From NCBI GenBank assembly GCA_964398375.1, contig CAYNNA010000002.1, positions 6,038 through 70,037 on the forward strand: a DNA stretch of 64,000 nt. The letters run 5' to 3'. How positions within the stretch are numbered: the stretch's first letter is position 1; each line of letters starts with the position of its first letter. Positions 1-64,000 of the stretch are shown piece by piece. Position numbers and translations under genes: made by a program. The notes under the pieces were generated by a model that did not search any database, had not been told where the DNA came from, and was given only the letters and a program-made list of their open reading frames with translations. The DNA is from an uncultured Thiothrix sp. (GTDB taxonomy: Bacteria > Pseudomonadota > Gammaproteobacteria > Thiotrichales > Thiotrichaceae).

Positions 1-1
1 G

Positions 2-457
2 AGTGAAATTTATCAGGTGGATTTGGACGAAGGCTTTGAGCAAGCCCGTGGCATTATGGATAGCCGTATTTACAATGCCATTATTAGCGACATCGGCGGC
101 GATCAGCAGCGCGTTCACAGCCTGCAAACGCAACATTCAGCCACTACGTTTAAGCACGTGCTGCTGCCGGTTTGGTCGGCTGCCTTCCGTTACAATAGCG
201 AAACCTACCGCTTTGTCATCAACGGACGCAACGGCAAAACCCAAGGCGAACGCCCTTACAGTGTGGTAAAAATCGTGTTTGCCGCATTATTAGGGCTGAC
301 CTTGCTCGGCGGCTTGGGCTATGTCATGGAAAAAGCAGGCGTGTTTGAGCAAGCCTTGCAACAAGGTGGGAATTATTACCAGTACCAGCAATACCAAACA
401 CCTCGGCGCTTGCCTGATCCTTACCGTTACGACCCTTACCGTGCGCCAAGATACTAG
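2..457 (+). CDS. 5'-truncated conserved membrane protein (C-terminus of the zinc-ribbon family often annotated 'primosomal protein N'-like')
   Basis: Frame open from window edge. HVLLPVW...FRY...YRFVINGRNGKTQGERPYS motif followed by one hydrophobic helix. Confidence 0.5.
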   Translation, partial: SEIYQVDLDEGFEQARGIMDSRIYNAIISDIGGDQQRVHSLQTQHSATTFKHVLLPVWSAAFRYNSETYRFVINGRNGKTQGERPYSVVKIVFAALLGLTLLGGLGYVMEKAGVFEQALQQGGNYYQYQQYQTPRRLPDPYRYDPYRAPRY

Positions 458-466
458 CGCCGGAAT

Positions 467-1069
467 TTATACACCGTACAATTGCTGCATTAAACGCAGT
501 TGCTCCAATACCGCCCAGGGTGCATCCAAAAACAGCATGGCGTCACGGTGGGCGGTGTGTTGCTGCAAATGCTCAAATATGGCACGTAACGCTGGTGGCG
601 AGAGCGCTTCACTCGTGCGTATTACCCCGATTTGAGCCTCTGCACCTTGTGGCATAGCAGCAAACCATTCCCCTTTCGACAAAATATGCACGGCAAAACG
701 CTCTAACCACGCCGTTGGTATCCAAGGGACTCCCCCAGCATCGGCAACAATACCCAGCACTTGCGCTGATAATTCCTGCTCTATTGCACTACGCACCGCA
801 TCCCAATGCGCCGCTTGCAACAGTTCCGGGGTTAATTCCACATAGAAACCGAAATCTTGCCCGACCTCCGCCAGCCATTCCCTAGCTTGCTCCACAGGCG
901 CTTGCCACTCGCTCGCCGGAATCAATAAGCGATTGAATTCATTGGTGTAATAAGATATTTGCCAATCCGCTGGCAAATCATCTGGGTAAAATACACTTGC
1001 CCAATTAGCAGGCGACCAGCCGTAAGCGGCTAAGGTTAAGGTCGTTAATTTCGGGGTAATGGCGTTCAT
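467..1069 (-). CDS. DUF72-like protein (divergent)
   Basis: N-terminal AYGW..W..VFYPDDLPADWQISYYTNEF resembles the DUF72/YecE N-terminus. Start set at the ATG at 1069 (MNAITP). Confidence 0.5.
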   Translation of the reverse strand: MNAITPKLTTLTLAAYGWSPANWASVFYPDDLPADWQISYYTNEFNRLLIPASEWQAPVEQAREWLAEVGQDFGFYVELTPELLQAAHWDAVRSAIEQELSAQVLGIVADAGGVPWIPTAWLERFAVHILSKGEWFAAMPQGAEAQIGVIRTSEALSPPALRAIFEHLQQHTAHRDAMLFLDAPWAVLEQLRLMQQLYGV

Positions 1070-1136
1070 GAACCACTCGACTATGCAGGAAAATACCAGT
1101 TGCCAGCATACCACGCCGCTCAGTCGAAGACATAAC

Positions 1137-1165
1137 TTGACTTATGCACTCGGAAATACTACTTT
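1137..1165 (+). promoter_or_regulatory. Putative sigma70 promoter for the DsrC-like gene
   Basis: TTGACT-17 nt-TACTTT; AGGAGG Shine-Dalgarno (SD) just before the ATG at 1251. Confidence 0.45.
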
Positions 1166-1250
1166 TAGGATATAAGCAAGGAATCAAACCACACCACTAG
1201 AGATAGTCAGGTTTGTCATCACCACAGAAAATACTCAGGAGGATTGAGTT

Positions 1251-1622
1251 ATGATGTTTAGCGATGTTTCTTTGGATGAAATGTTCCCACGCGCCCACGC
1301 GGTCATGCGAGCACCGTTACCCACACTCAGAACTGACAACGTTTATCAATTAATTCAAAGCAATGCCGCTGAGCGCGGTATGACGCTGACCGATGAACAC
1401 ATGGCAGTAATCAATTTCATACTCGATTTCTACGAACACTGCGATGACTGCCAGAATGCACGGAAATTAGCCGATATGCTGCAAGAGGAGTTTATGCCGC
1501 AAGGCGGGCGTAAATACTTGTACCAACTCTTCCCCGATGGCCCACTGAGCACTATTCACGACATTGCGGAATTACCAAAATTAGGCAATGAAACCGACAA
1601 AAGTTTCGGCACTAGCTGGTAA
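1251..1622 (+). CDS. TusE/DsrC/DsvC-family protein lacking C-terminal cysteines (RspA-like)
   Basis: G.TLTDEHMAVINF..DFY and KYLYQLFP.GP...I..IAELP motifs of the DsrC fold. Ends in DKSFGTSW with no terminal Cys. Confidence 0.8.
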   Translation: MMFSDVSLDEMFPRAHAVMRAPLPTLRTDNVYQLIQSNAAERGMTLTDEHMAVINFILDFYEHCDDCQNARKLADMLQEEFMPQGGRKYLYQLFPDGPLSTIHDIAELPKLGNETDKSFGTSW

Positions 1623-1647
1623 TAATACTTAACAATGACTAAAACCC

Positions 1648-1678
1648 AACCCAATCATCTGAAGTGATTGGGTTTTTT
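1648..1678 (+). terminator. Rho-independent terminator
   Basis: AACCCAATCA-TCTGAAG-TGATTGGGTT followed by a T-run. Confidence 0.75.
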
Positions 1679-1751
1679 GTTTGCGTTCAGGATTGAACTT
1701 ATAGAATGCCCTAACATTCTAAATGCATAACAAAAAACAGGGCAGATCATA

Positions 1752-2369
1752 ATGGGCAATATTAAAGCAGCACTGCTATTGGGTGCAGTCACTTCTGGAC
1801 TCGGCGGATGCGCACCAATGGGTTCATACCCGCAAACCGCGCAATACCCGTATTGGAACCACACGGTTCCGGGGGTTTACCAAAACCAAGCACGACCTTA
1901 TTTCACCAGTTATAATCAACCATCAATGTCGCAACCGGCATTTTCACAACAATACCAACCGTTTTCACAACAAACTGAACCTTATGACGCCCCCGCTAGA
2001 CGCGCTTTATTGGCCCAAGCGCATCAGGCCCTAGGCGTGCGCTACACCCTTGGGGGTGAAACCCCGCGCGAAGGCTTTGATTGCAGTGGTCTGACCCAAT
2101 ACGTCTACAAAAATGCCCAAGGCATCACCCTCCCCCGCACCGCAGCCGAACAAAGTGCCGCTAGTCGTACCATTAGCTTTGAACAAATGCGCCCCGGTGA
2201 TTTAATTTTCTTCCGTACCAGTGGCAGCAAAGTCAATCACGTGGGTATTTATATCGGGCGTGGTGATTTCATCCATGCGGCATCCGGTGGCAGCAAAGTG
2301 AGTATTGACAAGCTGAGTAAAACCTATTGGCAACAACGTCTTGTCAAATTTGGCGCTTTTATTGCTTAA
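1752..2369 (+). CDS. NlpC/P60 (C40) peptidoglycan endopeptidase lipoprotein
   Basis: Lipobox LGGC; GFDCSG catalytic Cys, HVGIY and FIHA motifs; Gln/Pro/Tyr-rich linker. Confidence 0.9.
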   Translation: MGNIKAALLLGAVTSGLGGCAPMGSYPQTAQYPYWNHTVPGVYQNQARPYFTSYNQPSMSQPAFSQQYQPFSQQTEPYDAPARRALLAQAHQALGVRYTLGGETPREGFDCSGLTQYVYKNAQGITLPRTAAEQSAASRTISFEQMRPGDLIFFRTSGSKVNHVGIYIGRGDFIHAASGGSKVSIDKLSKTYWQQRLVKFGAFIA

Positions 2370-2448
2370 AATTAAAACAAACATGAACCTTTCAACAAGA
2401 TTTGCCGACTGATCGTCAGGCCGATTGTTAATTTTGGCTGAATAGCGT

Positions 2449-2455
2449 CTATACT
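2449..2455 (+). promoter_or_regulatory. Possible RpoS-type -10 element
   Basis: CTATACT about 45 nt upstream of the BON-LysM gene. The E. coli homologue is RpoS-regulated. Confidence 0.3.
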
Positions 2456-2498
2456 ACGGATGGAGATTAATCCACACGTAAACCAAGGAGAAAATAAG

Positions 2499-2942
2499 AT
2501 GGGACTGTTTGATTTCGCCCGTAACATTGGCAAGAAAATCTTCGGCAAGGAAGAGGAAGCGCCTGCTGCACTGACTCAACACATCAATGAAGACAACCCC
2601 GGCGTTGAAGGCTTGCAAGTTGAAGTAAAAGATGGCGTTGCAGTATTAACAGGTCAGGCACAATCGGCTGAAGCACTGGAAAAAGCTGTGCTGATGGCGG
2701 GTAACGCAATGGGTATCGAGTCCGTGAAAGCGGACGGCATGACCATTGCAGACGGCAGCCAAGTCGGTGGTGATGACGAATTCTACGTAATCGAAAAAGG
2801 CGACACCCTGTGGGAAATCGCTGAAAAAGCCTACGGCAATGGTTCAAAGTACACAAAGATCGTCGAAGTAAACCGCGAAGTTATCAAAGACGCTGACAAA
2901 ATCTTCCCTGGTCAGAAAATCCGCATTCCTAAAAACATCTAA
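2499..2942 (+). CDS. kbp: BON-LysM protein (Kbp/YgaU-like)
   Basis: MGLFDF...GKKIFG N-terminus, BON domain, LysM motif YVIEKGDTLWEIA...YGNG..Y..I...N; AAGGAG SD. Confidence 0.85.
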   Translation: MGLFDFARNIGKKIFGKEEEAPAALTQHINEDNPGVEGLQVEVKDGVAVLTGQAQSAEALEKAVLMAGNAMGIESVKADGMTIADGSQVGGDDEFYVIEKGDTLWEIAEKAYGNGSKYTKIVEVNREVIKDADKIFPGQKIRIPKNI

Positions 2943-2960
2943 ACACAGGTACATTAACAC

Positions 2961-3431
2961 ATGGATATAATGCAAATTGCTGTTCAGTTATTCAAAAGCC
3001 AATTGGACAAAGATGGTGATGGTCAACTGGAAATGACTGAAATTGCTTCCGCCATGATGGGTTTGATGGGCAGTGGCAACAGTCAAGCACAAGCAGGCGG
3101 TCTGGGTGGCTTAGCCTCCATGATTTCCGGTATGCAAAGCGGTGGTGACTCTGGTTTGGCGTCACTAGCAGCTTCATGGTTAGGCAATGGTCAAAATATC
3201 CAGCCTTCTGGTAGTCAGTTAACCCAGATGTTCGGTCAAGATAAGATTGCAGCATTTGCACAGCAATTAGGTCTCAGCCCAGATCAAGCCATGAAGGGGC
3301 TACAAGCGGCTGTTCCTGAAGTTGTGGACAAAGCTTCCCCTAATGGCTCATTGGATATGGGTAGCCTGTTGGATTCGGTTGGTGGCGTGTCTGGCGCTAT
3401 TGGTCTTGCAAGCAAGCTGTTTGGTCGCTAA
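2961..3431 (+). CDS. YidB/DUF937-family protein
   Basis: SWLGNGQN...QL..MFG.DKIAAFAQQLG....A..GL..AVP.VVDK.SPNG motif. Confidence 0.8.
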   Translation: MDIMQIAVQLFKSQLDKDGDGQLEMTEIASAMMGLMGSGNSQAQAGGLGGLASMISGMQSGGDSGLASLAASWLGNGQNIQPSGSQLTQMFGQDKIAAFAQQLGLSPDQAMKGLQAAVPEVVDKASPNGSLDMGSLLDSVGGVSGAIGLASKLFGR

Positions 3432-3459
3432 GACGCACTGAAGTCTTGCTTAAGTTATC

Positions 3460-3487
3460 AAGCCGCCCCTTAGAGGGCGGCTTTTTG
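3460..3487 (+). terminator. Rho-independent terminator
   Basis: AAGCCGCCC-CTTAGA-GGGCGGCTT followed by a T-run. Confidence 0.8.
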
Positions 3488-3555
3488 CTTTAAACCCTAA
3501 TTTTCATGAGAATACTGTTTTGTTACCAGCATCTAACCTATAGTTAACTGATTAC

Positions 3556-3574
3556 TGTACAAAGCTACTACAAA
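3556..3574 (+). promoter_or_regulatory. Putative LitR/CarH-type operator
   Basis: TACAAA direct repeats at 3558 and 3569 (11-bp period); the first is TGTACA. Lies immediately before the regulator ATG. Confidence 0.5.
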
Positions 3575-3578
3575 TCTT

Positions 3579-4535
3579 ATGAACTCTGTGACTGATCCCA
3601 ACGCCGAAGACATTGCCGCCCTGTTCCCTATTGGCACAGTATCCGAACAGACCGGCGTGAATACGGTAACATTACGCGCATGGGAACGCCGTTACGGTTT
3701 ACTAAAACCGCGCCGCACGCCTAAAGGGCATCGCCTTTACAGCCGTCAAGATGTCGATCGTGTCAAACAAGTACTGGTATTGCTGGATCAGGGTATTCCG
3801 GTAGGGCGCGTGCGTGACGTGCTCGACAGCGGTGACACCCCACCTATCCTGTTACGCACAGCTCAAGATGTACAAACTGACGATCCCTGGCGATACTATT
3901 GCTCGCTGTTTCAGCACTGCATCCACAAACTGGATACCCGTTCACTGGAACACTCTTTCAATGAAGCGGTATCGCTGTATTCGCTGGAATTAGTCGCCAA
4001 GAAATTGATTTTTCCCCTGTATCAGCAACTGTGGCAACAGCAGGCAATGTTGCCGTCTACCCGCGCTGATTACGCTTTTCTGCATGAATTTTTATGTGTA
4101 AAACTGGGTTCGCGCTATTTACATTACAATAGTCGCGCCAACGGTAAACGGGTATTGTTGGTCAATACCCAGACTCATGCAGTGCAATTGGAAACGCTAC
4201 TACTCGCCAATATCATCAGCCAACACGGGTATCAGGTCAGTTTGCTCGGCACGGAAACCACGCTGGATCATTTGCCGCTGATTATCGGACGCACTGAATT
4301 TGATGCATTACTATTGCCAAGCACTGGCGTATCCAGCAGTTTGCAAGCCCTAAGTGTTATGACCAAAATCACCGTATTTTTAAGCGGTGAAGCACCTCCC
4401 GAAGCGCTGTCCGACACCACACCGTTACGCAATATTCACTGGCTACCCGCCGAGTTAAGCGAAATTTGTCTAACCCTTGATAAAGTCCTCGCGAAAGAAC
4501 CCGCTCCCATACTCACACCAGTCGCCACCGCATGA
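3579..4535 (+). CDS. MerR-family regulator, class II LitR-like
   Basis: MerR HTH (IGTVSEQTGVNTVTLRAWERRYGLLKP.RT..GHRLY). C-terminal B12-binding-like domain lacking WxxxxxxxxxEH and ExHxxG. ATGA overlap with photolyase. Confidence 0.8.
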   Translation: MNSVTDPNAEDIAALFPIGTVSEQTGVNTVTLRAWERRYGLLKPRRTPKGHRLYSRQDVDRVKQVLVLLDQGIPVGRVRDVLDSGDTPPILLRTAQDVQTDDPWRYYCSLFQHCIHKLDTRSLEHSFNEAVSLYSLELVAKKLIFPLYQQLWQQQAMLPSTRADYAFLHEFLCVKLGSRYLHYNSRANGKRVLLVNTQTHAVQLETLLLANIISQHGYQVSLLGTETTLDHLPLIIGRTEFDALLLPSTGVSSSLQALSVMTKITVFLSGEAPPEALSDTTPLRNIHWLPAELSEICLTLDKVLAKEPAPILTPVATA

Positions 4536-5968
4536 CTACAGCGCTGGTTTGGTTACGGCAAGACTTACGTTTGGCGGATAACCCCGCGCTTTACCAGGCT
4601 TGCCGCACCTGTGAACACGTTATTCCGGTGTTTATTGACGACCCGCTACCCACTTCCATCAGCCAATTAGGGGCGGCGAGTCGAGTATGGTTACATCACA
4701 GTTTGCAGGCGCTCAATACGCACTTACAAACGCTGGGAAATCGCTTGATATTACGTCAAGGTGCTGCCTTACCCATTTTACAGCAGTTGATCGCCAGCAC
4801 CGGCGCAACCCATGTGTATTGGAATCGGGTGTATGACCCCGCCAGCCTTGCCCGCGACAAGCACATCAAAGAAACCCTCAAGCAAACCTGCGAAGTGCAC
4901 AGCTTTAATGCCAGCCTGCTGAATGAACCGTGGGAGTTTTTAAAAGCCGATGGCACACCTTATAAAGTGTTCACCCCGTTTTGGAAAGCAATGCTGAAAC
5001 ACGGGATTCAACACCTGCCACTGCCCATGCCCAAACGCATGGTTGCGCCTGCCAACTTGCCGGAGAGTTTGCCCGTGGATACGTTAGGTTTATTGCCGAC
5101 GATCCGCTGGGATACCGACATGATGGCGCATTGGCAAGTGGGCGAGGCGGCGGCAATGCAAAAACTGCTCGCATTCTTGCCACAAGGTGCGAATTACAAG
5201 GAAGCGCGTAACCTGCCCGCCCAAACCGGCACTGCCCGCCTTTCACCGCATTTGCACTTCGGGGAAATCAGCCCACGTCAGGCGGTTTATCACACCGAAC
5301 ACTATTTGCAGACACACCCTGAAGCCGAGAGCGGCTTGCGGCATTTTATGCAGGAAATCGGCTGGCGTGAATTTGCTTACCACCTGCTGTATCACTTTCC
5401 GCACACGCAAGAACGCGCCTTGGATGCAAGGTTTGATGCGTTCCCTTGGGCAGAAGATTACACAAACGTGCTAAACCGTTGGCAGCAAGGGCAAACCGGC
5501 TTCCCCATTATTGATGCGGGAATGCGCGAATTGTGGCAAACCGGCTGGATGCATAATCGGGTGCGCATGATTGTGGCGTCACTGCTCACCAAAAACTTGC
5601 TCGTGCCTTGGCAGGTGGGGGAACACTGGTTTCGGGATACCTTGGTGGATGCTGATTTAGCCAGCAATGTGTTCGGCTGGCAATGGACAGCAGGCTGTGG
5701 CGCTGATGCCGCGCCCTATTTCCGTATTTTTAACCCGATTGTGCAAAGCCAGAAGTTTGACCCAGAAGGGGAATACATTCGCCGCTGGGTTCCAGAATTG
5801 GCACAGCGGGATAACAAACTGATCCATTTACCGCGTGAATTGGGCGATGGGTTACGGGATTATCCCCTGCCTGTGGTGGATTTGAAAACCAGCCGAGCAC
5901 GAGCGTTGGCGCTGTTTAATTGTTCAGACCCAGATGAAGAACCTCACCCCCCGCCCCCCTCTCCTTGA
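4532..5968 (+). CDS. phrB: Deoxyribodipyrimidine photolyase (class I CPD)
   Basis: VWLRQDLRLADNPAL, LSPHLHFGEISPR, WREF, GWMHNRVRM, GWQWTAG.G.DAAPYFRIFNP motifs. Confidence 0.95.
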   Translation: MTTALVWLRQDLRLADNPALYQACRTCEHVIPVFIDDPLPTSISQLGAASRVWLHHSLQALNTHLQTLGNRLILRQGAALPILQQLIASTGATHVYWNRVYDPASLARDKHIKETLKQTCEVHSFNASLLNEPWEFLKADGTPYKVFTPFWKAMLKHGIQHLPLPMPKRMVAPANLPESLPVDTLGLLPTIRWDTDMMAHWQVGEAAAMQKLLAFLPQGANYKEARNLPAQTGTARLSPHLHFGEISPRQAVYHTEHYLQTHPEAESGLRHFMQEIGWREFAYHLLYHFPHTQERALDARFDAFPWAEDYTNVLNRWQQGQTGFPIIDAGMRELWQTGWMHNRVRMIVASLLTKNLLVPWQVGEHWFRDTLVDADLASNVFGWQWTAGCGADAAPYFRIFNPIVQSQKFDPEGEYIRRWVPELAQRDNKLIHLPRELGDGLRDYPLPVVDLKTSRARALALFNCSDPDEEPHPPPPSP

Positions 5969-6041
5969 CAGGAGAGGGGGAGAAAGAGCGACGTTTCTTA
6001 GCCCCTCGCCTATCAAGGAGAGGGGTTGGGGTGAGGTTCTT
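5937..6041. repeat. Composite REP/MITE-like inverted element (about 105 bp)
   Basis: 14-bp terminal IR AAGAACCTCACCCC / GGGGTGAGGTTCTT enclosing two inverted CCCCTCTCC-N6-GGAGAGGGG hairpins. Confidence 0.85.
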
Positions 6042-6079
6042 TTAGAGGAATGTGAACAGTTACAACCTCAAGCCGTGAG

Positions 6080-6940
6080 TTACAAGCTGTATTCCGCTAC
6101 TAAACGGAATTCCCCACCTGCTGCCACTTCCACCACATCATCCGCCGCGTTAGTCGTTTCCACGCACACGAAACGGGTGTAATCGTCGTCCTGTAAATCC
6201 GCCATGCTCGCCGCAATTTTCGCCCACGGATTCCACACCACCGCCGTTTTATTGCCGCTGGAAGTAATGCGGATCGTGCGGTTCAACGCACCATCGACAA
6301 TCGTTAGTTCCGCCGGAACGCCGAGATAAACGCGGTCAACTTCACTGCTAATACTGATTGCACCATCTTGCTGCTTGGTTGCGCCGTTGCCATCCGCCGC
6401 TTTATCAAGGTATTGCGTACCGTCCAGCCCAGTCACACTGGTTTGCGCAATATCACCCACCGCAAAATAGGTGTGCAGCGCTTGGGTAATGGTAAAAGCG
6501 GCATCGCCGGTATTGCTTGTCACCAATGCCAGTTGCAAGGTTTTGCTGACGGTAATTTCCATCGCCAAACGGAACGCATGAGGCCAAATTGCCAAAGTTT
6601 CGGGGGAGGATTCCACGCCCAAAATCACAGTGGTTGAGCCATCCGCATTTTCGCGGGTTTCCCACTCGCTCCACATCCGGTTACGCATAAAACCATGAGC
6701 GGGGCGACCTTTGCCTTCGGGGTCTGCGCCGAACCAAGGCCAACAAATCGGTACGCCGCCTTTGATCGCTTTGCCTTCGGCGTAATAAGCTTTGTCGCTG
6801 ACAAACAGCACATCCGCCGCGCCTTTGGGGGTAAAGGACAAGACTTGCCCTGCGTAAACCGAAATCACGGCATCGGCATAGTCGTTGCTAACGTTGATCA
6901 TTGGCAAGCCGCCGTTGCCTGCTACACGAGTGATTGTCAT
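6080..6940 (-). CDS. yeaD: D-hexose-6-phosphate mutarotase (aldose 1-epimerase family)
   Basis: IKGGVPICWPWFG, HGFMR, ALHTYF, E.DRVY, VVWNPW, FVCVE motifs. Confidence 0.9.
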   Translation of the reverse strand: MTITRVAGNGGLPMINVSNDYADAVISVYAGQVLSFTPKGAADVLFVSDKAYYAEGKAIKGGVPICWPWFGADPEGKGRPAHGFMRNRMWSEWETRENADGSTTVILGVESSPETLAIWPHAFRLAMEITVSKTLQLALVTSNTGDAAFTITQALHTYFAVGDIAQTSVTGLDGTQYLDKAADGNGATKQQDGAISISSEVDRVYLGVPAELTIVDGALNRTIRITSSGNKTAVVWNPWAKIAASMADLQDDDYTRFVCVETTNAADDVVEVAAGGEFRLVAEYSL

Positions 6941-7065
6941 GGTGCATTCCTATTTATGGTTAAAAATCGCCGCCAGATTATAGGGCAAAATGTAAGAAGG
7001 GGATGCAGGAAAACACGCGGAATTCTATAATCAGCGCTTTCCCATACCGGATAGAAGATAACACC

Positions 7066-8784
7066 ATGCGAGTTTCCCGATTTCCCCTGACCACGCTGCG
7101 CGAAACACCCGCAGATGCCGAAGTCATCAGCCACCAATTAATGTTGCGTGCAGGCATGATCCGCCGTCTCGCCTCCGGTTTGTACACCTGGATGCCGTAT
7201 GGCTTGCGCGTATTGCGCAAAGTCGAAGCCATTGTGCGTGAAGAAATGAATAACGCGGGTGCGATTGAAGTGCTGATGCCGTCGGTGCAACCAGCCGAAT
7301 TGTGGCAAGAGTCAGGGCGCTGGGAAAAATACGGTGCAGAATTGTTACGCATCCGTGACCGCCACAGCCGTGACTTTTGCTATGGTCCGACGCACGAAGA
7401 AATCATTACCGATTACGCCCGTAAGGAATTGAGCAGCTACAAACAGTTGCCGATCAATTTCTACCAGATTCAAACCAAATTCCGTGACGAAGTACGCCCC
7501 CGTTTTGGCGTAATGCGGGCGCGTGAGTTCTTGATGAAAGACGCCTATTCCTTCCACCTCACCCAAGAATCGTTGCAAGAAACCTATGACGCGATGTACG
7601 CCGCTTACTCACGTATATTCCAGCGGTTGGGGCTAGATTTCCGCCCGGTACAAGCCGACACTGGCTCGATTGGTGGCAACGCTTCGCACGAATTCCACGT
7701 CTTGGCAGATTCCGGTGAAGACGCGATTGCCTTTGCCAGTGGCAGCAATTACGCCGCCAATATCGAATTAGCGGAAGCGGTTTGCCTGATTGCCGAATGC
7801 GCCGCGCCGACGGAAGCGATGCGTGAAGTCGACACGCCCAACGCCAAAACTATCGAAGAATTGGTGGCGCAATTCGGCTTGCCGATTGAGAAAACGGTTA
7901 AAACCTTGATCGTCGCAGCGACGGAAGGCTCAGAGCACGCATTCATTGCCTTGCTGGTACGCGGCGACCATACCCTCAACGAAATCAAAGCGGAAAAAAT
8001 CCCCGGCGTTGCCGTGCCGTTGCGGTTCGCCCGCGAAGATGAAATTCGTGCTTTGATCGGTGCAGGCCCCGGCTCTTTAGGCCCGGTCGGTTTGACCATT
8101 CCCGTGGTAGCTGACCGTACCGTAGCGAATATGTCGGACTTCGGCGCGGGTGCGAATGTCGACGGCAAACACTTTTTCGGCATCAACTGGGAACGCGATG
8201 CCGCGATGCCGCAAGTTGCTGATTTGCGCAATGTCATCGAAGGCGACCCCAGCCCCGATGGGTGCGGCACGCTATCCATCGTGCGCGGTATTGAAGTGGG
8301 TCACATCTTCCAATTGGGCAAAACCTATTCCTCAAAACTCAATGCGACAGTGCTCGATGAAAGCGGACGCGCACAAGTGATGACAATGGGTTGCTACGGC
8401 ATTGGCGTTTCGCGTGTCGTCGCCTCCGCGATTGAGCAAAACAACGACGAATTCGGTATCCGCTGGCCTGCGGCGATTGCACCATTCACGGTGGTCATTG
8501 CGCCCTTGAACATGCAGAAATCACCAGAAGTGGCTGCGAAAGCCGAAGAACTGTACGCGCAATTGCAGGCAGCAGGCGTGGATGTATTGCTGGATGACCG
8601 TGCCTTGCGCCCTGGTGTGATGTTTGCCGACCATGAATTGCTGGGCATTCCACACCGCCTTATTATCTCCGAGCGCGGCTTGCAAGCCGGTGAAATTGAA
8701 TACAAGGCACGTAGCGGTGGCGATGCCGTGAAAGTGCCAGTGGCGAATGTTTTTGCCTTTATTCAGGAAAAATTGAGCAACTAA
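7066..8784 (+). CDS. proS: Proline--tRNA ligase
   Basis: [47 protein letters not shown], editing insertion, [10 protein letters not shown]. Confidence 0.98.
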
Positions 8785-8804
8785 CTCCCACCTCAACACC
8801 GCAA

Positions 8805-8829
8805 GGGAGCATCCGCAAGGGTTGCTCCC
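8805..8829 (+). terminator. Hairpin downstream of proS (weak U-tract)
   Basis: GGGAGCA...TGCTCCC stem with a GCAA loop. Confidence 0.45.
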
Positions 8830-8931
8830 GCCTTTGCATTCGATGCAATATTTTCACAACGTTAATCCAAACTTAACCACAATGTGATAGCCATCACGGT
8901 ATCCCTGCCATTATTTTACGATAATTAGCTC

Positions 8932-9288
8932 ATGGCTTTCGTCGGGCAAATTTCGGGGCTAATTATGGATATTCTTACAGTGTCATTTTTATTGCTGTTG
9001 GGTGCGGCAGCAGGGTCATGGTTGGGCTATTCACAGGGGCTTGCACAGGGCAAACAAGTCGGCAAATTGGCGGGGATAAAAGAAGGCATTAAAGAGCAAC
9101 TGCGGAAAGAACTGATTGAGTCCAAGATCATTGGGGGGGCTTATGAGGTTAAGGTTCACGCAGATGCCTGCAAAGAGCTGGAAGCCGCCTTATCCGGTAA
9201 GTCGCAGAAAAAAACTCCCGCGTCATCACTACCGGGCTGGGTGATGGTGGCGGGGGTATTATTCGCGAGTTGGTTGCTGCTGACGTAG
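8932..9288 (+). CDS. Hypothetical small membrane protein (alternative start 8965)
   Basis: Hydrophobic helices at both ends; GxxxG-periodic segment (GYSQGLAQGKQVGKLAGIKEG). Confidence 0.55.
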   Translation: MAFVGQISGLIMDILTVSFLLLLGAAAGSWLGYSQGLAQGKQVGKLAGIKEGIKEQLRKELIESKIIGGAYEVKVHADACKELEAALSGKSQKKTPASSLPGWVMVAGVLFASWLLLT

Positions 9289-9311
9289 CGAATCAGCGCC
9301 GATTCGGAAAG

Positions 9312-11000
9312 TTATTGTACTTTCATCACATCCAATTGTTCACTATCGGTCAATAACACCCACGCGCTGAGTTTGGGCAATGCCGCAATTTCGGGCACAG
9401 ACAAATAGCCTTGCACTTGCGCGATGCCCTCTTCCCGCTTGGCATCCCAGCCTTTCACACCCTCGGATTTTTTGGCGTATTTCAGTTCGATCAAATGCTG
9501 GTGCGGCACAGCATACGGGCTGCGTTCCAGCAGCAGGATGTCGGGGTAACGGTGATTCATTTCGCGCTCGCTCTGGATGAAATACACCGGCGAATGATAG
9601 AGCAGCGTCAGCAGCAAGGTTTTGATGTGCTTTTCGTCCATCTTCATGAAATCGCGGTTGGAAAGCACCTGTAGTACGCGCTGCATCTCATCCATTAACG
9701 GCTGGATATTGTCATCCGCCGCCAAGGATGCCACTGCCGAGGCTAAGCCACGATTAGGAATCTCAATCTGGTTACGCCGCTCCAGTTCCGCTTTGAAATA
9801 CTGAAAATACATCTCCTGCATCACATGGTTGGGGATAGCAAACACCTCCCCCGCCAACTCTTCGCGTTGCAGCGACACAAACCCCATATAGGCTAACAAG
9901 CTGATGAAATCATCCCGGAAAAAGCCCTTGTCGAAATCAAATTTTTCCGCCTGCCGTGCCATGACTTCGCCCGTATTGAGCAGCTCATCCAGCACCTTGT
10001 AATTGTCTTCACGGTCGCCGATCCCGAATAAGCCCATTAACTTGCCATAGTCGGAGGCAATATTCGCATCCAGCATTTTTTTCGGATAAGCACAGCGTTT
10101 TGTGTCGAAATTATCCAGAAAATACAACACCATATTGGCGTTATAAACTGTTTCGGGCGCATCCGCGTGGAAGCGGTAGCCGTTGTACCAGCGGGTCACA
10201 TCCTCCAGCAACATAGAGGCATCCAGATGGCAATCGACTGCCAAGGGCTGGAGTAAAGCCGCCACTTCATCCTTGGTAAAACCGACGGCTGCATTGAAGT
10301 CTTCTTGTAACGACAGGTTTTTGCCAATATTAAACCCACTGGTCAGGCTATCCAGCATGATCGGCGTGACCCCCGTGATGAATAAACGGTCTACCGTGCC
10401 GCGCTGGGTGGCTGTCTTAATGGTTTCGTAAAAACTGCGCACGAAACCGCCCTTGCCGACAATACTTTTGAACAGCGGCATATTCTCCGCCAGTATCGAA
10501 TTGGCGAAATGGTCGTATTCGTCGAGCAACAGGAACAACTTTTGGTTGGCTGTTACCCCAAAAAAGTACTCCATTTTCTCGTATGGGGAAGTCAGTGCAG
10601 TAACACCAGCCTGTTCTTGTTGCGTATATCCATAACGCTTGAGGAAGTTTTGCAAAGCCACATCAACTTTGTTGTTGAACGCGCGGTAAACCGATTCCGC
10701 GCTATCCGTGGCAATCCCGCTGAACTCCATGAACAGCACCTGATAGCTGCTGCGCGTTGGGGTGGGGTGTTGCCCGATGTGGAGTTGGGAAAAGATTGCG
10801 TCGAAATCCGCTTGGTGTTTTACGTCATAGTAATACTCCAGTGCCGAGATGAACAGGCTTTTACCGAAACGGCGCGGGCGCAACAGAAAATGGTACTGCC
10901 CATCGGTTTCTAAAGCGGCGATGTAGGCGGTTTTATCCACATAGACAAAACCTTCGGTGATGACTTTCTTGAAATTGCTCAAGCCGTAGGGGATTTTCAT
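9312..11000 (-). CDS. AAA-ATPase-like protein with C-terminal PD-(D/E)XK nuclease domain
   Basis: MKIPYGLSNF, FVYVDKT, RPRRFGKS, LDEYD, WYNGY, C-terminal YPDILL...IELKY. Start placed at ATG 11000. Confidence 0.85.
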   Translation of the reverse strand: MKIPYGLSNFKKVITEGFVYVDKTAYIAALETDGQYHFLLRPRRFGKSLFISALEYYYDVKHQADFDAIFSQLHIGQHPTPTRSSYQVLFMEFSGIATDSAESVYRAFNNKVDVALQNFLKRYGYTQQEQAGVTALTSPYEKMEYFFGVTANQKLFLLLDEYDHFANSILAENMPLFKSIVGKGGFVRSFYETIKTATQRGTVDRLFITGVTPIMLDSLTSGFNIGKNLSLQEDFNAAVGFTKDEVAALLQPLAVDCHLDASMLLEDVTRWYNGYRFHADAPETVYNANMVLYFLDNFDTKRCAYPKKMLDANIASDYGKLMGLFGIGDREDNYKVLDELLNTGEVMARQAEKFDFDKGFFRDDFISLLAYMGFVSLQREELAGEVFAIPNHVMQEMYFQYFKAELERRNQIEIPNRGLASAVASLAADDNIQPLMDEMQRVLQVLSNRDFMKMDEKHIKTLLLTLLYHSPVYFIQSEREMNHRYPDILLLERSPYAVPHQHLIELKYAKKSEGVKGWDAKREEGIAQVQGYLSVPEIAALPKLSAWVLLTDSEQLDVMKVQ

Positions 11001-11078
11001 TGTACTTCCTGCACGGTGGTAATGTGGCAGATGATAGCATATTGCAGTGTAGCGTTGCGGTGGGTGTGCTGTTGTCAC

Positions 11079-11106
11079 TTGACACACTGAATCTTGTACA
11101 TACCAT
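11079..11106 (+). promoter_or_regulatory. Putative sigma70 promoter of the sulfotransferase-like gene
   Basis: TTGACA-16 nt-TACCAT; palindromes TGTCA-CT-TGACA and TACAT-ACC-ATGTA overlap the two boxes. Confidence 0.35.
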
Positions 11107-11144
11107 GTAAAAATCCCCGAAAATTTGATTGGAAGCCCTAACCC

Positions 11145-11870
11145 ATGACATTCCCCTGTTCCCGAATCTTCCTACTCAGCCACATGCGAGCCTACAGCAG
11201 TTTGCTAGGGCATATTATCGGCTCACACCCGCGCATCAATGGCTATTACGAAATGCACCAAAGCTACCTCAGCGACGCTGATTTAGCCCAGCAAATCGCG
11301 GATTACAGCCAACACGATAGCTTAAAACCCGACAGTCACTATCAGTTTGATAAGCTGCTGCACAACGATTATCGGCTGAATTTAAGCCTGCCCGCGTTGC
11401 AAGATGCGGTCATTTTTATTGCGTTGCGCCGACCTGAACCAACCATTAAAAGCATCATTAAGTTATTTCGGCAAAAATCCACCGATGATTTGTACGCGCA
11501 CCCCGCTGGTGCAACCGACTATTACCTTGAACGGCTGCAAACCCTTAGCGACTTCGCCCAGCAACACCCGCAACGTTATTACTATTTTGATACCGAAAAA
11601 GTCTGTACTGACACCGACCGCTTATTAAGCCAGTTACAGCAATGGATAGGGGTGGATGAACCGTTAGCGCGTGAATACGGTAGCTTTGCCAAAACGGGTA
11701 TCGCGGGTGCAGGAGATACCTCACCGCTGATTCACACCGGCAAAATATTACCGGATTTTCAGGAAGCGGTGGATGATGTGGAATTGGATGCAACGTTATT
11801 GCAACAGGCAGAACAGGCTTATCAAAGCAGCCGCGCTCTCTTGCTGCACTACGCCAAACAGCATTACTAA
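11145..11870 (+). CDS. Sulfotransferase-like P-loop protein
   Basis: IFLLSHMRAYSSLL.HI..SHP.I.GY.E resembles the 5'-PSB loop; LRRPEPTIKS resembles the 3'-PB motif. Confidence 0.6.
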   Translation: MTFPCSRIFLLSHMRAYSSLLGHIIGSHPRINGYYEMHQSYLSDADLAQQIADYSQHDSLKPDSHYQFDKLLHNDYRLNLSLPALQDAVIFIALRRPEPTIKSIIKLFRQKSTDDLYAHPAGATDYYLERLQTLSDFAQQHPQRYYYFDTEKVCTDTDRLLSQLQQWIGVDEPLAREYGSFAKTGIAGAGDTSPLIHTGKILPDFQEAVDDVELDATLLQQAEQAYQSSRALLLHYAKQHY

Positions 11871-12268
11871 TAATCGACTTTTTTACGCCCTGATTTAATG
11901 TCGCTGTGCTTTTTCTTGCTGTCGAGCCGCTTGAGCCGCGAGCTAAACGTCGGGTGCGTGGCTTTGCGTTTCTTTTGCACTTTGGTCGCATCCGCGATTA
12001 ATTGTTGCAAACGTTCGAGCGCGTCCGCCCGGTTTTTTTCCTGACTGTTGTGGGTTTGCGCCTTGATGACCACCACACCATCGCCAGAAATGCGTTGATC
12101 AGCGTAGCTCAACAGCTTTTCTTTCCAACTATCCGGCAAGGAAGAAGCGCGGATGTCGAAACGCAGGTGAATCGCGGTCGAGACTTTATTGACGTTTTGC
12201 CCGCCGGAACCTTGAGCGCGGATGGGTTGAAAATCGAGTTCTTCTGGCGGGATAATCATGTTGCGCAT
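11867..12268 (-). CDS. arfB: Alternative ribosome-rescue peptidyl-tRNA hydrolase
   Basis: RAQGSGGQNVNKVSTA (GGQ), RSQ-type segment HNSQEKNR, basic C-tail RLDSKKKHSDIK. Confidence 0.93.
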   Translation of the reverse strand: MRNMIIPPEELDFQPIRAQGSGGQNVNKVSTAIHLRFDIRASSLPDSWKEKLLSYADQRISGDGVVVIKAQTHNSQEKNRADALERLQQLIADATKVQKKRKATHPTFSSRLKRLDSKKKHSDIKSGRKKVDY

Positions 12269-12291
12269 CCTAACGGGTGATCAATTTGACA

Positions 12292-12687
12292 TTAGAGTTT
12301 GGTGAAATGCTGTGCTTTGGCAGCTTTTTTGTCAAAAGTCAGCGTAGTATCGCAGCCTTTGCCCCGCGCTACGTGACAAATTAGTAGGTCTGCCAAATCA
12401 TAAGTGTTATGTTGTGCGCTGCTAACGAAATCGCGGATGCTCAATGAGTCCTGAAACTCCAACGCAACCATAGATAGCAATTCGCTTAGGGAATCTAGGA
12501 TTTCATCACGAGGCACTTCATAGACACTTTTCAGCACCCACATCATTTCCAACACGACCACATTGCTGACGAATAAAGGCCGCTTGTCGGCTTCGGCATC
12601 CGCCAATAATTTGGTGGCAATTTGCGCCTGCTTTTCGTCATCCTGCACCAAAAAGCGCACCAACACATTGGTATCAACAGCCCTCAT
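12292..12687 (-). CDS. vapC: PIN-domain toxin (VapC family)
   Basis: AVDTNVLVR, VLEM, DLAD acidic residues, TLTFD. Confidence 0.88.
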   Translation of the reverse strand: MRAVDTNVLVRFLVQDDEKQAQIATKLLADAEADKRPLFVSNVVVLEMMWVLKSVYEVPRDEILDSLSELLSMVALEFQDSLSIRDFVSSAQHNTYDLADLLICHVARGKGCDTTLTFDKKAAKAQHFTKL

Positions 12688-12941
12688 ACCGCCTCATTCC
12701 TGATATATTGGGCAACAGCCTGATCCATAGCGTCGATACTTACCGGCTGGGACTTTTTGTATTTACTCAACAACCCGGCAACCTCTGTCACCTTACGGGT
12801 AACGAGCTTAATAACCACCTCACCCCGGTCATTCAGGACAAACTCAATCTTATCCCCCGTGACTAAATGCAGGTTATCCCGCACACTTTTCGGAATGGTG
12901 ACTTGTCCCTTTTGCGTCACGGTCGATACAAAAGCATTCAT
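12684..12941 (-). CDS. AbrB/MazE/SpoVT-family antitoxin
   Basis: STVTQKGQVTIPKSVRDNLHL.TGDKIEF swapped-hairpin motif; 4-nt overlap with the PIN gene. Confidence 0.88.
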   Translation of the reverse strand: MNAFVSTVTQKGQVTIPKSVRDNLHLVTGDKIEFVLNDRGEVVIKLVTRKVTEVAGLLSKYKKSQPVSIDAMDQAVAQYIRNEAV

Positions 12942-12951
12942 GTTAGCTCCT

Positions 12952-12993
12952 TGGTATTACCTTAAGTACTAATTCATACTAAGAGTAATACCA
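12952..12993. promoter_or_regulatory. Inverted repeat, probable TA autoregulatory operator
   Basis: TGGTATTAC ... GTAATACCA directly upstream of the antitoxin. Confidence 0.55.
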
Positions 12994-13006
12994 CTCAATA
13001 GACTTG

Positions 13007-14500
13007 TCAAAACAACTGATCCCACACCTCGCGCTCCTCACGATAACTCATCAACGCCGCCAGCATCTGCTGCTTACGCTTTGCCCGATGCTCAGCCGAT
13101 TGGATTTGCTGCCAAGCCAGCGACTGATCACTGAAATTGCGCCGAATATTCCCCAAAAACTGCAACACCTGCACCAACGCAGGCGTACCCTGCCAGCCGT
13201 GTTGCGGCTGTTGCACCCAAGCCTCCAAGGCTTGCACCTGCGCATTCACTGCCGCGTGTTTCGCCGCATACAAAGCCAGCAAGTCCACCTCCACCGTATC
13301 CATCACCTGTTGCACCGCAGCGGCATTGGCTAATTGCGCCAAATCGTGCTGTTTGAGCCACTCCACCACCGAAAACAGCATTAAATCGCCGAAAAATTGG
13401 CGTTCAAACTCATCCGAAATATCAATCGCAGCGTCCTGTTGTTCCACACCGGGGCGAAAACCGTCATCAGCATCCGTGGTACGCTTGTGCAACATCGGCA
13501 AATTCGCCGCCGCAAACCGCTCCCCAATTTCCGCCTGAATCAACCGCCCCGCCGTCGGCCCCGACATCCGCAGCCGTAAATGCCCAAACGGAATAATGTA
13601 TTTCAAACCCTCGACATTTACGATGTAATTACCGGGGTAAATCGTGCGTGCCGGAGTGAGTGCCAGTGGCTCAGCACTCGGCTGATACACCGTTTTGCGC
13701 GTCAAATGTTCACCAGAAAAAAACGACGACAAACGCGCCGCGAAGGTTTCCAAACACGCTCGATTGTCGTGCGCCCCCGATAGCGGACAGGGGTAATCAA
13801 AATAGCTAGTTTGCTGTTCAAAACCAAATAACTTTGCTAAATCATGATAAGCCGCATCGTGCGGCACGGGCGACTCCCGATGAAACTGGCACGCGCCATT
13901 GAGATCATAACTAGCCATTTCGTGCAAAAACGCACTCACATCATCCAGAAAATTCGCCGCCATCACCGAGGGCGATACCGGCGGATCACCCACCAGTTTC
14001 CCCGTCAACATGGCAATGTCATTGGTTTGGAAAATCTGATTAATATGATGAAAATAATCCAGCTCCGGCAAAAACAACTGGTCGCTATCCACCAGATAAT
14101 ACAAGGTGCGGTCTTTATCCCGCGTCAGTTGCAGCATTTTCAGGTAACTGAGATTGCGGTTGGCGGCTTGCCCTTTGCGGTAAAAACGTTCGGCGGGTTG
14201 CGTGGTCAGCAAGTTGCCTAAATGCTGGCGTTGCGTGACGGGGATGTTTTGCAACACCTGATATTGTTCGGGCAAGTCGAAATGGATCACGTCCAGCCCT
14301 TTCGTGCGATATTCGGCCACCAATGCCTGATGCGCGGCGATGTGCTGCGGTTCGCGGCTGTCTTCGGCAACCACGATGGTAATGCCGCCGTCGTAGCCAT
14401 AACGGGTGAGTTGCTGGTGAATGCTTTCCAGACAGTTGCGTAAATGCGCGGGGCGGTCAGCAACGGGAATACTCAAAATGAATTGATAGTGTGCAGGCAT
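13007..14500 (-). CDS. Uncharacterised GT-A-fold (glycosyltransferase family 2-like) protein with helical C-terminus
   Basis: SIPVADRPAHLRNCLESI, VVAEDS, GQAANRN and LVDSD (DxD) match GT-A elements. Start ATG 14500 lies 7 nt after the upstream stop. Confidence 0.6.
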   Translation of the reverse strand: MPAHYQFILSIPVADRPAHLRNCLESIHQQLTRYGYDGGITIVVAEDSREPQHIAAHQALVAEYRTKGLDVIHFDLPEQYQVLQNIPVTQRQHLGNLLTTQPAERFYRKGQAANRNLSYLKMLQLTRDKDRTLYYLVDSDQLFLPELDYFHHINQIFQTNDIAMLTGKLVGDPPVSPSVMAANFLDDVSAFLHEMASYDLNGACQFHRESPVPHDAAYHDLAKLFGFEQQTSYFDYPCPLSGAHDNRACLETFAARLSSFFSGEHLTRKTVYQPSAEPLALTPARTIYPGNYIVNVEGLKYIIPFGHLRLRMSGPTAGRLIQAEIGERFAAANLPMLHKRTTDADDGFRPGVEQQDAAIDISDEFERQFFGDLMLFSVVEWLKQHDLAQLANAAAVQQVMDTVEVDLLALYAAKHAAVNAQVQALEAWVQQPQHGWQGTPALVQVLQFLGNIRRNFSDQSLAWQQIQSAEHRAKRKQQMLAALMSYREEREVWDQLF

Positions 14501-14507
14501 GGTTATC

Positions 14508-16181
14508 TCAACGCCGCGAAGAGTAATTAGGGTAAGCATCCTGATCCACCATCAGTTCGATCAGGTTAATACCGTGATGAAAATCGGCTAATTCAAACAC
14601 TTTCTGGCAATCGGCATCGCTGGCAATTTTAAAATGGTTAATCCCAAACGATTGTGCCAAGAGCGCATAATCCGGGTTTTGGAAATCGCAATCGAGAAAT
14701 CGCTGTTGGTATTGCTGGTGCTGGTTTTTGCGGATTAAGCCCAATGTCTGGTTATTGAACATAATAATCGTCAGCGGAACCTGGTAATTCACTGCCGTCA
14801 TGATTTCCATGCAGCACATTTGAAAACCGCCATCGCCGAGAATCGCAAACATTGGCTTTTTCAACGCAAAACGTGCGCCAATCGCCGCAGGAATCGCATG
14901 ACCTAATGACGACACCCCGGTATTCGGCACAAACAAATCATCATCTTTCACCCGATAAAGGTTTTGCGCAAAAATAATATTGTCATCGACCAACACAATG
15001 CCTTCGTCAAAATGCCGTTCTAGTCGTGCAAACAAGGTTTTCACCAGCGCGAATTTGTCACCGAAAATCACTGTATTATGCGCTATGTTTTGCTGGTCAA
15101 TACGGCGTTTAAAGTCAGCAATAGCCGGGCGTGGTTTCGGCTCAAGCCGTTGCGACATACAACAGGCATTCATGGATTTAAGGAAATCACCAAGGTCAGA
15201 CTGAATGGCTAAATCGGCTTTGAATACCTTTTCCAATTGCGCCACATTACGGTCAACCTGAATGATTTTGCTGGGGTTTAATACGCCCTGTTTCCACACG
15301 TAACTGGTGCGTTCATTGAACCCCGCGCCCAGCAAAATAATCAAATCGGCTTCTTCCATGAAATAGTGCATGGCGTGACCGCTGGACGTAACCCCCAGAC
15401 TGCCTAAAGCGAGTTCGGAACGTTCGTCGATAGCGCCCTTGCCCTTCAAGCTGGTGGCAACCGGAATATTGAGATGGTCGCTGAACTTGCGTAGTTCGGC
15501 ACGCGCTTGCGCCGATTGCAGGCAACCGTAACCCGCAAGAATCACCGGACGTTGCGCTTGGCGGATCATTTCCGCGCATTGTTCCAGCAGTTGCGGGGCA
15601 ATTTGCAGCTTGGGCAAGGGTTTCAACGTGGGTAATTTTTCCAGAATCGCCGCATCAACCAGCTCCTTTTGCACATTGACCGGGATGCTCAGCACCACCG
15701 GCCCCGGCACGTCGGAAACCAGTTGCCGAGCGGCTTGATTCAGCACATTGGTGAGGTAATCGGTGCGTTCGATCAGTTTGTGGTAGCGGGTTACGCCGGA
15801 AAATAGCGCGGTTTGGTCGATGCTACCGCCCTCCCCCGAACTTTCTTGCAAGCCGCCACGCCCGAAAATATGGGTAGGGGCTTCGCCGGTAATCACGATC
15901 ATCGGCAATTTGTCGGCGTAGGCGTTGGCAATACCGGTAATCAGATTGCTTGCGCCGGGGCCTGCGGTGGTAATGCACGCGCCAATGCGCCCGCTGACCC
16001 GCGCATAACCCCCCGCCATAAACGCCGCGCCTTGCTCGTGCTTGACCAGCACCGTCTGGATGTTGGAGTCGTAAAGGTCGTCATACACTGGCAAAATGTG
16101 TGCACCGGGCATCCCGAAGATCGTGTCCACCCCCAACTGTTGCAGGAATTTCACGATGAGTTGGCTGACCTGAATTTGCAT
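14508..16181 (-). CDS. ThDP-dependent enzyme of the acetolactate synthase/pyruvate oxidase superfamily (no small subunit nearby)
   Basis: FGMPG, KHEQGAAFMA (catalytic Glu), TAGPGASN, central domain, GDGGFQM...MFNN ThDP motif. Confidence 0.9.
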   Translation of the reverse strand: MQIQVSQLIVKFLQQLGVDTIFGMPGAHILPVYDDLYDSNIQTVLVKHEQGAAFMAGGYARVSGRIGACITTAGPGASNLITGIANAYADKLPMIVITGEAPTHIFGRGGLQESSGEGGSIDQTALFSGVTRYHKLIERTDYLTNVLNQAARQLVSDVPGPVVLSIPVNVQKELVDAAILEKLPTLKPLPKLQIAPQLLEQCAEMIRQAQRPVILAGYGCLQSAQARAELRKFSDHLNIPVATSLKGKGAIDERSELALGSLGVTSSGHAMHYFMEEADLIILLGAGFNERTSYVWKQGVLNPSKIIQVDRNVAQLEKVFKADLAIQSDLGDFLKSMNACCMSQRLEPKPRPAIADFKRRIDQQNIAHNTVIFGDKFALVKTLFARLERHFDEGIVLVDDNIIFAQNLYRVKDDDLFVPNTGVSSLGHAIPAAIGARFALKKPMFAILGDGGFQMCCMEIMTAVNYQVPLTIIMFNNQTLGLIRKNQHQQYQQRFLDCDFQNPDYALLAQSFGINHFKIASDADCQKVFELADFHHGINLIELMVDQDAYPNYSSRR

Positions 16182-16194
16182 GAAAGGCTACCTG

Positions 16195-16218
16195 TGCCAA
16201 TTGAATTTATAATTGGCA
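16195..16218. promoter_or_regulatory. Inverted repeat upstream of the ThDP enzyme
   Basis: TGCCAATT-N8-AATTGGCA, 13 nt before the start codon. Confidence 0.45.
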
Positions 16219-16273
16219 AACGATAACCCAAACCGCGCCGCTTGTGGCACTGATTTTGTTCAAATATCCAACG

Positions 16274-16696
16274 CTAGGCGGCTAACACCACCAATTGTGG
16301 CACGGCAGTTGCTGAATCTGCCCACAAAATTGCGTTTTGGGCGTATTGCTCGCCCAAGGATTTGGCATTCTCCAAATCCAAACCCGGCACCAGAAAACTG
16401 GCTTCGCCTTGCCACTCGCCCGCCGGGTCTAAGCCAATCGCAGGAATGGTCATATAACCGTGTTCTGCTAACTCTGCCGCCAATTGCTGTTGCGCAAGGG
16501 CATTTTCAGCCTCACTCAATGGCCAGCTATGCGGATTGCAAGCGGTGATAAACGCCGCACAGGTATGCCCCGTTTCCCGCAATAACTGCGCCAATTCGTC
16601 GGACGGGCTATCCGTCCGCAGCGTAAATGCGCCCTGTGGGTATTGCACTTGGTAATGGGCAGCGTGATACGCCGCCAGCAATTCTGTTGTCATCAT
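16274..16696 (-). CDS. DUF3293-family protein
   Basis: L.AAY..A.Y, AFITACNP.S, W..EASF, G..Y.QNAI motifs. Confidence 0.8.
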   Translation of the reverse strand: MMTTELLAAYHAAHYQVQYPQGAFTLRTDSPSDELAQLLRETGHTCAAFITACNPHSWPLSEAENALAQQQLAAELAEHGYMTIPAIGLDPAGEWQGEASFLVPGLDLENAKSLGEQYAQNAILWADSATAVPQLVVLAA

Positions 16697-16721
16697 TGAA
16701 AGTCCCCATTTATTGATACTG

Positions 16722-19178
16722 TTATTCGCCCAAAATCACACCGCCGAACAGCGCGGGATTTCGCCAAGACTCGTCTTGTTTGGCTTTCCATGCCAATTTG
16801 CCGTCGCGGTCGCCGCCGTCGTCATCGTCATTAACATGAATATCCAAGCCCATGCGTTGCCCCGCACGCGGATCAATGCCCAAGCCCGCCCACGGTAGGG
16901 TGACATCCAACACGTAGCCATTACCAGAACGGGTCACGGTATGCTTCAAGGGTACGCGGTCAATTTTCGGTGAGTTTTTGCCCAAGACAACTTTGCCAGC
17001 TTTCAGGTCAAAAATGAAGTGAAAATCGTTGCGTTGGTCATATTGCTGGCTCATGGAACCATCCGCATCCAGATACAACTCAACGGCATCGTCTTCCCAA
17101 GGCAACGTGGAATCGCTCACGCCGGGGCGATCATCTTCTACCCCAATGCGTAAATAGAGGTGTTGCTGATCCCAGCTTGCTTGCCACATTGCCGCCAAAT
17201 CTGCCGTACCGTCGATTTTGCCATTCAGCACATGACGCAATTGATAAGCAGAAGCCCCCGCCCAGACATCCGCCGGATTACGTGCTTGCCGGATCAAGGC
17301 GTTACCTCCGGCAACGTATTGTTCCTTAGGCATGGTACGCATGGTCACTAAAGTGGTCTCCGCTGGCGGTAAGGGCGCGTCTTCTGGTGGAATATTTCCC
17401 ATTGGGAATGGCGGCGGTTCACCGTGGATGGGTTCGTACTGCGGCGCGGTCGCATCCAGCGGTTCGGATTGGGTTTTCATCACCTCCAACGTCACCGCCG
17501 GTTTTGCCTGACGCACCAACGTATCCCCAGAGCAACCGTTCCACCAACAGCGATTGGTGCGGGTAAATTCCAGCAACGCACGGTGTTTGGGCGCTTGCGA
17601 ATCCGGCTGGGTAATGTATTCCTTTGTGCCAAAACTGCCGTATTTGCGGTAAATGCGCGGTGAGCTGAAATGCACAAATAATTTGCCTCCCGCTTGCTTC
17701 CAGCCCGTCAAGAGGTCTCGGTAAATAGCCGCCATTTGCGGGTGACGATTAGCGGCGTAAAACAGGTTATTCGGGTGCTGATTGTCGGATTTCGTGGTCA
17801 TATCCACCAGATGTTGCCCACCTTCATACGCAATCAAATCTACCCCAAAGCTTTTGGCTACTTCCGCCTGTTTCTCAATCAATTTGATTTCATTTGGCAA
17901 GGAATGCGGGTACTTCGGGTCAGTCATCACCCGGAAAATATCACTGACGCTACGTGCCTGACGTAAAGCATTGGCATCACCATACACATAAGGTGCGACG
18001 GCATAAGCGTCGGTAAAGCGGTAGGCACCATTGTAAGACAAAATGGTTTTGCTCATGCGTGTGCTACCGATTAAGCCCGACATCACCCGCACTACTCGCT
18101 TATTGCCACGAAACACTTGCTCCCAAATGCCAAATACATCCACCGAACGTTTGGAATAAAATTTATACGCGGCTTCATTCGGGTCAGGGTCTAAGCCCAT
18201 TTGCACCCCTTGCTGCTTGGCAAAAGCGTGTTGGGTGAATACGCCATTCCACACTTCGTTAGAATATTCCACGTACACTTTTAAGGTCGGCTCAAGATTG
18301 GCTTGCACATACTCGGCAAAGCGACGGATGAAATCGTTACTCGCCGCATGAGGCATAGAAAACCACGGGTCGGCGTGCAAGCGATTGGCGAGTTCCACCA
18401 TCACCTCCATCGGTGCACCGCGAATCCCCTCGGAGCCACCCCAGGTTTGTTGATCAATGCTGGCACGATCCTCCCACGCATACACCGGATTACGGGTAAT
18501 CCCACTCATATTCATGAAACGGATGACCCGAAAATCTCGCATATACGTCAAATAATCCGGGTTAAAAATGATTTTGCTGGAATGCTGTTCAAACGACAGG
18601 TAATTCCCCGAACACTGTCCTGCCCCCGCCACACGCTGAAACGGGTTATTCGCACAAATCCCCCCCAGCGGCAAAATGCGGATATTGCGGATGGGGTTCG
18701 CTGGATTCGTTGCCAAGATAAATAAGGTTGCGTTTAACTCATTGTCTTTACCCGGATCGAGATTGATGATGTCACGTCCCAACACACCCTCGACTAAAGC
18801 GGCATCGTTACGGTAATCCAGCTTACCTTCGCCCTCATACAGCACAATGTACTTACCACTGGGAATCGTGCCCGCCGGTAACTTACTGACAAAGCGCGTA
18901 CCCGCTTGCCCACCTTGAGAAATCTTTTTGGGCCAACCATTGCGATCGTACTCGATGTGCCCCTTGTTTAACTGGCGTGCCTCGCGGAATGGCAAGGACA
19001 TTTTCATCAAATCAATGAACGGCACACTGGAATCGTCATCCATGATTTCATTGGTATTCGTCCCCAATGCCGAATGACTGTTATAGAACGCCTCGGCAGG
19101 TGTCATGGCTGCCAAACCCAATAGCAACATAAGAACCAAAGCCCAGCGGCTTCCCCCTGAATGGCAAGCATTTATCAT
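16722..19178 (-). CDS. Secreted putative glycoside hydrolase (clan GH-A-like) with C-terminal CBM9/DOMON-like domain
   Basis: Signal peptide; EYSNEVWN and AYEGGQH Glu motifs; Pro-rich linker; C-terminal WD..HLYL.I.V.DD...D.VELYLD...G.DIHVNDDD. Confidence 0.7.
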   Translation of the reverse strand: MINACHSGGSRWALVLMLLLGLAAMTPAEAFYNSHSALGTNTNEIMDDDSSVPFIDLMKMSLPFREARQLNKGHIEYDRNGWPKKISQGGQAGTRFVSKLPAGTIPSGKYIVLYEGEGKLDYRNDAALVEGVLGRDIINLDPGKDNELNATLFILATNPANPIRNIRILPLGGICANNPFQRVAGAGQCSGNYLSFEQHSSKIIFNPDYLTYMRDFRVIRFMNMSGITRNPVYAWEDRASIDQQTWGGSEGIRGAPMEVMVELANRLHADPWFSMPHAASNDFIRRFAEYVQANLEPTLKVYVEYSNEVWNGVFTQHAFAKQQGVQMGLDPDPNEAAYKFYSKRSVDVFGIWEQVFRGNKRVVRVMSGLIGSTRMSKTILSYNGAYRFTDAYAVAPYVYGDANALRQARSVSDIFRVMTDPKYPHSLPNEIKLIEKQAEVAKSFGVDLIAYEGGQHLVDMTTKSDNQHPNNLFYAANRHPQMAAIYRDLLTGWKQAGGKLFVHFSSPRIYRKYGSFGTKEYITQPDSQAPKHRALLEFTRTNRCWWNGCSGDTLVRQAKPAVTLEVMKTQSEPLDATAPQYEPIHGEPPPFPMGNIPPEDAPLPPAETTLVTMRTMPKEQYVAGGNALIRQARNPADVWAGASAYQLRHVLNGKIDGTADLAAMWQASWDQQHLYLRIGVEDDRPGVSDSTLPWEDDAVELYLDADGSMSQQYDQRNDFHFIFDLKAGKVVLGKNSPKIDRVPLKHTVTRSGNGYVLDVTLPWAGLGIDPRAGQRMGLDIHVNDDDDGGDRDGKLAWKAKQDESWRNPALFGGVILGE

Positions 19179-19315
19179 GATTAAGTAAACCCCATGTTAT
19201 CGTAAGCAGCAGCACAAGCCTCGCGCCAACACTGCCTTTTCCCCAATTCGTTATGCTTGGAAAACCAATATGTTCTTTAAGTTCCCTTTTCGCTATTATT
19301 CCATCCTTTTGCTGA

Positions 19316-21247
<1,932 letters not shown>

Positions 21248-21248
<1 letters not shown>

Positions 21249-22309
21249 TGAAATACCCAACCGACGACTTACGCATCATCGGTATGCACGAACTCACGCC
21301 GCCGGTAGAACTGCACCGTGAATACCCACTGAGCGAAAACGCCACCGAAACCGTGCATGACGCCCGCGAAATTGCACACCGCATCCTGCACGGTGAAGAC
21401 GACCGCTTGCTGGTGGTGGTTGGCCCTTGCTCCATTCACGATGTGGATGCAGCAATGGAATACGCCACGCGCTTACAGCCCTTACGCGATGCGCTGAAAG
21501 ATCAGTTGCATATTATTATGCGGGTGTATTTCGAGAAGCCACGCACCACGATTGGCTGGAAAGGCTTGATCAATGACCCGGATATGGATAACAGCTTCCA
21601 CATCAACAAAGGCTTGCGCATGGCGCGTAAGTTGTTGCTGGATCTGAACAATATGGGAATGCCTGCGGCTACCGAATACCTCGACCTGATTAGCCCGCAA
21701 TACGTAGCAGATTTGGTAAGCTGGGCAGCGATTGGCGCACGCACCACCGAAAGCCAAGCACACCGCGAACTCGCTTCTGGCGTATCTTGCCCGATTGGTT
21801 TCAAGAATGGCACGTATGGCAACCTGAACATTGCGATTGACGCGATTGGCGCATCTTCCCGCCCGCACCATTTCCTTTCCGTCACTAAGGAAGGGCATAC
21901 CGCGATTTTTGCAACCAAGGGCAATGAGGATTGCCATGTGATCTTGCGCGGTGGGCAAGAGCCGAATTACGATGCGAGCAGTGTTGCCGCCGCCGTAGCC
22001 GCGTTGGAAAAAGCCAAACTGCCGCCTTACCTGATGGTCGATTTCAGCCATGCCAATAGCTACAAAGACTACCGCCGCCAACCGGAAGTCGCCGCGAATG
22101 TCGCCGCACAAATTGCCGCCGGTAACAAAGCCATTAGCGGTGTAATGATCGAAAGCCACTTGGTGGAAGGCAACCAAAAAGCCGACGGCAAACAGCGCGA
22201 AGAATTGGTTTACGGGCAAAGCATCACCGACGCTTGCATCAACTTCGACACCACCGAAGCGGTGTTGCGTCAGTTGGCGGAAGCGGTAGAAGCACGGCGT
22301 AAGCAATAG
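21248..22309 (+). CDS. aroG: DAHP synthase, type I-alpha (AroG/F/H family)
   Basis: DDLRI, GPCSIHD, RVYFEKPRTT.GWKG, IGARTTESQ.HRE, DFSHANS, GQSITDAC. Confidence 0.95.
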
Positions 22310-22319
22310 GAGTTAACAC

Positions 22320-23621
22320 ATGCTCAACATGACCGAATTAACCACCAACGACAGCGCGTTCTGGACCAAGTTGCAAGACCTGCTGGCGTGGGAAAGCGTC
22401 TCCGATGACGCGGTATTCAACACCGTCAATAACATCCTCAACGATGTGCGCAAACGCGGCGACGTGGCAGTAGTCGAATACACCAACCGCTTCGACCGCA
22501 TGAATGCAGAGAGCATGGCGGAATTGGAAATTCCTGCCGATCGTGTGCAAGCAGCGCTGACCAAAATTACGCCAGAACAGCGTTCCGCCTTGGAAGCAGC
22601 CGCTACTCGCCTAAAATCTTACGCCGAACACCAATTGCTGGATTCGTGGAGTTACACCGAAGCTGATGGCACGTTGCTGGGGCAACAAGTCACCGCATTG
22701 GATCGGGTCGGTTTGTACGTCCCCGGTGGTAAAGCGGCTTACCCGTCTTCGGTGCTGATGAATGCCGTGCCTGCCAAAGTTGCTGGTGTACCGGAATTAA
22801 TCATGGTCGTCCCCACACCCGATGGTGAAGTCAACGAATTGGTGCTGGCAGCCGCCGCGATTTCCAATGTTGACCGCGTGTTTGCCATCGGTGGCGCACA
22901 AGCCGTTGCGGCACTCGCTTACGGCACTGCCACCGTGCCACAGGTCGATAAAATCGTCGGCCCTGGCAATATCTACGTTGCCACCGCCAAACGCATGGTG
23001 TATGGCACGGTCGGCATCGACATGATTGCGGGGCCTTCCGAAATCCTCGTGGTGTGCGATGGCAAAACCAACCCGGATTGGATTGCGATGGATCTGTTCT
23101 CCCAAGCGGAACACGACGAAGATGCACAATCCATTCTGGTCTGCCCCGATGTAGATTTCATCGCACAAGTGAAAGCCAGCATCAGTCGTTTGTTGGAAGA
23201 AATGCCACGCAAACCGATCATTACCACTTCGCTGCAAAACCGTGGTGTACTGATTCACGTACAAGACATGGCAGAAGCGGTGAAGGTCGCGAACTATATT
23301 GCGCCGGAACATTTGGAACTTTCCGTGGAGAATCCGCGTGAAATGGCGACGCAAATCCGTCATGCAGGCGCGATTTTCATGGGACGTTACACAGCAGAAG
23401 CGGTGGGCGACTACTGTGCGGGCCCTAACCATGTCTTGCCGACTTCACGTACTGCACGCTTCTCCAGTCCGCTGGGGGTGTATGACTTCCAGAAACGCTC
23501 TTCCTTGATTGATTGTTCAGCAGAGGGTGCTTCCGCACTGGGCAAAATTGCCTCAGTATTGGCACGCGGCGAGGGTTTAGTGGCACACGCCCGTTCAGCC
23601 GAATATCGCATCCAAGACTAA
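22320..23621 (+). CDS. hisD: Histidinol dehydrogenase
   Basis: [44 protein letters not shown]. Confidence 0.97.
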
Positions 23622-23647
23622 GCGCTTCTGTTCATCATTTCCCCTCG

Positions 23648-23674
23648 AAAAGCCCCGTTTGTCGGGGCTTTTTT
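23648..23674 (+). terminator. Rho-independent terminator after hisD
   Basis: AAAAGCCCCG-TTTGT-CGGGGCTTTTTT. Confidence 0.85.
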
Positions 23675-23733
23675 GTTCACTGCAAAAAGTTCACCATAAT
23701 TGCAAAAAATTTGCAGAAAACCTTCAAAACCCC

Positions 23734-23762
23734 TTTACATTAGCAAGTGCTAATATTATTAT
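23734..23762 (+). promoter_or_regulatory. sigma70 promoter with palindromic operator in the spacer
   Basis: TTTACA-17 nt-TATTAT; ATTAGCA-AG-TGCTAAT at 23739-23754. Confidence 0.65.
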
Positions 23763-23809
23763 TATCCCATACTGAAACTTTCCAAAAACATTCGCTAGGA
23801 GATGAAATT

Positions 23810-24295
23810 ATGAAACTGCAAACTATCGCTTTCGCTGCCCTGATCGCTTTCGCTGGTGCTGCTTCTGCTGACTTCACTGATGGTTTTGACAACGGTTCTG
23901 CTACTGGTCAAGGCGCTGGTCAAGGCACTGCTTCTACCAGCGGTCAAGGTACTGGTTACGGCACTGGTAACGGTGACGTAAACGGCTGGGGTCGTGGTAA
24001 AGGTGATGCTGACGGTGAAGTGGATTTCGCGATCACTTTCAAAGGCAAAGGCCGCACTAACATGGATACCGATATGGCTGCTAACGGCAAAGGCAACGGT
24101 GACTGGTACACTGCTGGCAATGGTTATGGCTACGGCAATGGTACTGGCAACGGTTACGGCTACAACAACTTTGCTGCTAACGGTGCTAACAACGGCTTCG
24201 CGCCAGCAATGATGGCTCCACAAATGCCAATGGCAATGCCTGCTGCACAAGCACCAGTTGCTGCTGCTCCAGCCGCTCCTGCTGCTGCTCAATAA
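23810..24295 (+). CDS. Secreted Gly/Asn/Tyr-rich protein, probable sulfur globule envelope protein (SgpA/B-like)
   Basis: AGGAGA SD; Sec signal ending AASA; DGEVDFAITFKGKGR core; GNGYGYG repeats; MAPQMP..PAA tail; strong bias to T/C-ending optimal codons. Confidence 0.65.
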   Translation: MKLQTIAFAALIAFAGAASADFTDGFDNGSATGQGAGQGTASTSGQGTGYGTGNGDVNGWGRGKGDADGEVDFAITFKGKGRTNMDTDMAANGKGNGDWYTAGNGYGYGNGTGNGYGYNNFAANGANNGFAPAMMAPQMPMAMPAAQAPVAAAPAAPAAAQ

Positions 24296-24321
24296 GACTA
24301 ACGCAAGCATCACAGTTTGCT

Positions 24322-24349
24322 AAAAGGCATCCTTCGGGATGCCTTTTTT
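24322..24349 (+). terminator. Strong Rho-independent terminator
   Basis: GGCATCC-TTCG-GGATGCC-T6, preceded by A4. Confidence 0.9.
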
Positions 24350-24411
24350 GGTTTATTCTCCGCACTTTTACCGTATTATCCCGCTTTTAGCCGCTAACAC
24401 ACGAATCCTGC

Positions 24412-25272
24412 ATGAAGCTACCTGATATTCTAAAAGCTTGGCCATTGTACATTTTGCCGCACCACCTTATTTCCCGGCTGGTATTCCGCCTAACCCGCAT
24501 CCAATGCCCAACCTTGGTTCCCCCCGCCATCCGTTTATTCAGCAAGGTTTTTAAAGTCAATCTGGCGGAAGCAGTCAACCCTGACCCGGCGAGCTATCCA
24601 ACCTTTAATGCGTTTTTCACCCGCCCACTGCAACCCGCTCTTCGCCCAATGGCAGCAGGGGATACCGTACTGGTGAGTCCGGTAGACGGGCGTATTAGCC
24701 AAATGGGTAAAATTGAAGCGGGGCGCATTTTCCAAGCCAAAGGTCATGAATATTCTGCACTGGAATTGCTCGGCGGGGATGCTGCACGTGCTGCCCCGTT
24801 TATGCACGGTCAGTTCATGACCATTTACCTGTCCCCGCGTGATTATCACCGTATCCACATGCCACTCACCGGTACGCTGATCGAGCAGATTTATGTTCCT
24901 GGACGGCTCTTCAGTGTGGCAGGGCATACCGTGCGCACGGTTCCGCGTCTGTTTGCCCGCAATGAACGGGTAGTAGCCATGTTTGATACCGCGTTCGGCA
25001 AGTTGGCAATGGTCTTGGTGGGGGCTATCAATGTCGCCGCCATCGAAACCGTGTGGGATGGGCTGGTCACACCGCCTCAAGGCTGTGGGGTCAAACGCCA
25101 AGTATTCCCCGCTATTACGCTGGAAAAAGGGGCAGAAATGGGGCGTTTCAACATGGGTTCTACCGTCATCTTATTATTGGAAAACCCCGGTCTGTTTTGG
25201 AATCAGTCACTTGGGGCTGACACGGCACTTCAATTAGGACAAGCATTAGCAGCGTTACCCGCAAAGGATTAA
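24412..25272 (+). CDS. psd: Phosphatidylserine decarboxylase proenzyme
   Basis: [37 protein letters not shown] cleavage motif. Confidence 0.95.
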
Positions 25273-25276
25273 AGCG

Positions 25277-25918
25277 ATGAAAACATATCAACAGGATTTT
25301 CTGGATTTTGCTATCGGGCAAAGCGTGTTGCGTTTCGGCGAATTTACGCTTAAGTCTGGGCGGATCAGCCCGTATTTTTTCAATGCGGGCTTGTTCCAAA
25401 CCGGCTCTGCCATCTCACGCCTTGGTAAATTTTACGCGCAAGCGATTGTCGACTCTGGTTTGGCATTCGACATGCTGTTTGGTCCTGCTTACAAAGGGAT
25501 TCCGTTAGCAGCGGCGACAGCGATTGCGTTGTATGAACACCACAGCAAAGATTACCCTTACGCCTTCAACCGCAAAGAAGCCAAAGACCACGGCGAAGGC
25601 GGCACGATTGTTGGTGCTCCCCTACAAGGGCGGGTATTGGTCATTGATGATGTCATGACCGCTGGCACTGCAATTCGTGAAGCAGCAGATATTGTCGCGG
25701 CTCAAGGGGCAAGCTTAGCGGGTGTCGCCATTTCACTCGACCGTCAGGAACGTGGCAAAGGAAAACAATCGGCTGTTCAGGAAGTAGAAGCCTTTTACGG
25801 TATCAAGGTCATTAGCATCGTAGGCTTGCAGGAAGTTATCGACCACGTGGGCAGCAGCCTGCACGACGCCGCCTTACTGGAAAAAGTACAAGCTTACCGC
25901 CGCGAATTCGGGATTTAA
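25277..25918 (+). CDS. pyrE: Orotate phosphoribosyltransferase
   Basis: [45 protein letters not shown]. Confidence 0.97.
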
Positions 25919-26081
25919 AACGGCATCTGTAATGCCAAGTCAGGGGACCTTCCACCAAGTCGGGAGGAAGTTTGTCTGCCAAACCCTACCTTTTGGTGTA
26001 TTCTGTCTGCGGTATTATGTGTTTAGAATCTGGTTTGTAATAAAAAACATTAAATACACGCTAAATTAATGGAGTTCCACA

Positions 26082-26678
26082 ATGTCTAAACTAGTAGGCG
26101 TATTTATTCTCGGGATACTGGTCGGTTGGTTAATCGAATGGATTTTCGTCCGGCTGTTTGTACCTGATCCCAAGAAAAAAGTTGAAGCCGCCCTGAACGC
26201 CAGTCGCAAAGAAAATGACACATTGCAACAGCAAAACCGTGCCTTACAAGCGGAGCTAACAGCAGTAAAAACCAAGCAGACCGCTCCACCACCCTCTCAA
26301 ACAACTGTTGAAACCGTCGTCACCACTGAACCTGTCGTTACACCTGCGCCAGAAATCGCAACTGCCGACATTACAACACCAGCAGTGGAAACAACCGTTA
26401 CTGAAGTAGCAACAGCGGTTACTGAAAGTGCCAATAACGATGATTTAACCAAGCTCAGTGGTATTGGCCCAAAACTAGCCGAAGCCATGCAAGCCAACGG
26501 TATCCAAAGTTATGCGCAATTAGCCCTATTGAGCACGGATGATTTGAATGAAAAACTGGCATCCAGCGGTATTCGCTATAGCAAAGCAATCGCAGAAAGC
26601 TGGGCTAAGCAAGCAACATTTGCAGCCGCCAGTGATTGGAGTGGATTAAAAACGTATCAACAAACATTGAAAAGTTAA
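26082..26678 (+). CDS. Membrane-anchored protein with coiled coil, Thr/Pro/Val-rich linker and C-terminal helix-hairpin-helix (DUF4332-like) domain
   Basis: N-terminal TM helix; DDLTKLSGIGPK...GI.SYAQLA HhH motif. Confidence 0.7.
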   Translation: MSKLVGVFILGILVGWLIEWIFVRLFVPDPKKKVEAALNASRKENDTLQQQNRALQAELTAVKTKQTAPPPSQTTVETVVTTEPVVTPAPEIATADITTPAVETTVTEVATAVTESANNDDLTKLSGIGPKLAEAMQANGIQSYAQLALLSTDDLNEKLASSGIRYSKAIAESWAKQATFAAASDWSGLKTYQQTLKS

Positions 26679-26689
26679 CGACAATATCC

Positions 26690-26713
26690 GGGGCGGTTCA
26701 TGATAACCGCCCC
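26690..26713. terminator. Hairpin between convergent genes
   Basis: GGGGCGGTT-CATGAT-AACCGCCCC. Confidence 0.65.
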
Positions 26714-26736
26714 TTCTAACCACGCTTACTGCCAAA

Positions 26737-26994
26737 TTAGAGTAAGTTATGGCGCTTCAGCTTAGTGCGCAGCGTAGCACGGTTAATACCCATGCACTGC
26801 GCTGCCTTAGACTGGTTGTTATGCGTATAACGCATCATGATTTCCAGCATAGGGCGCTCAACCTCATCCAACACCAAACGATAAATGTTTGACGCCTCAT
26901 GATCACCCAGCGTATCCAGATAATCTTGTAAAGTACGAGCAACCGTTTCAGACAAAGAAGCGTCCAGACCGGCACGAGAAGATGTATTCGTCAT
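26737..26994 (-). CDS. fis: Fis DNA-binding protein
   Basis: Y.LVL.EVE.PML...M.YT.NNQSKAA..MGINR.TLR.KLK.H.L. Confidence 0.9.
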   Translation of the reverse strand: MTNTSSRAGLDASLSETVARTLQDYLDTLGDHEASNIYRLVLDEVERPMLEIMMRYTHNNQSKAAQCMGINRATLRTKLKRHNLL

Positions 26995-27360
26995 ATTGAT
27001 GCAACCTTTTTAGTATTTGTCGGTACGATTCTACACAATGTTTCATTAACCGTAGCCAACTGCTTTTCAGGAGTCGTGATCGCCAAATTCCCTTTAATAA
27101 CTTGTATCGGAGGTGATTCGATCCAGATACCACCCGAATGCTTCCGTGCAATACGGACATCTGTATCCGCTCCATATAAGTCGTGCATAGCCCCAATGTG
27201 ATCCAAAACGACTCGACACTTTCCATAGACTTCTGGTTGTGCAAAAAGTTTTCTCAGATTTAGAAAAATTTTGCACTTCCCAGCACATCGTTGGTTAACC
27301 CCAAGTCACTCGACCAATTACCGGCTATCGGCATGTGTGCAACCTAGAATGGTTTTTTAT
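26991..27360 (-). pseudogene. dusB: Decayed 3' fragment of dusB (tRNA-dihydrouridine synthase B)
   Basis: Across two or more frames: ILGCTHAD, VIGRVTWG*P, EVQNF, HDLYG...VRIARKH, GWYL, ITTPEKQL. These are collinear with the DusB C-terminus. ATGA overlap with fis. Confidence 0.75.
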
Positions 27361-27542
27361 ACATAAACCATCTAAGTAAACGCATATCCTGAATAAAAGA
27401 GTACCACAGAGTGAAATCTATCCAATAGATTGAGTAGATAAACGGTAGTTTACCACAGAAAAACGGCAAAGATTTAACACATAGAAAATGTACTGGCACA
27501 CCAAGAAATAGATTAAAAGATGATCAACATAACCGCCATTCC

Positions 27543-29594
27543 TCAAGCATCCGCTGGGGCAGGAATAGTCGTTCTTGCCAGCTTCCCCCCGGTACGCAGA
27601 ATATTCTCCACCTCTCGGAAACACTCTGCCTTGCCCCCCTCAAGCACCAACACATCATCGGCTTGCAAGGAAATATCAGCAGAAGGCTCTTCACCACGAA
27701 TATCACCACGCCGCAATGCTTTAATGCATACCGCAAAACGTTCCAACTCTAGCGCTGCAATCCGTTTACCCGTGGCATAGTCCCCCTCTCGTAACCTAAC
27801 GGTGTGCAAAAATGCCTCGGTTTTCTTGCCCACTTGCAAGGTATTATCGCGCTCACCGTGGTAATAACTGTGCAAGGCACGGTAACTGTCACCGCGTATT
27901 TTTTCCGTCATTTGAAACACTTCATCGGGGCTGAAACCGAGTTGCTCCACAATGCGTTGGGTAATCATCAGGGTGGCTTCTAACGTTTCCGGTAACACAC
28001 TGGTTGCGCCCAAGCGCATCAAGGTTTGCAGGTGACGTTCATCACGGGTACGTACCAATACCGGAATATCAGCGTGCTTAAGACGCACTGCCTCAATGAT
28101 ACGTTTGGCGACCTCGACCTCTATCACCGTAATCACCACCATACGGGCGCGTTCCAAACCCGCCGCGATCAAGATTTCCGGGCGAGTTGCATCAGCATAA
28201 TGCACCGGATCGCCTGCCTCCCACGTCCTTTCCACAATGCTAGGGTCAAGATCCAGCGCAATATACGGCACACCTTGTTCTTGCAAAAAACGGGCAATAT
28301 TCTGCCCCATCCGGCGATAACCACAGAGAATTACATGATTTTCCACCTCATTGACGGCACTACTGACTTCTTCTGCCTCTTTAAAACGCTGGTGCGTATA
28401 AGTATCCGCCAACAGAACATTCGTAATTTTCTCGTTATAGCGAATCAAAAACGGCGAAATCGCCATACTAATCACAATCGCAGCCAAGGTCGTTTGCGCT
28501 TCACCCGGTGACATCACCTTATTGCTTAACGCCAAAGCCAGCAAGGCAAACCCAAATTCGCCCCCTTGCGCCAACACCAGCCCCGTGCGCAACGAAGTCG
28601 CATTATTTTTCACAAAAAACCGGGTTAGCACCGCAATCAGCAAGCCTTTGCCCACAATCAAACCTAATACCAGCAGCAATACCGGCAGCCACAATGAAGG
28701 CAGGATGGCGAGATCCAATTTCGTCCCCACCGTGATGAAAAAGATACCCATCAAAATATCGCGGAAAGGCCGTATTTCACTTTCGATCTGGTGCTTGTAC
28801 TCGGTTTCACTCAGCAACATCCCAGCTAAAAACGCCCCCAGAGCCAATGACAAACTCATGGATTGCGTCAACCAAGCCGCAGTCAGAGCCACCAACAGTA
28901 CAGTAATATTAAACAACTCGACCGATTCGGTACGCGAGACATATTGAAACAATGGGCGCAAGGTATAACGCCCAATCAGTAACATGCCAAAAAACAATAC
29001 CCCGCCGATGATCACGTAAAATAGTAATTGGAGCGTATTTATCTCCAACTCTGCACCACCAGCCATCAGTGGAATCATGACCAAAAAGGGAACGACTGCA
29101 ATGTCCTGAAACAATAAAATCCCTAAGGCTGACTGCCCGTGCGGCGCTCGCATTTCCGCCTGATCCGTCAATTGCTTAACCACAATTGCAGTCGACGACA
29201 TCGCCATCGCGCCACCAGCCACCAAAGCACTTTGCCAAGACACGCCAAAGTAGGACAAAATCATCACGCCTGACAAGGTAGAAATCAATACCTGTAAACC
29301 GCCCAAACCGATGATCGTGGTGCGCATCGCCATGAATTGTTTCAGTGAAAATTCCAGCCCAATCGCGAACAGCAGGAACACCACACCCACCTCGCCCATA
29401 AATTCAAGACTTGCATTTTCTGGGATAAACGCCAGACCATGCCCCCCCATGACGATGCCTACCAATAGGTAGCCAAGAATCGGTGGTAAATGTAAAGTAC
29501 GGAATGCAGCGACTGCACCAACGGACACGACCAGCAATAATAAGATGCTTTCTAAGAGTCCAGCCCCGTGTTGTAATGTTTCATGCTCAACCAA
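27543..29594 (-). CDS. CPA2-family monovalent cation:proton antiporter with TrkA-N and TrkA-C domains (KefB/C-like)
   Basis: GVVFLLFAIGLEFS, LLFQDI, LGAFLAG.LLSE..Y.HQ.E..I.PF, LAQGGEF, HVILCGY.RMG, YADATR. Confidence 0.92.
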   Translation of the reverse strand: MVEHETLQHGAGLLESILLLLVVSVGAVAAFRTLHLPPILGYLLVGIVMGGHGLAFIPENASLEFMGEVGVVFLLFAIGLEFSLKQFMAMRTTIIGLGGLQVLISTLSGVMILSYFGVSWQSALVAGGAMAMSSTAIVVKQLTDQAEMRAPHGQSALGILLFQDIAVVPFLVMIPLMAGGAELEINTLQLLFYVIIGGVLFFGMLLIGRYTLRPLFQYVSRTESVELFNITVLLVALTAAWLTQSMSLSLALGAFLAGMLLSETEYKHQIESEIRPFRDILMGIFFITVGTKLDLAILPSLWLPVLLLVLGLIVGKGLLIAVLTRFFVKNNATSLRTGLVLAQGGEFGFALLALALSNKVMSPGEAQTTLAAIVISMAISPFLIRYNEKITNVLLADTYTHQRFKEAEEVSSAVNEVENHVILCGYRRMGQNIARFLQEQGVPYIALDLDPSIVERTWEAGDPVHYADATRPEILIAAGLERARMVVITVIEVEVAKRIIEAVRLKHADIPVLVRTRDERHLQTLMRLGATSVLPETLEATLMITQRIVEQLGFSPDEVFQMTEKIRGDSYRALHSYYHGERDNTLQVGKKTEAFLHTVRLREGDYATGKRIAALELERFAVCIKALRRGDIRGEEPSADISLQADDVLVLEGGKAECFREVENILRTGGKLARTTIPAPADA

Positions 29595-29706
29595 AGAATG
29601 AATCCCCCTACAATGTCATGACCAAAAGTTGTTAAATCGTTTTGTTGAGTATACGAGGTTCTGACCCTATACACACGGTATCGGTTCAGTTCTTATCCAA
29701 GTTCAA

Positions 29707-30147
29707 GTGCAATCATTCATGAAAAAAATCGCAAACAGGTCGTCATTAATAAGCTATTTATGGGTAGCGCCCATCACTGTTTGGTGTTTACCGTTAGCGT
29801 TATTGGCAAAATGGACTGGCGGTGGTTACGCCTTACACACCGGCGTCTTAGAAATTTGGGGCGGCTGGGTGGGGCGCTGGTTAGCGCGTGGCATTCCCTT
29901 TCTCGGTGCGGTAAATGCCATTACTGTCGGGCATTGCGTTGCTGGTGTTTCCCCCCAACACTTGCACAGCAGTCGAGTGCATGAACGGGTGCATGTGGAA
30001 CAATTCGAGCGCTGGGGTTGCTTATTCCCCTTCGTGTATTTTATCGCCGGGGTACGGGCGCAACAACGCGGCGGTAGCTTCTATTGGGATAACCCTTACG
30101 AAATCGAAGCCCGCGCCAGAGCTGCCGCCGCAACAGGGAAGTATTAG
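29707..30147 (+). CDS. Hypothetical membrane-associated protein with HExxH motif
   Basis: AITVGH.V, HERVHVEQ, Y.DNP.E.EA. Start uncertain (GTG 29707 or ATG 29719). Confidence 0.65.
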   Translation: MQSFMKKIANRSSLISYLWVAPITVWCLPLALLAKWTGGGYALHTGVLEIWGGWVGRWLARGIPFLGAVNAITVGHCVAGVSPQHLHSSRVHERVHVEQFERWGCLFPFVYFIAGVRAQQRGGSFYWDNPYEIEARARAAAATGKY

Positions 30148-30150
30148 TAC

Positions 30151-31896
30151 ATGGATATTATTTTTCGCGAATATGGCGCAATCATCCGCCAGAAATGGGG
30201 CTGGTTTGTCGTCGTTATGATCGGTATTACCGGCGGTGCGGGGCTGGAGCTATTGGTACCGCTATATTACAAAGAAATTGCTAATGGCTTGTCCAAAACC
30301 TTCACAGAGAATACGCATCACACACTGCTGCAAAATCTGACCTACATCGCCATGACTTACGGCGTTATTTGGCTGAGTTGGCGAGCGCTGGAACTGGGCA
30401 TGATCATGTTTCAAAGCTGGGGGCTAAACAAACTCGATAAACGCTGTTTTGATGTGCTGGTAAAACAACGTGCCCATTTTTTCGAGAACAATTTTGCGGG
30501 CAGCTTGGTCAAGCAAGCCAACCGTTTCATCAAAGCGTTTGAAACCATTATCGACTGGATGATTTTTCAGTTTTACGGCAATTTGCTGCAAATCACGCTC
30601 GCCTTCATTATTTTTTACCAGCAACAACCCACGTTTGCACTGTATTTTCTGATTTGGGTTGCCATCTTTTTGGGCTGGAGCGGTGGCTTTCTGGTGTGGA
30701 AATTGAGATTCGACCTGCGTGTTGCGGCGATGGATTCCAAACTTGGCGGCGCGTATGCCGATGGCATTAGCAATATTGCCATTGTCAAAAGCTTTGCACT
30801 GGAACAACACGAACGTGCGAATATCGGCGCACTGGCGGATGAATCCTACCGCGCCCGCAATGTCGCTTGGCTGTTGACCTTCGTCTCGTTTGCCGTGCAA
30901 AGCACGCTGGTTTTCGGCATTGAATTGCTGCTGATTTACTGGATGATTGGCGAATGGCAAAACGGCGCATTCGAGATCGGTGAATTTGTGTTGTTCCAAA
31001 CCGTGCTGCTCATCCTGATCAAACACTTGTGGGATTTTGGGATGAATTTCCGACGCTTTTTCAACGTTCTGGCAGATGCACGCGAAATGGCAGACGTTTT
31101 TCGGCAAACCGATTTGGAAGACGATCGCGCAGATATGCCAACCCACACCATTACACAAGGCGACATTCGCTTTGAGCAACTGGGGTTTGCGTATGGCAAA
31201 GCGGATAAGCCAGTCGGCTTGTTTAACGGTTTCAATCTACACATCCGACCCGGTGAAAAAGTGGCTCTGGTCGGGCATTCTGGCTCAGGTAAAACCTCGC
31301 TGACCAAATTGCTGTTTCGTTTTGTTGACCCGCAGCAAGGTAGAATTTTGTTCGATGGCGTGGATGCTACGGAATTTTCATTGGCTTCATTACGCTCACA
31401 AATTTCGCTGGTTCCGCAGCAACCGGATCTGTTTCACCGCAGCATCCGCGACAATATTGCACTGGGCAAAGACATCCCCGATGAGGCGGTGCGTGAAGTC
31501 GCCCGTAAAGCCCGTGCGCTGGATTTCATCGACAAACTGCCGCAAGGCTTTGACACGCTGGTGGGCGAACGTGGGGTGAAACTGTCCGGCGGTGAAAAAC
31601 AACGCATTGCGATTGCCCGCGCTTTTCTGGAAGATGCGCCCATTGTAGTGCTGGATGAAGCCACCAGTGCCTTGGATTCACTCACCGAACAGCAAATTCA
31701 AATCGCTATTTTCGAGCTGATCGAGCGAAAAACCGCGATTGTGATTGCGCACCGGCTGGCAACCATTCTGCGCATGGATAGAATCATTGTGTTGGAAAAT
31801 GGCGAGATTATCGAACAAGGCACGCACAACGAATTACTGGCATTGCGCGGCAAATACTTTGAAATGTGGCAACACCAAAGTGGGGAATTCCTGTAA
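30151..31896 (+). CDS. ABC exporter (fused TMD + NBD)
   Basis: Multiple TM helices; GHSGSGKT, LSGGEKQRIAIARA, LDEATSALD, IAHRL. Confidence 0.95.
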   Translation: MDIIFREYGAIIRQKWGWFVVVMIGITGGAGLELLVPLYYKEIANGLSKTFTENTHHTLLQNLTYIAMTYGVIWLSWRALELGMIMFQSWGLNKLDKRCFDVLVKQRAHFFENNFAGSLVKQANRFIKAFETIIDWMIFQFYGNLLQITLAFIIFYQQQPTFALYFLIWVAIFLGWSGGFLVWKLRFDLRVAAMDSKLGGAYADGISNIAIVKSFALEQHERANIGALADESYRARNVAWLLTFVSFAVQSTLVFGIELLLIYWMIGEWQNGAFEIGEFVLFQTVLLILIKHLWDFGMNFRRFFNVLADAREMADVFRQTDLEDDRADMPTHTITQGDIRFEQLGFAYGKADKPVGLFNGFNLHIRPGEKVALVGHSGSGKTSLTKLLFRFVDPQQGRILFDGVDATEFSLASLRSQISLVPQQPDLFHRSIRDNIALGKDIPDEAVREVARKARALDFIDKLPQGFDTLVGERGVKLSGGEKQRIAIARAFLEDAPIVVLDEATSALDSLTEQQIQIAIFELIERKTAIVIAHRLATILRMDRIIVLENGEIIEQGTHNELLALRGKYFEMWQHQSGEFL

Positions 31897-31899
31897 CGC

Positions 31900-31928
31900 A
31901 AAAAGGCTGACGTTAAGTCAGCCTTTTT
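31900..31928. terminator. Bidirectional terminator
   Basis: A5-GGCTGAC-GTTAA-GTCAGCC-T5 between the convergent ABC gene and tRNA. Confidence 0.85.
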
Positions 31929-31936
31929 AAATGAGA

Positions 31937-32013
31937 TGGCGCATCCGGAAGGATTCGAACCTCCGACCACCTGGTTCGTAGCCAGGTACTCTATCCAACT
32001 GAGCTACGGATGC
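31937..32013 (-). tRNA. tRNA-Arg (ACG)
   Basis: GCATCCGTAGCTCAGTTGGATAGAGTACCTGGCTACGAACCAGG...GGTTCGAATCC...GGATGCGCCA, 77 nt with encoded CCA. Confidence 0.97.
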
Positions 32014-32029
32014 GCTGGAAGAGGTGCGC

Positions 32030-32058
32030 ATTATGCTAACTTGTTCAGAGTCGGTCAA
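32030..32058 (-). promoter_or_regulatory. tRNA-Arg sigma70 promoter
   Basis: TTGACC-17 nt-CATAAT followed by the GC-rich discriminator GCGCACC. Confidence 0.7.
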
Positions 32059-32156
32059 GCAAAATTTCAAAAAATTTTACCTATCTGGTATCTTTTTTCC
32101 GTGGCTAACCGATTACTGCTAAACTCTCCTGCTTAATCCAGCAGCCCCGACGAGCC

Positions 32157-34721
32157 ATGAGCAAAGAACAGCAACACACTCCCATGATGCAACAATACTT
32201 CCGAATCAAAGCGGAGTACCCCGACATCCTCCTGTTTTACCGCATGGGTGATTTTTACGAACTGTTCATGGATGACGCCAAAAAAGCCGCTGCCCTGCTC
32301 GACATCACCCTCACTGCACGCGGTGCAACAGCGGGCGAACCCATTCCAATGGCAGGTGTACCCTACCACGCCGTCGAACAATACCTCGCCAAACTCCTCA
32401 AAGTCGGCGAATCCGTCGCCATTTGCGAACAAGTCGGCGACCCTGCCAAATCCAAAGGCCCAGTCGAACGCAAAATCACCCGCCTGCTCACCCCCGGCAC
32501 TGTCACCGACGACTACCTCCTCGACGACCGCCGCGACAATTTGCTGGTAGCGATTGCCCGCAACGCAGACCGCTACGGCATCGCCGCCATCGACCTCAGC
32601 ACAGGGCGTTTCACCGTGCAAGAAGTCGATTCCGACACCACCCTGCACAATGAAATCGAACGCCTGCAACCCGCTGAAATCCTCCACGACGAAGACTGGA
32701 AACCCGCCTTCGCCCGCAACCGCATTTCCACCCCGCGTCCCCAATGGCACTTCGACCTCGACACTGCCAAACGCCTGCTGCTGCGTCAATTCGGGGTACA
32801 CGATCTTGACGGTTTCGGCTGCAATCACCTGCCGCTCGCGATTGCCGCTGCGGGTGCATTGCTCAATTACGTGCAAGAAACCCAGCGCACCGCCCTGCCC
32901 CATATCAACAGCCTCACGGTAGAACTCAGCGACGAAGGCATCATTCTCGACGCTGCCAGCCGCCGCAATCTGGAACTCGAATACAGCATCAGCGGTGAAC
33001 ACAAAAACACCCTGATCTCAGTGATCGACAAAACCGCCACCAGCATGGGCAGCCGTTTGCTACGCCGCTGGCTTAACAAGCCGTTGCGCGACCGTTTCAC
33101 CCTGCGCAACCGTCACCAAGCCGTCGGCGCATTGCTCGACCAATACCGTTACGAAACCTTGCTGGAAACCTTGCGCGGCATCGGCGACATCGAACGCATC
33201 GCTAGCCGCATCGCGCTGGGTTCAGCACGTCCGCGTGACCTGTCAACCCTGCGCAGCTCCTTGCACGTATTGCCGCGCATTCACGGTTTGATCGACACCA
33301 TCGACAACCCGCATATCCAGCAATTACAAAGCAATATCGACTTGCACGAATCACTGCGCTACCTGCTGGATTCCGCCATTATCGACAATCCGCCCGTGGT
33401 CATCCGCGACGGCGGCGTAATCGCCCCCGGTTTCGATGCCGAACTCGATGAATTGCGCAACTTAAGCGAAAACGCCGACCAATACCTGCTTGATCTCGAA
33501 GCCCGCGAAAAAGTCCGCACCGGCATCAACAACCTCAAAGTCGCCTACAACCGCGTCCACGGCTACTACGTCGAAATTCCGCAAAGTCAGTTGAGCCGGA
33601 TTCCCGCCGACTACATCCGCCGTCAAACCCTTAAAGGGGTGGAACGCTTCATTCTGCCTGAACTGAAAAAGTTTGAAGATAAGGTACTCTCCGCCCGCGA
33701 ACGCGCCCTTGCCCGCGAAAAAGCCATTTACGACAACCTATTAAGCGACTTACAGCAACACTTAAACCCCATTCGCAGTACCGCACAAGCTATCGCCGAA
33801 CTGGATGTATTGAGCAATTTTGCTGAACGCGCCAACACCCTGAATTACAACTGCCCCGCGCTGGTCGATGGTGCAGGTATTCAAATCGAAGGTGGACGGC
33901 ATCCAGTCGTAGAACGCACCCTCGACAACCCCTTCGTGCCAAACGACCTGTACATGGATTCGCGCCGCCGCATGTTGATGATCACCGGCCCGAATATGGG
34001 CGGAAAATCCACCTACATGCGCCAAGTCGCCCTGATCGTGTTGCTGGCACACATTGGCAGCTACGTCCCTGCGCAAACCGCCCGTCTTGGCAATATCGAC
34101 CGCATTTTCACCCGCATCGGCGCACACGATGATTTGAGTACCGGGCGTTCCACCTTCATGGTCGAAATGACCGAAGCCGCCAACATCCTCAACAACGCCA
34201 CCGCCCACAGTTTGGTATTAATGGACGAAATCGGGCGCGGAACCAGCACCTTTGACGGTTTGTCACTGGCATGGGCGATTGCGGAATTTCTTGCTCGTGA
34301 CCGCAAAGCATTCACCTTGTTCGCCACCCATTACTTCGAGCTGACCTCACTCGCCGAACAAATCAGCACGATTGCCAATGTGCATATCGACGCGGTGGAA
34401 CATGGCGACAAGATCGTGTTTTTACACGCGGTGAAAGACGGCCCTGCCAACCAAAGCTACGGCTTGCAAGTGGCGCAACTGGCAGGTGTTCCCAAAGGCG
34501 TGATTGCACAAGCAAAAAAGAAACTGGTGTCGTTGGAAAAACACAGCCAGCAAGCCCCACAACCGGGACAAACCCTGCCGCTAATGTTTGGCACGCCCGC
34601 TGAACCGAGAGATGAAGTCGCCGAAAAAGTGAAAGCGGCACTCGCCGCTGTAGACCCGGATGAACTCACCCCACGTCAAGCGCTAGACGAGTTGTATCGG
34701 TTAAGGAAATTACTGAAATAA
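32157..34721 (+). CDS. mutS: DNA mismatch repair protein MutS
   Basis: [69 protein letters not shown]. Confidence 0.99.
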
Positions 34722-34723
34722 CG

Positions 34724-34774
34724 CCCTTCACCCCTTGCGGGGGAAGGGTTGGGGATGGGGGGAATTCTTCCCCC
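34724..34774. repeat. Single REP-like unit related to the 5937-6041 element
   Basis: CCCTTCACCC-CTTGC-GGGGGAAGGG-TTGGGGATGGGG between the mutS and dsbC stops. Confidence 0.7.
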
Positions 34775-35515
34775 TTACTTCGCCGCTGCCGCTTTCGCGT
34801 CATCCAGCATTTTGGCTAACTGATCCGCCGGGCGATACCCTAGAATCATTGTGCCATCCAATGTCAGCAACGCGGGTGTGCCATTCACACCCAACTTTTG
34901 ACCGAGTTCAAAGTGTTCAGCGACTGGGTTAGCACATTCTTTATCGGGCAACACTTTACCTTCATTTTTTACTTGATCCATTGCAGCGAGCTTATCGTCC
35001 GCACACCAAATATTCGCCATCTTTTTGTAAGCCGGTGAACCCACGCCTGCACGCGGATACGCCAAATAGCGCACAGTCACGCCTTTTTCGTTCAGTGCTG
35101 GCACTTCTTTATGCAATTTCACGCAGAATGGACAATCAACGTCAGTGAAAGAATACAACACGTGCTTTTCTTCACCTTTGGCTTTAAATTCAACACTCTT
35201 ACTTACGTCGATAGTTTTAACAATAGCCACCCGATCAGCCGCACGAGATGCTTCCGTCAGGCTGGATTTGTTTTGTGCATCAATCAAATCACCAACAAAT
35301 ACGTAACGCGCATCGCCACTCACGTAAATGATTTCGCCGCCAAATTTGGCTTCAAACATGCCCGGTACGGGAGTCGCCTTTAACGAGTCAGGGGCGCTGC
35401 CACCAAACATGGGTTTCATTTTATCGCCCAGATCCGCAGGCACATCGTCAGCCATTGCCCCGGTTGTTGCGAGCGCAACACTGATCAGTGCGCCCAGAAT
35501 CATTTTTTTGTACAT
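34775..35515 (-). CDS. dsbC: Thiol:disulfide isomerase DsbC
   Basis: Signal peptide; FTDVDCPFC..LH; YLAYPRAG; GV.GTP; downstream of xerD. Confidence 0.92.
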   Translation of the reverse strand: MYKKMILGALISVALATTGAMADDVPADLGDKMKPMFGGSAPDSLKATPVPGMFEAKFGGEIIYVSGDARYVFVGDLIDAQNKSSLTEASRAADRVAIVKTIDVSKSVEFKAKGEEKHVLYSFTDVDCPFCVKLHKEVPALNEKGVTVRYLAYPRAGVGSPAYKKMANIWCADDKLAAMDQVKNEGKVLPDKECANPVAEHFELGQKLGVNGTPALLTLDGTMILGYRPADQLAKMLDDAKAAAAK

Positions 35516-35635
35516 GGTTTCTCTATTCCTGAATGAAAATTTTACCGTAAAAATGCTTATTCTTTAATCAGATAGTGGATAATACCTTATCATGGCTGAC
35601 TGTAGCGTGTATACGATTCCCCACATTACAGTCCC

Positions 35636-36574
35636 TTAACTACGCGGGTGATGCTGGCGATGCAAATCCTGCAACCGCGCCTGCGCGACATGCGTGTAAA
35701 TTTGCGTGGTGGAAAGATCACTATGCCCCAACAACATTTGTACCACGCGCAAATCCGCCCCATGATTCAACAAATGAGTCGCAAAGGCATGGCGCAAGGT
35801 ATGCGGGGAAATACTACGCACAATGCCCGCTGCGAACGCATAGCGCTGAATCAGCACCCAAAACATCTGCCGCGTCATGCCGCTGCCGCGAGTGGTCACA
35901 AATACTTGCTCAGCAATATCCTTGCCGTGCATCAACACCGGGCGGGCCTCGCTCAAATAGGTTTGTATCCAATCGTGGGCTTCTTCCCCCATTGGCACCA
36001 GACGTTCCTTATTGCCTTTGCCAGTAATACGAATCACGCCATTGGGCAGGGAAATTTCATTCAACCGAATCCCCACCAATTCCGACACCCGCAAGCCGGT
36101 GGCATACAACAACTCCAACATCGCCCGATCCCGCAACCCCAGCGGGCTGGCAATATCCGGCGCTTGCAATAAGGCATCGACTTCAGCTTCTGACAAGGTA
36201 TGCGGTAAATGCCTGCCTTGTTTGGGCGCCTCAATCTGTGCCGTTGGGTCATCTTTGCGCAAGTTTTCGCGTACTTGCCAGCGGTAAAAACGCCGCAAGC
36301 TGGATAGTAAACGGGCGGTGGTTGCCGCCTTCGCACCTTCGCGCACCCGAATCGCTAAGTATTCGAGCAAATCCCCCCGATCGGCTTGATCCAGCACCAC
36401 ACCGCGTTCGTCCAACCAATGGCACAACATCCGTAAATCACGTTCGTAACTCGCCAAAGTATTACGGCTCACTCCGCGTTCCGACCAAAAAGCGTCCAAA
36501 AAACGGTCAATTAACGTCTGGTTCAGGCATTTTATTCGCATGATAGCGGGTAGGGATTTTTTTTCAGGTTTCAT
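35636..36574 (-). CDS. xerD: Site-specific tyrosine recombinase XerD
   Basis: LRDRAMLELLYATGLRVSEL, GKGNKERLVP, SPHTLRHAFATHLLNHGADLRVVQMLLGHSDLSTTQIYTHV. Start 36574 or 36541. Confidence 0.95.
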   Translation of the reverse strand: MKPEKKSLPAIMRIKCLNQTLIDRFLDAFWSERGVSRNTLASYERDLRMLCHWLDERGVVLDQADRGDLLEYLAIRVREGAKAATTARLLSSLRRFYRWQVRENLRKDDPTAQIEAPKQGRHLPHTLSEAEVDALLQAPDIASPLGLRDRAMLELLYATGLRVSELVGIRLNEISLPNGVIRITGKGNKERLVPMGEEAHDWIQTYLSEARPVLMHGKDIAEQVFVTTRGSGMTRQMFWVLIQRYAFAAGIVRSISPHTLRHAFATHLLNHGADLRVVQMLLGHSDLSTTQIYTHVAQARLQDLHRQHHPRS

Positions 36575-36635
36575 GGTCTTATTACGAGAGAGTGAAAAAT
36601 GAACAAACTCTACTAATATCCAAAGGGCTAAAATA

Positions 36636-37874
36636 ATGACTAATAATGAATACCAGAGCATGGCGATGAGCCATTACATGCTGCGAGAATTTCAAGAACA
36701 ATGCAAGCAGCAGGAAGCCGCCAAGCAAGCTGACGACCTCAAGCTTGAATACCAGCAATTCAACCAAGAAGTGCTGACTTACCCTATTTTCTCTAATCAT
36801 GCCTGTGGCAACCACGATGCCAAGGAATTGCTGAGCACGGGTTCGGAAGAAGCCTATTGTGAACGCTGGCGTTTTTTCTACGATGCTGATCCTTGGAAAT
36901 TGCCGCAGATTGCTTACCAGCAACAAATGGATACGCAGCTTGCCGCACTGAAACAACGTTTATTTACACTCAATTCGCCGCGTCTGGTGTTATTTTCCGC
37001 TACATTCATCATCATTATTTTGCTGGTGATGCGTGGGCATTTCCTCTTGCCAGCGCTACCCATTCTGGCATTGGCATGGTATTGGCGGGTGTCGGAACAC
37101 AAGATACAGGCAACGCAACAAGCCCTACAACAACACCTTGATAAGATGCAAGCCTTGGATGTGCAAGCAGAAGGCATCGCCCATCAGCTTGAAAGCCTAC
37201 CGCCACCAACCGGTTTGGCACAACTACACGCGGATTATCGCCAAGCGGTGAAGGAATTATTTCAAAATACCTTGCAACAGGTGCTGCCACCGTCAGAGTG
37301 CCAAGATTTATCCAAGACCTTGCAGCAACAACGCTGGGAAGGCTTTATCACCGAAAGTTGGGGTTATTTGCAACTGCCATTAGCCGCGCAGCAACACAGC
37401 GCCATCAAACACACGTTATTGGATGCCGCCCACATTCCGCTCATCGCGCTACAAGATGACCCACATGGGCGCAAAGGACACAGCTTATTCCGGGTGCAAT
37501 ACCTGCATATCTGGATTTTAACGCAGCGTGGTTTAGTGATGCGGCAAGGGTATTTTGACCGGGTAGCCAAGCAATTTTTGTTTGAGCAACAAGAATTCTA
37601 CCCGTACAAGCAGTTGACACACTGGGAACTCACCGAGCAAACCTTGCCAGAAGAACCGTTGCTCAAACAGCGCTTACCTCCACACCTCTATCAACGCTAT
37701 TTCGAGCAACCGGTCAGCATTTTATCCCTCAAAACCGTGAGCGGCAAAACACACGAATGCGCCACACTACCCCTGAACGAACGCCCTTTCCAACAACGCG
37801 AGTGGCAGGAACGTTACGGGCTGGACATCGATATGCAACGCCTGAGCCGTTGCTTACACCAACGTTTGTATTAA
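36636..37874 (+). CDS. Hypothetical membrane protein (412 aa)
   Basis: Long ORF; hydrophobic hairpin at about aa 115-150; Gln-rich coiled segments; no motif recognised. Confidence 0.65.
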
Positions 37875-38911
37875 GCAGCCATTAGCGCCGCAATCTGCGC
37901 TGCGTCGGGCTTCAAAATAACGCCTTTTTCGGTGACTAAGGCATCGACTAAGGCAGCGGGTGTGACATCAAACGCCGGGTTCCAAGCCTGAGCATGGTGC
38001 GCTGCAACCCGCTGATTATTCACGTTTAACACCTCATCCTGAGAACGTTCTTCAATGGTAATATCATTCCCGTTCAAGGTAGCAAGATCTATGGTGCTGG
38101 TCGGCGCAACCACCATGAATTTCACCCCATGATAACGCGCATTCACCGCCAGACTGTAAGTGCCGATTTTATTCGCCACATCACCATTCGCCGCAATCCG
38201 GTCTGAACCAACGATGACCCATGAAACCTTGCCCTGTTTCATCAAATGCGCAGCAGCACCGTCACACAACAAATGCGCGGGGATTTTATCTTTGATCAAT
38301 TCCCAAGCGGTCAAACGTGAACCTTGCCACCAAGGGCGGGTTTCATCCGCATACACGTGTTCGATTTTACCGCTGCTGTAAGCACTGCGAATCACACCCA
38401 ATGCCGTGCCATACCCCCCCGTTGCCAGCGATCCGGTATTGCAATGGGTTAACACCCCGTGCGACGGCTGAATTAACGCACTGCCCAATTCACCCATGCG
38501 GTAATTAGCGTTAATGTCATCTTGATGAATTTGCTGTGCCAATGCCAATAGCGGCTCTTCTGGGTCGCCATCCACAGCATCGGCTAAATCGCACATGCGC
38601 TTTAATGCCCACATGAGATTCACAGCAGTTGGGCGGGAATTTTGCAATAGGTCAATTTCAACACGCAAACGCTTGCGCCAATCTTGCGGGTACTGCTTGT
38701 AACATTTGCGAGCTGCCATCGCGGCGGCATACGCTGCGGCAATGCCAATAGCTGGTGCGCCACGTACCACCATGTTGCGGATAGCTTCAGCCGTATCCTC
38801 TGCGCTGTACAACTGCACAAACTGCTCGTTATGCGGCAGTTTACGCTGGTCAAGCAGCACCAAATGATTGTCTTTCCATTCTACGGCACGGATCGAATCG
38901 TGTTGACTCAT
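37871..38911 (-). CDS. mtnA: S-methyl-5-thioribose-1-phosphate isomerase
   Basis: [58 protein letters not shown]. Confidence 0.96.
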
Positions 38912-38974
38912 GATGATTTTCAGCATAAATAGGTTGCTTTACCGTGGCAATCTTACAACACCCAATGGCACATA

Positions 38975-40297
38975 ATGGCAATGGAAATTGATTTACTTAT
39001 TACACCCGAATGGATTATTACCGTCGATTCGGGCAATCAAGTTCTGCGACACCACACTATAGCGGTGAATAATAGCAGGATTGTGGCGCTAATGCCCACT
39101 TCTGAAGCAGAAAAACACTATACCCCCCGACAGACTGTAGCGTTACCACAACAGGCTGTATTACCGGGGTTTGTCAATGCCCATACTCATGTGGCGATGT
39201 CACTGCTCAAGGGGTTGGCGGATGACTTACCGTTGATGGATTGGTTGCAACACCACATCTGGCCTGCGGAAGCCCAATGGGCGGATGCGGAATTTGTGTA
39301 TGACGGCAGTCAGTTAGCCATTGCCGAAATGCTACGTTCCGGCACGACTTGTTTCAATGACATGTACTTCTTCCCCGAAGCCACTGCGCAAGCCGTTGCC
39401 GCAAGCGGCATTCGGGCGTGTATTGGCATGATCATGATCGACTTCCCGACCCGCTGGGGCAGTGGTGCAGCAGAATACATTCAAAAAGGCTTGGCATTGC
39501 ATGAGCAATTGCAGGCAAATCCGTTGCTTACCACGGCATTCGCCCCACATGCGCCGTACACCGTGTCTGATGACCCGTTGCAACGAGTACAACAGTTGGC
39601 AGGCGAACACGCGCTACCCATCCACATGCACGTGCACGAAACCGCGTTTGAAGTGCAGCAAGCCATCGAACAAACCGGAATGCGCCCCCTTGCTCGGCTC
39701 GCGCAACTCAGCTTGCTCGACCAGCATTTTCTCGCCGTCCACATGACGCAATTGATGGATGACGAAATTGCGTTACTGGCGCAAACCGGCACGCACGTTA
39801 TCCACTGCCCGGAATCGAATTTGAAACTTGCTAGCGGTTTCTGCCCTGTCAGTAAACTTACCGCTGCTGGGGTTAATGTCGCCCTCGGCACGGATGGCAA
39901 CGCCAGCAATAACGATCTGGATATGCTCGGCGAAATGCGTACCGCTGCCCTGCTTGCCAAAGCCGTGGCGCAAGATGCCAGCGTGATTCCAGCGGCACAA
40001 GTATTACGCATGGCAACCATCAATGGCGCACGCGCCTTAGGGTTGAATAGCGAAATCGGTTCACTGGAGGTCGGCAAATCCGCTGACATGATTGCGGTTG
40101 ATCTTGGTACACTGGAAGCCAGCCCCCTGTATGACCCCGTGTCACATTTGGTATATTGCACCAGCCGTGAACAAGTCACCCATGCATGGGTAGCAGGCAA
40201 AGCCCTGTTGGAAAACCGCCAACTGACCACGCTGGATAGCACTGCCATCATCGCCAAAGCGCGGCACTGGCAACAAAAAATTGGAGCAACCCCATGA
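38975..40297 (+). CDS. mtaD: TRZ/ATZ-family amidohydrolase (MTA/SAH deaminase-like)
   Basis: [37 protein letters not shown]; conserved position before ubiG. Confidence 0.85.
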
Positions 40298-41016
40298 CCA
40301 ACCCCACACCAAACGCCAACCCAAACGTTGACCTCAACGAAATCCGCAAGTTTGAAGACCTTGCCTGGCGCTGGTGGGATCGTGACAGCGAATTCAAACC
40401 GCTGCACGATATTAACCCGCTGCGCCTCAACTACATTGACGATCATGCGCATTTACAAGGCAAAAACGTCATCGACATCGGCTGTGGCGGCGGCATTCTT
40501 GCCGAAAGCATGGCACGCCGTGGCGCAACCGTTACCGGCATCGACATGGGCGCAACCCCCTTGGAAGTCGCCGAATTGCACGCGCTCGAATCTCAAGTCG
40601 AGGTCACTTACCGCCAAATCAGCGCCGAAGCCATCGTGACTGAAGCCCCTGAGCAATTCGATGTCGTGACCTGCATGGAAATGCTGGAACACGTCCCCGA
40701 CCCCGCTTCCGTGATTGCCGCGTGTGCCAACTTGGTTAAACCCGGTGGCGATGTCTTCTTTTCCACCCTCAACCGTAACCCCAAAGCCTTTGCCTTAGCG
40801 ATTCTGGGCGCAGAATACGTGCTGAATATGCTCCCCAAAGGCACACACGAATACGCCAAATTCATCAAACCTTCCGAACTCGAACGCTGGGCGCGTTCTG
40901 TCGGCTTGGAACTGCGGAATATCGCTGGCATGACATACAATCCGCTGTTCCAGAGTTATCGTCTGGGCAATGATGTGGATGTCAATTATTTAATGTATTT
41001 CAAAAAGGAAATGTGA
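40294..41016 (+). CDS. ubiG: Ubiquinone biosynthesis O-methyltransferase
   Basis: [52 protein letters not shown]. Confidence 0.97.
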
Positions 41017-41019
41017 TTA

Positions 41020-41595
41020 ATGTTTGAGATGAAACGGCTGGTAGGTTTACTGCTGGTCATATTTGCGTTGAGCGGCTGCGCAGTACAATTTGACAATGTA
41101 ACCCTTGCCCCTGATGGCAGCCCGCGCTTGCAGACCCTTACCCCAAAAATGAAGCAGCGCATTGATGAACTGGCGCAAGCGCTGATTGCACTCGACCCCG
41201 CCATTATCGACCCGCGAGAAGCCAAGTCCGTCGCTCACGATGCGTTTGTATACCCAATGTATCTGGCGAATGACTGGGGTTTGACATGGCCGCCGGTATT
41301 ACACAATACCTTGCGCAATTCCAAACAACGTAAAGCCGGACTGTGTGTGGACTGGGCACGAGCCATGCGGGCGCGGATGCGCACCAAAAACCTCCAGACT
41401 TTCGACCTTTATTGGGGGGTCGCGTACAAAGGCAACGCTTGGCGCGAACACAGTACCCTGATCGTCACCGCCAAAGGCAAACCTTTTGCGACCGGCATTT
41501 TGCTGGATCCTTGGCGCAATTCCGGTGATTTGTATTGGAGTACTATCAAAGACGACCTCCAATACCCTTGGAAATACTTTGAAGGCCCCGGTTAA
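41020..41595 (+). CDS. Hypothetical lipoprotein with a possible Cys-His-Asp triad
   Basis: Lipobox LSGC; GLCVDWA, EHSTL, LLDPWR. Confidence 0.7.
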   Translation: MFEMKRLVGLLLVIFALSGCAVQFDNVTLAPDGSPRLQTLTPKMKQRIDELAQALIALDPAIIDPREAKSVAHDAFVYPMYLANDWGLTWPPVLHNTLRNSKQRKAGLCVDWARAMRARMRTKNLQTFDLYWGVAYKGNAWREHSTLIVTAKGKPFATGILLDPWRNSGDLYWSTIKDDLQYPWKYFEGPG

Positions 41596-41598
41596 ACG

Positions 41599-42306
41599 CT
41601 AAGCCCGTGCCTTGTGAAACGTCAGCACCAACACATCCCGCCAAGCGGGTTGGGTTGGGTCGGCTGGGCTAATCGCAGTCACGCCGTGATAAACCGCGTG
41701 ATCATTCACCAACACCAAATCCCCCGCCTGCGCTAACGTGCCCTCCGCTAAGGGACGCATGGTATTGTCGTAAATGCGACTCTCGCCACCGTCAACATTG
41801 TGGCGATCCATCATCATGATCAAGATGTATTCCGCGCCATCCTTGTGAATGCCTTCGGGGGTCGGTTTTCCCTGTTGATCAGGGCGGGCAATAATGCGGA
41901 ACTGATGAGCTTGAATGCGCCACAACTCGGCAGGACTGCGCGAAAATTGTTGCGTTGCCCAACCAATCACTTCCTTCAACACCGGATTCGCCAAGGTTGT
42001 GGGCAGCCAGCCGCGAAAATGCCGGTTAAAGCCACCGTGGAGGCGGTTGTAATGGCTGCTTTGATAATGCGGCTCGTGCGGCAATACCGTTAAGGCATTA
42101 TGTTGCCAATGAAACACCGAATAACGCCGATAGCGATAATCCCCGCCATCACGCAAATACGGATCGAGCAACAAGCCGCCCCAACTGTCGCGGAAGCGCT
42201 TGTATGCCTGCCCCATCCGGCGGGCAAGGCGTTGCTGCAAGCGATTGGTATCACCTATCGCGAACATAAACCCTGGTTTGTGCAATAACGTATCCACTTG
42301 GCTCAC
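41599..42306 (-). CDS. 2-oxoglutarate/Fe(II) dioxygenase family protein (BsmA-like)
   Basis: YRYRRYS, PTPEGIHKDG (HxD), YHGVT (distal His), RDVLV (2OG-binding Arg). Confidence 0.8.
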   Translation of the reverse strand: MSQVDTLLHKPGFMFAIGDTNRLQQRLARRMGQAYKRFRDSWGGLLLDPYLRDGGDYRYRRYSVFHWQHNALTVLPHEPHYQSSHYNRLHGGFNRHFRGWLPTTLANPVLKEVIGWATQQFSRSPAELWRIQAHQFRIIARPDQQGKPTPEGIHKDGAEYILIMMMDRHNVDGGESRIYDNTMRPLAEGTLAQAGDLVLVNDHAVYHGVTAISPADPTQPAWRDVLVLTFHKARA

Positions 42307-42358
42307 TTTATTTCAATGCTTAATCATATTGTAATTTAGTGATATTCCCTTGAACAGA

Positions 42359-43336
42359 TCACGCGGGGGTATTAGCGATAAGCGTCGCTCTTACCGGCGC
42401 GGGGTATCCTTCTATAGTGCGGCTAATATCTTGCGAATCAAGGAAGTCCGCCAACGATTCGCCTTTACTCCACGCCGTGCAACGTTGTTCTTGAGTGCTG
42501 GTTGTGGTCACATCTACCACACGAATATGAGTGAATCCCAGCCGTTTCAACCACAATTCTAATAGTGCCACCGAGGGAATGAACCAAACATTGCGCATTT
42601 TAGCGTAACGGTCGTGCGGCATTAGCACGGTATGTTCATCACCTGCCACCACCAAGGTTTCCAGCACCAACTCGCCACCGGCTCGCAAGGCACGGCGCAA
42701 TTCCTGCAAATGCCCCAGCGGATCGCGGCGGTGATACAACACCCCCATCGAAAACACCGTATCAAAGCCTTTCTGGCGCAAATCGGGCAAATCTTCACTT
42801 TTCAGCGGCAACATCCAGACCGGCTGTTCACCTGCATAACGCTTAATCAATTGAAACTGTGTCAGGAACAGCAAGGTAGGGTCAATGCCAATCACAGCCT
42901 CCGCCCCTGCCCCGCGCATCCGCCACAGATGATAGCCACTTCCGCAACCCACATCCAACACCAGCCGCCCACTCAGTGAACTCAGATGCGGCAACACCCG
43001 CTCCCACTTCCAATCGGAACGCCATTCGGTATCCACCTCAATCCCGAACAAGTGGTAAGGGCCTTTGCGCCAGGGAATCAGGGCTTGCAAACACGTCAGC
43101 AATTGCGCACGGGAGGCGGCGTCAATATCGGCAGACGTACCAAGCGTTACCGCACTCCTAGTAAAATCAACCTGTTGTGGGTGAATATCCGGTGCAGCCG
43201 CCAAAGCTGCTTGCCATTCTTCCCACTTGCCATGCGAGCCTTGTAGCGCGATTTCGAGTTGCGCAGGCAAGCTGTCCAACCAAGGTGCGAGACGCGAATC
43301 TTGCAAAAAACGGTACAGTGCTTGCCTATCGCTCAC
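42359..43336 (-). CDS. cmoB: tRNA U34 carboxymethyltransferase CmoB
   Basis: L.PWRKGP, DTEWRSDWKW, LDVGCGSGYH.WRM, FSMGVLYHR, YAKMRNVWF.PS. Confidence 0.96.
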   Translation of the reverse strand: MSDRQALYRFLQDSRLAPWLDSLPAQLEIALQGSHGKWEEWQAALAAAPDIHPQQVDFTRSAVTLGTSADIDAASRAQLLTCLQALIPWRKGPYHLFGIEVDTEWRSDWKWERVLPHLSSLSGRLVLDVGCGSGYHLWRMRGAGAEAVIGIDPTLLFLTQFQLIKRYAGEQPVWMLPLKSEDLPDLRQKGFDTVFSMGVLYHRRDPLGHLQELRRALRAGGELVLETLVVAGDEHTVLMPHDRYAKMRNVWFIPSVALLELWLKRLGFTHIRVVDVTTTSTQEQRCTAWSKGESLADFLDSQDISRTIEGYPAPVRATLIANTPA

Positions 43337-44061
43337 GCTTTCACCGCCAACAATGACGCAAAATTCAAGCCCTGAAACCAGTTAACTACTTGGGTAAAAC
43401 CCGCCGCTTCCAGTCGCTCAACGTGTTGCGCAAAAGTATCAGGAATCAGCACATGCTCCAACGCGGAACGTTTCTGGCTAATTTCGAGTTCGCTGTACCC
43501 ATTCGCCCGCTTAAATTCCAAATGTATATCGGTTAGCAAGGCTTGTTCCGCCGCATCCGCAAACTGAAGTTTTTCCGACAAAATCAGCACCCCACCTGGC
43601 AATAAACCCTCATAAATATGACGCAACATCGCCAAGCGTTCATCCGGTTTGAGGAATTGCAGCGTGAAATTCAGCACCACTACCGACGCATTACTCAAAG
43701 CAAGCGCCTGAATATCCGCACATTCCACCTGAAACTGCCCGCGCGGTAGATGCCGTTGCAAAATTTGCTCACAACGGCGTGTCATCGCGGCAGAATTATC
43801 CACACACACAAAGCTAAGATCCTCCACCCGCACTTGCGCCGCCATCGACAAGGTTGCCGCTCCCAAAGAACATCCCAAATCGTAAATGCGGCTATGGGGC
43901 TGCGCGTAACGCCGCGCAATCACGCCCAATAACCCAATAATGGTTTCATAACCCGGCACCGAACGGCGAATCATGTCAGGAAAGACATCCGCCACCGCTT
44001 CATTAAAAGCGAAGTCGACAACCTGCCCTTGCGGAAGCGCGTAAATGGAATCACGTTGCAT
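43333..44061 (-). CDS. cmoA: Carboxy-S-adenosyl-L-methionine synthase CmoA
   Basis: F.F...VA.VFPDMI.RSVPGY, YDLGCSLGA, NFTLQF, FKRANGYSELEISQKR.ALE. Confidence 0.96.
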   Translation of the reverse strand: MQRDSIYALPQGQVVDFAFNEAVADVFPDMIRRSVPGYETIIGLLGVIARRYAQPHSRIYDLGCSLGAATLSMAAQVRVEDLSFVCVDNSAAMTRRCEQILQRHLPRGQFQVECADIQALALSNASVVVLNFTLQFLKPDERLAMLRHIYEGLLPGGVLILSEKLQFADAAEQALLTDIHLEFKRANGYSELEISQKRSALEHVLIPDTFAQHVERLEAAGFTQVVNWFQGLNFASLLAVKA

Positions 44062-44861
44062 TAGGTCGCACTCGCCGCGCCGACCCACTGGGCATCGCCC
44101 GGTTGCCGTGCAAATAGCAGGTGTTCGCCCGTGCGCTTGCCCGCCTCTGCGCCCAAAAAGTACAAATACGGCGCAACCAAGGCTTCGGGGCGAGCCACGC
44201 TATTGGGGTTTTCACCGGGGAAATTCAAGGTGCGCATACTGGTACGTGCTGGCCCAGTATCCACCGTATTCACACGGATAAAGTGCGCGGGGTCATCATG
44301 TTCAGCCGCAAGAATATCGCAAAATGCTGCCATTCCCGCTTTTGCCACTCCAAATGCGCCGTAAAATGCCTTATTGGATTCGTGGCTGGCAAACACAATC
44401 GCGGGGTCAGCAGCCTCCTGCAATAATGGCAAACACGCATGAGTCAGCAAGAAATTCGCGTGCAAATTCACCATGATCATTTTCGACCACAATTCGGTAT
44501 CGTAATGCGAAATCGGGGTAAACGAACCTAACCATGCAGCATTCAACATCAAACCATCCAAACGCCCTAATTGTGCGCGGATATTTTCGGTAAGATCGAA
44601 GTAATCCTTAGCCGTTGCGCCTTGCATATCCAGCGGGTAAATAGCGGGTTCGGGGTAGCCAGCGTTGACGATGGCGTCATAAGTGTCTTCAGTGCGGCGC
44701 ATTTCTTTGTCGAGCAGCACCACGGTTGCCCCGTATTGCGCACACGCGGTGGCAATCGCTTTGCCCATTCCCGCCGCAGCGCCCGTGACCAAAATCACCC
44801 GCCCTTGTAAGGCACTCGCTGATGGCACATACGCCAGTAAATCTTGCACATCTTGCTGCAT
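44061..44861 (-). CDS. yciK: YciK-family short-chain dehydrogenase (catalytic Tyr replaced by Phe)
   Basis: TGAAAGMG, P.IYPLD, NAA.LG..TP, RVN....GP.RT.MR...FPGE; YGAFGVAK at the YxxxK position. Confidence 0.75.
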   Translation of the reverse strand: MQQDVQDLLAYVPSASALQGRVILVTGAAAGMGKAIATACAQYGATVVLLDKEMRRTEDTYDAIVNAGYPEPAIYPLDMQGATAKDYFDLTENIRAQLGRLDGLMLNAAWLGSFTPISHYDTELWSKMIMVNLHANFLLTHACLPLLQEAADPAIVFASHESNKAFYGAFGVAKAGMAAFCDILAAEHDDPAHFIRVNTVDTGPARTSMRTLNFPGENPNSVARPEALVAPYLYFLGAEAGKRTGEHLLFARQPGDAQWVGAASAT

Positions 44862-44933
44862 TCCTGTCTCCGCTTGGGGTCAACTTAAAAATCACGTAAA
44901 TTATAGCATTATGCTTACCAAGGAACCCACATC

Positions 44934-45656
44934 ATGTTAATCGGCATTTTGGAAACCGGACGTGCGCCGGATGAATTAATCCCCGAATACGGAACGTATA
45001 CCACCATGTTTGCTGCCTTGTTAGGGCAAACCGGCGCAGCATTACGCTTTCAGATCTTTGCGGTGATGGACGGTGAATTCCCCGACTCACCACAAGTTTG
45101 TGACGGCTGGCTAATCACTGGATCGCGGCATGGTGTGTACGATGATTTGCCTTGGCTGGAACCGTTAAAGGTATTGATCCGCCAGATTCAACAGGCGCAA
45201 GTGCCGTTGATTGGCATTTGTTTCGGGCATCAAATCATGGCGGAAGCCCTAGGTGGCAAAGTGACCAAAGCGCCGCAAGGCTGGGGTGTCGGGCGGCATC
45301 ACTATCAGGTAGTGCAATCGTTGCCGTGGATGAGTGCGACACCTGCTAACATCACGCTCAATGCCATGCATCAGGATCAGGTGATGGAATGCCCGCCGCA
45401 AGCTGAGGTATTCCTGCAATCAGCGTTTTGCCCGTATGCCGGATTGGTCTATGGGAATTCAGCCTTCAGCGTACAAGCCCACCCGGAATTTACGCTGGCG
45501 TTTGAACGCGCTTTGATTGAGCTACGGGATGATGCGCCTTTGCCCCATGAGATTGCTAAACCGGCATTAGCGGATTTGAATCAAGCCAATGCGGTTACAG
45601 ATAGTGCTGCGGTTGCTCGTTGGATGGCCGATTTCTACATAATGGCAACCGGATAA
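44934..45656 (+). CDS. Type 1 glutamine amidotransferase-like protein
   Basis: ITGS, GICFGHQ (nucleophile Cys), HQDQV, QAHPEF (His-Glu). The 3' end overlaps the pheA 3' end by 22 nt. Confidence 0.88.
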   Translation: MLIGILETGRAPDELIPEYGTYTTMFAALLGQTGAALRFQIFAVMDGEFPDSPQVCDGWLITGSRHGVYDDLPWLEPLKVLIRQIQQAQVPLIGICFGHQIMAEALGGKVTKAPQGWGVGRHHYQVVQSLPWMSATPANITLNAMHQDQVMECPPQAEVFLQSAFCPYAGLVYGNSAFSVQAHPEFTLAFERALIELRDDAPLPHEIAKPALADLNQANAVTDSAAVARWMADFYIMATG

Positions 45657-46738
45657 GACCCCAGCACCCGCACCACTTCCGCCTCATCACGCAAGGCGGC
45701 TAGTGCGCCGCTGATGTCCGCATCCTGCTCATGCCCGCGCACATCCAAAAAGAAAAAGTATTCCCAATTGGTGGTGCGAGCCGGACGCGATTCAATGCGT
45801 GTCATATCCACGCCATTTTCTGCCAAGGGTTTCAGCAAGTGGTACAGCGAACCGGGGCGGTTACGGGTGGAAACCAGCAAGGACGTGCGATCGTTGCCAC
45901 TTGGCGCAACCACCTGATCCCCAATCACCAAAAAGCGCGTGGTGTTATTGGGATTATCTTCGATACTGTCTTGCACGATCTGTAAACCGTAAATCGGTGC
46001 AGCCTGACGGCTACCCAATGCCGCCGCCGCATCATCGGTAGCAACCAAACGCGCCGCTTCCGCATTGCTGCTGACCGGAATGCGCTCAGCATGAGGCAAG
46101 TGCTTATCCAGCCAATAGCGGCATTGCGCCAACGATTGCGCATGGGCATACACTTTTTGCACGCCTTGCCAGTTTTCATGCCGACACATTAGGTTTTGAT
46201 GAATGCGCAAAGAAATTTCCCCGCAAATCCGCAAACCCGATTGCATAAACATATCCAATGTATGCGTCACCACACCTTCAGTGGAATTTTCAATCGGCAC
46301 AACCCCGTAACGCACCCGCCCTGCTTCCACTTCGCGAAACACTTGCGCAATCGAATCCACCGGCAATGTACCGACATTCATCCCAAAATGCTTAAATGTC
46401 GCTTCTTGCGTAAACGTGCCTGCTGGCCCCAAATACGCAATGCGCATCGACTCTTCCAACGCCAAACATGAGGCAATCACTTCGCGAAATAAGTGCGTAA
46501 TTTGCTCATTGCGCAACGGGCCTTGATTCAACGACTGCATCCGCGTCAGGATTTGCGCCTCGCGTTCGGGGCGGTAAAACTTCGCGTTCGGGTCTTCCGC
46601 CAATTTGGTGTGCGCGACTTCTTCGGCACAGCGGGCGCGTTCGTTCAACAACGCCAGCAACTGGGTGTCGAGTGCATCAATACGCTCACGCAAGGCAGCG
46701 AGTGCCGCATTCGTGGCGGAAACAGTCGTGTTACTCAA
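45635..46738 (-). CDS. pheA: Chorismate mutase / prephenate dehydratase (P-protein)
   Basis: LR.RID.LD, YRPEREAQIL, AYLGP.GTF, VVPIENSTEG, NTTRF, TRIESRP (ACT). Confidence 0.97.
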   Translation of the reverse strand: MSNTTVSATNAALAALRERIDALDTQLLALLNERARCAEEVAHTKLAEDPNAKFYRPEREAQILTRMQSLNQGPLRNEQITHLFREVIASCLALEESMRIAYLGPAGTFTQEATFKHFGMNVGTLPVDSIAQVFREVEAGRVRYGVVPIENSTEGVVTHTLDMFMQSGLRICGEISLRIHQNLMCRHENWQGVQKVYAHAQSLAQCRYWLDKHLPHAERIPVSSNAEAARLVATDDAAAALGSRQAAPIYGLQIVQDSIEDNPNNTTRFLVIGDQVVAPSGNDRTSLLVSTRNRPGSLYHLLKPLAENGVDMTRIESRPARTTNWEYFFFLDVRGHEQDADISGALAALRDEAEVVRVLGSYPVAIM

Positions 46739-47898
46739 AGCAATCTTACCTTCAAAACGCCGGGAATCGCGGCTAAGGCTACCCGTGTATCTTCATTCAC
46801 CACCGAATCCACGTCCATCAGCGTGTAAGCCATATTGCCTTTGGAATCGTTCAGCATGTGGGCGATATTCACGCCAGCCTGCCCCAGAACATGAGAAATT
46901 TTACCCAGCATATCCGGGTTATTCTGGTTGACCACTGCGATACGCGCCAGCCCAGTGCGGCGCAATTTCACGTTCGGCAGATTGACAGAATTGGTGATAT
47001 TACCGTTTTCGAGGTAATCGCGCACCTGATCAGCCACCATGATGGCGCAATTTTCTTCCGCTTCACGAGTCGTTGCCCCCAAATGCGGTAAGGTCACAAC
47101 ACGCGGGTTGACACGCAACGCATTGCTGGGGAAATCGCAGATGTAGGCGTACACCTTGCCGCTTTCCAAACCTGCCAATACCGCGCTATCGTCCAAAATA
47201 CCATTACGGGAAAAATTAAGCAGAATCACGCCATCTTTGAGCTTTTGCAGGCTTGCAGCATTGATCAGGTTACGTGTGCTATCAATCAGCGGGACATGGA
47301 AAGTGATGAAATCGGATTGTGCCAACAACGCATCCAAATTGGGAGCAGCTTCCACGTCAGAATCGAGTTGCCAAGCGCGTTCGATGGTAATGGTCGGGTC
47401 GTAACCGATAACATTCATGCCAAGGCTACGCGCTGCATTGGCGATTTTCACACCGATTGCGCCCAAACCGATCACGCCCAGTGTCCGCCCCGGCAATTCA
47501 AAGCCGGTAAATTGCTTTTTGCCTGCTTCAACCGTGACACTCATTTCAGCGTCTGTACCTTGCAAACCACGCACGAAATCCATTGCCGGACTGATATTGC
47601 GGCAACCGATCAGCATTCCAGCTAACACCAACTCTTTCACGGCATTGGCGTTGGCACCGGGGGCATTAAACACCACCACCCCACGCTCAGAAAGCGTTTG
47701 AATGGGTACATTGTTCGTCCCCGAACCCGCACGTGCGACGGCTAACAAGTTGTCACTAAACGGATAGTCGTGGAGTTTGAAGGAACGGAGCAAGATGGCA
47801 TCAGCATCAATGGCATGGTCAGAAACAGTGTAACGGTCGGCGGGAAGACGGTTCAAGCCTTTGGGGGAAATGGCGTTGAGGGTTTGAATGTTGTACAT
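46735..47898 (-). CDS. serA: D-3-phosphoglycerate dehydrogenase with C-terminal ACT domain
   Basis: ARAG.G.NN, N.PGANANAV.E, LGVIGLGAIG, HVPL, N.SR, PHLGA.T.EAE.NCA. Confidence 0.92.
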   Translation of the reverse strand: MYNIQTLNAISPKGLNRLPADRYTVSDHAIDADAILLRSFKLHDYPFSDNLLAVARAGSGTNNVPIQTLSERGVVVFNAPGANANAVKELVLAGMLIGCRNISPAMDFVRGLQGTDAEMSVTVEAGKKQFTGFELPGRTLGVIGLGAIGVKIANAARSLGMNVIGYDPTITIERAWQLDSDVEAAPNLDALLAQSDFITFHVPLIDSTRNLINAASLQKLKDGVILLNFSRNGILDDSAVLAGLESGKVYAYICDFPSNALRVNPRVVTLPHLGATTREAEENCAIMVADQVRDYLENGNITNSVNLPNVKLRRTGLARIAVVNQNNPDMLGKISHVLGQAGVNIAHMLNDSKGNMAYTLMDVDSVVNEDTRVALAAIPGVLKVRLL

Positions 47899-47921
47899 GG
47901 GGTTTGTCCTGTGGGGTATTC

Positions 47922-48006
47922 GTAGGGGCAGACCCCCGTGTCTGCCCTTCTTGAAATATTCTATTCACTGCCAATGAAGAGGGCAGACACGGGGGTCTGC
48001 CCCTAC
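47922..48006. repeat. REPIN: two inverted GTAG-type REP units
   Basis: Perfect 27-bp IR GTAGGGGCAGACCCCCGTGTCTGCCCT (47922-47948, 47980-48006) with a 31-nt spacer; each arm is itself a hairpin. Confidence 0.9.
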
Positions 48007-48020
48007 AGGAAGAGACGGTC

Positions 48021-49106
48021 TTACCCGTTTTTCTTCGCAAAATCTTGCATAAAGCTGACCAACGTATCCACGCCTTCTTCCGGCATGGCGTTGTAGATAC
48101 TGGCTCGCATCCCACCTACAGAACGGTGGCCTTTCAAGGTGGTTAAACCCTGTTGCGCCGCTTCAGCGAGAAACGCCTTATCAAGATCAGCATTCGCCAG
48201 CGTGAACGGTACATTCATCCACGAACGGCAATCGGTAGCAACGGGGCTGTTGTAGAAACCGTCAGACGCTTCAATTGCAGCGTAGAGCTTTTGTGCTTTG
48301 CGTTCGTTGAGGGTAGCCATACCAGCCAAACCACCTTGTTGCTTGATCCACTTAAACACCAAACCCGCTAAATACCAACCATAGGTGGCAGGCGTGTTGT
48401 ACATGGATTCGTTATCTGCGTGGATTTTGTAATCAAACATGGTCGGCGTACCGGGCAAGGTTTCACCAATCAAGTCATCGCGCACAATCACAATGGTCAA
48501 GCCTGCCGGACCAATGTTTTTCTGCGCACCGGCATAAATCAAACCAAATTGGCTGACATCCAGCGGGCGTGACAAAATGGTAGACGACATATCCACCACC
48601 AAAGGCACATCACCCGTTTCAGGAACCCAGGCAAACTCGACCCCGCGAATGGTTTCATTCGGCGTGTAGTGCAAATAGGCAGCATTCGGGTCACACGTCC
48701 AAGTATCAAACGCCGGAACACTGGTGTAATTGCTCGCTTTAGTAGAGGCAACCACATTAACATTGCCATAACGCTTGGCTTCCTTGATGGCTTTGGCTGA
48801 CCAATCGCCTGTATCCACGTAATCCGCCGTGCCTTTGCCACGCAGCAAGTTTTGCGGAATCATCGCAAACTGGCTACTAGCGCCACCTTGCAAAAACAGC
48901 ACCTTGTAGTTAGCCGGAATCCCCATGATGTCGCGCAAATCCGCTTCGGCTTCAGCAGCGATGGACATGTATTCCTTACCACGGTGACTCATTTCCATCA
49001 CCGACATGCCACTCCCGTCCCAGTCCAGCATTTCCGCTTGGGCTTGTTCGAGGACAGATTGCGGCAACATCGCAGGGCCTGCGCTGAAATTGAATACTCT
49101 TTTCAT
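48021..49106 (-). CDS. serC: Phosphoserine aminotransferase
   Basis: FNFSAGPAMLP, SVMEMSHR, VLFLQGGA, NETI.G, DMSS, YAGAQKN.GPAG, GHRSVGGMRASIYNA. Confidence 0.98.
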   Translation of the reverse strand: MKRVFNFSAGPAMLPQSVLEQAQAEMLDWDGSGMSVMEMSHRGKEYMSIAAEAEADLRDIMGIPANYKVLFLQGGASSQFAMIPQNLLRGKGTADYVDTGDWSAKAIKEAKRYGNVNVVASTKASNYTSVPAFDTWTCDPNAAYLHYTPNETIRGVEFAWVPETGDVPLVVDMSSTILSRPLDVSQFGLIYAGAQKNIGPAGLTIVIVRDDLIGETLPGTPTMFDYKIHADNESMYNTPATYGWYLAGLVFKWIKQQGGLAGMATLNERKAQKLYAAIEASDGFYNSPVATDCRSWMNVPFTLANADLDKAFLAEAAQQGLTTLKGHRSVGGMRASIYNAMPEEGVDTLVSFMQDFAKKNG

Positions 49107-49112
49107 GGGTGC

Positions 49113-51689
49113 TTATTCCTGATCATCGGTTAAGTCTGTAGTATCATCGTCAGCAGCATCGCTGGCATCGGTCAAAATCGGCGCAATCTGCACCAATTTT
49201 TCTCCATCATTGAGGCGAATCAGGGTCACACCCTGCGTATTGCGCCCGACAATGGACACATCAGCAACGGGGGTGCGTACCAGCGTACCACCGTCGGTGA
49301 TGAGCATGATTTGGCAATCATCGCGTACTTGCACCGCTCCCACCGCGTTACCGTTGCGGTCAGAGGTTTGAATCGCAATCACGCCTTGCCCGCCACGCCC
49401 TTGCTGAGAGAATTCTTCTGCACGGGTGCGTTTGCCGTAACCGTTTTCGGTGGCAATCAGTAACTCGCCTTCGCCCAGAATGATCAACGCGTTGACTTCT
49501 TGCCCATCGTCCATGCGAATGCCGCGCACGCCTGCCGCAGTCCGTCCCATTGCCCGCACGTCGGATTCGTGGAAGCGAATCGCTTTACCGGAGTTGCTAA
49601 ACAGCATGACTTCGTTATCGCCATTGGTAACAGCCACATCAACCAGCTTGTCACCGTCACGCAAATCAACCGCAATAATCCCCGCAGTACGCGGGCGTGA
49701 GAATTCCGTCAACGGGGTTTTCTTAACCGTGCCTTCGGAGGTTGCCATGAAGATGTATTTGTCTTCGGCATATTCGCGGATTGGCAATACGGCGTTAATG
49801 CGTTCGCCTTCTTCCAGAGGCAGCAAATTAACCATTGGCTTGCCGCGAGCACCGCGCCCCCCCATTGGCAACTGGTAAACTTTCAGCCAATACATGCGCC
49901 CACGGCTGGAGAAGCACAGCAAAGTATCGTGCATACTGGCGACGAAGAGCTTTTCGATGAAATCTTCGTCTTTCATCGCCGTCGCTGCTTTGCCACGCCC
50001 ACCGCGTTTTTGTGCGCGGTAAGTGTCCAGCGTTTGCGCTTTGGCGTAACCGGCGTGCGAGAACGTGACCATGACTTCTTCGTCAGCAATCAGATCTTCC
50101 ATGCACAGATCTTCACCGACCACGTTGATTTCGGTGCGACGCGCATCGCCATAGGTATCACGCACCAGCAGCAACTCATCGCGGATCACTTGCAGCAAAC
50201 GGTCAGGATTGGCGAGGATTTCCAGCAAATCGGCAATCTTTTCCAACAGTTCGCGGTATTCGGCAAGGATTTTGTCTTTTTCCAAGCCCGTCAAACGGTG
50301 TAAACGTAAATCCAAAATCGCCTGTGCCTGCACTTCAGACAGCCAATAACCGTCGGGGCGCAAACCGTATTGTTCGGGCAAATCGTCGGGGCGACAGGTA
50401 TCCGCACCGGCACGGCTGAGCATGTCGCTGACAATGCCTGCGTTCCATGCCCGTGACACCAAACCGAGTTTCGCATCGGTCGGGCTAGGCGCGGATTTAA
50501 TCAAGGCAATGATGTCGTCGATGTTGGAGAGCGCAACCGCCAAACCTTCGAGGATATGCGCACGTTCACGGGCTTTACGCACTTCAAAAATGGTGCGACG
50601 GGTAACGACTTCACGGCGGTGACGCAGGAAAGCTTCCAACACCTCTTTGAGGTTCAGCAAACGCGGCTGCCCGTCGAGCAACGCCACCATATTGATGCCG
50701 AACACGCTCTGCATCTGGGTTTGCTTGTAGAGATTGTTCAGAATGACTTCGCCGGATTCGCCGCGCTTGAGTTCAATCACCATGCGCATCCCGTCCTTGT
50801 CGGACTCGTCGCGCAATTCGGAGATGCCTTCGAGCTTTTTCTCCTTGACCAAATCGGCAATTTTTTCCAGCAAACGGGCTTTGTTTACCTGATACGGCAA
50901 TTCGGTGACGATAATGGTCTCACGGCTGGTGCGTGCATCCACTTCCACATTAGCGCGGGCACGCACATAAATACGCCCCTTGCCGGTAAGGTAAGCGTCT
51001 CGAATGCCCCGTGCACCATTAATAATACCCGCAGTGGGGAAATCCGGTCCTGGCAGATATTCCATCAAATCGCTGATGTCCATATCAGGATCCGTCAGCA
51101 GTGCGAGGCACGCATTCACGGTTTCGGTGAGGTTGTGCGGGGGAATATTCGTCGCCATCCCGACCGCGATACCGGATGATCCGTTGATCAGCAGGTTGGG
51201 CAAGCGCGTGGGGAACACGCTGGGTTCTTTTTCATTGCCATCGTAGTTGGGAACGAAGTCGATGGTTTCTTTGTCGATGTCCATTTGCAATTCGTGGGCA
51301 ATTTTGGACATGCGCACTTCGGTGTAACGCATCGCAGCGGGTGAATCGCCATCGACTGAACCGAAGTTACCTTGCCCATCCACCAGCATGTAGCGCAGCG
51401 AGAACGGTTGAGCCATGCGCACCATCGTATCGTACACAGCGGTATCACCGTGCGGGTGGTATTTACCGATCACGTCACCGACGATACGCGCGGATTTTTT
51501 GTAAGGCTTGTTCCATTCGTTGCCGAGTTCGCTCATGGCAAACAGCACGCGGCGGTGGACGGGTTTCAAACCGTCGCGCACGTCTGGTAAAGCACGCCCG
51601 ACGATGACACTCATCGCGTAGTCCAGATAGGACTGACGCATTTCATCTTCGAGATTAACCGGGATAATTTCCTTGGCAAATGTGGCCAT
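49113..51689 (-). CDS. gyrA: DNA gyrase subunit A
   Basis: [43 protein letters not shown], GyrA box QKRGGRG. Confidence 0.99.
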
Positions 51690-51724
51690 ATTATTGTTCG
51701 ATCACCTAAATCATGAAGTGCAGG

Positions 51725-51733
51725 ATTATACCA
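51725..51733 (-). promoter_or_regulatory. Extended -10 promoter of gyrA
   Basis: TGG-TATAAT on the minus strand about 35 nt upstream of the ATG. Confidence 0.55.
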
Positions 51734-51769
51734 GAAAAAGTGTGGCTGTGTGGGTTTGCGTTAAGCGCT

Positions 51770-52144
51770 TTATCTACCCAATGCACGTTCCACATCGGAT
51801 TCGGTAATCGGAAAACTCAGTGTCAGCAACGCCGGAAAACGATCTGTTAGCCGTGCCAATTGGTGGGCATATTCACGGTCATAAAACACCACGACTCGTG
51901 TCTCTGGCATCCGCTGTACGACTGCCATCATTGACTCCAAACTGCTGGTGCGGTCACGAAAATCCGATTGGAAATTAAATTCTGCCACAATAACGGCTGG
52001 CGTTTTTTTCTTCAGGAACTGCAACACCTTGCGCATACTGGTTTCCCGCGCCACGGTGTACCCCATGCGCTGGTACAGCGGGGTAAAATCCGGGTAGCCG
52101 CCTAGTTCGACAATACTCAACAATAATTTGGTGGATTCTGGCAT
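51770..52144 (-). CDS. Stand-alone receiver-like (pseudo-receiver) protein
   Basis: AGGA SD before ATG 52144; beta/alpha pattern of CheY with VIVAEF (Glu at the phospho-Asp position) and SFP replacing KP. Confidence 0.6.
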   Translation of the reverse strand: MPESTKLLLSIVELGGYPDFTPLYQRMGYTVARETSMRKVLQFLKKKTPAVIVAEFNFQSDFRDRTSSLESMMAVVQRMPETRVVVFYDREYAHQLARLTDRFPALLTLSFPITESDVERALGR

Positions 52145-52186
52145 TTGGTGTTTTCCTAATAATGATGACGCTTGTTGGTATCTCAG

Positions 52187-52375
52187 GTCGAGCTTGCTCA
52201 ATCGCTCCACCATTGCCTTGATATAGGCGTTGCCTTGAATGTGTTCTTGATACAGCAGGCGGGTGAACCTGTCAGCCGCCGCCGTGATCGGTTGCCGCCC
52301 TGCCTCCCAGTTCCTCAACGAATTTCCGCCCCATCCAACAAGGGTTGGTTGTTGGTGATGAATAGCCCAATGGGA
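52187..52375 (-). pseudogene. Fragmented XRE/HTH regulator (antitoxin-like)
   Basis: Frame 1 gives IGLFITNNQPLLDGAEIR*; frame 2 gives RNWEAGRQPITAAADRFTRLLYQEHIQGN...ERLSKLD. The intervening HTH helices are missing. Confidence 0.6.
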
Positions 52376-52401
52376 TTGGGTTTTGATTGTTGTTACAGAT
52401 T

Positions 52402-52692
52402 TCAAGCCGCCTTGCGTGTGTGAACCTCTACCACTTGCCCAACACGGGAAAGTAGGCTTATCAGCATATCCACGGTGAAACGCCCGATTTTGCCCCGGTA
52501 CAAGTCACTGATACGCGCTTGTGATACATCCAACACCGCCGCCGCGTCTTCCTGTGTAGCGTAACGCTGCTTCAAGATGCCGGATAATTCTTGCATCAAT
52601 TGCGCCCTGATAAGCAGGTTTGCCGCTTCCGCTGGTGGGAACAAATCCTGAAATACGCTCTTACCCGATGGTGTTACGTGTTCAACTGTCAT
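52402..52692 (-). CDS. HigA-like XRE antitoxin
   Basis: SGKSVF.DL, L.IRAQLM, TQ.DAA.VL.VSQARISDL.RGKI.RF.VD.L. Confidence 0.88.
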   Translation of the reverse strand: MTVEHVTPSGKSVFQDLFPPAEAANLLIRAQLMQELSGILKQRYATQEDAAAVLDVSQARISDLYRGKIGRFTVDMLISLLSRVGQVVEVHTRKAA

Positions 52693-53018
52693 GCTGTACG
52701 CTCCTTTATCATTGCCTTGAACCGTTCCCGTGCAAGGTCTATGTCATGTTGTGCGGTCTTCTGTGTTTTTTTCTGGAAGGCATGAAGCACATAAACCGCG
52801 TCGGCAAACTTTGCCACGTAGATCACCCGAAATGCCCCGGATTCTTCGTGTATGCGGATTTCCTGAACTCCCTGCCCTATTCCTATCATTGGCTTCCAGT
52901 CGTCTGGTTCACTGCCAGATTGCAGCAAATGAAGCTGATAACCTGCATCCTGCCGCGCATCCTCTGGGAACTCGATCAAATCCCGGTAGCTTCTACCTAC
53001 CCACCGTATTTCCTTCAC
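52689..53018 (-). CDS. RelE/HigB-like toxin (phage Gp49-like)
   Basis: I.WVG.SY.DL..FP..AR...GYQL..LQ.G..P.DWKPM, EIRI, RVIYVAKF.DAVYVLHAFQKKTQKT; GTG start at 53018. Confidence 0.88.
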   Translation of the reverse strand: MKEIRWVGRSYRDLIEFPEDARQDAGYQLHLLQSGSEPDDWKPMIGIGQGVQEIRIHEESGAFRVIYVAKFADAVYVLHAFQKKTQKTAQHDIDLARERFKAMIKERTA

Positions 53019-53208
53019 GCCGTTACCTATGAAATTATACAAAATTTGGCATACTTAACCAGTAGATTAGACACAAGTACGCAAACCGTCCAGATAATCC
53101 GTTCGGGCTAAACGCAAAAACAAAGGGGAAATAACCAAGGGTGAATGGTGGCGTTTTTCAAAGTGTAGCAAGTGTAGCAGCGTTTTCTGTTTGGTTTTCT
53201 CAGGCATG

Positions 53209-53233
53209 AAAAAGCCGGGAACTTGCCCGGCTT
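53209..53233 (-). terminator. Terminator after the integrase
   Basis: AAGCCGGG-N6-CCCGGCTT with a T-run on the minus strand. Confidence 0.75.
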
Positions 53234-53258
53234 CCAAGGTTGGATTTTATGCAGCAAC

Positions 53259-54494
53259 CTACCCCGCTTTGGTTCGGAATGGGATTACATCACCACCCGT
53301 GGTTTCCCTCAGTTCATCAAGGTAATCAGCCCAACGTTGCATCATGGTTGCCCGTTTCTGTAAATGTTTGGTGCGGTTGTATGCCCTGCCGTTGGGGTCT
53401 TTCACGGCATGGGCTAACTGGTGCTCTATGATGTGTTGCGGAAAGTCCAACACTTCTTCAAGTACCGTCCGAGCCATTGCCCGGAACCCGTGCGCCGTCA
53501 TTTCTGTGTTGCTATAACCCAAACGCCGCAAGGCTTGGCGTATGGTGTTTTCACTCATCGGGTCGTTACGTTGCCGGATACCGGGGAACACATACTTATC
53601 CCGCCCGGTTAACGGTTGGATGTCTTGCAAGATCGCCAGCGCTTGACGGGAAAGCGGGACAATATGGGGCATACGCATTTTCATTTTTTCGGCTGGCAGT
53701 TCCCATACTTCATTGGTTAAGTCGATTTCTGCCCATTCCATTTGCCGTAATTCGCCCGGTCTGACAAATACCAAAGCGGATAACTTCAAAGCACACTGCA
53801 CCACATAACTACCCTTGTATTCCTCAATACCACGCAATAACGCGCCTATTTCTGCGGGGTTGGTGATAGCTGCAAAGTGTTGTTTTCTGGCAGTCGGTAA
53901 CGCGCCTTTCAGATCGGGGGTTGGGTCACGACTTGCTCTACCCGTTGCCACTGCATAACGGAATATCTGCCCACAATCTTGCTTAGCCCGGTGTGCGGTA
54001 TCCAATGCGCCGCGCTTCTCGATACGGTGCAAGCAAGCGGGTATTTCAGGCGGTTCTATCTCTGCTATCGGTCGATTGCCTAGCCACGGGAAAATATCGT
54101 GTTCTAACCTGCTGACAATGCGTTTCTTACCCTCTTCTATCCATTTGTCCGCGAACTTCACCAGCCATTCACGCGCCACGGCTTCAAAGCTGTTTTCTGT
54201 CAGCTTCACCCTTGCCGCCCGTTGCGCCTTTTTATTGGCTGTTGGGTCAACACCACGCGCTAATACCGCCTTGGCTTCATCATGCAGATCACGCGCTTGT
54301 TTTAGGGTGGTTTCAGAATACACACCCAAAGCGAGGGTTTTTTGTTTGCCGTCGCTGCGGTAGTTATAGCGCCAGTATTTGCCGGTGGTTGTGACGTAGA
54401 GGTATAAACCATCACCATCTGATAATTTTAGGGGCTTGCCGTCTGGTTTGGTCTTGGCGTTCTTAACCATTGAATCTGTTAGTTTTCTCTTCAT
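53259..54494 (-). CDS. P4-family tyrosine integrase
   Basis: Arm-binding N-domain (L.DG.GLYL.V...G.YWR..YR..GKQKTLALGVY); catalytic R (VRPGELR), H-x-x-R (HGFR), H (LAH), Y (AYNR) are intact. Confidence 0.95.
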   Translation of the reverse strand: MKRKLTDSMVKNAKTKPDGKPLKLSDGDGLYLYVTTTGKYWRYNYRSDGKQKTLALGVYSETTLKQARDLHDEAKAVLARGVDPTANKKAQRAARVKLTENSFEAVAREWLVKFADKWIEEGKKRIVSRLEHDIFPWLGNRPIAEIEPPEIPACLHRIEKRGALDTAHRAKQDCGQIFRYAVATGRASRDPTPDLKGALPTARKQHFAAITNPAEIGALLRGIEEYKGSYVVQCALKLSALVFVRPGELRQMEWAEIDLTNEVWELPAEKMKMRMPHIVPLSRQALAILQDIQPLTGRDKYVFPGIRQRNDPMSENTIRQALRRLGYSNTEMTAHGFRAMARTVLEEVLDFPQHIIEHQLAHAVKDPNGRAYNRTKHLQKRATMMQRWADYLDELRETTGGDVIPFRTKAG

Positions 54495-54495
54495 T

Positions 54496-54654
54496 TTGTT
54501 GGTATCTCAGTTAGGGGTTAGTCGAGATACCAACAATAATACCCACAATTGGATAGGCTTCAGTGCGCCATGCTGATACAACCTGATACAAGGTTATGGG
54601 CTAAGAATGGCTTGGGATAAGGGTTTGTGAGCCGTGATGATACAGGCTGATACA
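54496..54654. repeat. Integrase-associated repeats (putative arm-type sites)
   Basis: IR TTGTTGGTATCTC / GAGATACCAACAA (54496-54536); two pairs of TGATACA direct repeats with 10-bp period (54574/54584, 54638/54648). Confidence 0.7.
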
Positions 54655-54660
54655 AGGGGA

Positions 54661-54734
54661 TGGAGGCTGAACTCAGAATCGAACTGAGGTACTCGGATTT
54701 GCAATCCGGTGCATTACCACTATGCTATTCAGCC
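54661..54734 (-). tRNA. tRNA-Cys (GCA)
   Basis: GGCTGAATAGCATAGTGGTAATGCACCGGATTGCAAATCCG...GTTCGATTCTGAGTTCAGCCTCCA, 74 nt. Confidence 0.95.
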
Positions 54735-54764
54735 TGAGTTGTGGGTGAACCACTGTTAGAAAAT

Positions 54765-54839
54765 TGGAGCGGGAAACGAGGCTCGAACTCGCGACCCCAA
54801 CCTTGGCAAGGTTGTGCTCTACCACTGAGCTATTCCCGC
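54765..54839 (-). tRNA. tRNA-Gly (GCC)
   Basis: GCGGGAATAGCTCAGTGGTAGAGCACAACCTTGCCAAGGTTG...GTTCGAGCCTCGTTTCCCGCTCCA, 75 nt. Confidence 0.97.
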
Positions 54840-54853
54840 TGAACAGGCTGCGA

Positions 54854-54882
54854 ATCTTAATGATAGCAGCCTTTTCTGTCAA
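54854..54882 (-). promoter_or_regulatory. tRNA-Gly/Cys sigma70 promoter
   Basis: TTGACA-17 nt-TAAGAT followed by a GC-rich discriminator. Confidence 0.7.
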
Positions 54883-54911
54883 CTGCTGATGCTATTTTTT
54901 TTCATACTACG

Positions 54912-56930
<2,019 letters not shown>

Positions 56931-56944
56931 CTAGTTATTTTCTG

Positions 56945-58315
56945 TTATTTCTCAAACACCGCAATCGACTCAACATGCGAGGTGTGCGGGAACATATCCA
57001 TCACCCCCGCCCCCACCAAGCGATAGCCGTGTTCATGCACCAGCTCATACGTATCCCGCGCCAAGGTTGCCGGATCGCACGACACATACACAATCCGCCC
57101 CGCATTGAGCTTCCCCATGTAGGCAATAATTTCTTTCGCCCCCGCACGCGGTGGGTCGAGTAAAATCTTGTCGTAACGGTTTTTCTTCAACCAGGGTTCG
57201 TGCTGTAATTTGTCACCCATCAGGTTACAAACGTAGTAATCGGTATTCAGGATGCCATTGGCGTGAGCCGCCGCACGCGCACGTTCCACCATCGTCTGCT
57301 CACCTTCCACGCCGATGACTTGCGCCGCCATTCGCGCCAGTGGCAGGGTGAAATTGCCCAAACCGCAGAACAAGTCCAGCACGGTATCGGTCGGTTCAGG
57401 GGCAAGCAATTCGAGCGCACGCGCCACCATTGCACGATTCAGCGGCTGGTTAACCTGAATAAAGTCCAGCGGCATGAAATTAACCCGTGTGTTGAATTGC
57501 GGGTGTTCGTAATACAGATCTGAAGGAGTCCCTTCGACTTCGCTCAGGGGGCGGTAGAGGCAATGGACGGTTTCAGGACCTTTCGGCTGCAAATAAATCT
57601 GGTAGTTAAACTGTTTGCCAAACGCCAGCAGCTTGGCGGTATCGCCCTCAGACAGCTCTTCCATGTGGCGGAAAATCAGCGCGGTGGCATTGTCGCCATC
57701 ACCGACAGCGGTTTCGATTTGTGGGATGGATTCACGCGCATCGAGACTGGCAATCAGCGCTTGGAAGTCGAGCAAGTGTTCGCCGATACTGGGGTGCAGG
57801 ATTTCGCAACGGTTGAGTTCGGCGAGGAAACCGCCTTCTTTTTCACGGAAGCCGACGAGGGCTTTGTCTTTTTTACGCACCCATTTCGCACCGAGACGCG
57901 CTTTGCGGCGGTATGCCCAGCCATCAGCCGTGAGTGGGGCAAACACGGTTTCTGGTTCGGCTTTGCCAATGTGTTTGAGATTGTCGAGCATGGCGCGTTG
58001 TTTGTAGCGAATTTGCGCTTCGAGGGAGATGTGCTGCCAGCTACATGCGCCACACACACCAAAGTGTTCACAGCGCGGTTCGACCCGATCGGGCGAAGGG
58101 GTGAGGATGGTTTCGACCTTGCCGATGTCGTGCTTTTGCTTGTGCGAGGTATAGCGGAAGGTAACGGTTTCACCGGGCAGTGCGCCGTCGATGAACACGG
58201 TTTTGCCGTCAATGTGCGTGACACCTTGACCTTCGAGCGTGAGGGATTCGATGGTGGTTTCGATCAGCGTGCTGTTTTGTACGCCCTTAGGTTTTCTGTT
58301 TCTGTGTCGGCTCAT
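56945..58315 (-). CDS. rlmD: 23S rRNA m5U1939 methyltransferase
   Basis: TRAM domain; CEHFGVCGAC Fe-S motif; LDLFCGLGNF, LDPPRAG, YVSCDPATLARD, DMFPHT.HVE. Confidence 0.95.
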   Translation of the reverse strand: MSRHRNRKPKGVQNSTLIETTIESLTLEGQGVTHIDGKTVFIDGALPGETVTFRYTSHKQKHDIGKVETILTPSPDRVEPRCEHFGVCGACSWQHISLEAQIRYKQRAMLDNLKHIGKAEPETVFAPLTADGWAYRRKARLGAKWVRKKDKALVGFREKEGGFLAELNRCEILHPSIGEHLLDFQALIASLDARESIPQIETAVGDGDNATALIFRHMEELSEGDTAKLLAFGKQFNYQIYLQPKGPETVHCLYRPLSEVEGTPSDLYYEHPQFNTRVNFMPLDFIQVNQPLNRAMVARALELLAPEPTDTVLDLFCGLGNFTLPLARMAAQVIGVEGEQTMVERARAAAHANGILNTDYYVCNLMGDKLQHEPWLKKNRYDKILLDPPRAGAKEIIAYMGKLNAGRIVYVSCDPATLARDTYELVHEHGYRLVGAGVMDMFPHTSHVESIAVFEK

Positions 58316-59097
58316 GCGCCCGCCTCCCATGCGGCTTCAAAGGCTAATAAATGTTCTTTGCCAGAATGCTGGAGGTGTTTGCGTACTAACGCACACTCAA
58401 TGTCGTATTTGTCGTGAAGGATATGCCCGCGCATCAGTTGAAAGCGCAGATACACCAGCCAAGTATTCAGCACATCGGTTTCGCAGTAATTGCGGATGTC
58501 GGCGAGTTTGCCTTCCTGATACGCATCCCAGACTTTTGCGCCGCTCATGCCCATCTTGCCGGGGAAACCGAACAGGGTGGCGAGTTCGTCCAATGGCGCA
58601 TTGGCACGTCCGCTGTAGAGTGCCAGCAAATCCATCAGGTCGGTGTGGCGGGTATGGTAGCGGCTGATGTAATTGTTCCACTTGAAGCTGCTGTCGTCTT
58701 CGCCCATGTCCCAGTAACGCGGGGCGCAGATTTTGTGTTTCATGGCGCGGTAGTGGATGACGGGCAGGTCGAAGCCGCTGCCATTCCACGACACGATGGT
58801 GGGGGTGTAGCGGTCGATGCCGTCGAAGAAACGTTGCAGGATTTCCTTTTCGTCGGCGGATTCGTCGCCCAACGTCCAGACTTTGAAGTCATCGCCCTTA
58901 CCACGAAAGGTGACAGAAATCGCGACGATTTTGTGCAAGTGATGTGCTAAAAATTCCGAGCCAGTTTTCTGGAAACGCAGGTGATACATGGCTTTGGCGA
59001 TGCTGTCAGCGTCGAGGTCGCCAAGGTCGTAGAGTTTGCGCCCGCCCTCAATGTCGGGGATGGTTTCGATGTCGAAGACTAAGGTGTTCATGCGCAT
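58312..59097 (-). CDS. PolB-like 3'-5' exonuclease (DEDD)
   Basis: VFDIET, SWNGSGFDLP, HTDLMD.L, YCETDV.NT. Confidence 0.9.
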   Translation of the reverse strand: MRMNTLVFDIETIPDIEGGRKLYDLGDLDADSIAKAMYHLRFQKTGSEFLAHHLHKIVAISVTFRGKGDDFKVWTLGDESADEKEILQRFFDGIDRYTPTIVSWNGSGFDLPVIHYRAMKHKICAPRYWDMGEDDSSFKWNNYISRYHTRHTDLMDLLALYSGRANAPLDELATLFGFPGKMGMSGAKVWDAYQEGKLADIRNYCETDVLNTWLVYLRFQLMRGHILHDKYDIECALVRKHLQHSGKEHLLAFEAAWEAGA

Positions 59098-59138
59098 CCT
59101 TTATTTTGTATTGGGTTCAGAGGTTTACCAAGGTTTTC

Positions 59139-59543
59139 TTAATGTAGCCGCAGGCAGTCCGTTTGCAACGGGAAATGCGGCTGCATAGCATCAAAATCTC
59201 GGTCATTGTGCAGCAGGCAACACTGGTAATGCAGCGCAGTCGCGGCAATCACGCAATCATTGGTTTTGCGGATAGTGATACCACGCTTACGCAAAATGCG
59301 GTACAAATCGGCGGCTTCCAACCAAACCGTTTCGGTGATGTCCAGACGAAGCAGCGGTTGCAGGTATTCTTTGACTTGTTGGTGCTGTTTATCGTTGGCG
59401 ATACCCTGCAAAACTTCAGTCAGGATAACGCCACACAACGCAAGGTCAGCATCCGTTTGAATAAGATGCTCCAACACCTGCACATGCGGCAAATCACGCC
59501 CTGCAAAGAAATCAATCCACACACTGGTGTCAACGAGGATCAT
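59139..59543 (-). CDS. vapC: PIN-domain toxin (VapC family)
   Basis: ILVDTSVWIDFF, EVLQG, RGITIRKT.DC.IA, LLHNDRDF. Confidence 0.92.
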   Translation of the reverse strand: MILVDTSVWIDFFAGRDLPHVQVLEHLIQTDADLALCGVILTEVLQGIANDKQHQQVKEYLQPLLRLDITETVWLEAADLYRILRKRGITIRKTNDCVIAATALHYQCCLLHNDRDFDAMQPHFPLQTDCLRLH

Positions 59544-59749
59544 CCGGCTTCCCGCAAGGTGTCCAAATCACCTTCCCACTGGATAGTACCTTTCAGCGAC
59601 AAGAGCTTGCGTTGCTGCTTGTGCCTGACCAATTCGCGCAAGGCATGTTCGATCAAGTGGCGGCGCGTTTTGATACCCGTGACTTGCAGGGCAGCATCCA
59701 ACAACTGTTTATCTAACACGATGTTAGTGCGGATATTACTATTGTCCAT
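59540..59749 (-). CDS. vapB: VapB-family antitoxin (ribbon-helix-helix type)
   Basis: RTNIVLD..LL..A...TG.KT.R..IE.AL.ELV, WEGDL..LR; 4-nt overlap with the toxin. Confidence 0.9.
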   Translation of the reverse strand: MDNSNIRTNIVLDKQLLDAALQVTGIKTRRHLIEHALRELVRHKQQRKLLSLKGTIQWEGDLDTLREAG

Positions 59750-59781
59750 ACCTTGTCCTTTCTTGTTAGGATTGTGCCAGC

Positions 59782-59810
59782 ATACACCGATTTTACTAAA
59801 ATACGTGTAT
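59782..59810. promoter_or_regulatory. Palindrome, probable VapB operator
   Basis: ATACAC-CG-ATTTTA-C-TAAAAT-AC-GTGTAT upstream of the antitoxin. Confidence 0.55.
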
Positions 59811-59833
59811 CATTTTCCATGCCATCCGCAAGG

Positions 59834-62800
59834 TCACGCCCCGCCCCGAATCATCTCCAACATATCCTTCGCCGACAGCTTACCGCTCACATCCGAACCT
59901 TCCAGCAAACTATCCGCCAAATCGCGTTTGAGAGCGTGCAGTTTAACAATTTTTTCCTCGATGGTGTTTTCCGCCACCAAGCGGTACACCGTCACGGGGC
60001 GTTGTTGCCCAATGCGGTGCGCCCGGTCGGAGGCTTGATCTTCCACCGCCGGATTCCACCAAGGATCCATGTGAATCACGTAATCCGCCGCCGTCAGGTT
60101 CAATCCAAACCCACCCGCTTTGAGGCTGATTAGGAAAATGTCGCCTTCGCCACGCTGGAACGCATCCACCCGCTCCTTGCGCTGCTCCATCGGGGTCGAG
60201 CCATCCAGATACTGGTAAGCGATGTCCTGCCCATCTAGCCATTCGCGCAACAACGTTAAATGCTTAACGAACTGGCTAAACACCAAAGCTTTGTGCTGGT
60301 TTTCGCGCAATTCCAGCACCAATTCACCGAATGCCTGCAATTTGCTGGACGGCAACGCACTCCCCGGCATCGCCAGTTGCGGATGGCACGCAGCAAGACG
60401 CAAACGGGTAATTTCCGCCAACACTTGCAAATGTTTGTTCTCACCCTCGGCAGTTTCTTCACTAAGGCGTTCCAAGGCTTGTTGGCGCAAGGCTTCGTAC
60501 AACGCCATCTCCGCATCGCTCAAACTCACCGTCAGGGTAATTTCAGTGCGCGGTGGCAATTCCTGCAAGACCTGATTTTTGGTACGGCGCAACATGAAGG
60601 GCTGCACCAGCTTTTTCAGCGCGTGGCGGGTTTTGTCGTCGCTGTCGCGTTCAATCGGGGTCTGGAAGCGTTCGCTGAACTTTTGCTGCGAGAACAGCAG
60701 CCCCGGATTGAGGAAACGGAACAAGCTCCACAATTCGCCCAGATGGTTTTCAATCGGCGTACCCGTGGTAACAAGCCGGAAATCGCCCTGCAACTGGTAA
60801 GCCGCTTGGGTGCGCTTGGTGTTGGCGTTCTTGATGGCTTGCGCCTCGTCCAGCACAATCGTTGTCCAACGAATTCTCTGAAAGGCTTCCACGTCCTGCT
60901 GCAACAAGCCATAGCTGACAATCACCAGATCGTGCGGCAGTAAATCATCCAGCACCGCTTGGCGGTCTTTACCGCGATAAAACACCGGACGCAAGCTGGG
61001 AGCAAAACGCTGGCATTCGCTGTACCAGTTATTGCACACCGATACCGGGGCAACCACCAACGCAGCACCCTTATCAGCACGCGCCAGCAACAAGCCCAGC
61101 GTTTGCACGGTTTTACCCAAACCCATGTCATCCGCCAGACAGCCGCCCACCCCCCATTCCGCCAAACGCATCATCCAGCGAAAACCCTCCGTCTGATAAT
61201 CGCGCAAATCCGCCTGCAAATTAGCAGGCACGACTGGCTGGCTCTCACGCACATTTTTCAGCTTGGTGACTTGTGCTTTCCAGTGCTTATCGGTTTCGAG
61301 TTTGCCCGCCTCGTCGATGAAATCTTCCAGCGCCATGCCTGCGAGTGCACCGACTTTTAAACCCTGTTTGCCGGACGTTTCCGCATAAGCGCGTAAGGTA
61401 TCGAGCTTTTTCTGGAACTGGCGCGTCAGCGTGAGGAATTGCCCGTCTGCTAAGCGCACAAAACGCCCGGTGGCGGTTTGGCTGAGGTCGAGCAATTGGC
61501 GCAAGGTCAATACGAGGTTGCTGTCTACCTGCAATTTGCCATCGAGTTCAAACCAGTCGCCGGATTGCTTGATTTTCAGCGAGAGGTTGTTGCCGCTGAC
61601 TTGCTGGGTAATGCGCAGCTTTTCGCCTTCCGGCCATGCCAGCGTTACTTTGTCGCCGAGGGCGTGGAGTTGTTGCAAGGCTTCGAGGCATTGTTCGGGG
61701 TCGTCTAGCATCAAATCGTCGCTGGGATCTTCCCAAGTGGATAAGGCGGGGCAATCTTGTAGCAGTGCATCCGCGAGTTTGCGCTCTTGCTTGAGGTTGC
61801 GGGTGGTTTTGAGCAGCTTGCGGTCGACTTCGGTCATGGCGTTGCTGCGCCCACTACCCGGCGGAAAGATTGGGCCAATGTCGCCGAAGGGTTGCACGCG
61901 CATCAGCATCCGCAAACCTTCGCTCCACGGCAACAAGTGGATGTGCAAACGCGGATCAGCTTCGACCGTTTCAGCGTTATCCATGCCTGCGATGTCGGAC
62001 TGGATGGTGATCAATGGCGCAAGTGCCGCCAATGTTTGCCGCACGGAAACCTCAGCTTCAGCGGGAACGAGCAAACCGTCTTTGCCCAAAATGCTGTGCA
62101 ATTGCAACACGCTAGGGGTGAGTTTGTAGAGTTTGAGTTGCAGGGTAGTTTCTTCCACCACGAAGTAACTGTCGGGCTTGTAAGCTTCGCTGGTAGGCAG
62201 TTCTGGGAAGAGCTTGATACGCAACTTGCCTTTTTCTTTGAGGATTTGCAGTTCTTCACGTCCCGGCTGGATGTCGAGTGGGGAATTCGTTGCTCCCGCC
62301 CAGAAGACGCGGGGATGCCCGATCAGGTGTTGCCAGACGTTCACGAGGTGCAATTCGTAGCTTTTTTCGTAATAGCCATAGCTGTAAAGGTGGATACCTT
62401 GGCAAATACGGCGATCTTCCTCGGTCAAGGCGGGAACGGTTTCTGGCTCGGTAGCAAGGCGTTTCAGGGCAATATTGCGCCCCCCAGACCAGCCGGTTTT
62501 GGTGGCTTTTTGCAGGGTGGGATAAATGCCGTATTCCGTGCTAGAGGCGTATTTTTGCTTGGTCAATTCCCAAATCACCCGTTCTGCCCCCACTTTGGCT
62601 GTGGCTGCGGATTTGGCGGGGGTAGCCGCACCGATGCGTTGCAATGCCTGTAAGCCGCGCTCCCATTCGGCTTGCGGCTGGTAGAGGCTAATCAGGGGTT
62701 GTGTGCCCGCTTTGGTGTGCGCGGTGGTGGACAAATCAACATACGTGGGTTTGCGTTTGTCTTTGCTCGGCAGCAGTTGCGCCAGCACGGCAGCGTATTC

Positions 62801-64000
62801 GTTTGCCAGCCAGACATACCCAATCACCTGCATTTGCTGGCAGGTTTTCACCGCATCGTCCAACCATGCGGGGGGCATCGTTTGCCCCAGCCAATACCTG
62901 ACGATCAGCGCAATTAGAAAAGTTAGGGGGGAAGTCTGATAAATAATCTCCACACCGGACAGTTGCTGTACCTTCCCAGTTTGGCGGGAGGAGTGGAAAG
63001 CATACAATGCCCCATAGCCGATATTCTGTGCCATGAAGGTTTTGAAATAGCCATCGAGTTCTTTCTGGGATTTATCGGTGTCGTCGAATATCAGAGCAAT
63101 GACGTACAGCATTTCCAGCGGCGTGCCATACAGTGCCTTGCGGCTACCTTGGCGTTTGCGCAGCAGTTTCAAGCCTGCCTGATAAAGTGCCATTGCCTCA
63201 GCCCGCTTGCCTTGGGAAATGGCACGGGCACTAGCGAATAAATGCCAGTATTCCAAACGTACCCCGGCATCGGCTGGTGGTTCGGCAGCCAGGGGGCTAT
63301 CCCATTGTTGACGCCGGAACAATTGCCAATAATACGTGCCGCCAAATACTGTCCAGAGTGCGGCGGTATCCATCTGCTCCGCTCGCAATAATTGCTGGCA
63401 ATGCGCCCATAATGAGCTGGCATTTCCACCATTCCTATCGGCGACGGATAGATAAATCGGGGCAATAAATTGCAGAAAAATTTCAGTGGAAAAAAATGGC
63501 ATCCACGCCTCGTCCGGTACATTACCCCACAGGGTGAACCACGGGTGCGGCTGGAATTTGGGGCTGTTGGCGTATTGTTTGTTGGCGCGTTCCAATAGCG
63601 TTGCCAGCAACCTGCCATTGCCCAGCAATACCTGTAGGCGGATGTCGCGCAAGGCTTGATCCGCATCCGACCAGTACTTTTCCGCGTACCATTGCGCGGG
63701 TTTTGTAGGCATGAGCGTTTCGACCACTTTTGCCAAGGCAGTGAAACGCCCTGTCCGCAGGCTACGGCGGGTCAATTCGTCACGAATCTCGTCCACACAA
63801 GCGTAGTAATTAACGCCATTGACTGTCAGAAAACCGAGGTTGACCAAATCGTTCAACAAGGGGCGTAATACTTTGACATCCATCGCCACTGGAGCAAATT
63901 TTGACAACGGTGTTGCCGCTATCGGCGCGTAGATGATGGACATAAACTCCAGCAACTGCTGGGTGCTTTCAGAAAGGTGAAAGAATTTTTTTTCGTCAAA
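59834..64000 (-). CDS. Large SNF2-family helicase (5' end beyond the window)
   Basis: LADDMGLGKT, LDEAQAIKN, TGTPIEN, LVFSQF, SLKAGG.GLNL, QASDRAHRIGQ. The frame stays open to position 64000. Confidence 0.93.
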   Translation of the reverse strand, partial: FDEKKFFHLSESTQQLLEFMSIIYAPIAATPLSKFAPVAMDVKVLRPLLNDLVNLGFLTVNGVNYYACVDEIRDELTRRSLRTGRFTALAKVVETLMPTKPAQWYAEKYWSDADQALRDIRLQVLLGNGRLLATLLERANKQYANSPKFQPHPWFTLWGNVPDEAWMPFFSTEIFLQFIAPIYLSVADRNGGNASSLWAHCQQLLRAEQMDTAALWTVFGGTYYWQLFRRQQWDSPLAAEPPADAGVRLEYWHLFASARAISQGKRAEAMALYQAGLKLLRKRQGSRKALYGTPLEMLYVIALIFDDTDKSQKELDGYFKTFMAQNIGYGALYAFHSSRQTGKVQQLSGVEIIYQTSPLTFLIALIVRYWLGQTMPPAWLDDAVKTCQQMQVIGYVWLANEYAAVLAQLLPSKDKRKPTYVDLSTTAHTKAGTQPLISLYQPQAEWERGLQALQRIGAATPAKSAATAKVGAERVIWELTKQKYASSTEYGIYPTLQKATKTGWSGGRNIALKRLATEPETVPALTEEDRRICQGIHLYSYGYYEKSYELHLVNVWQHLIGHPRVFWAGATNSPLDIQPGREELQILKEKGKLRIKLFPELPTSEAYKPDSYFVVEETTLQLKLYKLTPSVLQLHSILGKDGLLVPAEAEVSVRQTLAALAPLITIQSDIAGMDNAETVEADPRLHIHLLPWSEGLRMLMRVQPFGDIGPIFPPGSGRSNAMTEVDRKLLKTTRNLKQERKLADALLQDCPALSTWEDPSDDLMLDDPEQCLEALQQLHALGDKVTLAWPEGEKLRITQQVSGNNLSLKIKQSGDWFELDGKLQVDSNLVLTLRQLLDLSQTATGRFVRLADGQFLTLTRQFQKKLDTLRAYAETSGKQGLKVGALAGMALEDFIDEAGKLETDKHWKAQVTKLKNVRESQPVVPANLQADLRDYQTEGFRWMMRLAEWGVGGCLADDMGLGKTVQTLGLLLARADKGAALVVAPVSVCNNWYSECQRFAPSLRPVFYRGKDRQAVLDDLLPHDLVIVSYGLLQQDVEAFQRIRWTTIVLDEAQAIKNANTKRTQAAYQLQGDFRLVTTGTPIENHLGELWSLFRFLNPGLLFSQQKFSERFQTPIERDSDDKTRHALKKLVQPFMLRRTKNQVLQELPPRTEITLTVSLSDAEMALYEALRQQALERLSEETAEGENKHLQVLAEITRLRLAACHPQLAMPGSALPSSKLQAFGELVLELRENQHKALVFSQFVKHLTLLREWLDGQDIAYQYLDGSTPMEQRKERVDAFQRGEGDIFLISLKAGGFGLNLTAADYVIHMDPWWNPAVEDQASDRAHRIGQQRPVTVYRLVAENTIEEKIVKLHALKRDLADSLLEGSDVSGKLSAKDMLEMIRGGA

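Follow-up and report, generated by a model that had tools for sequence, protein, structure and literature searches.

The precursor protein of 161 amino acids encoded at positions 23810 to 24295 of the window (the whole stretch of 64,000 nucleotides that was analysed) is very probably a structural envelope protein of periplasmic sulfur globules, namely the Thiotrichaceae short form of the SGP family. The gene, called sgp here, is a further member of a known coat-protein family and is unannotated in databases. Thiothrix species are major sulfide oxidisers of springs, caves, symbioses and wastewater plants (bulking), and their sulfur globules are an energy store. The genome is a Thiothrix MAG of 2.94 Mb that is 98% complete; the closest relatives of the protein are all from Thiotrichaceae, the best being that of Ca. 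Thiothrix namsaraevi with 96% identity. A search of this MAG for 16S rRNA had no match, and the identity of the organism is taken from these relatives. The genome contains dsrA (606 bits) and also encodes AprA, SoxA, DsrE2 and DsrE. A role in sulfur globules is supported because the organism possesses rDsr, which oxidises stored sulfur, and because the presence of the family follows that of dsrA.

Gene structure and transcription unit

The coding sequence and its flanking signals are as follows.
23647..23679, plus strand: intrinsic terminator of the upstream gene hisD, a GC-rich hairpin (23647-23673) with a T-run
23734..23762, plus strand: sigma-70-type promoter-like site TTTACA-17-TATTAT (10/12 match)
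23740-23753, plus strand: dyad TTAG-N6-CTAA inside the promoter spacer
23797..23801, plus strand: Shine-Dalgarno sequence AGGAG, 8 nt 5' of the ATG, read directly
23810..24295, plus strand: sgp coding sequence (ATG 23810, TAA 24293-24295)
24322..24353, plus strand: intrinsic terminator 3' of sgp, a UUCG tetraloop hairpin (24322-24347) with a T-run

The neighbours of sgp are hisD on one side and psd/pyrE on the other, none of them a sulfur gene. With a promoter that looks strong, a good ribosome-binding site and a terminator at either end, sgp constitutes a transcription unit of its own. The monocistronic layout that the earlier note had read from the letters (terminator, promoter, Shine-Dalgarno sequence, UUCG terminator) is present in all its parts, and both hairpins surpass 200 shuffled sequences: none of the shuffles was as stable as the hisD terminator hairpin (-18.1 kcal/mol, z = -4.0) and none folded as well as the UUCG-loop terminator (-17.8 kcal/mol, z = -4.95). 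The hisD terminator, which closes off the sgp unit at its 5' end, is fully conserved in Ca. T. namsaraevi, and the UUCG terminator is identical in sequence in the ortholog of that species. The 5' UTR of sgp has no stable structure when its folding is compared with that of shuffled sequences (z = 0.17).

The gene order murA-hisG-(353-aa ORF)-hisD-sgp-psd-pyrE is common to this genome and Ca. T. namsaraevi, and T. fructosivorans and T. lacustris are among the others that have the hisD-sgp-psd arrangement; orthologs of sgp occupy the same place, in hisD-sgp-psd-pyrE, across species of Thiothrix. Substitutions relative to the Ca. T. namsaraevi ortholog number 20, 3 and 3 at codon positions 3, 2 and 1 of the plus-strand frame, which is therefore the coding frame. 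An antisense ORF of 172 aa (23795-24313, minus strand) overlaps sgp entirely and can mislead simple longest-ORF gene calling. There is a negligible probability that this ORF, although slightly longer than sgp, is the real gene or that the region is non-coding low-complexity DNA, because not only the substitution pattern but also the Shine-Dalgarno sequence, signal peptide, promoter and terminator belong to the plus frame, which has an extreme codon adaptation index (CAI) and more than 150 homologous ORFs. It is the repetitive, GGT/GCT-rich sequence of the coding strand that gives rise to the spurious antisense ORF.

Features of the predicted protein

The coding sequence is divided as follows.
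23810..23869, plus strand: Sec-type signal peptide MKLQTIAFAALIAFAGAASA (residues 1-20, predicted cleavage between ASA and DF), read from the sequence
23870..23896, plus strand: mature N-terminal motif DFTDGFDNG (family consensus [DE]F[FT]DGFDNG)
Residues 30-59, plus strand: G/Q/T/N-rich spacer
23987..24067, plus strand: conserved core WGRGKGDADGEVDFAITFKGKGRTNMD (residues 60-86), which aligns with the GDFNMSMGGGGRG core of Beggiatoa Sgp
24116..24166, plus strand: Gly/Asn/Tyr repeats GNGYGYGNGTGNGYGYN of the GNGYGYG type, including GNGYGYGNGTGNGYGY (residues 103-118)
24200..24292, plus strand: Met/Pro/Ala-rich tail (residues 131-161), repetitive and of uncertain length

Each feature that had been listed from the sequence beforehand (Sec signal, G/N/T-rich repeats, core, GNGYGYG repeats, Met/Pro/Ala tail, no Cys) was found. 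The signal peptide, assigned by reading the sequence without a dedicated predictor, has K2 followed by 15 hydrophobic residues, with ASA as the cleavage motif before Asp21, and is kept in all 35 aligned homologues. The mature protein of 141 aa (13.8 kDa, pI 4.2) is 23% Gly, 18% Ala and 10% Asn, with six Tyr, six Phe, two Trp and no Cys; its GRAVY of -0.59 makes it hydrophilic, similar to the validated Beggiatoa Sgp (-0.49). In the family alignment, D24, G25, F26, N28 and G29 of the N-terminal motif are almost invariant, and the core, which contains DGEVDFAITFKGKGR (residues 68-82), is the sole strongly conserved block, with W60, G61, G65, A67, G69, E70, F73, F77, K78, G79 and K80 invariant. 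The FFDGFDNG motif and the core are likely interaction modules, since only these are conserved family-wide and the tails vary freely.

The earlier note had also described a Gly-rich N-terminal extension of about 45 residues; the extension exists but its length was overstated, as the distance from cleavage site to core is 47 residues here versus 18 in the validated Beggiatoa Sgp, an excess of about 29, and the bridging proteins described below have spacers of in-between length. At the other end of the protein, the length of the tail is uncertain because the assembly of the Ca. T. namsaraevi ortholog breaks in the same repeat, where a run of N marks a scaffold gap within its Ala/Pro tail (L004:5478-5600); the tail of the MAG copy may be collapsed or shortened by repeat-driven assembly problems. 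AlphaFold2 with the 35-sequence alignment gave no confident fold (pLDDT 40.8, pTM 0.14), so that any mechanism of assembly is purely inferred. A profile search of the PDB returned the eL29 tail and the GR20 dipeptide repeat, which are compositional matches only, and found no relative.

Membership in the SGP family

The protein scores 29.8 bits against the Pfam model SGP (PF17228), for which the gathering cut-off is 26.7, and the best stretch aligns residues 87-161, the low-complexity C-terminal half with the Gly/Asn/Tyr repeats and the tail, to profile positions 20-93. A six-frame search of the genome with SGP gave 32.7 bits for the sgp frame. Because the margin over the cut-off is small (3 bits) and the protein is of low complexity, extra controls were brought in: shuffled sequences, the Beggiatoa Sgp and bridging proteins. 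Six global and four segment-wise shuffles that kept the composition had no SGP match at E <= 10, and the experimentally supported Beggiatoa Sgp and the short paralog of sgp scored 27.7 bits and 27.4 bits, respectively. A search with the family profile against 1.84 billion representative proteins found only 69 relatives at E <= 1e-3. Among the bridging proteins, which match both families, P0065 has an E-value of 4.5e-9 to the family profile and 40.7 bits to SGP, and P0078 and P0069 have 29.0 and 27.5 bits to SGP; the family-profile E-values of the three range from 4.5e-9 to 1.3e-5. Bridging-protein cores (DGEMDFSMTFKGRGR, GDFKMTFSGRGK) are intermediate between DGEVDFAITFKGKGR and the Beggiatoa core, and the core type DG..DF.[MI][ST][MF].G.GR is present in sgp, where DGEVDFAITFKGKGR aligns with DGSGWGDFNMSMGGGGR of Beggiatoa. 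A direct profile-profile comparison (hhalign) of the family with three Beggiatoaceae Sgps was not significant (E 0.11 over 11 columns), so that the case for homology depends on the Pfam model and the bridges.

The protein is small, Cys-free and rich in Gly and aromatic residues, with a Met/Pro/Ala tail, as is usual for SGP, and its Tyr and Pro contents are far below those of Beggiatoa Sgp. With PF17228 passed, shuffled sequences failing and bridging proteins matching both families, the proposal of the earlier note that the gene encodes a divergent Sgp is supported as far as Sgp is concerned, but the gene is no oddity, being the typical short form of a paralog family with five members in this genome. 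The expectation that automated pipelines would call the protein hypothetical was accurate: its homologues in protein collections are unnamed or 'hypothetical protein' with no precomputed Pfam domain, and a search of NCBIfam found no model matching the sgp protein. Other matches were compositional and below the cut-off, namely Pfam TrAA12-like (24.2 bits, cut-off 30.9), KRTAP and an NCBIfam serine-rich protein. One distant match, a much larger protein of 425 aa (P0071), has the family core KVNGWGAGKGDADGEIDFASSFKGK in its middle and an end that looks LysM-type; it may have arisen by true recombination of domains or through a fusion made in gene calling.

Comparison with known sulfur globule proteins

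Globules of Thiothrix have a protein envelope, and periplasmic sgp genes, in varying number, are predicted in almost all globule-forming Proteobacteria (PMC10386293). For Thiothrix caldifontis, six sgp genes are cited from Dahl's review (PMC10386293), and its genome has exactly six members of the family, which evidently has been counted as sgp already; Thiolinea disciformis has two members, versus one stated in the same paper (PMC10386293). The published Thiothrix sgp genes, which are predictions, are almost certainly the same family and show no difference of substance. No experimental study of an Sgp from Thiothrix turned up in the literature, and the review of the pangenome of the genus is silent on these proteins.

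Experimental evidence comes from Beggiatoa leptomitoformis, whose Sgp (ALG67575.1; sequence from the supplement of PMC7356093) is disrupted by a transposon in a globule-less strain, was detected by mass spectrometry, is needed for globules and is induced tenfold by thiosulfate (PMC7356093). The sgp protein resembles it in domain order, size (141 mature residues versus 127), pI (4.2 versus 4.4) and Gly/Ala content, and the cores align (DFAITFKGKGR in Thiothrix with DFNMSMGGGGR in Beggiatoa), but the alignment is gappy, with about 31% identity overall, and Beggiatoa Sgp has a WWG N-terminus and a long Tyr/Pro/Ala repeat tail of its own.

With the proteins of PF17228 (SgpA and SgpB of A. vinosum and relatives), which for A. 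vinosum were compared by description and not by sequence alignment, the sgp protein shares a Sec signal, a small, Cys-free, low-complexity mature protein rich in Gly and aromatic residues, an acidic-then-basic core (D-G-x-x-D-F-x-hydrophobic-[ST]-hydrophobic-x-G-x-G-R), an Ala/Pro-rich C-terminus, monocistronic organisation and an rDsr-containing, sulfur-storing host. It differs from them in precursor size (approximately 15.8 kDa, versus 13 kDa for SgpA and 12.6 kDa for SgpB), in a longer G/N/T/Q spacer before the core, in having far less Tyr and Pro and more Asn, Thr and Asp, and in its own [DE]FFDGFDNG motif and Lys-rich core FKGKGR. The A. vinosum Sgps have been described as extremely hydrophobic, whereas the Thiothrix protein is hydrophilic.

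Codon adaptation and predicted expression

With weights derived from 33 ribosomal and EF genes on contig C4, where the ribosomal protein cluster was located via EF-Tu, the CAI of sgp is 0.864, which ranks first among the 2376 ORFs of the genome. The 33 reference genes range from 0.68 to 0.85, and no ribosomal protein gene of the genome matches sgp in codon optimisation. Simulated genes encoding the same protein had a CAI of 0.613 +/- 0.031 with genome-average codons and 0.769 +/- 0.029 with ribosomal-protein codons, the observed value lying above the latter with P = 0.0002; the neighbouring hisD, psd and pyrE have CAI values of 0.585-0.67. The strong optimal-codon bias reported in the earlier note is thereby given a rank and a value, and its suggestion of very high expression is strongly supported at the level of codon usage, by comparison of the CAI with the simulations: sgp is probably very highly expressed. 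The list of highest CAI values also includes AprA, DsrE2, SoxA, DsrE and a DsrL-like protein, all confirmed by NCBIfam, and two paralogs of sgp. A self-consistent (Carbone-type) search for codon bias, in which sgp came at rank 1686, settled on an axis that had nothing to do with ribosomal genes and was rejected as a measure of expression.

Paralogs and their neighbourhoods

Besides sgp, the genome has four paralogs.
C35:23013-23471, plus strand: short form
C1:31705-32538, minus strand: long form with C-terminal helix
C149:~1647-2438, plus strand: long form with C-terminal helix
C43:~1644-2150, plus strand: divergent form with Tyr/Pro-rich tail

The long forms (approximately 265-277 aa) end in a predicted helical Gln/Ala/Lys C-terminus SFEQIQKQMEMQRAQADAFFKKVEEQR that recurs in many relatives, and neither they nor the C43 paralog had a match in a search with Pfam SGP. 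The short form to which sgp belongs is the commonest and best-conserved form of the family. SgpD of A. vinosum, reported only in Chromatiaceae, is coiled-coil-like and the most abundant globule protein; compared by description, the helical Gln/Ala/Lys-rich ends of the C1 and C149 paralogs recall its proposed coiled coil, and the sgp protein has no such segment. The Sgps of A. vinosum have distinct roles, SgpC acting in expansion and SgpD being dispensable, and the Thiothrix paralogs differ in their tails, both of which would fit a role for sgp unlike that of SgpA/SgpB, as a periplasmic accessory in sulfur handling, for example as a nucleator or a carrier, acidic and disordered, with affinity for polysulfide or cations while globules grow or are mobilised. 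The acidity of this Sgp-related protein and its conserved Asp-rich core would suit such a function, but Cys and other residues that bind sulfur are missing from it, a codon optimisation beyond that of ribosomal proteins is more in keeping with a structural component needed in stoichiometric amounts than with a factor, and its form is the prevailing and best-conserved one of the family; this alternative is accordingly considered very improbable, and a structural coat component is the preferred reading.

The neighbourhoods of sgp, of the C1 and C43 paralogs and of the C28 locus consist of housekeeping genes only, and a search with Dynamin_N brought up nothing but generic matches of GTPase size. 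At the C28 locus, two adjacent secreted low-complexity proteins are encoded (C28:18713-19177 and 19237-19929), the first of which (154 aa, MMAPPMGAP repeats, no Pfam match) has the second-highest CAI in the genome, 0.832; it may be a further component of the globule coat, its Met/Pro/Ala repeats resembling the tail of sgp. In T. fructosivorans, one of the eight family members is on the 153-kb plasmid pTfr153 (L019, 5001-5375), a short form of 124 aa without the Met/Pro/Ala tail.

Distribution of the family and its association with dsrA

The family is restricted to Thiotrichaceae and tracks dsrA. It is found in 88 of the 107 genomes of the order, representing seven of the eight genera, with one to ten matches per genome. 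When dsrA was searched in the same genomes and the two tables were merged, 56 of the 71 high-quality genomes had both the family and dsrA, five had the family without dsrA, three had dsrA without the family and seven had neither (that is, 56/59 genomes with dsrA have the family and 7/12 without dsrA lack it), counts to which no P-value is attached because the genomes are related and not independent. Joint absence of the family and dsrA occurs in three genera (g1, g5 and g8) and includes two near-complete genomes within the genus of the MAG itself; such repeated joint loss is as expected for a role tied to stored sulfur. Genus g5, presumably Leucothrix, lacks the family in all eight genomes and dsrA in seven, three of these genomes being large and complete (complete members are approximately 5 Mb). 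Leucothrix is filamentous and rosette-forming, and stores no sulfur. Homologues that are common in taxa that do not store sulfur, which the earlier note had named as evidence against its reading, were looked for, and homologues are not common there.

This distribution bears on whether the protein might instead be an abundant exported structural protein of some other surface structure of Thiotrichaceae, such as a sheath, holdfast or rosette cement, or a periplasmic or outer-membrane matrix, with its likeness to Sgp due to convergence among Gly-rich proteins. Limitation of the family to one family of filamentous bacteria, its weak match to Beggiatoa Sgp profiles and the five high-quality genomes that have it without dsrA would all be compatible with such a structure. 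Its absence from a genus that is probably the filamentous, rosette-forming Leucothrix would not, nor would its loss together with dsrA within genera g1 and g8, and convergence of composition does not account for an SGP match that shuffled sequences do not reproduce or for the sequences that bridge to SGP. Another surface structure is thus judged improbable, and the envelope of sulfur globules remains the preferred location.

Model of the globule coat

In the proposed model, the sgp precursor would be exported by Sec and cleaved after Ala20, and the acidic, Cys-free mature protein, predicted to be intrinsically disordered, would build up to very high levels in membrane invaginations or the periplasm. 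Assembly with the four paralogs could then form a thin protein coat between hydrophobic zero-valent sulfur and the aqueous phase. The likely sites of contact with sulfur, or of self-interaction, are the scattered aromatic residues and the short amphipathic core VDFAITF, which lies between acidic and basic Gly-rich segments, and the variable tails (Gly/Tyr, Met/Pro/Ala, and the helical C-terminus of the long paralogs) probably set the properties of the coat.

The Thiotrichaceae proteins could also be viewed as a distinct, self-contained Sgp subfamily with a fixed N-terminal module, swappable tails and a promoter block shared by short forms, a possibility regarded as rather unlikely. The module of such a subfamily may consist of the signal peptide, FFDGFDNG, a spacer and the core GKGDADGEVDF.ITFKGKG, and its tails may be of Gly/Tyr, Met/Pro/Ala, MPWNNNN-repeat or helical C-terminal type. 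The understanding of sulfur globules is unchanged by the finding of sgp. The clean definition of the family, the codon-based prediction of expression and the conserved promoter block provide targets for proteomics and reporter fusions, and the family can be used as a marker gene for sulfur-storing Thiotrichaceae in metagenomes and metatranscriptomes.

Conserved promoter block

The intergenic region upstream of sgp differs from that of Ca. T. namsaraevi at three of 188 positions (98% conserved), compared with 20 of 161 third codon positions. Within it, the block CTTTACA-TTAG-N6-CTAA-TATTA is almost invariant in the short-form sgp genes of many Thiotrichaceae, and of 72 family members in other genomes, 29 have CTTTACATTAG-N6-CTAATATTA in their upstream region, against an expectation of 0.0095 per 160 nt. 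As judged from its sequence and recurrence, the block could be a candidate operator for a sulfur-responsive regulator that co-ordinates synthesis of the coat, and perhaps of soxXA, with the supply of sulfur. Covariation of the TTAG-N6-CTAA dyad across the upstream regions was no better than in shuffled sequences, for which reason the operator is put forward only as a lead. A position-weight scan of the genome with the promoter block also matched, perhaps as a sign of common regulation, a 20-bp perfect palindrome, AAGAATATAATTATATTCTT (G000:C156:3-40), which lies upstream of a gene for a secreted c-type cytochrome (a SoxX-like reading) that is followed by SoxA, the latter confirmed by NCBIfam.
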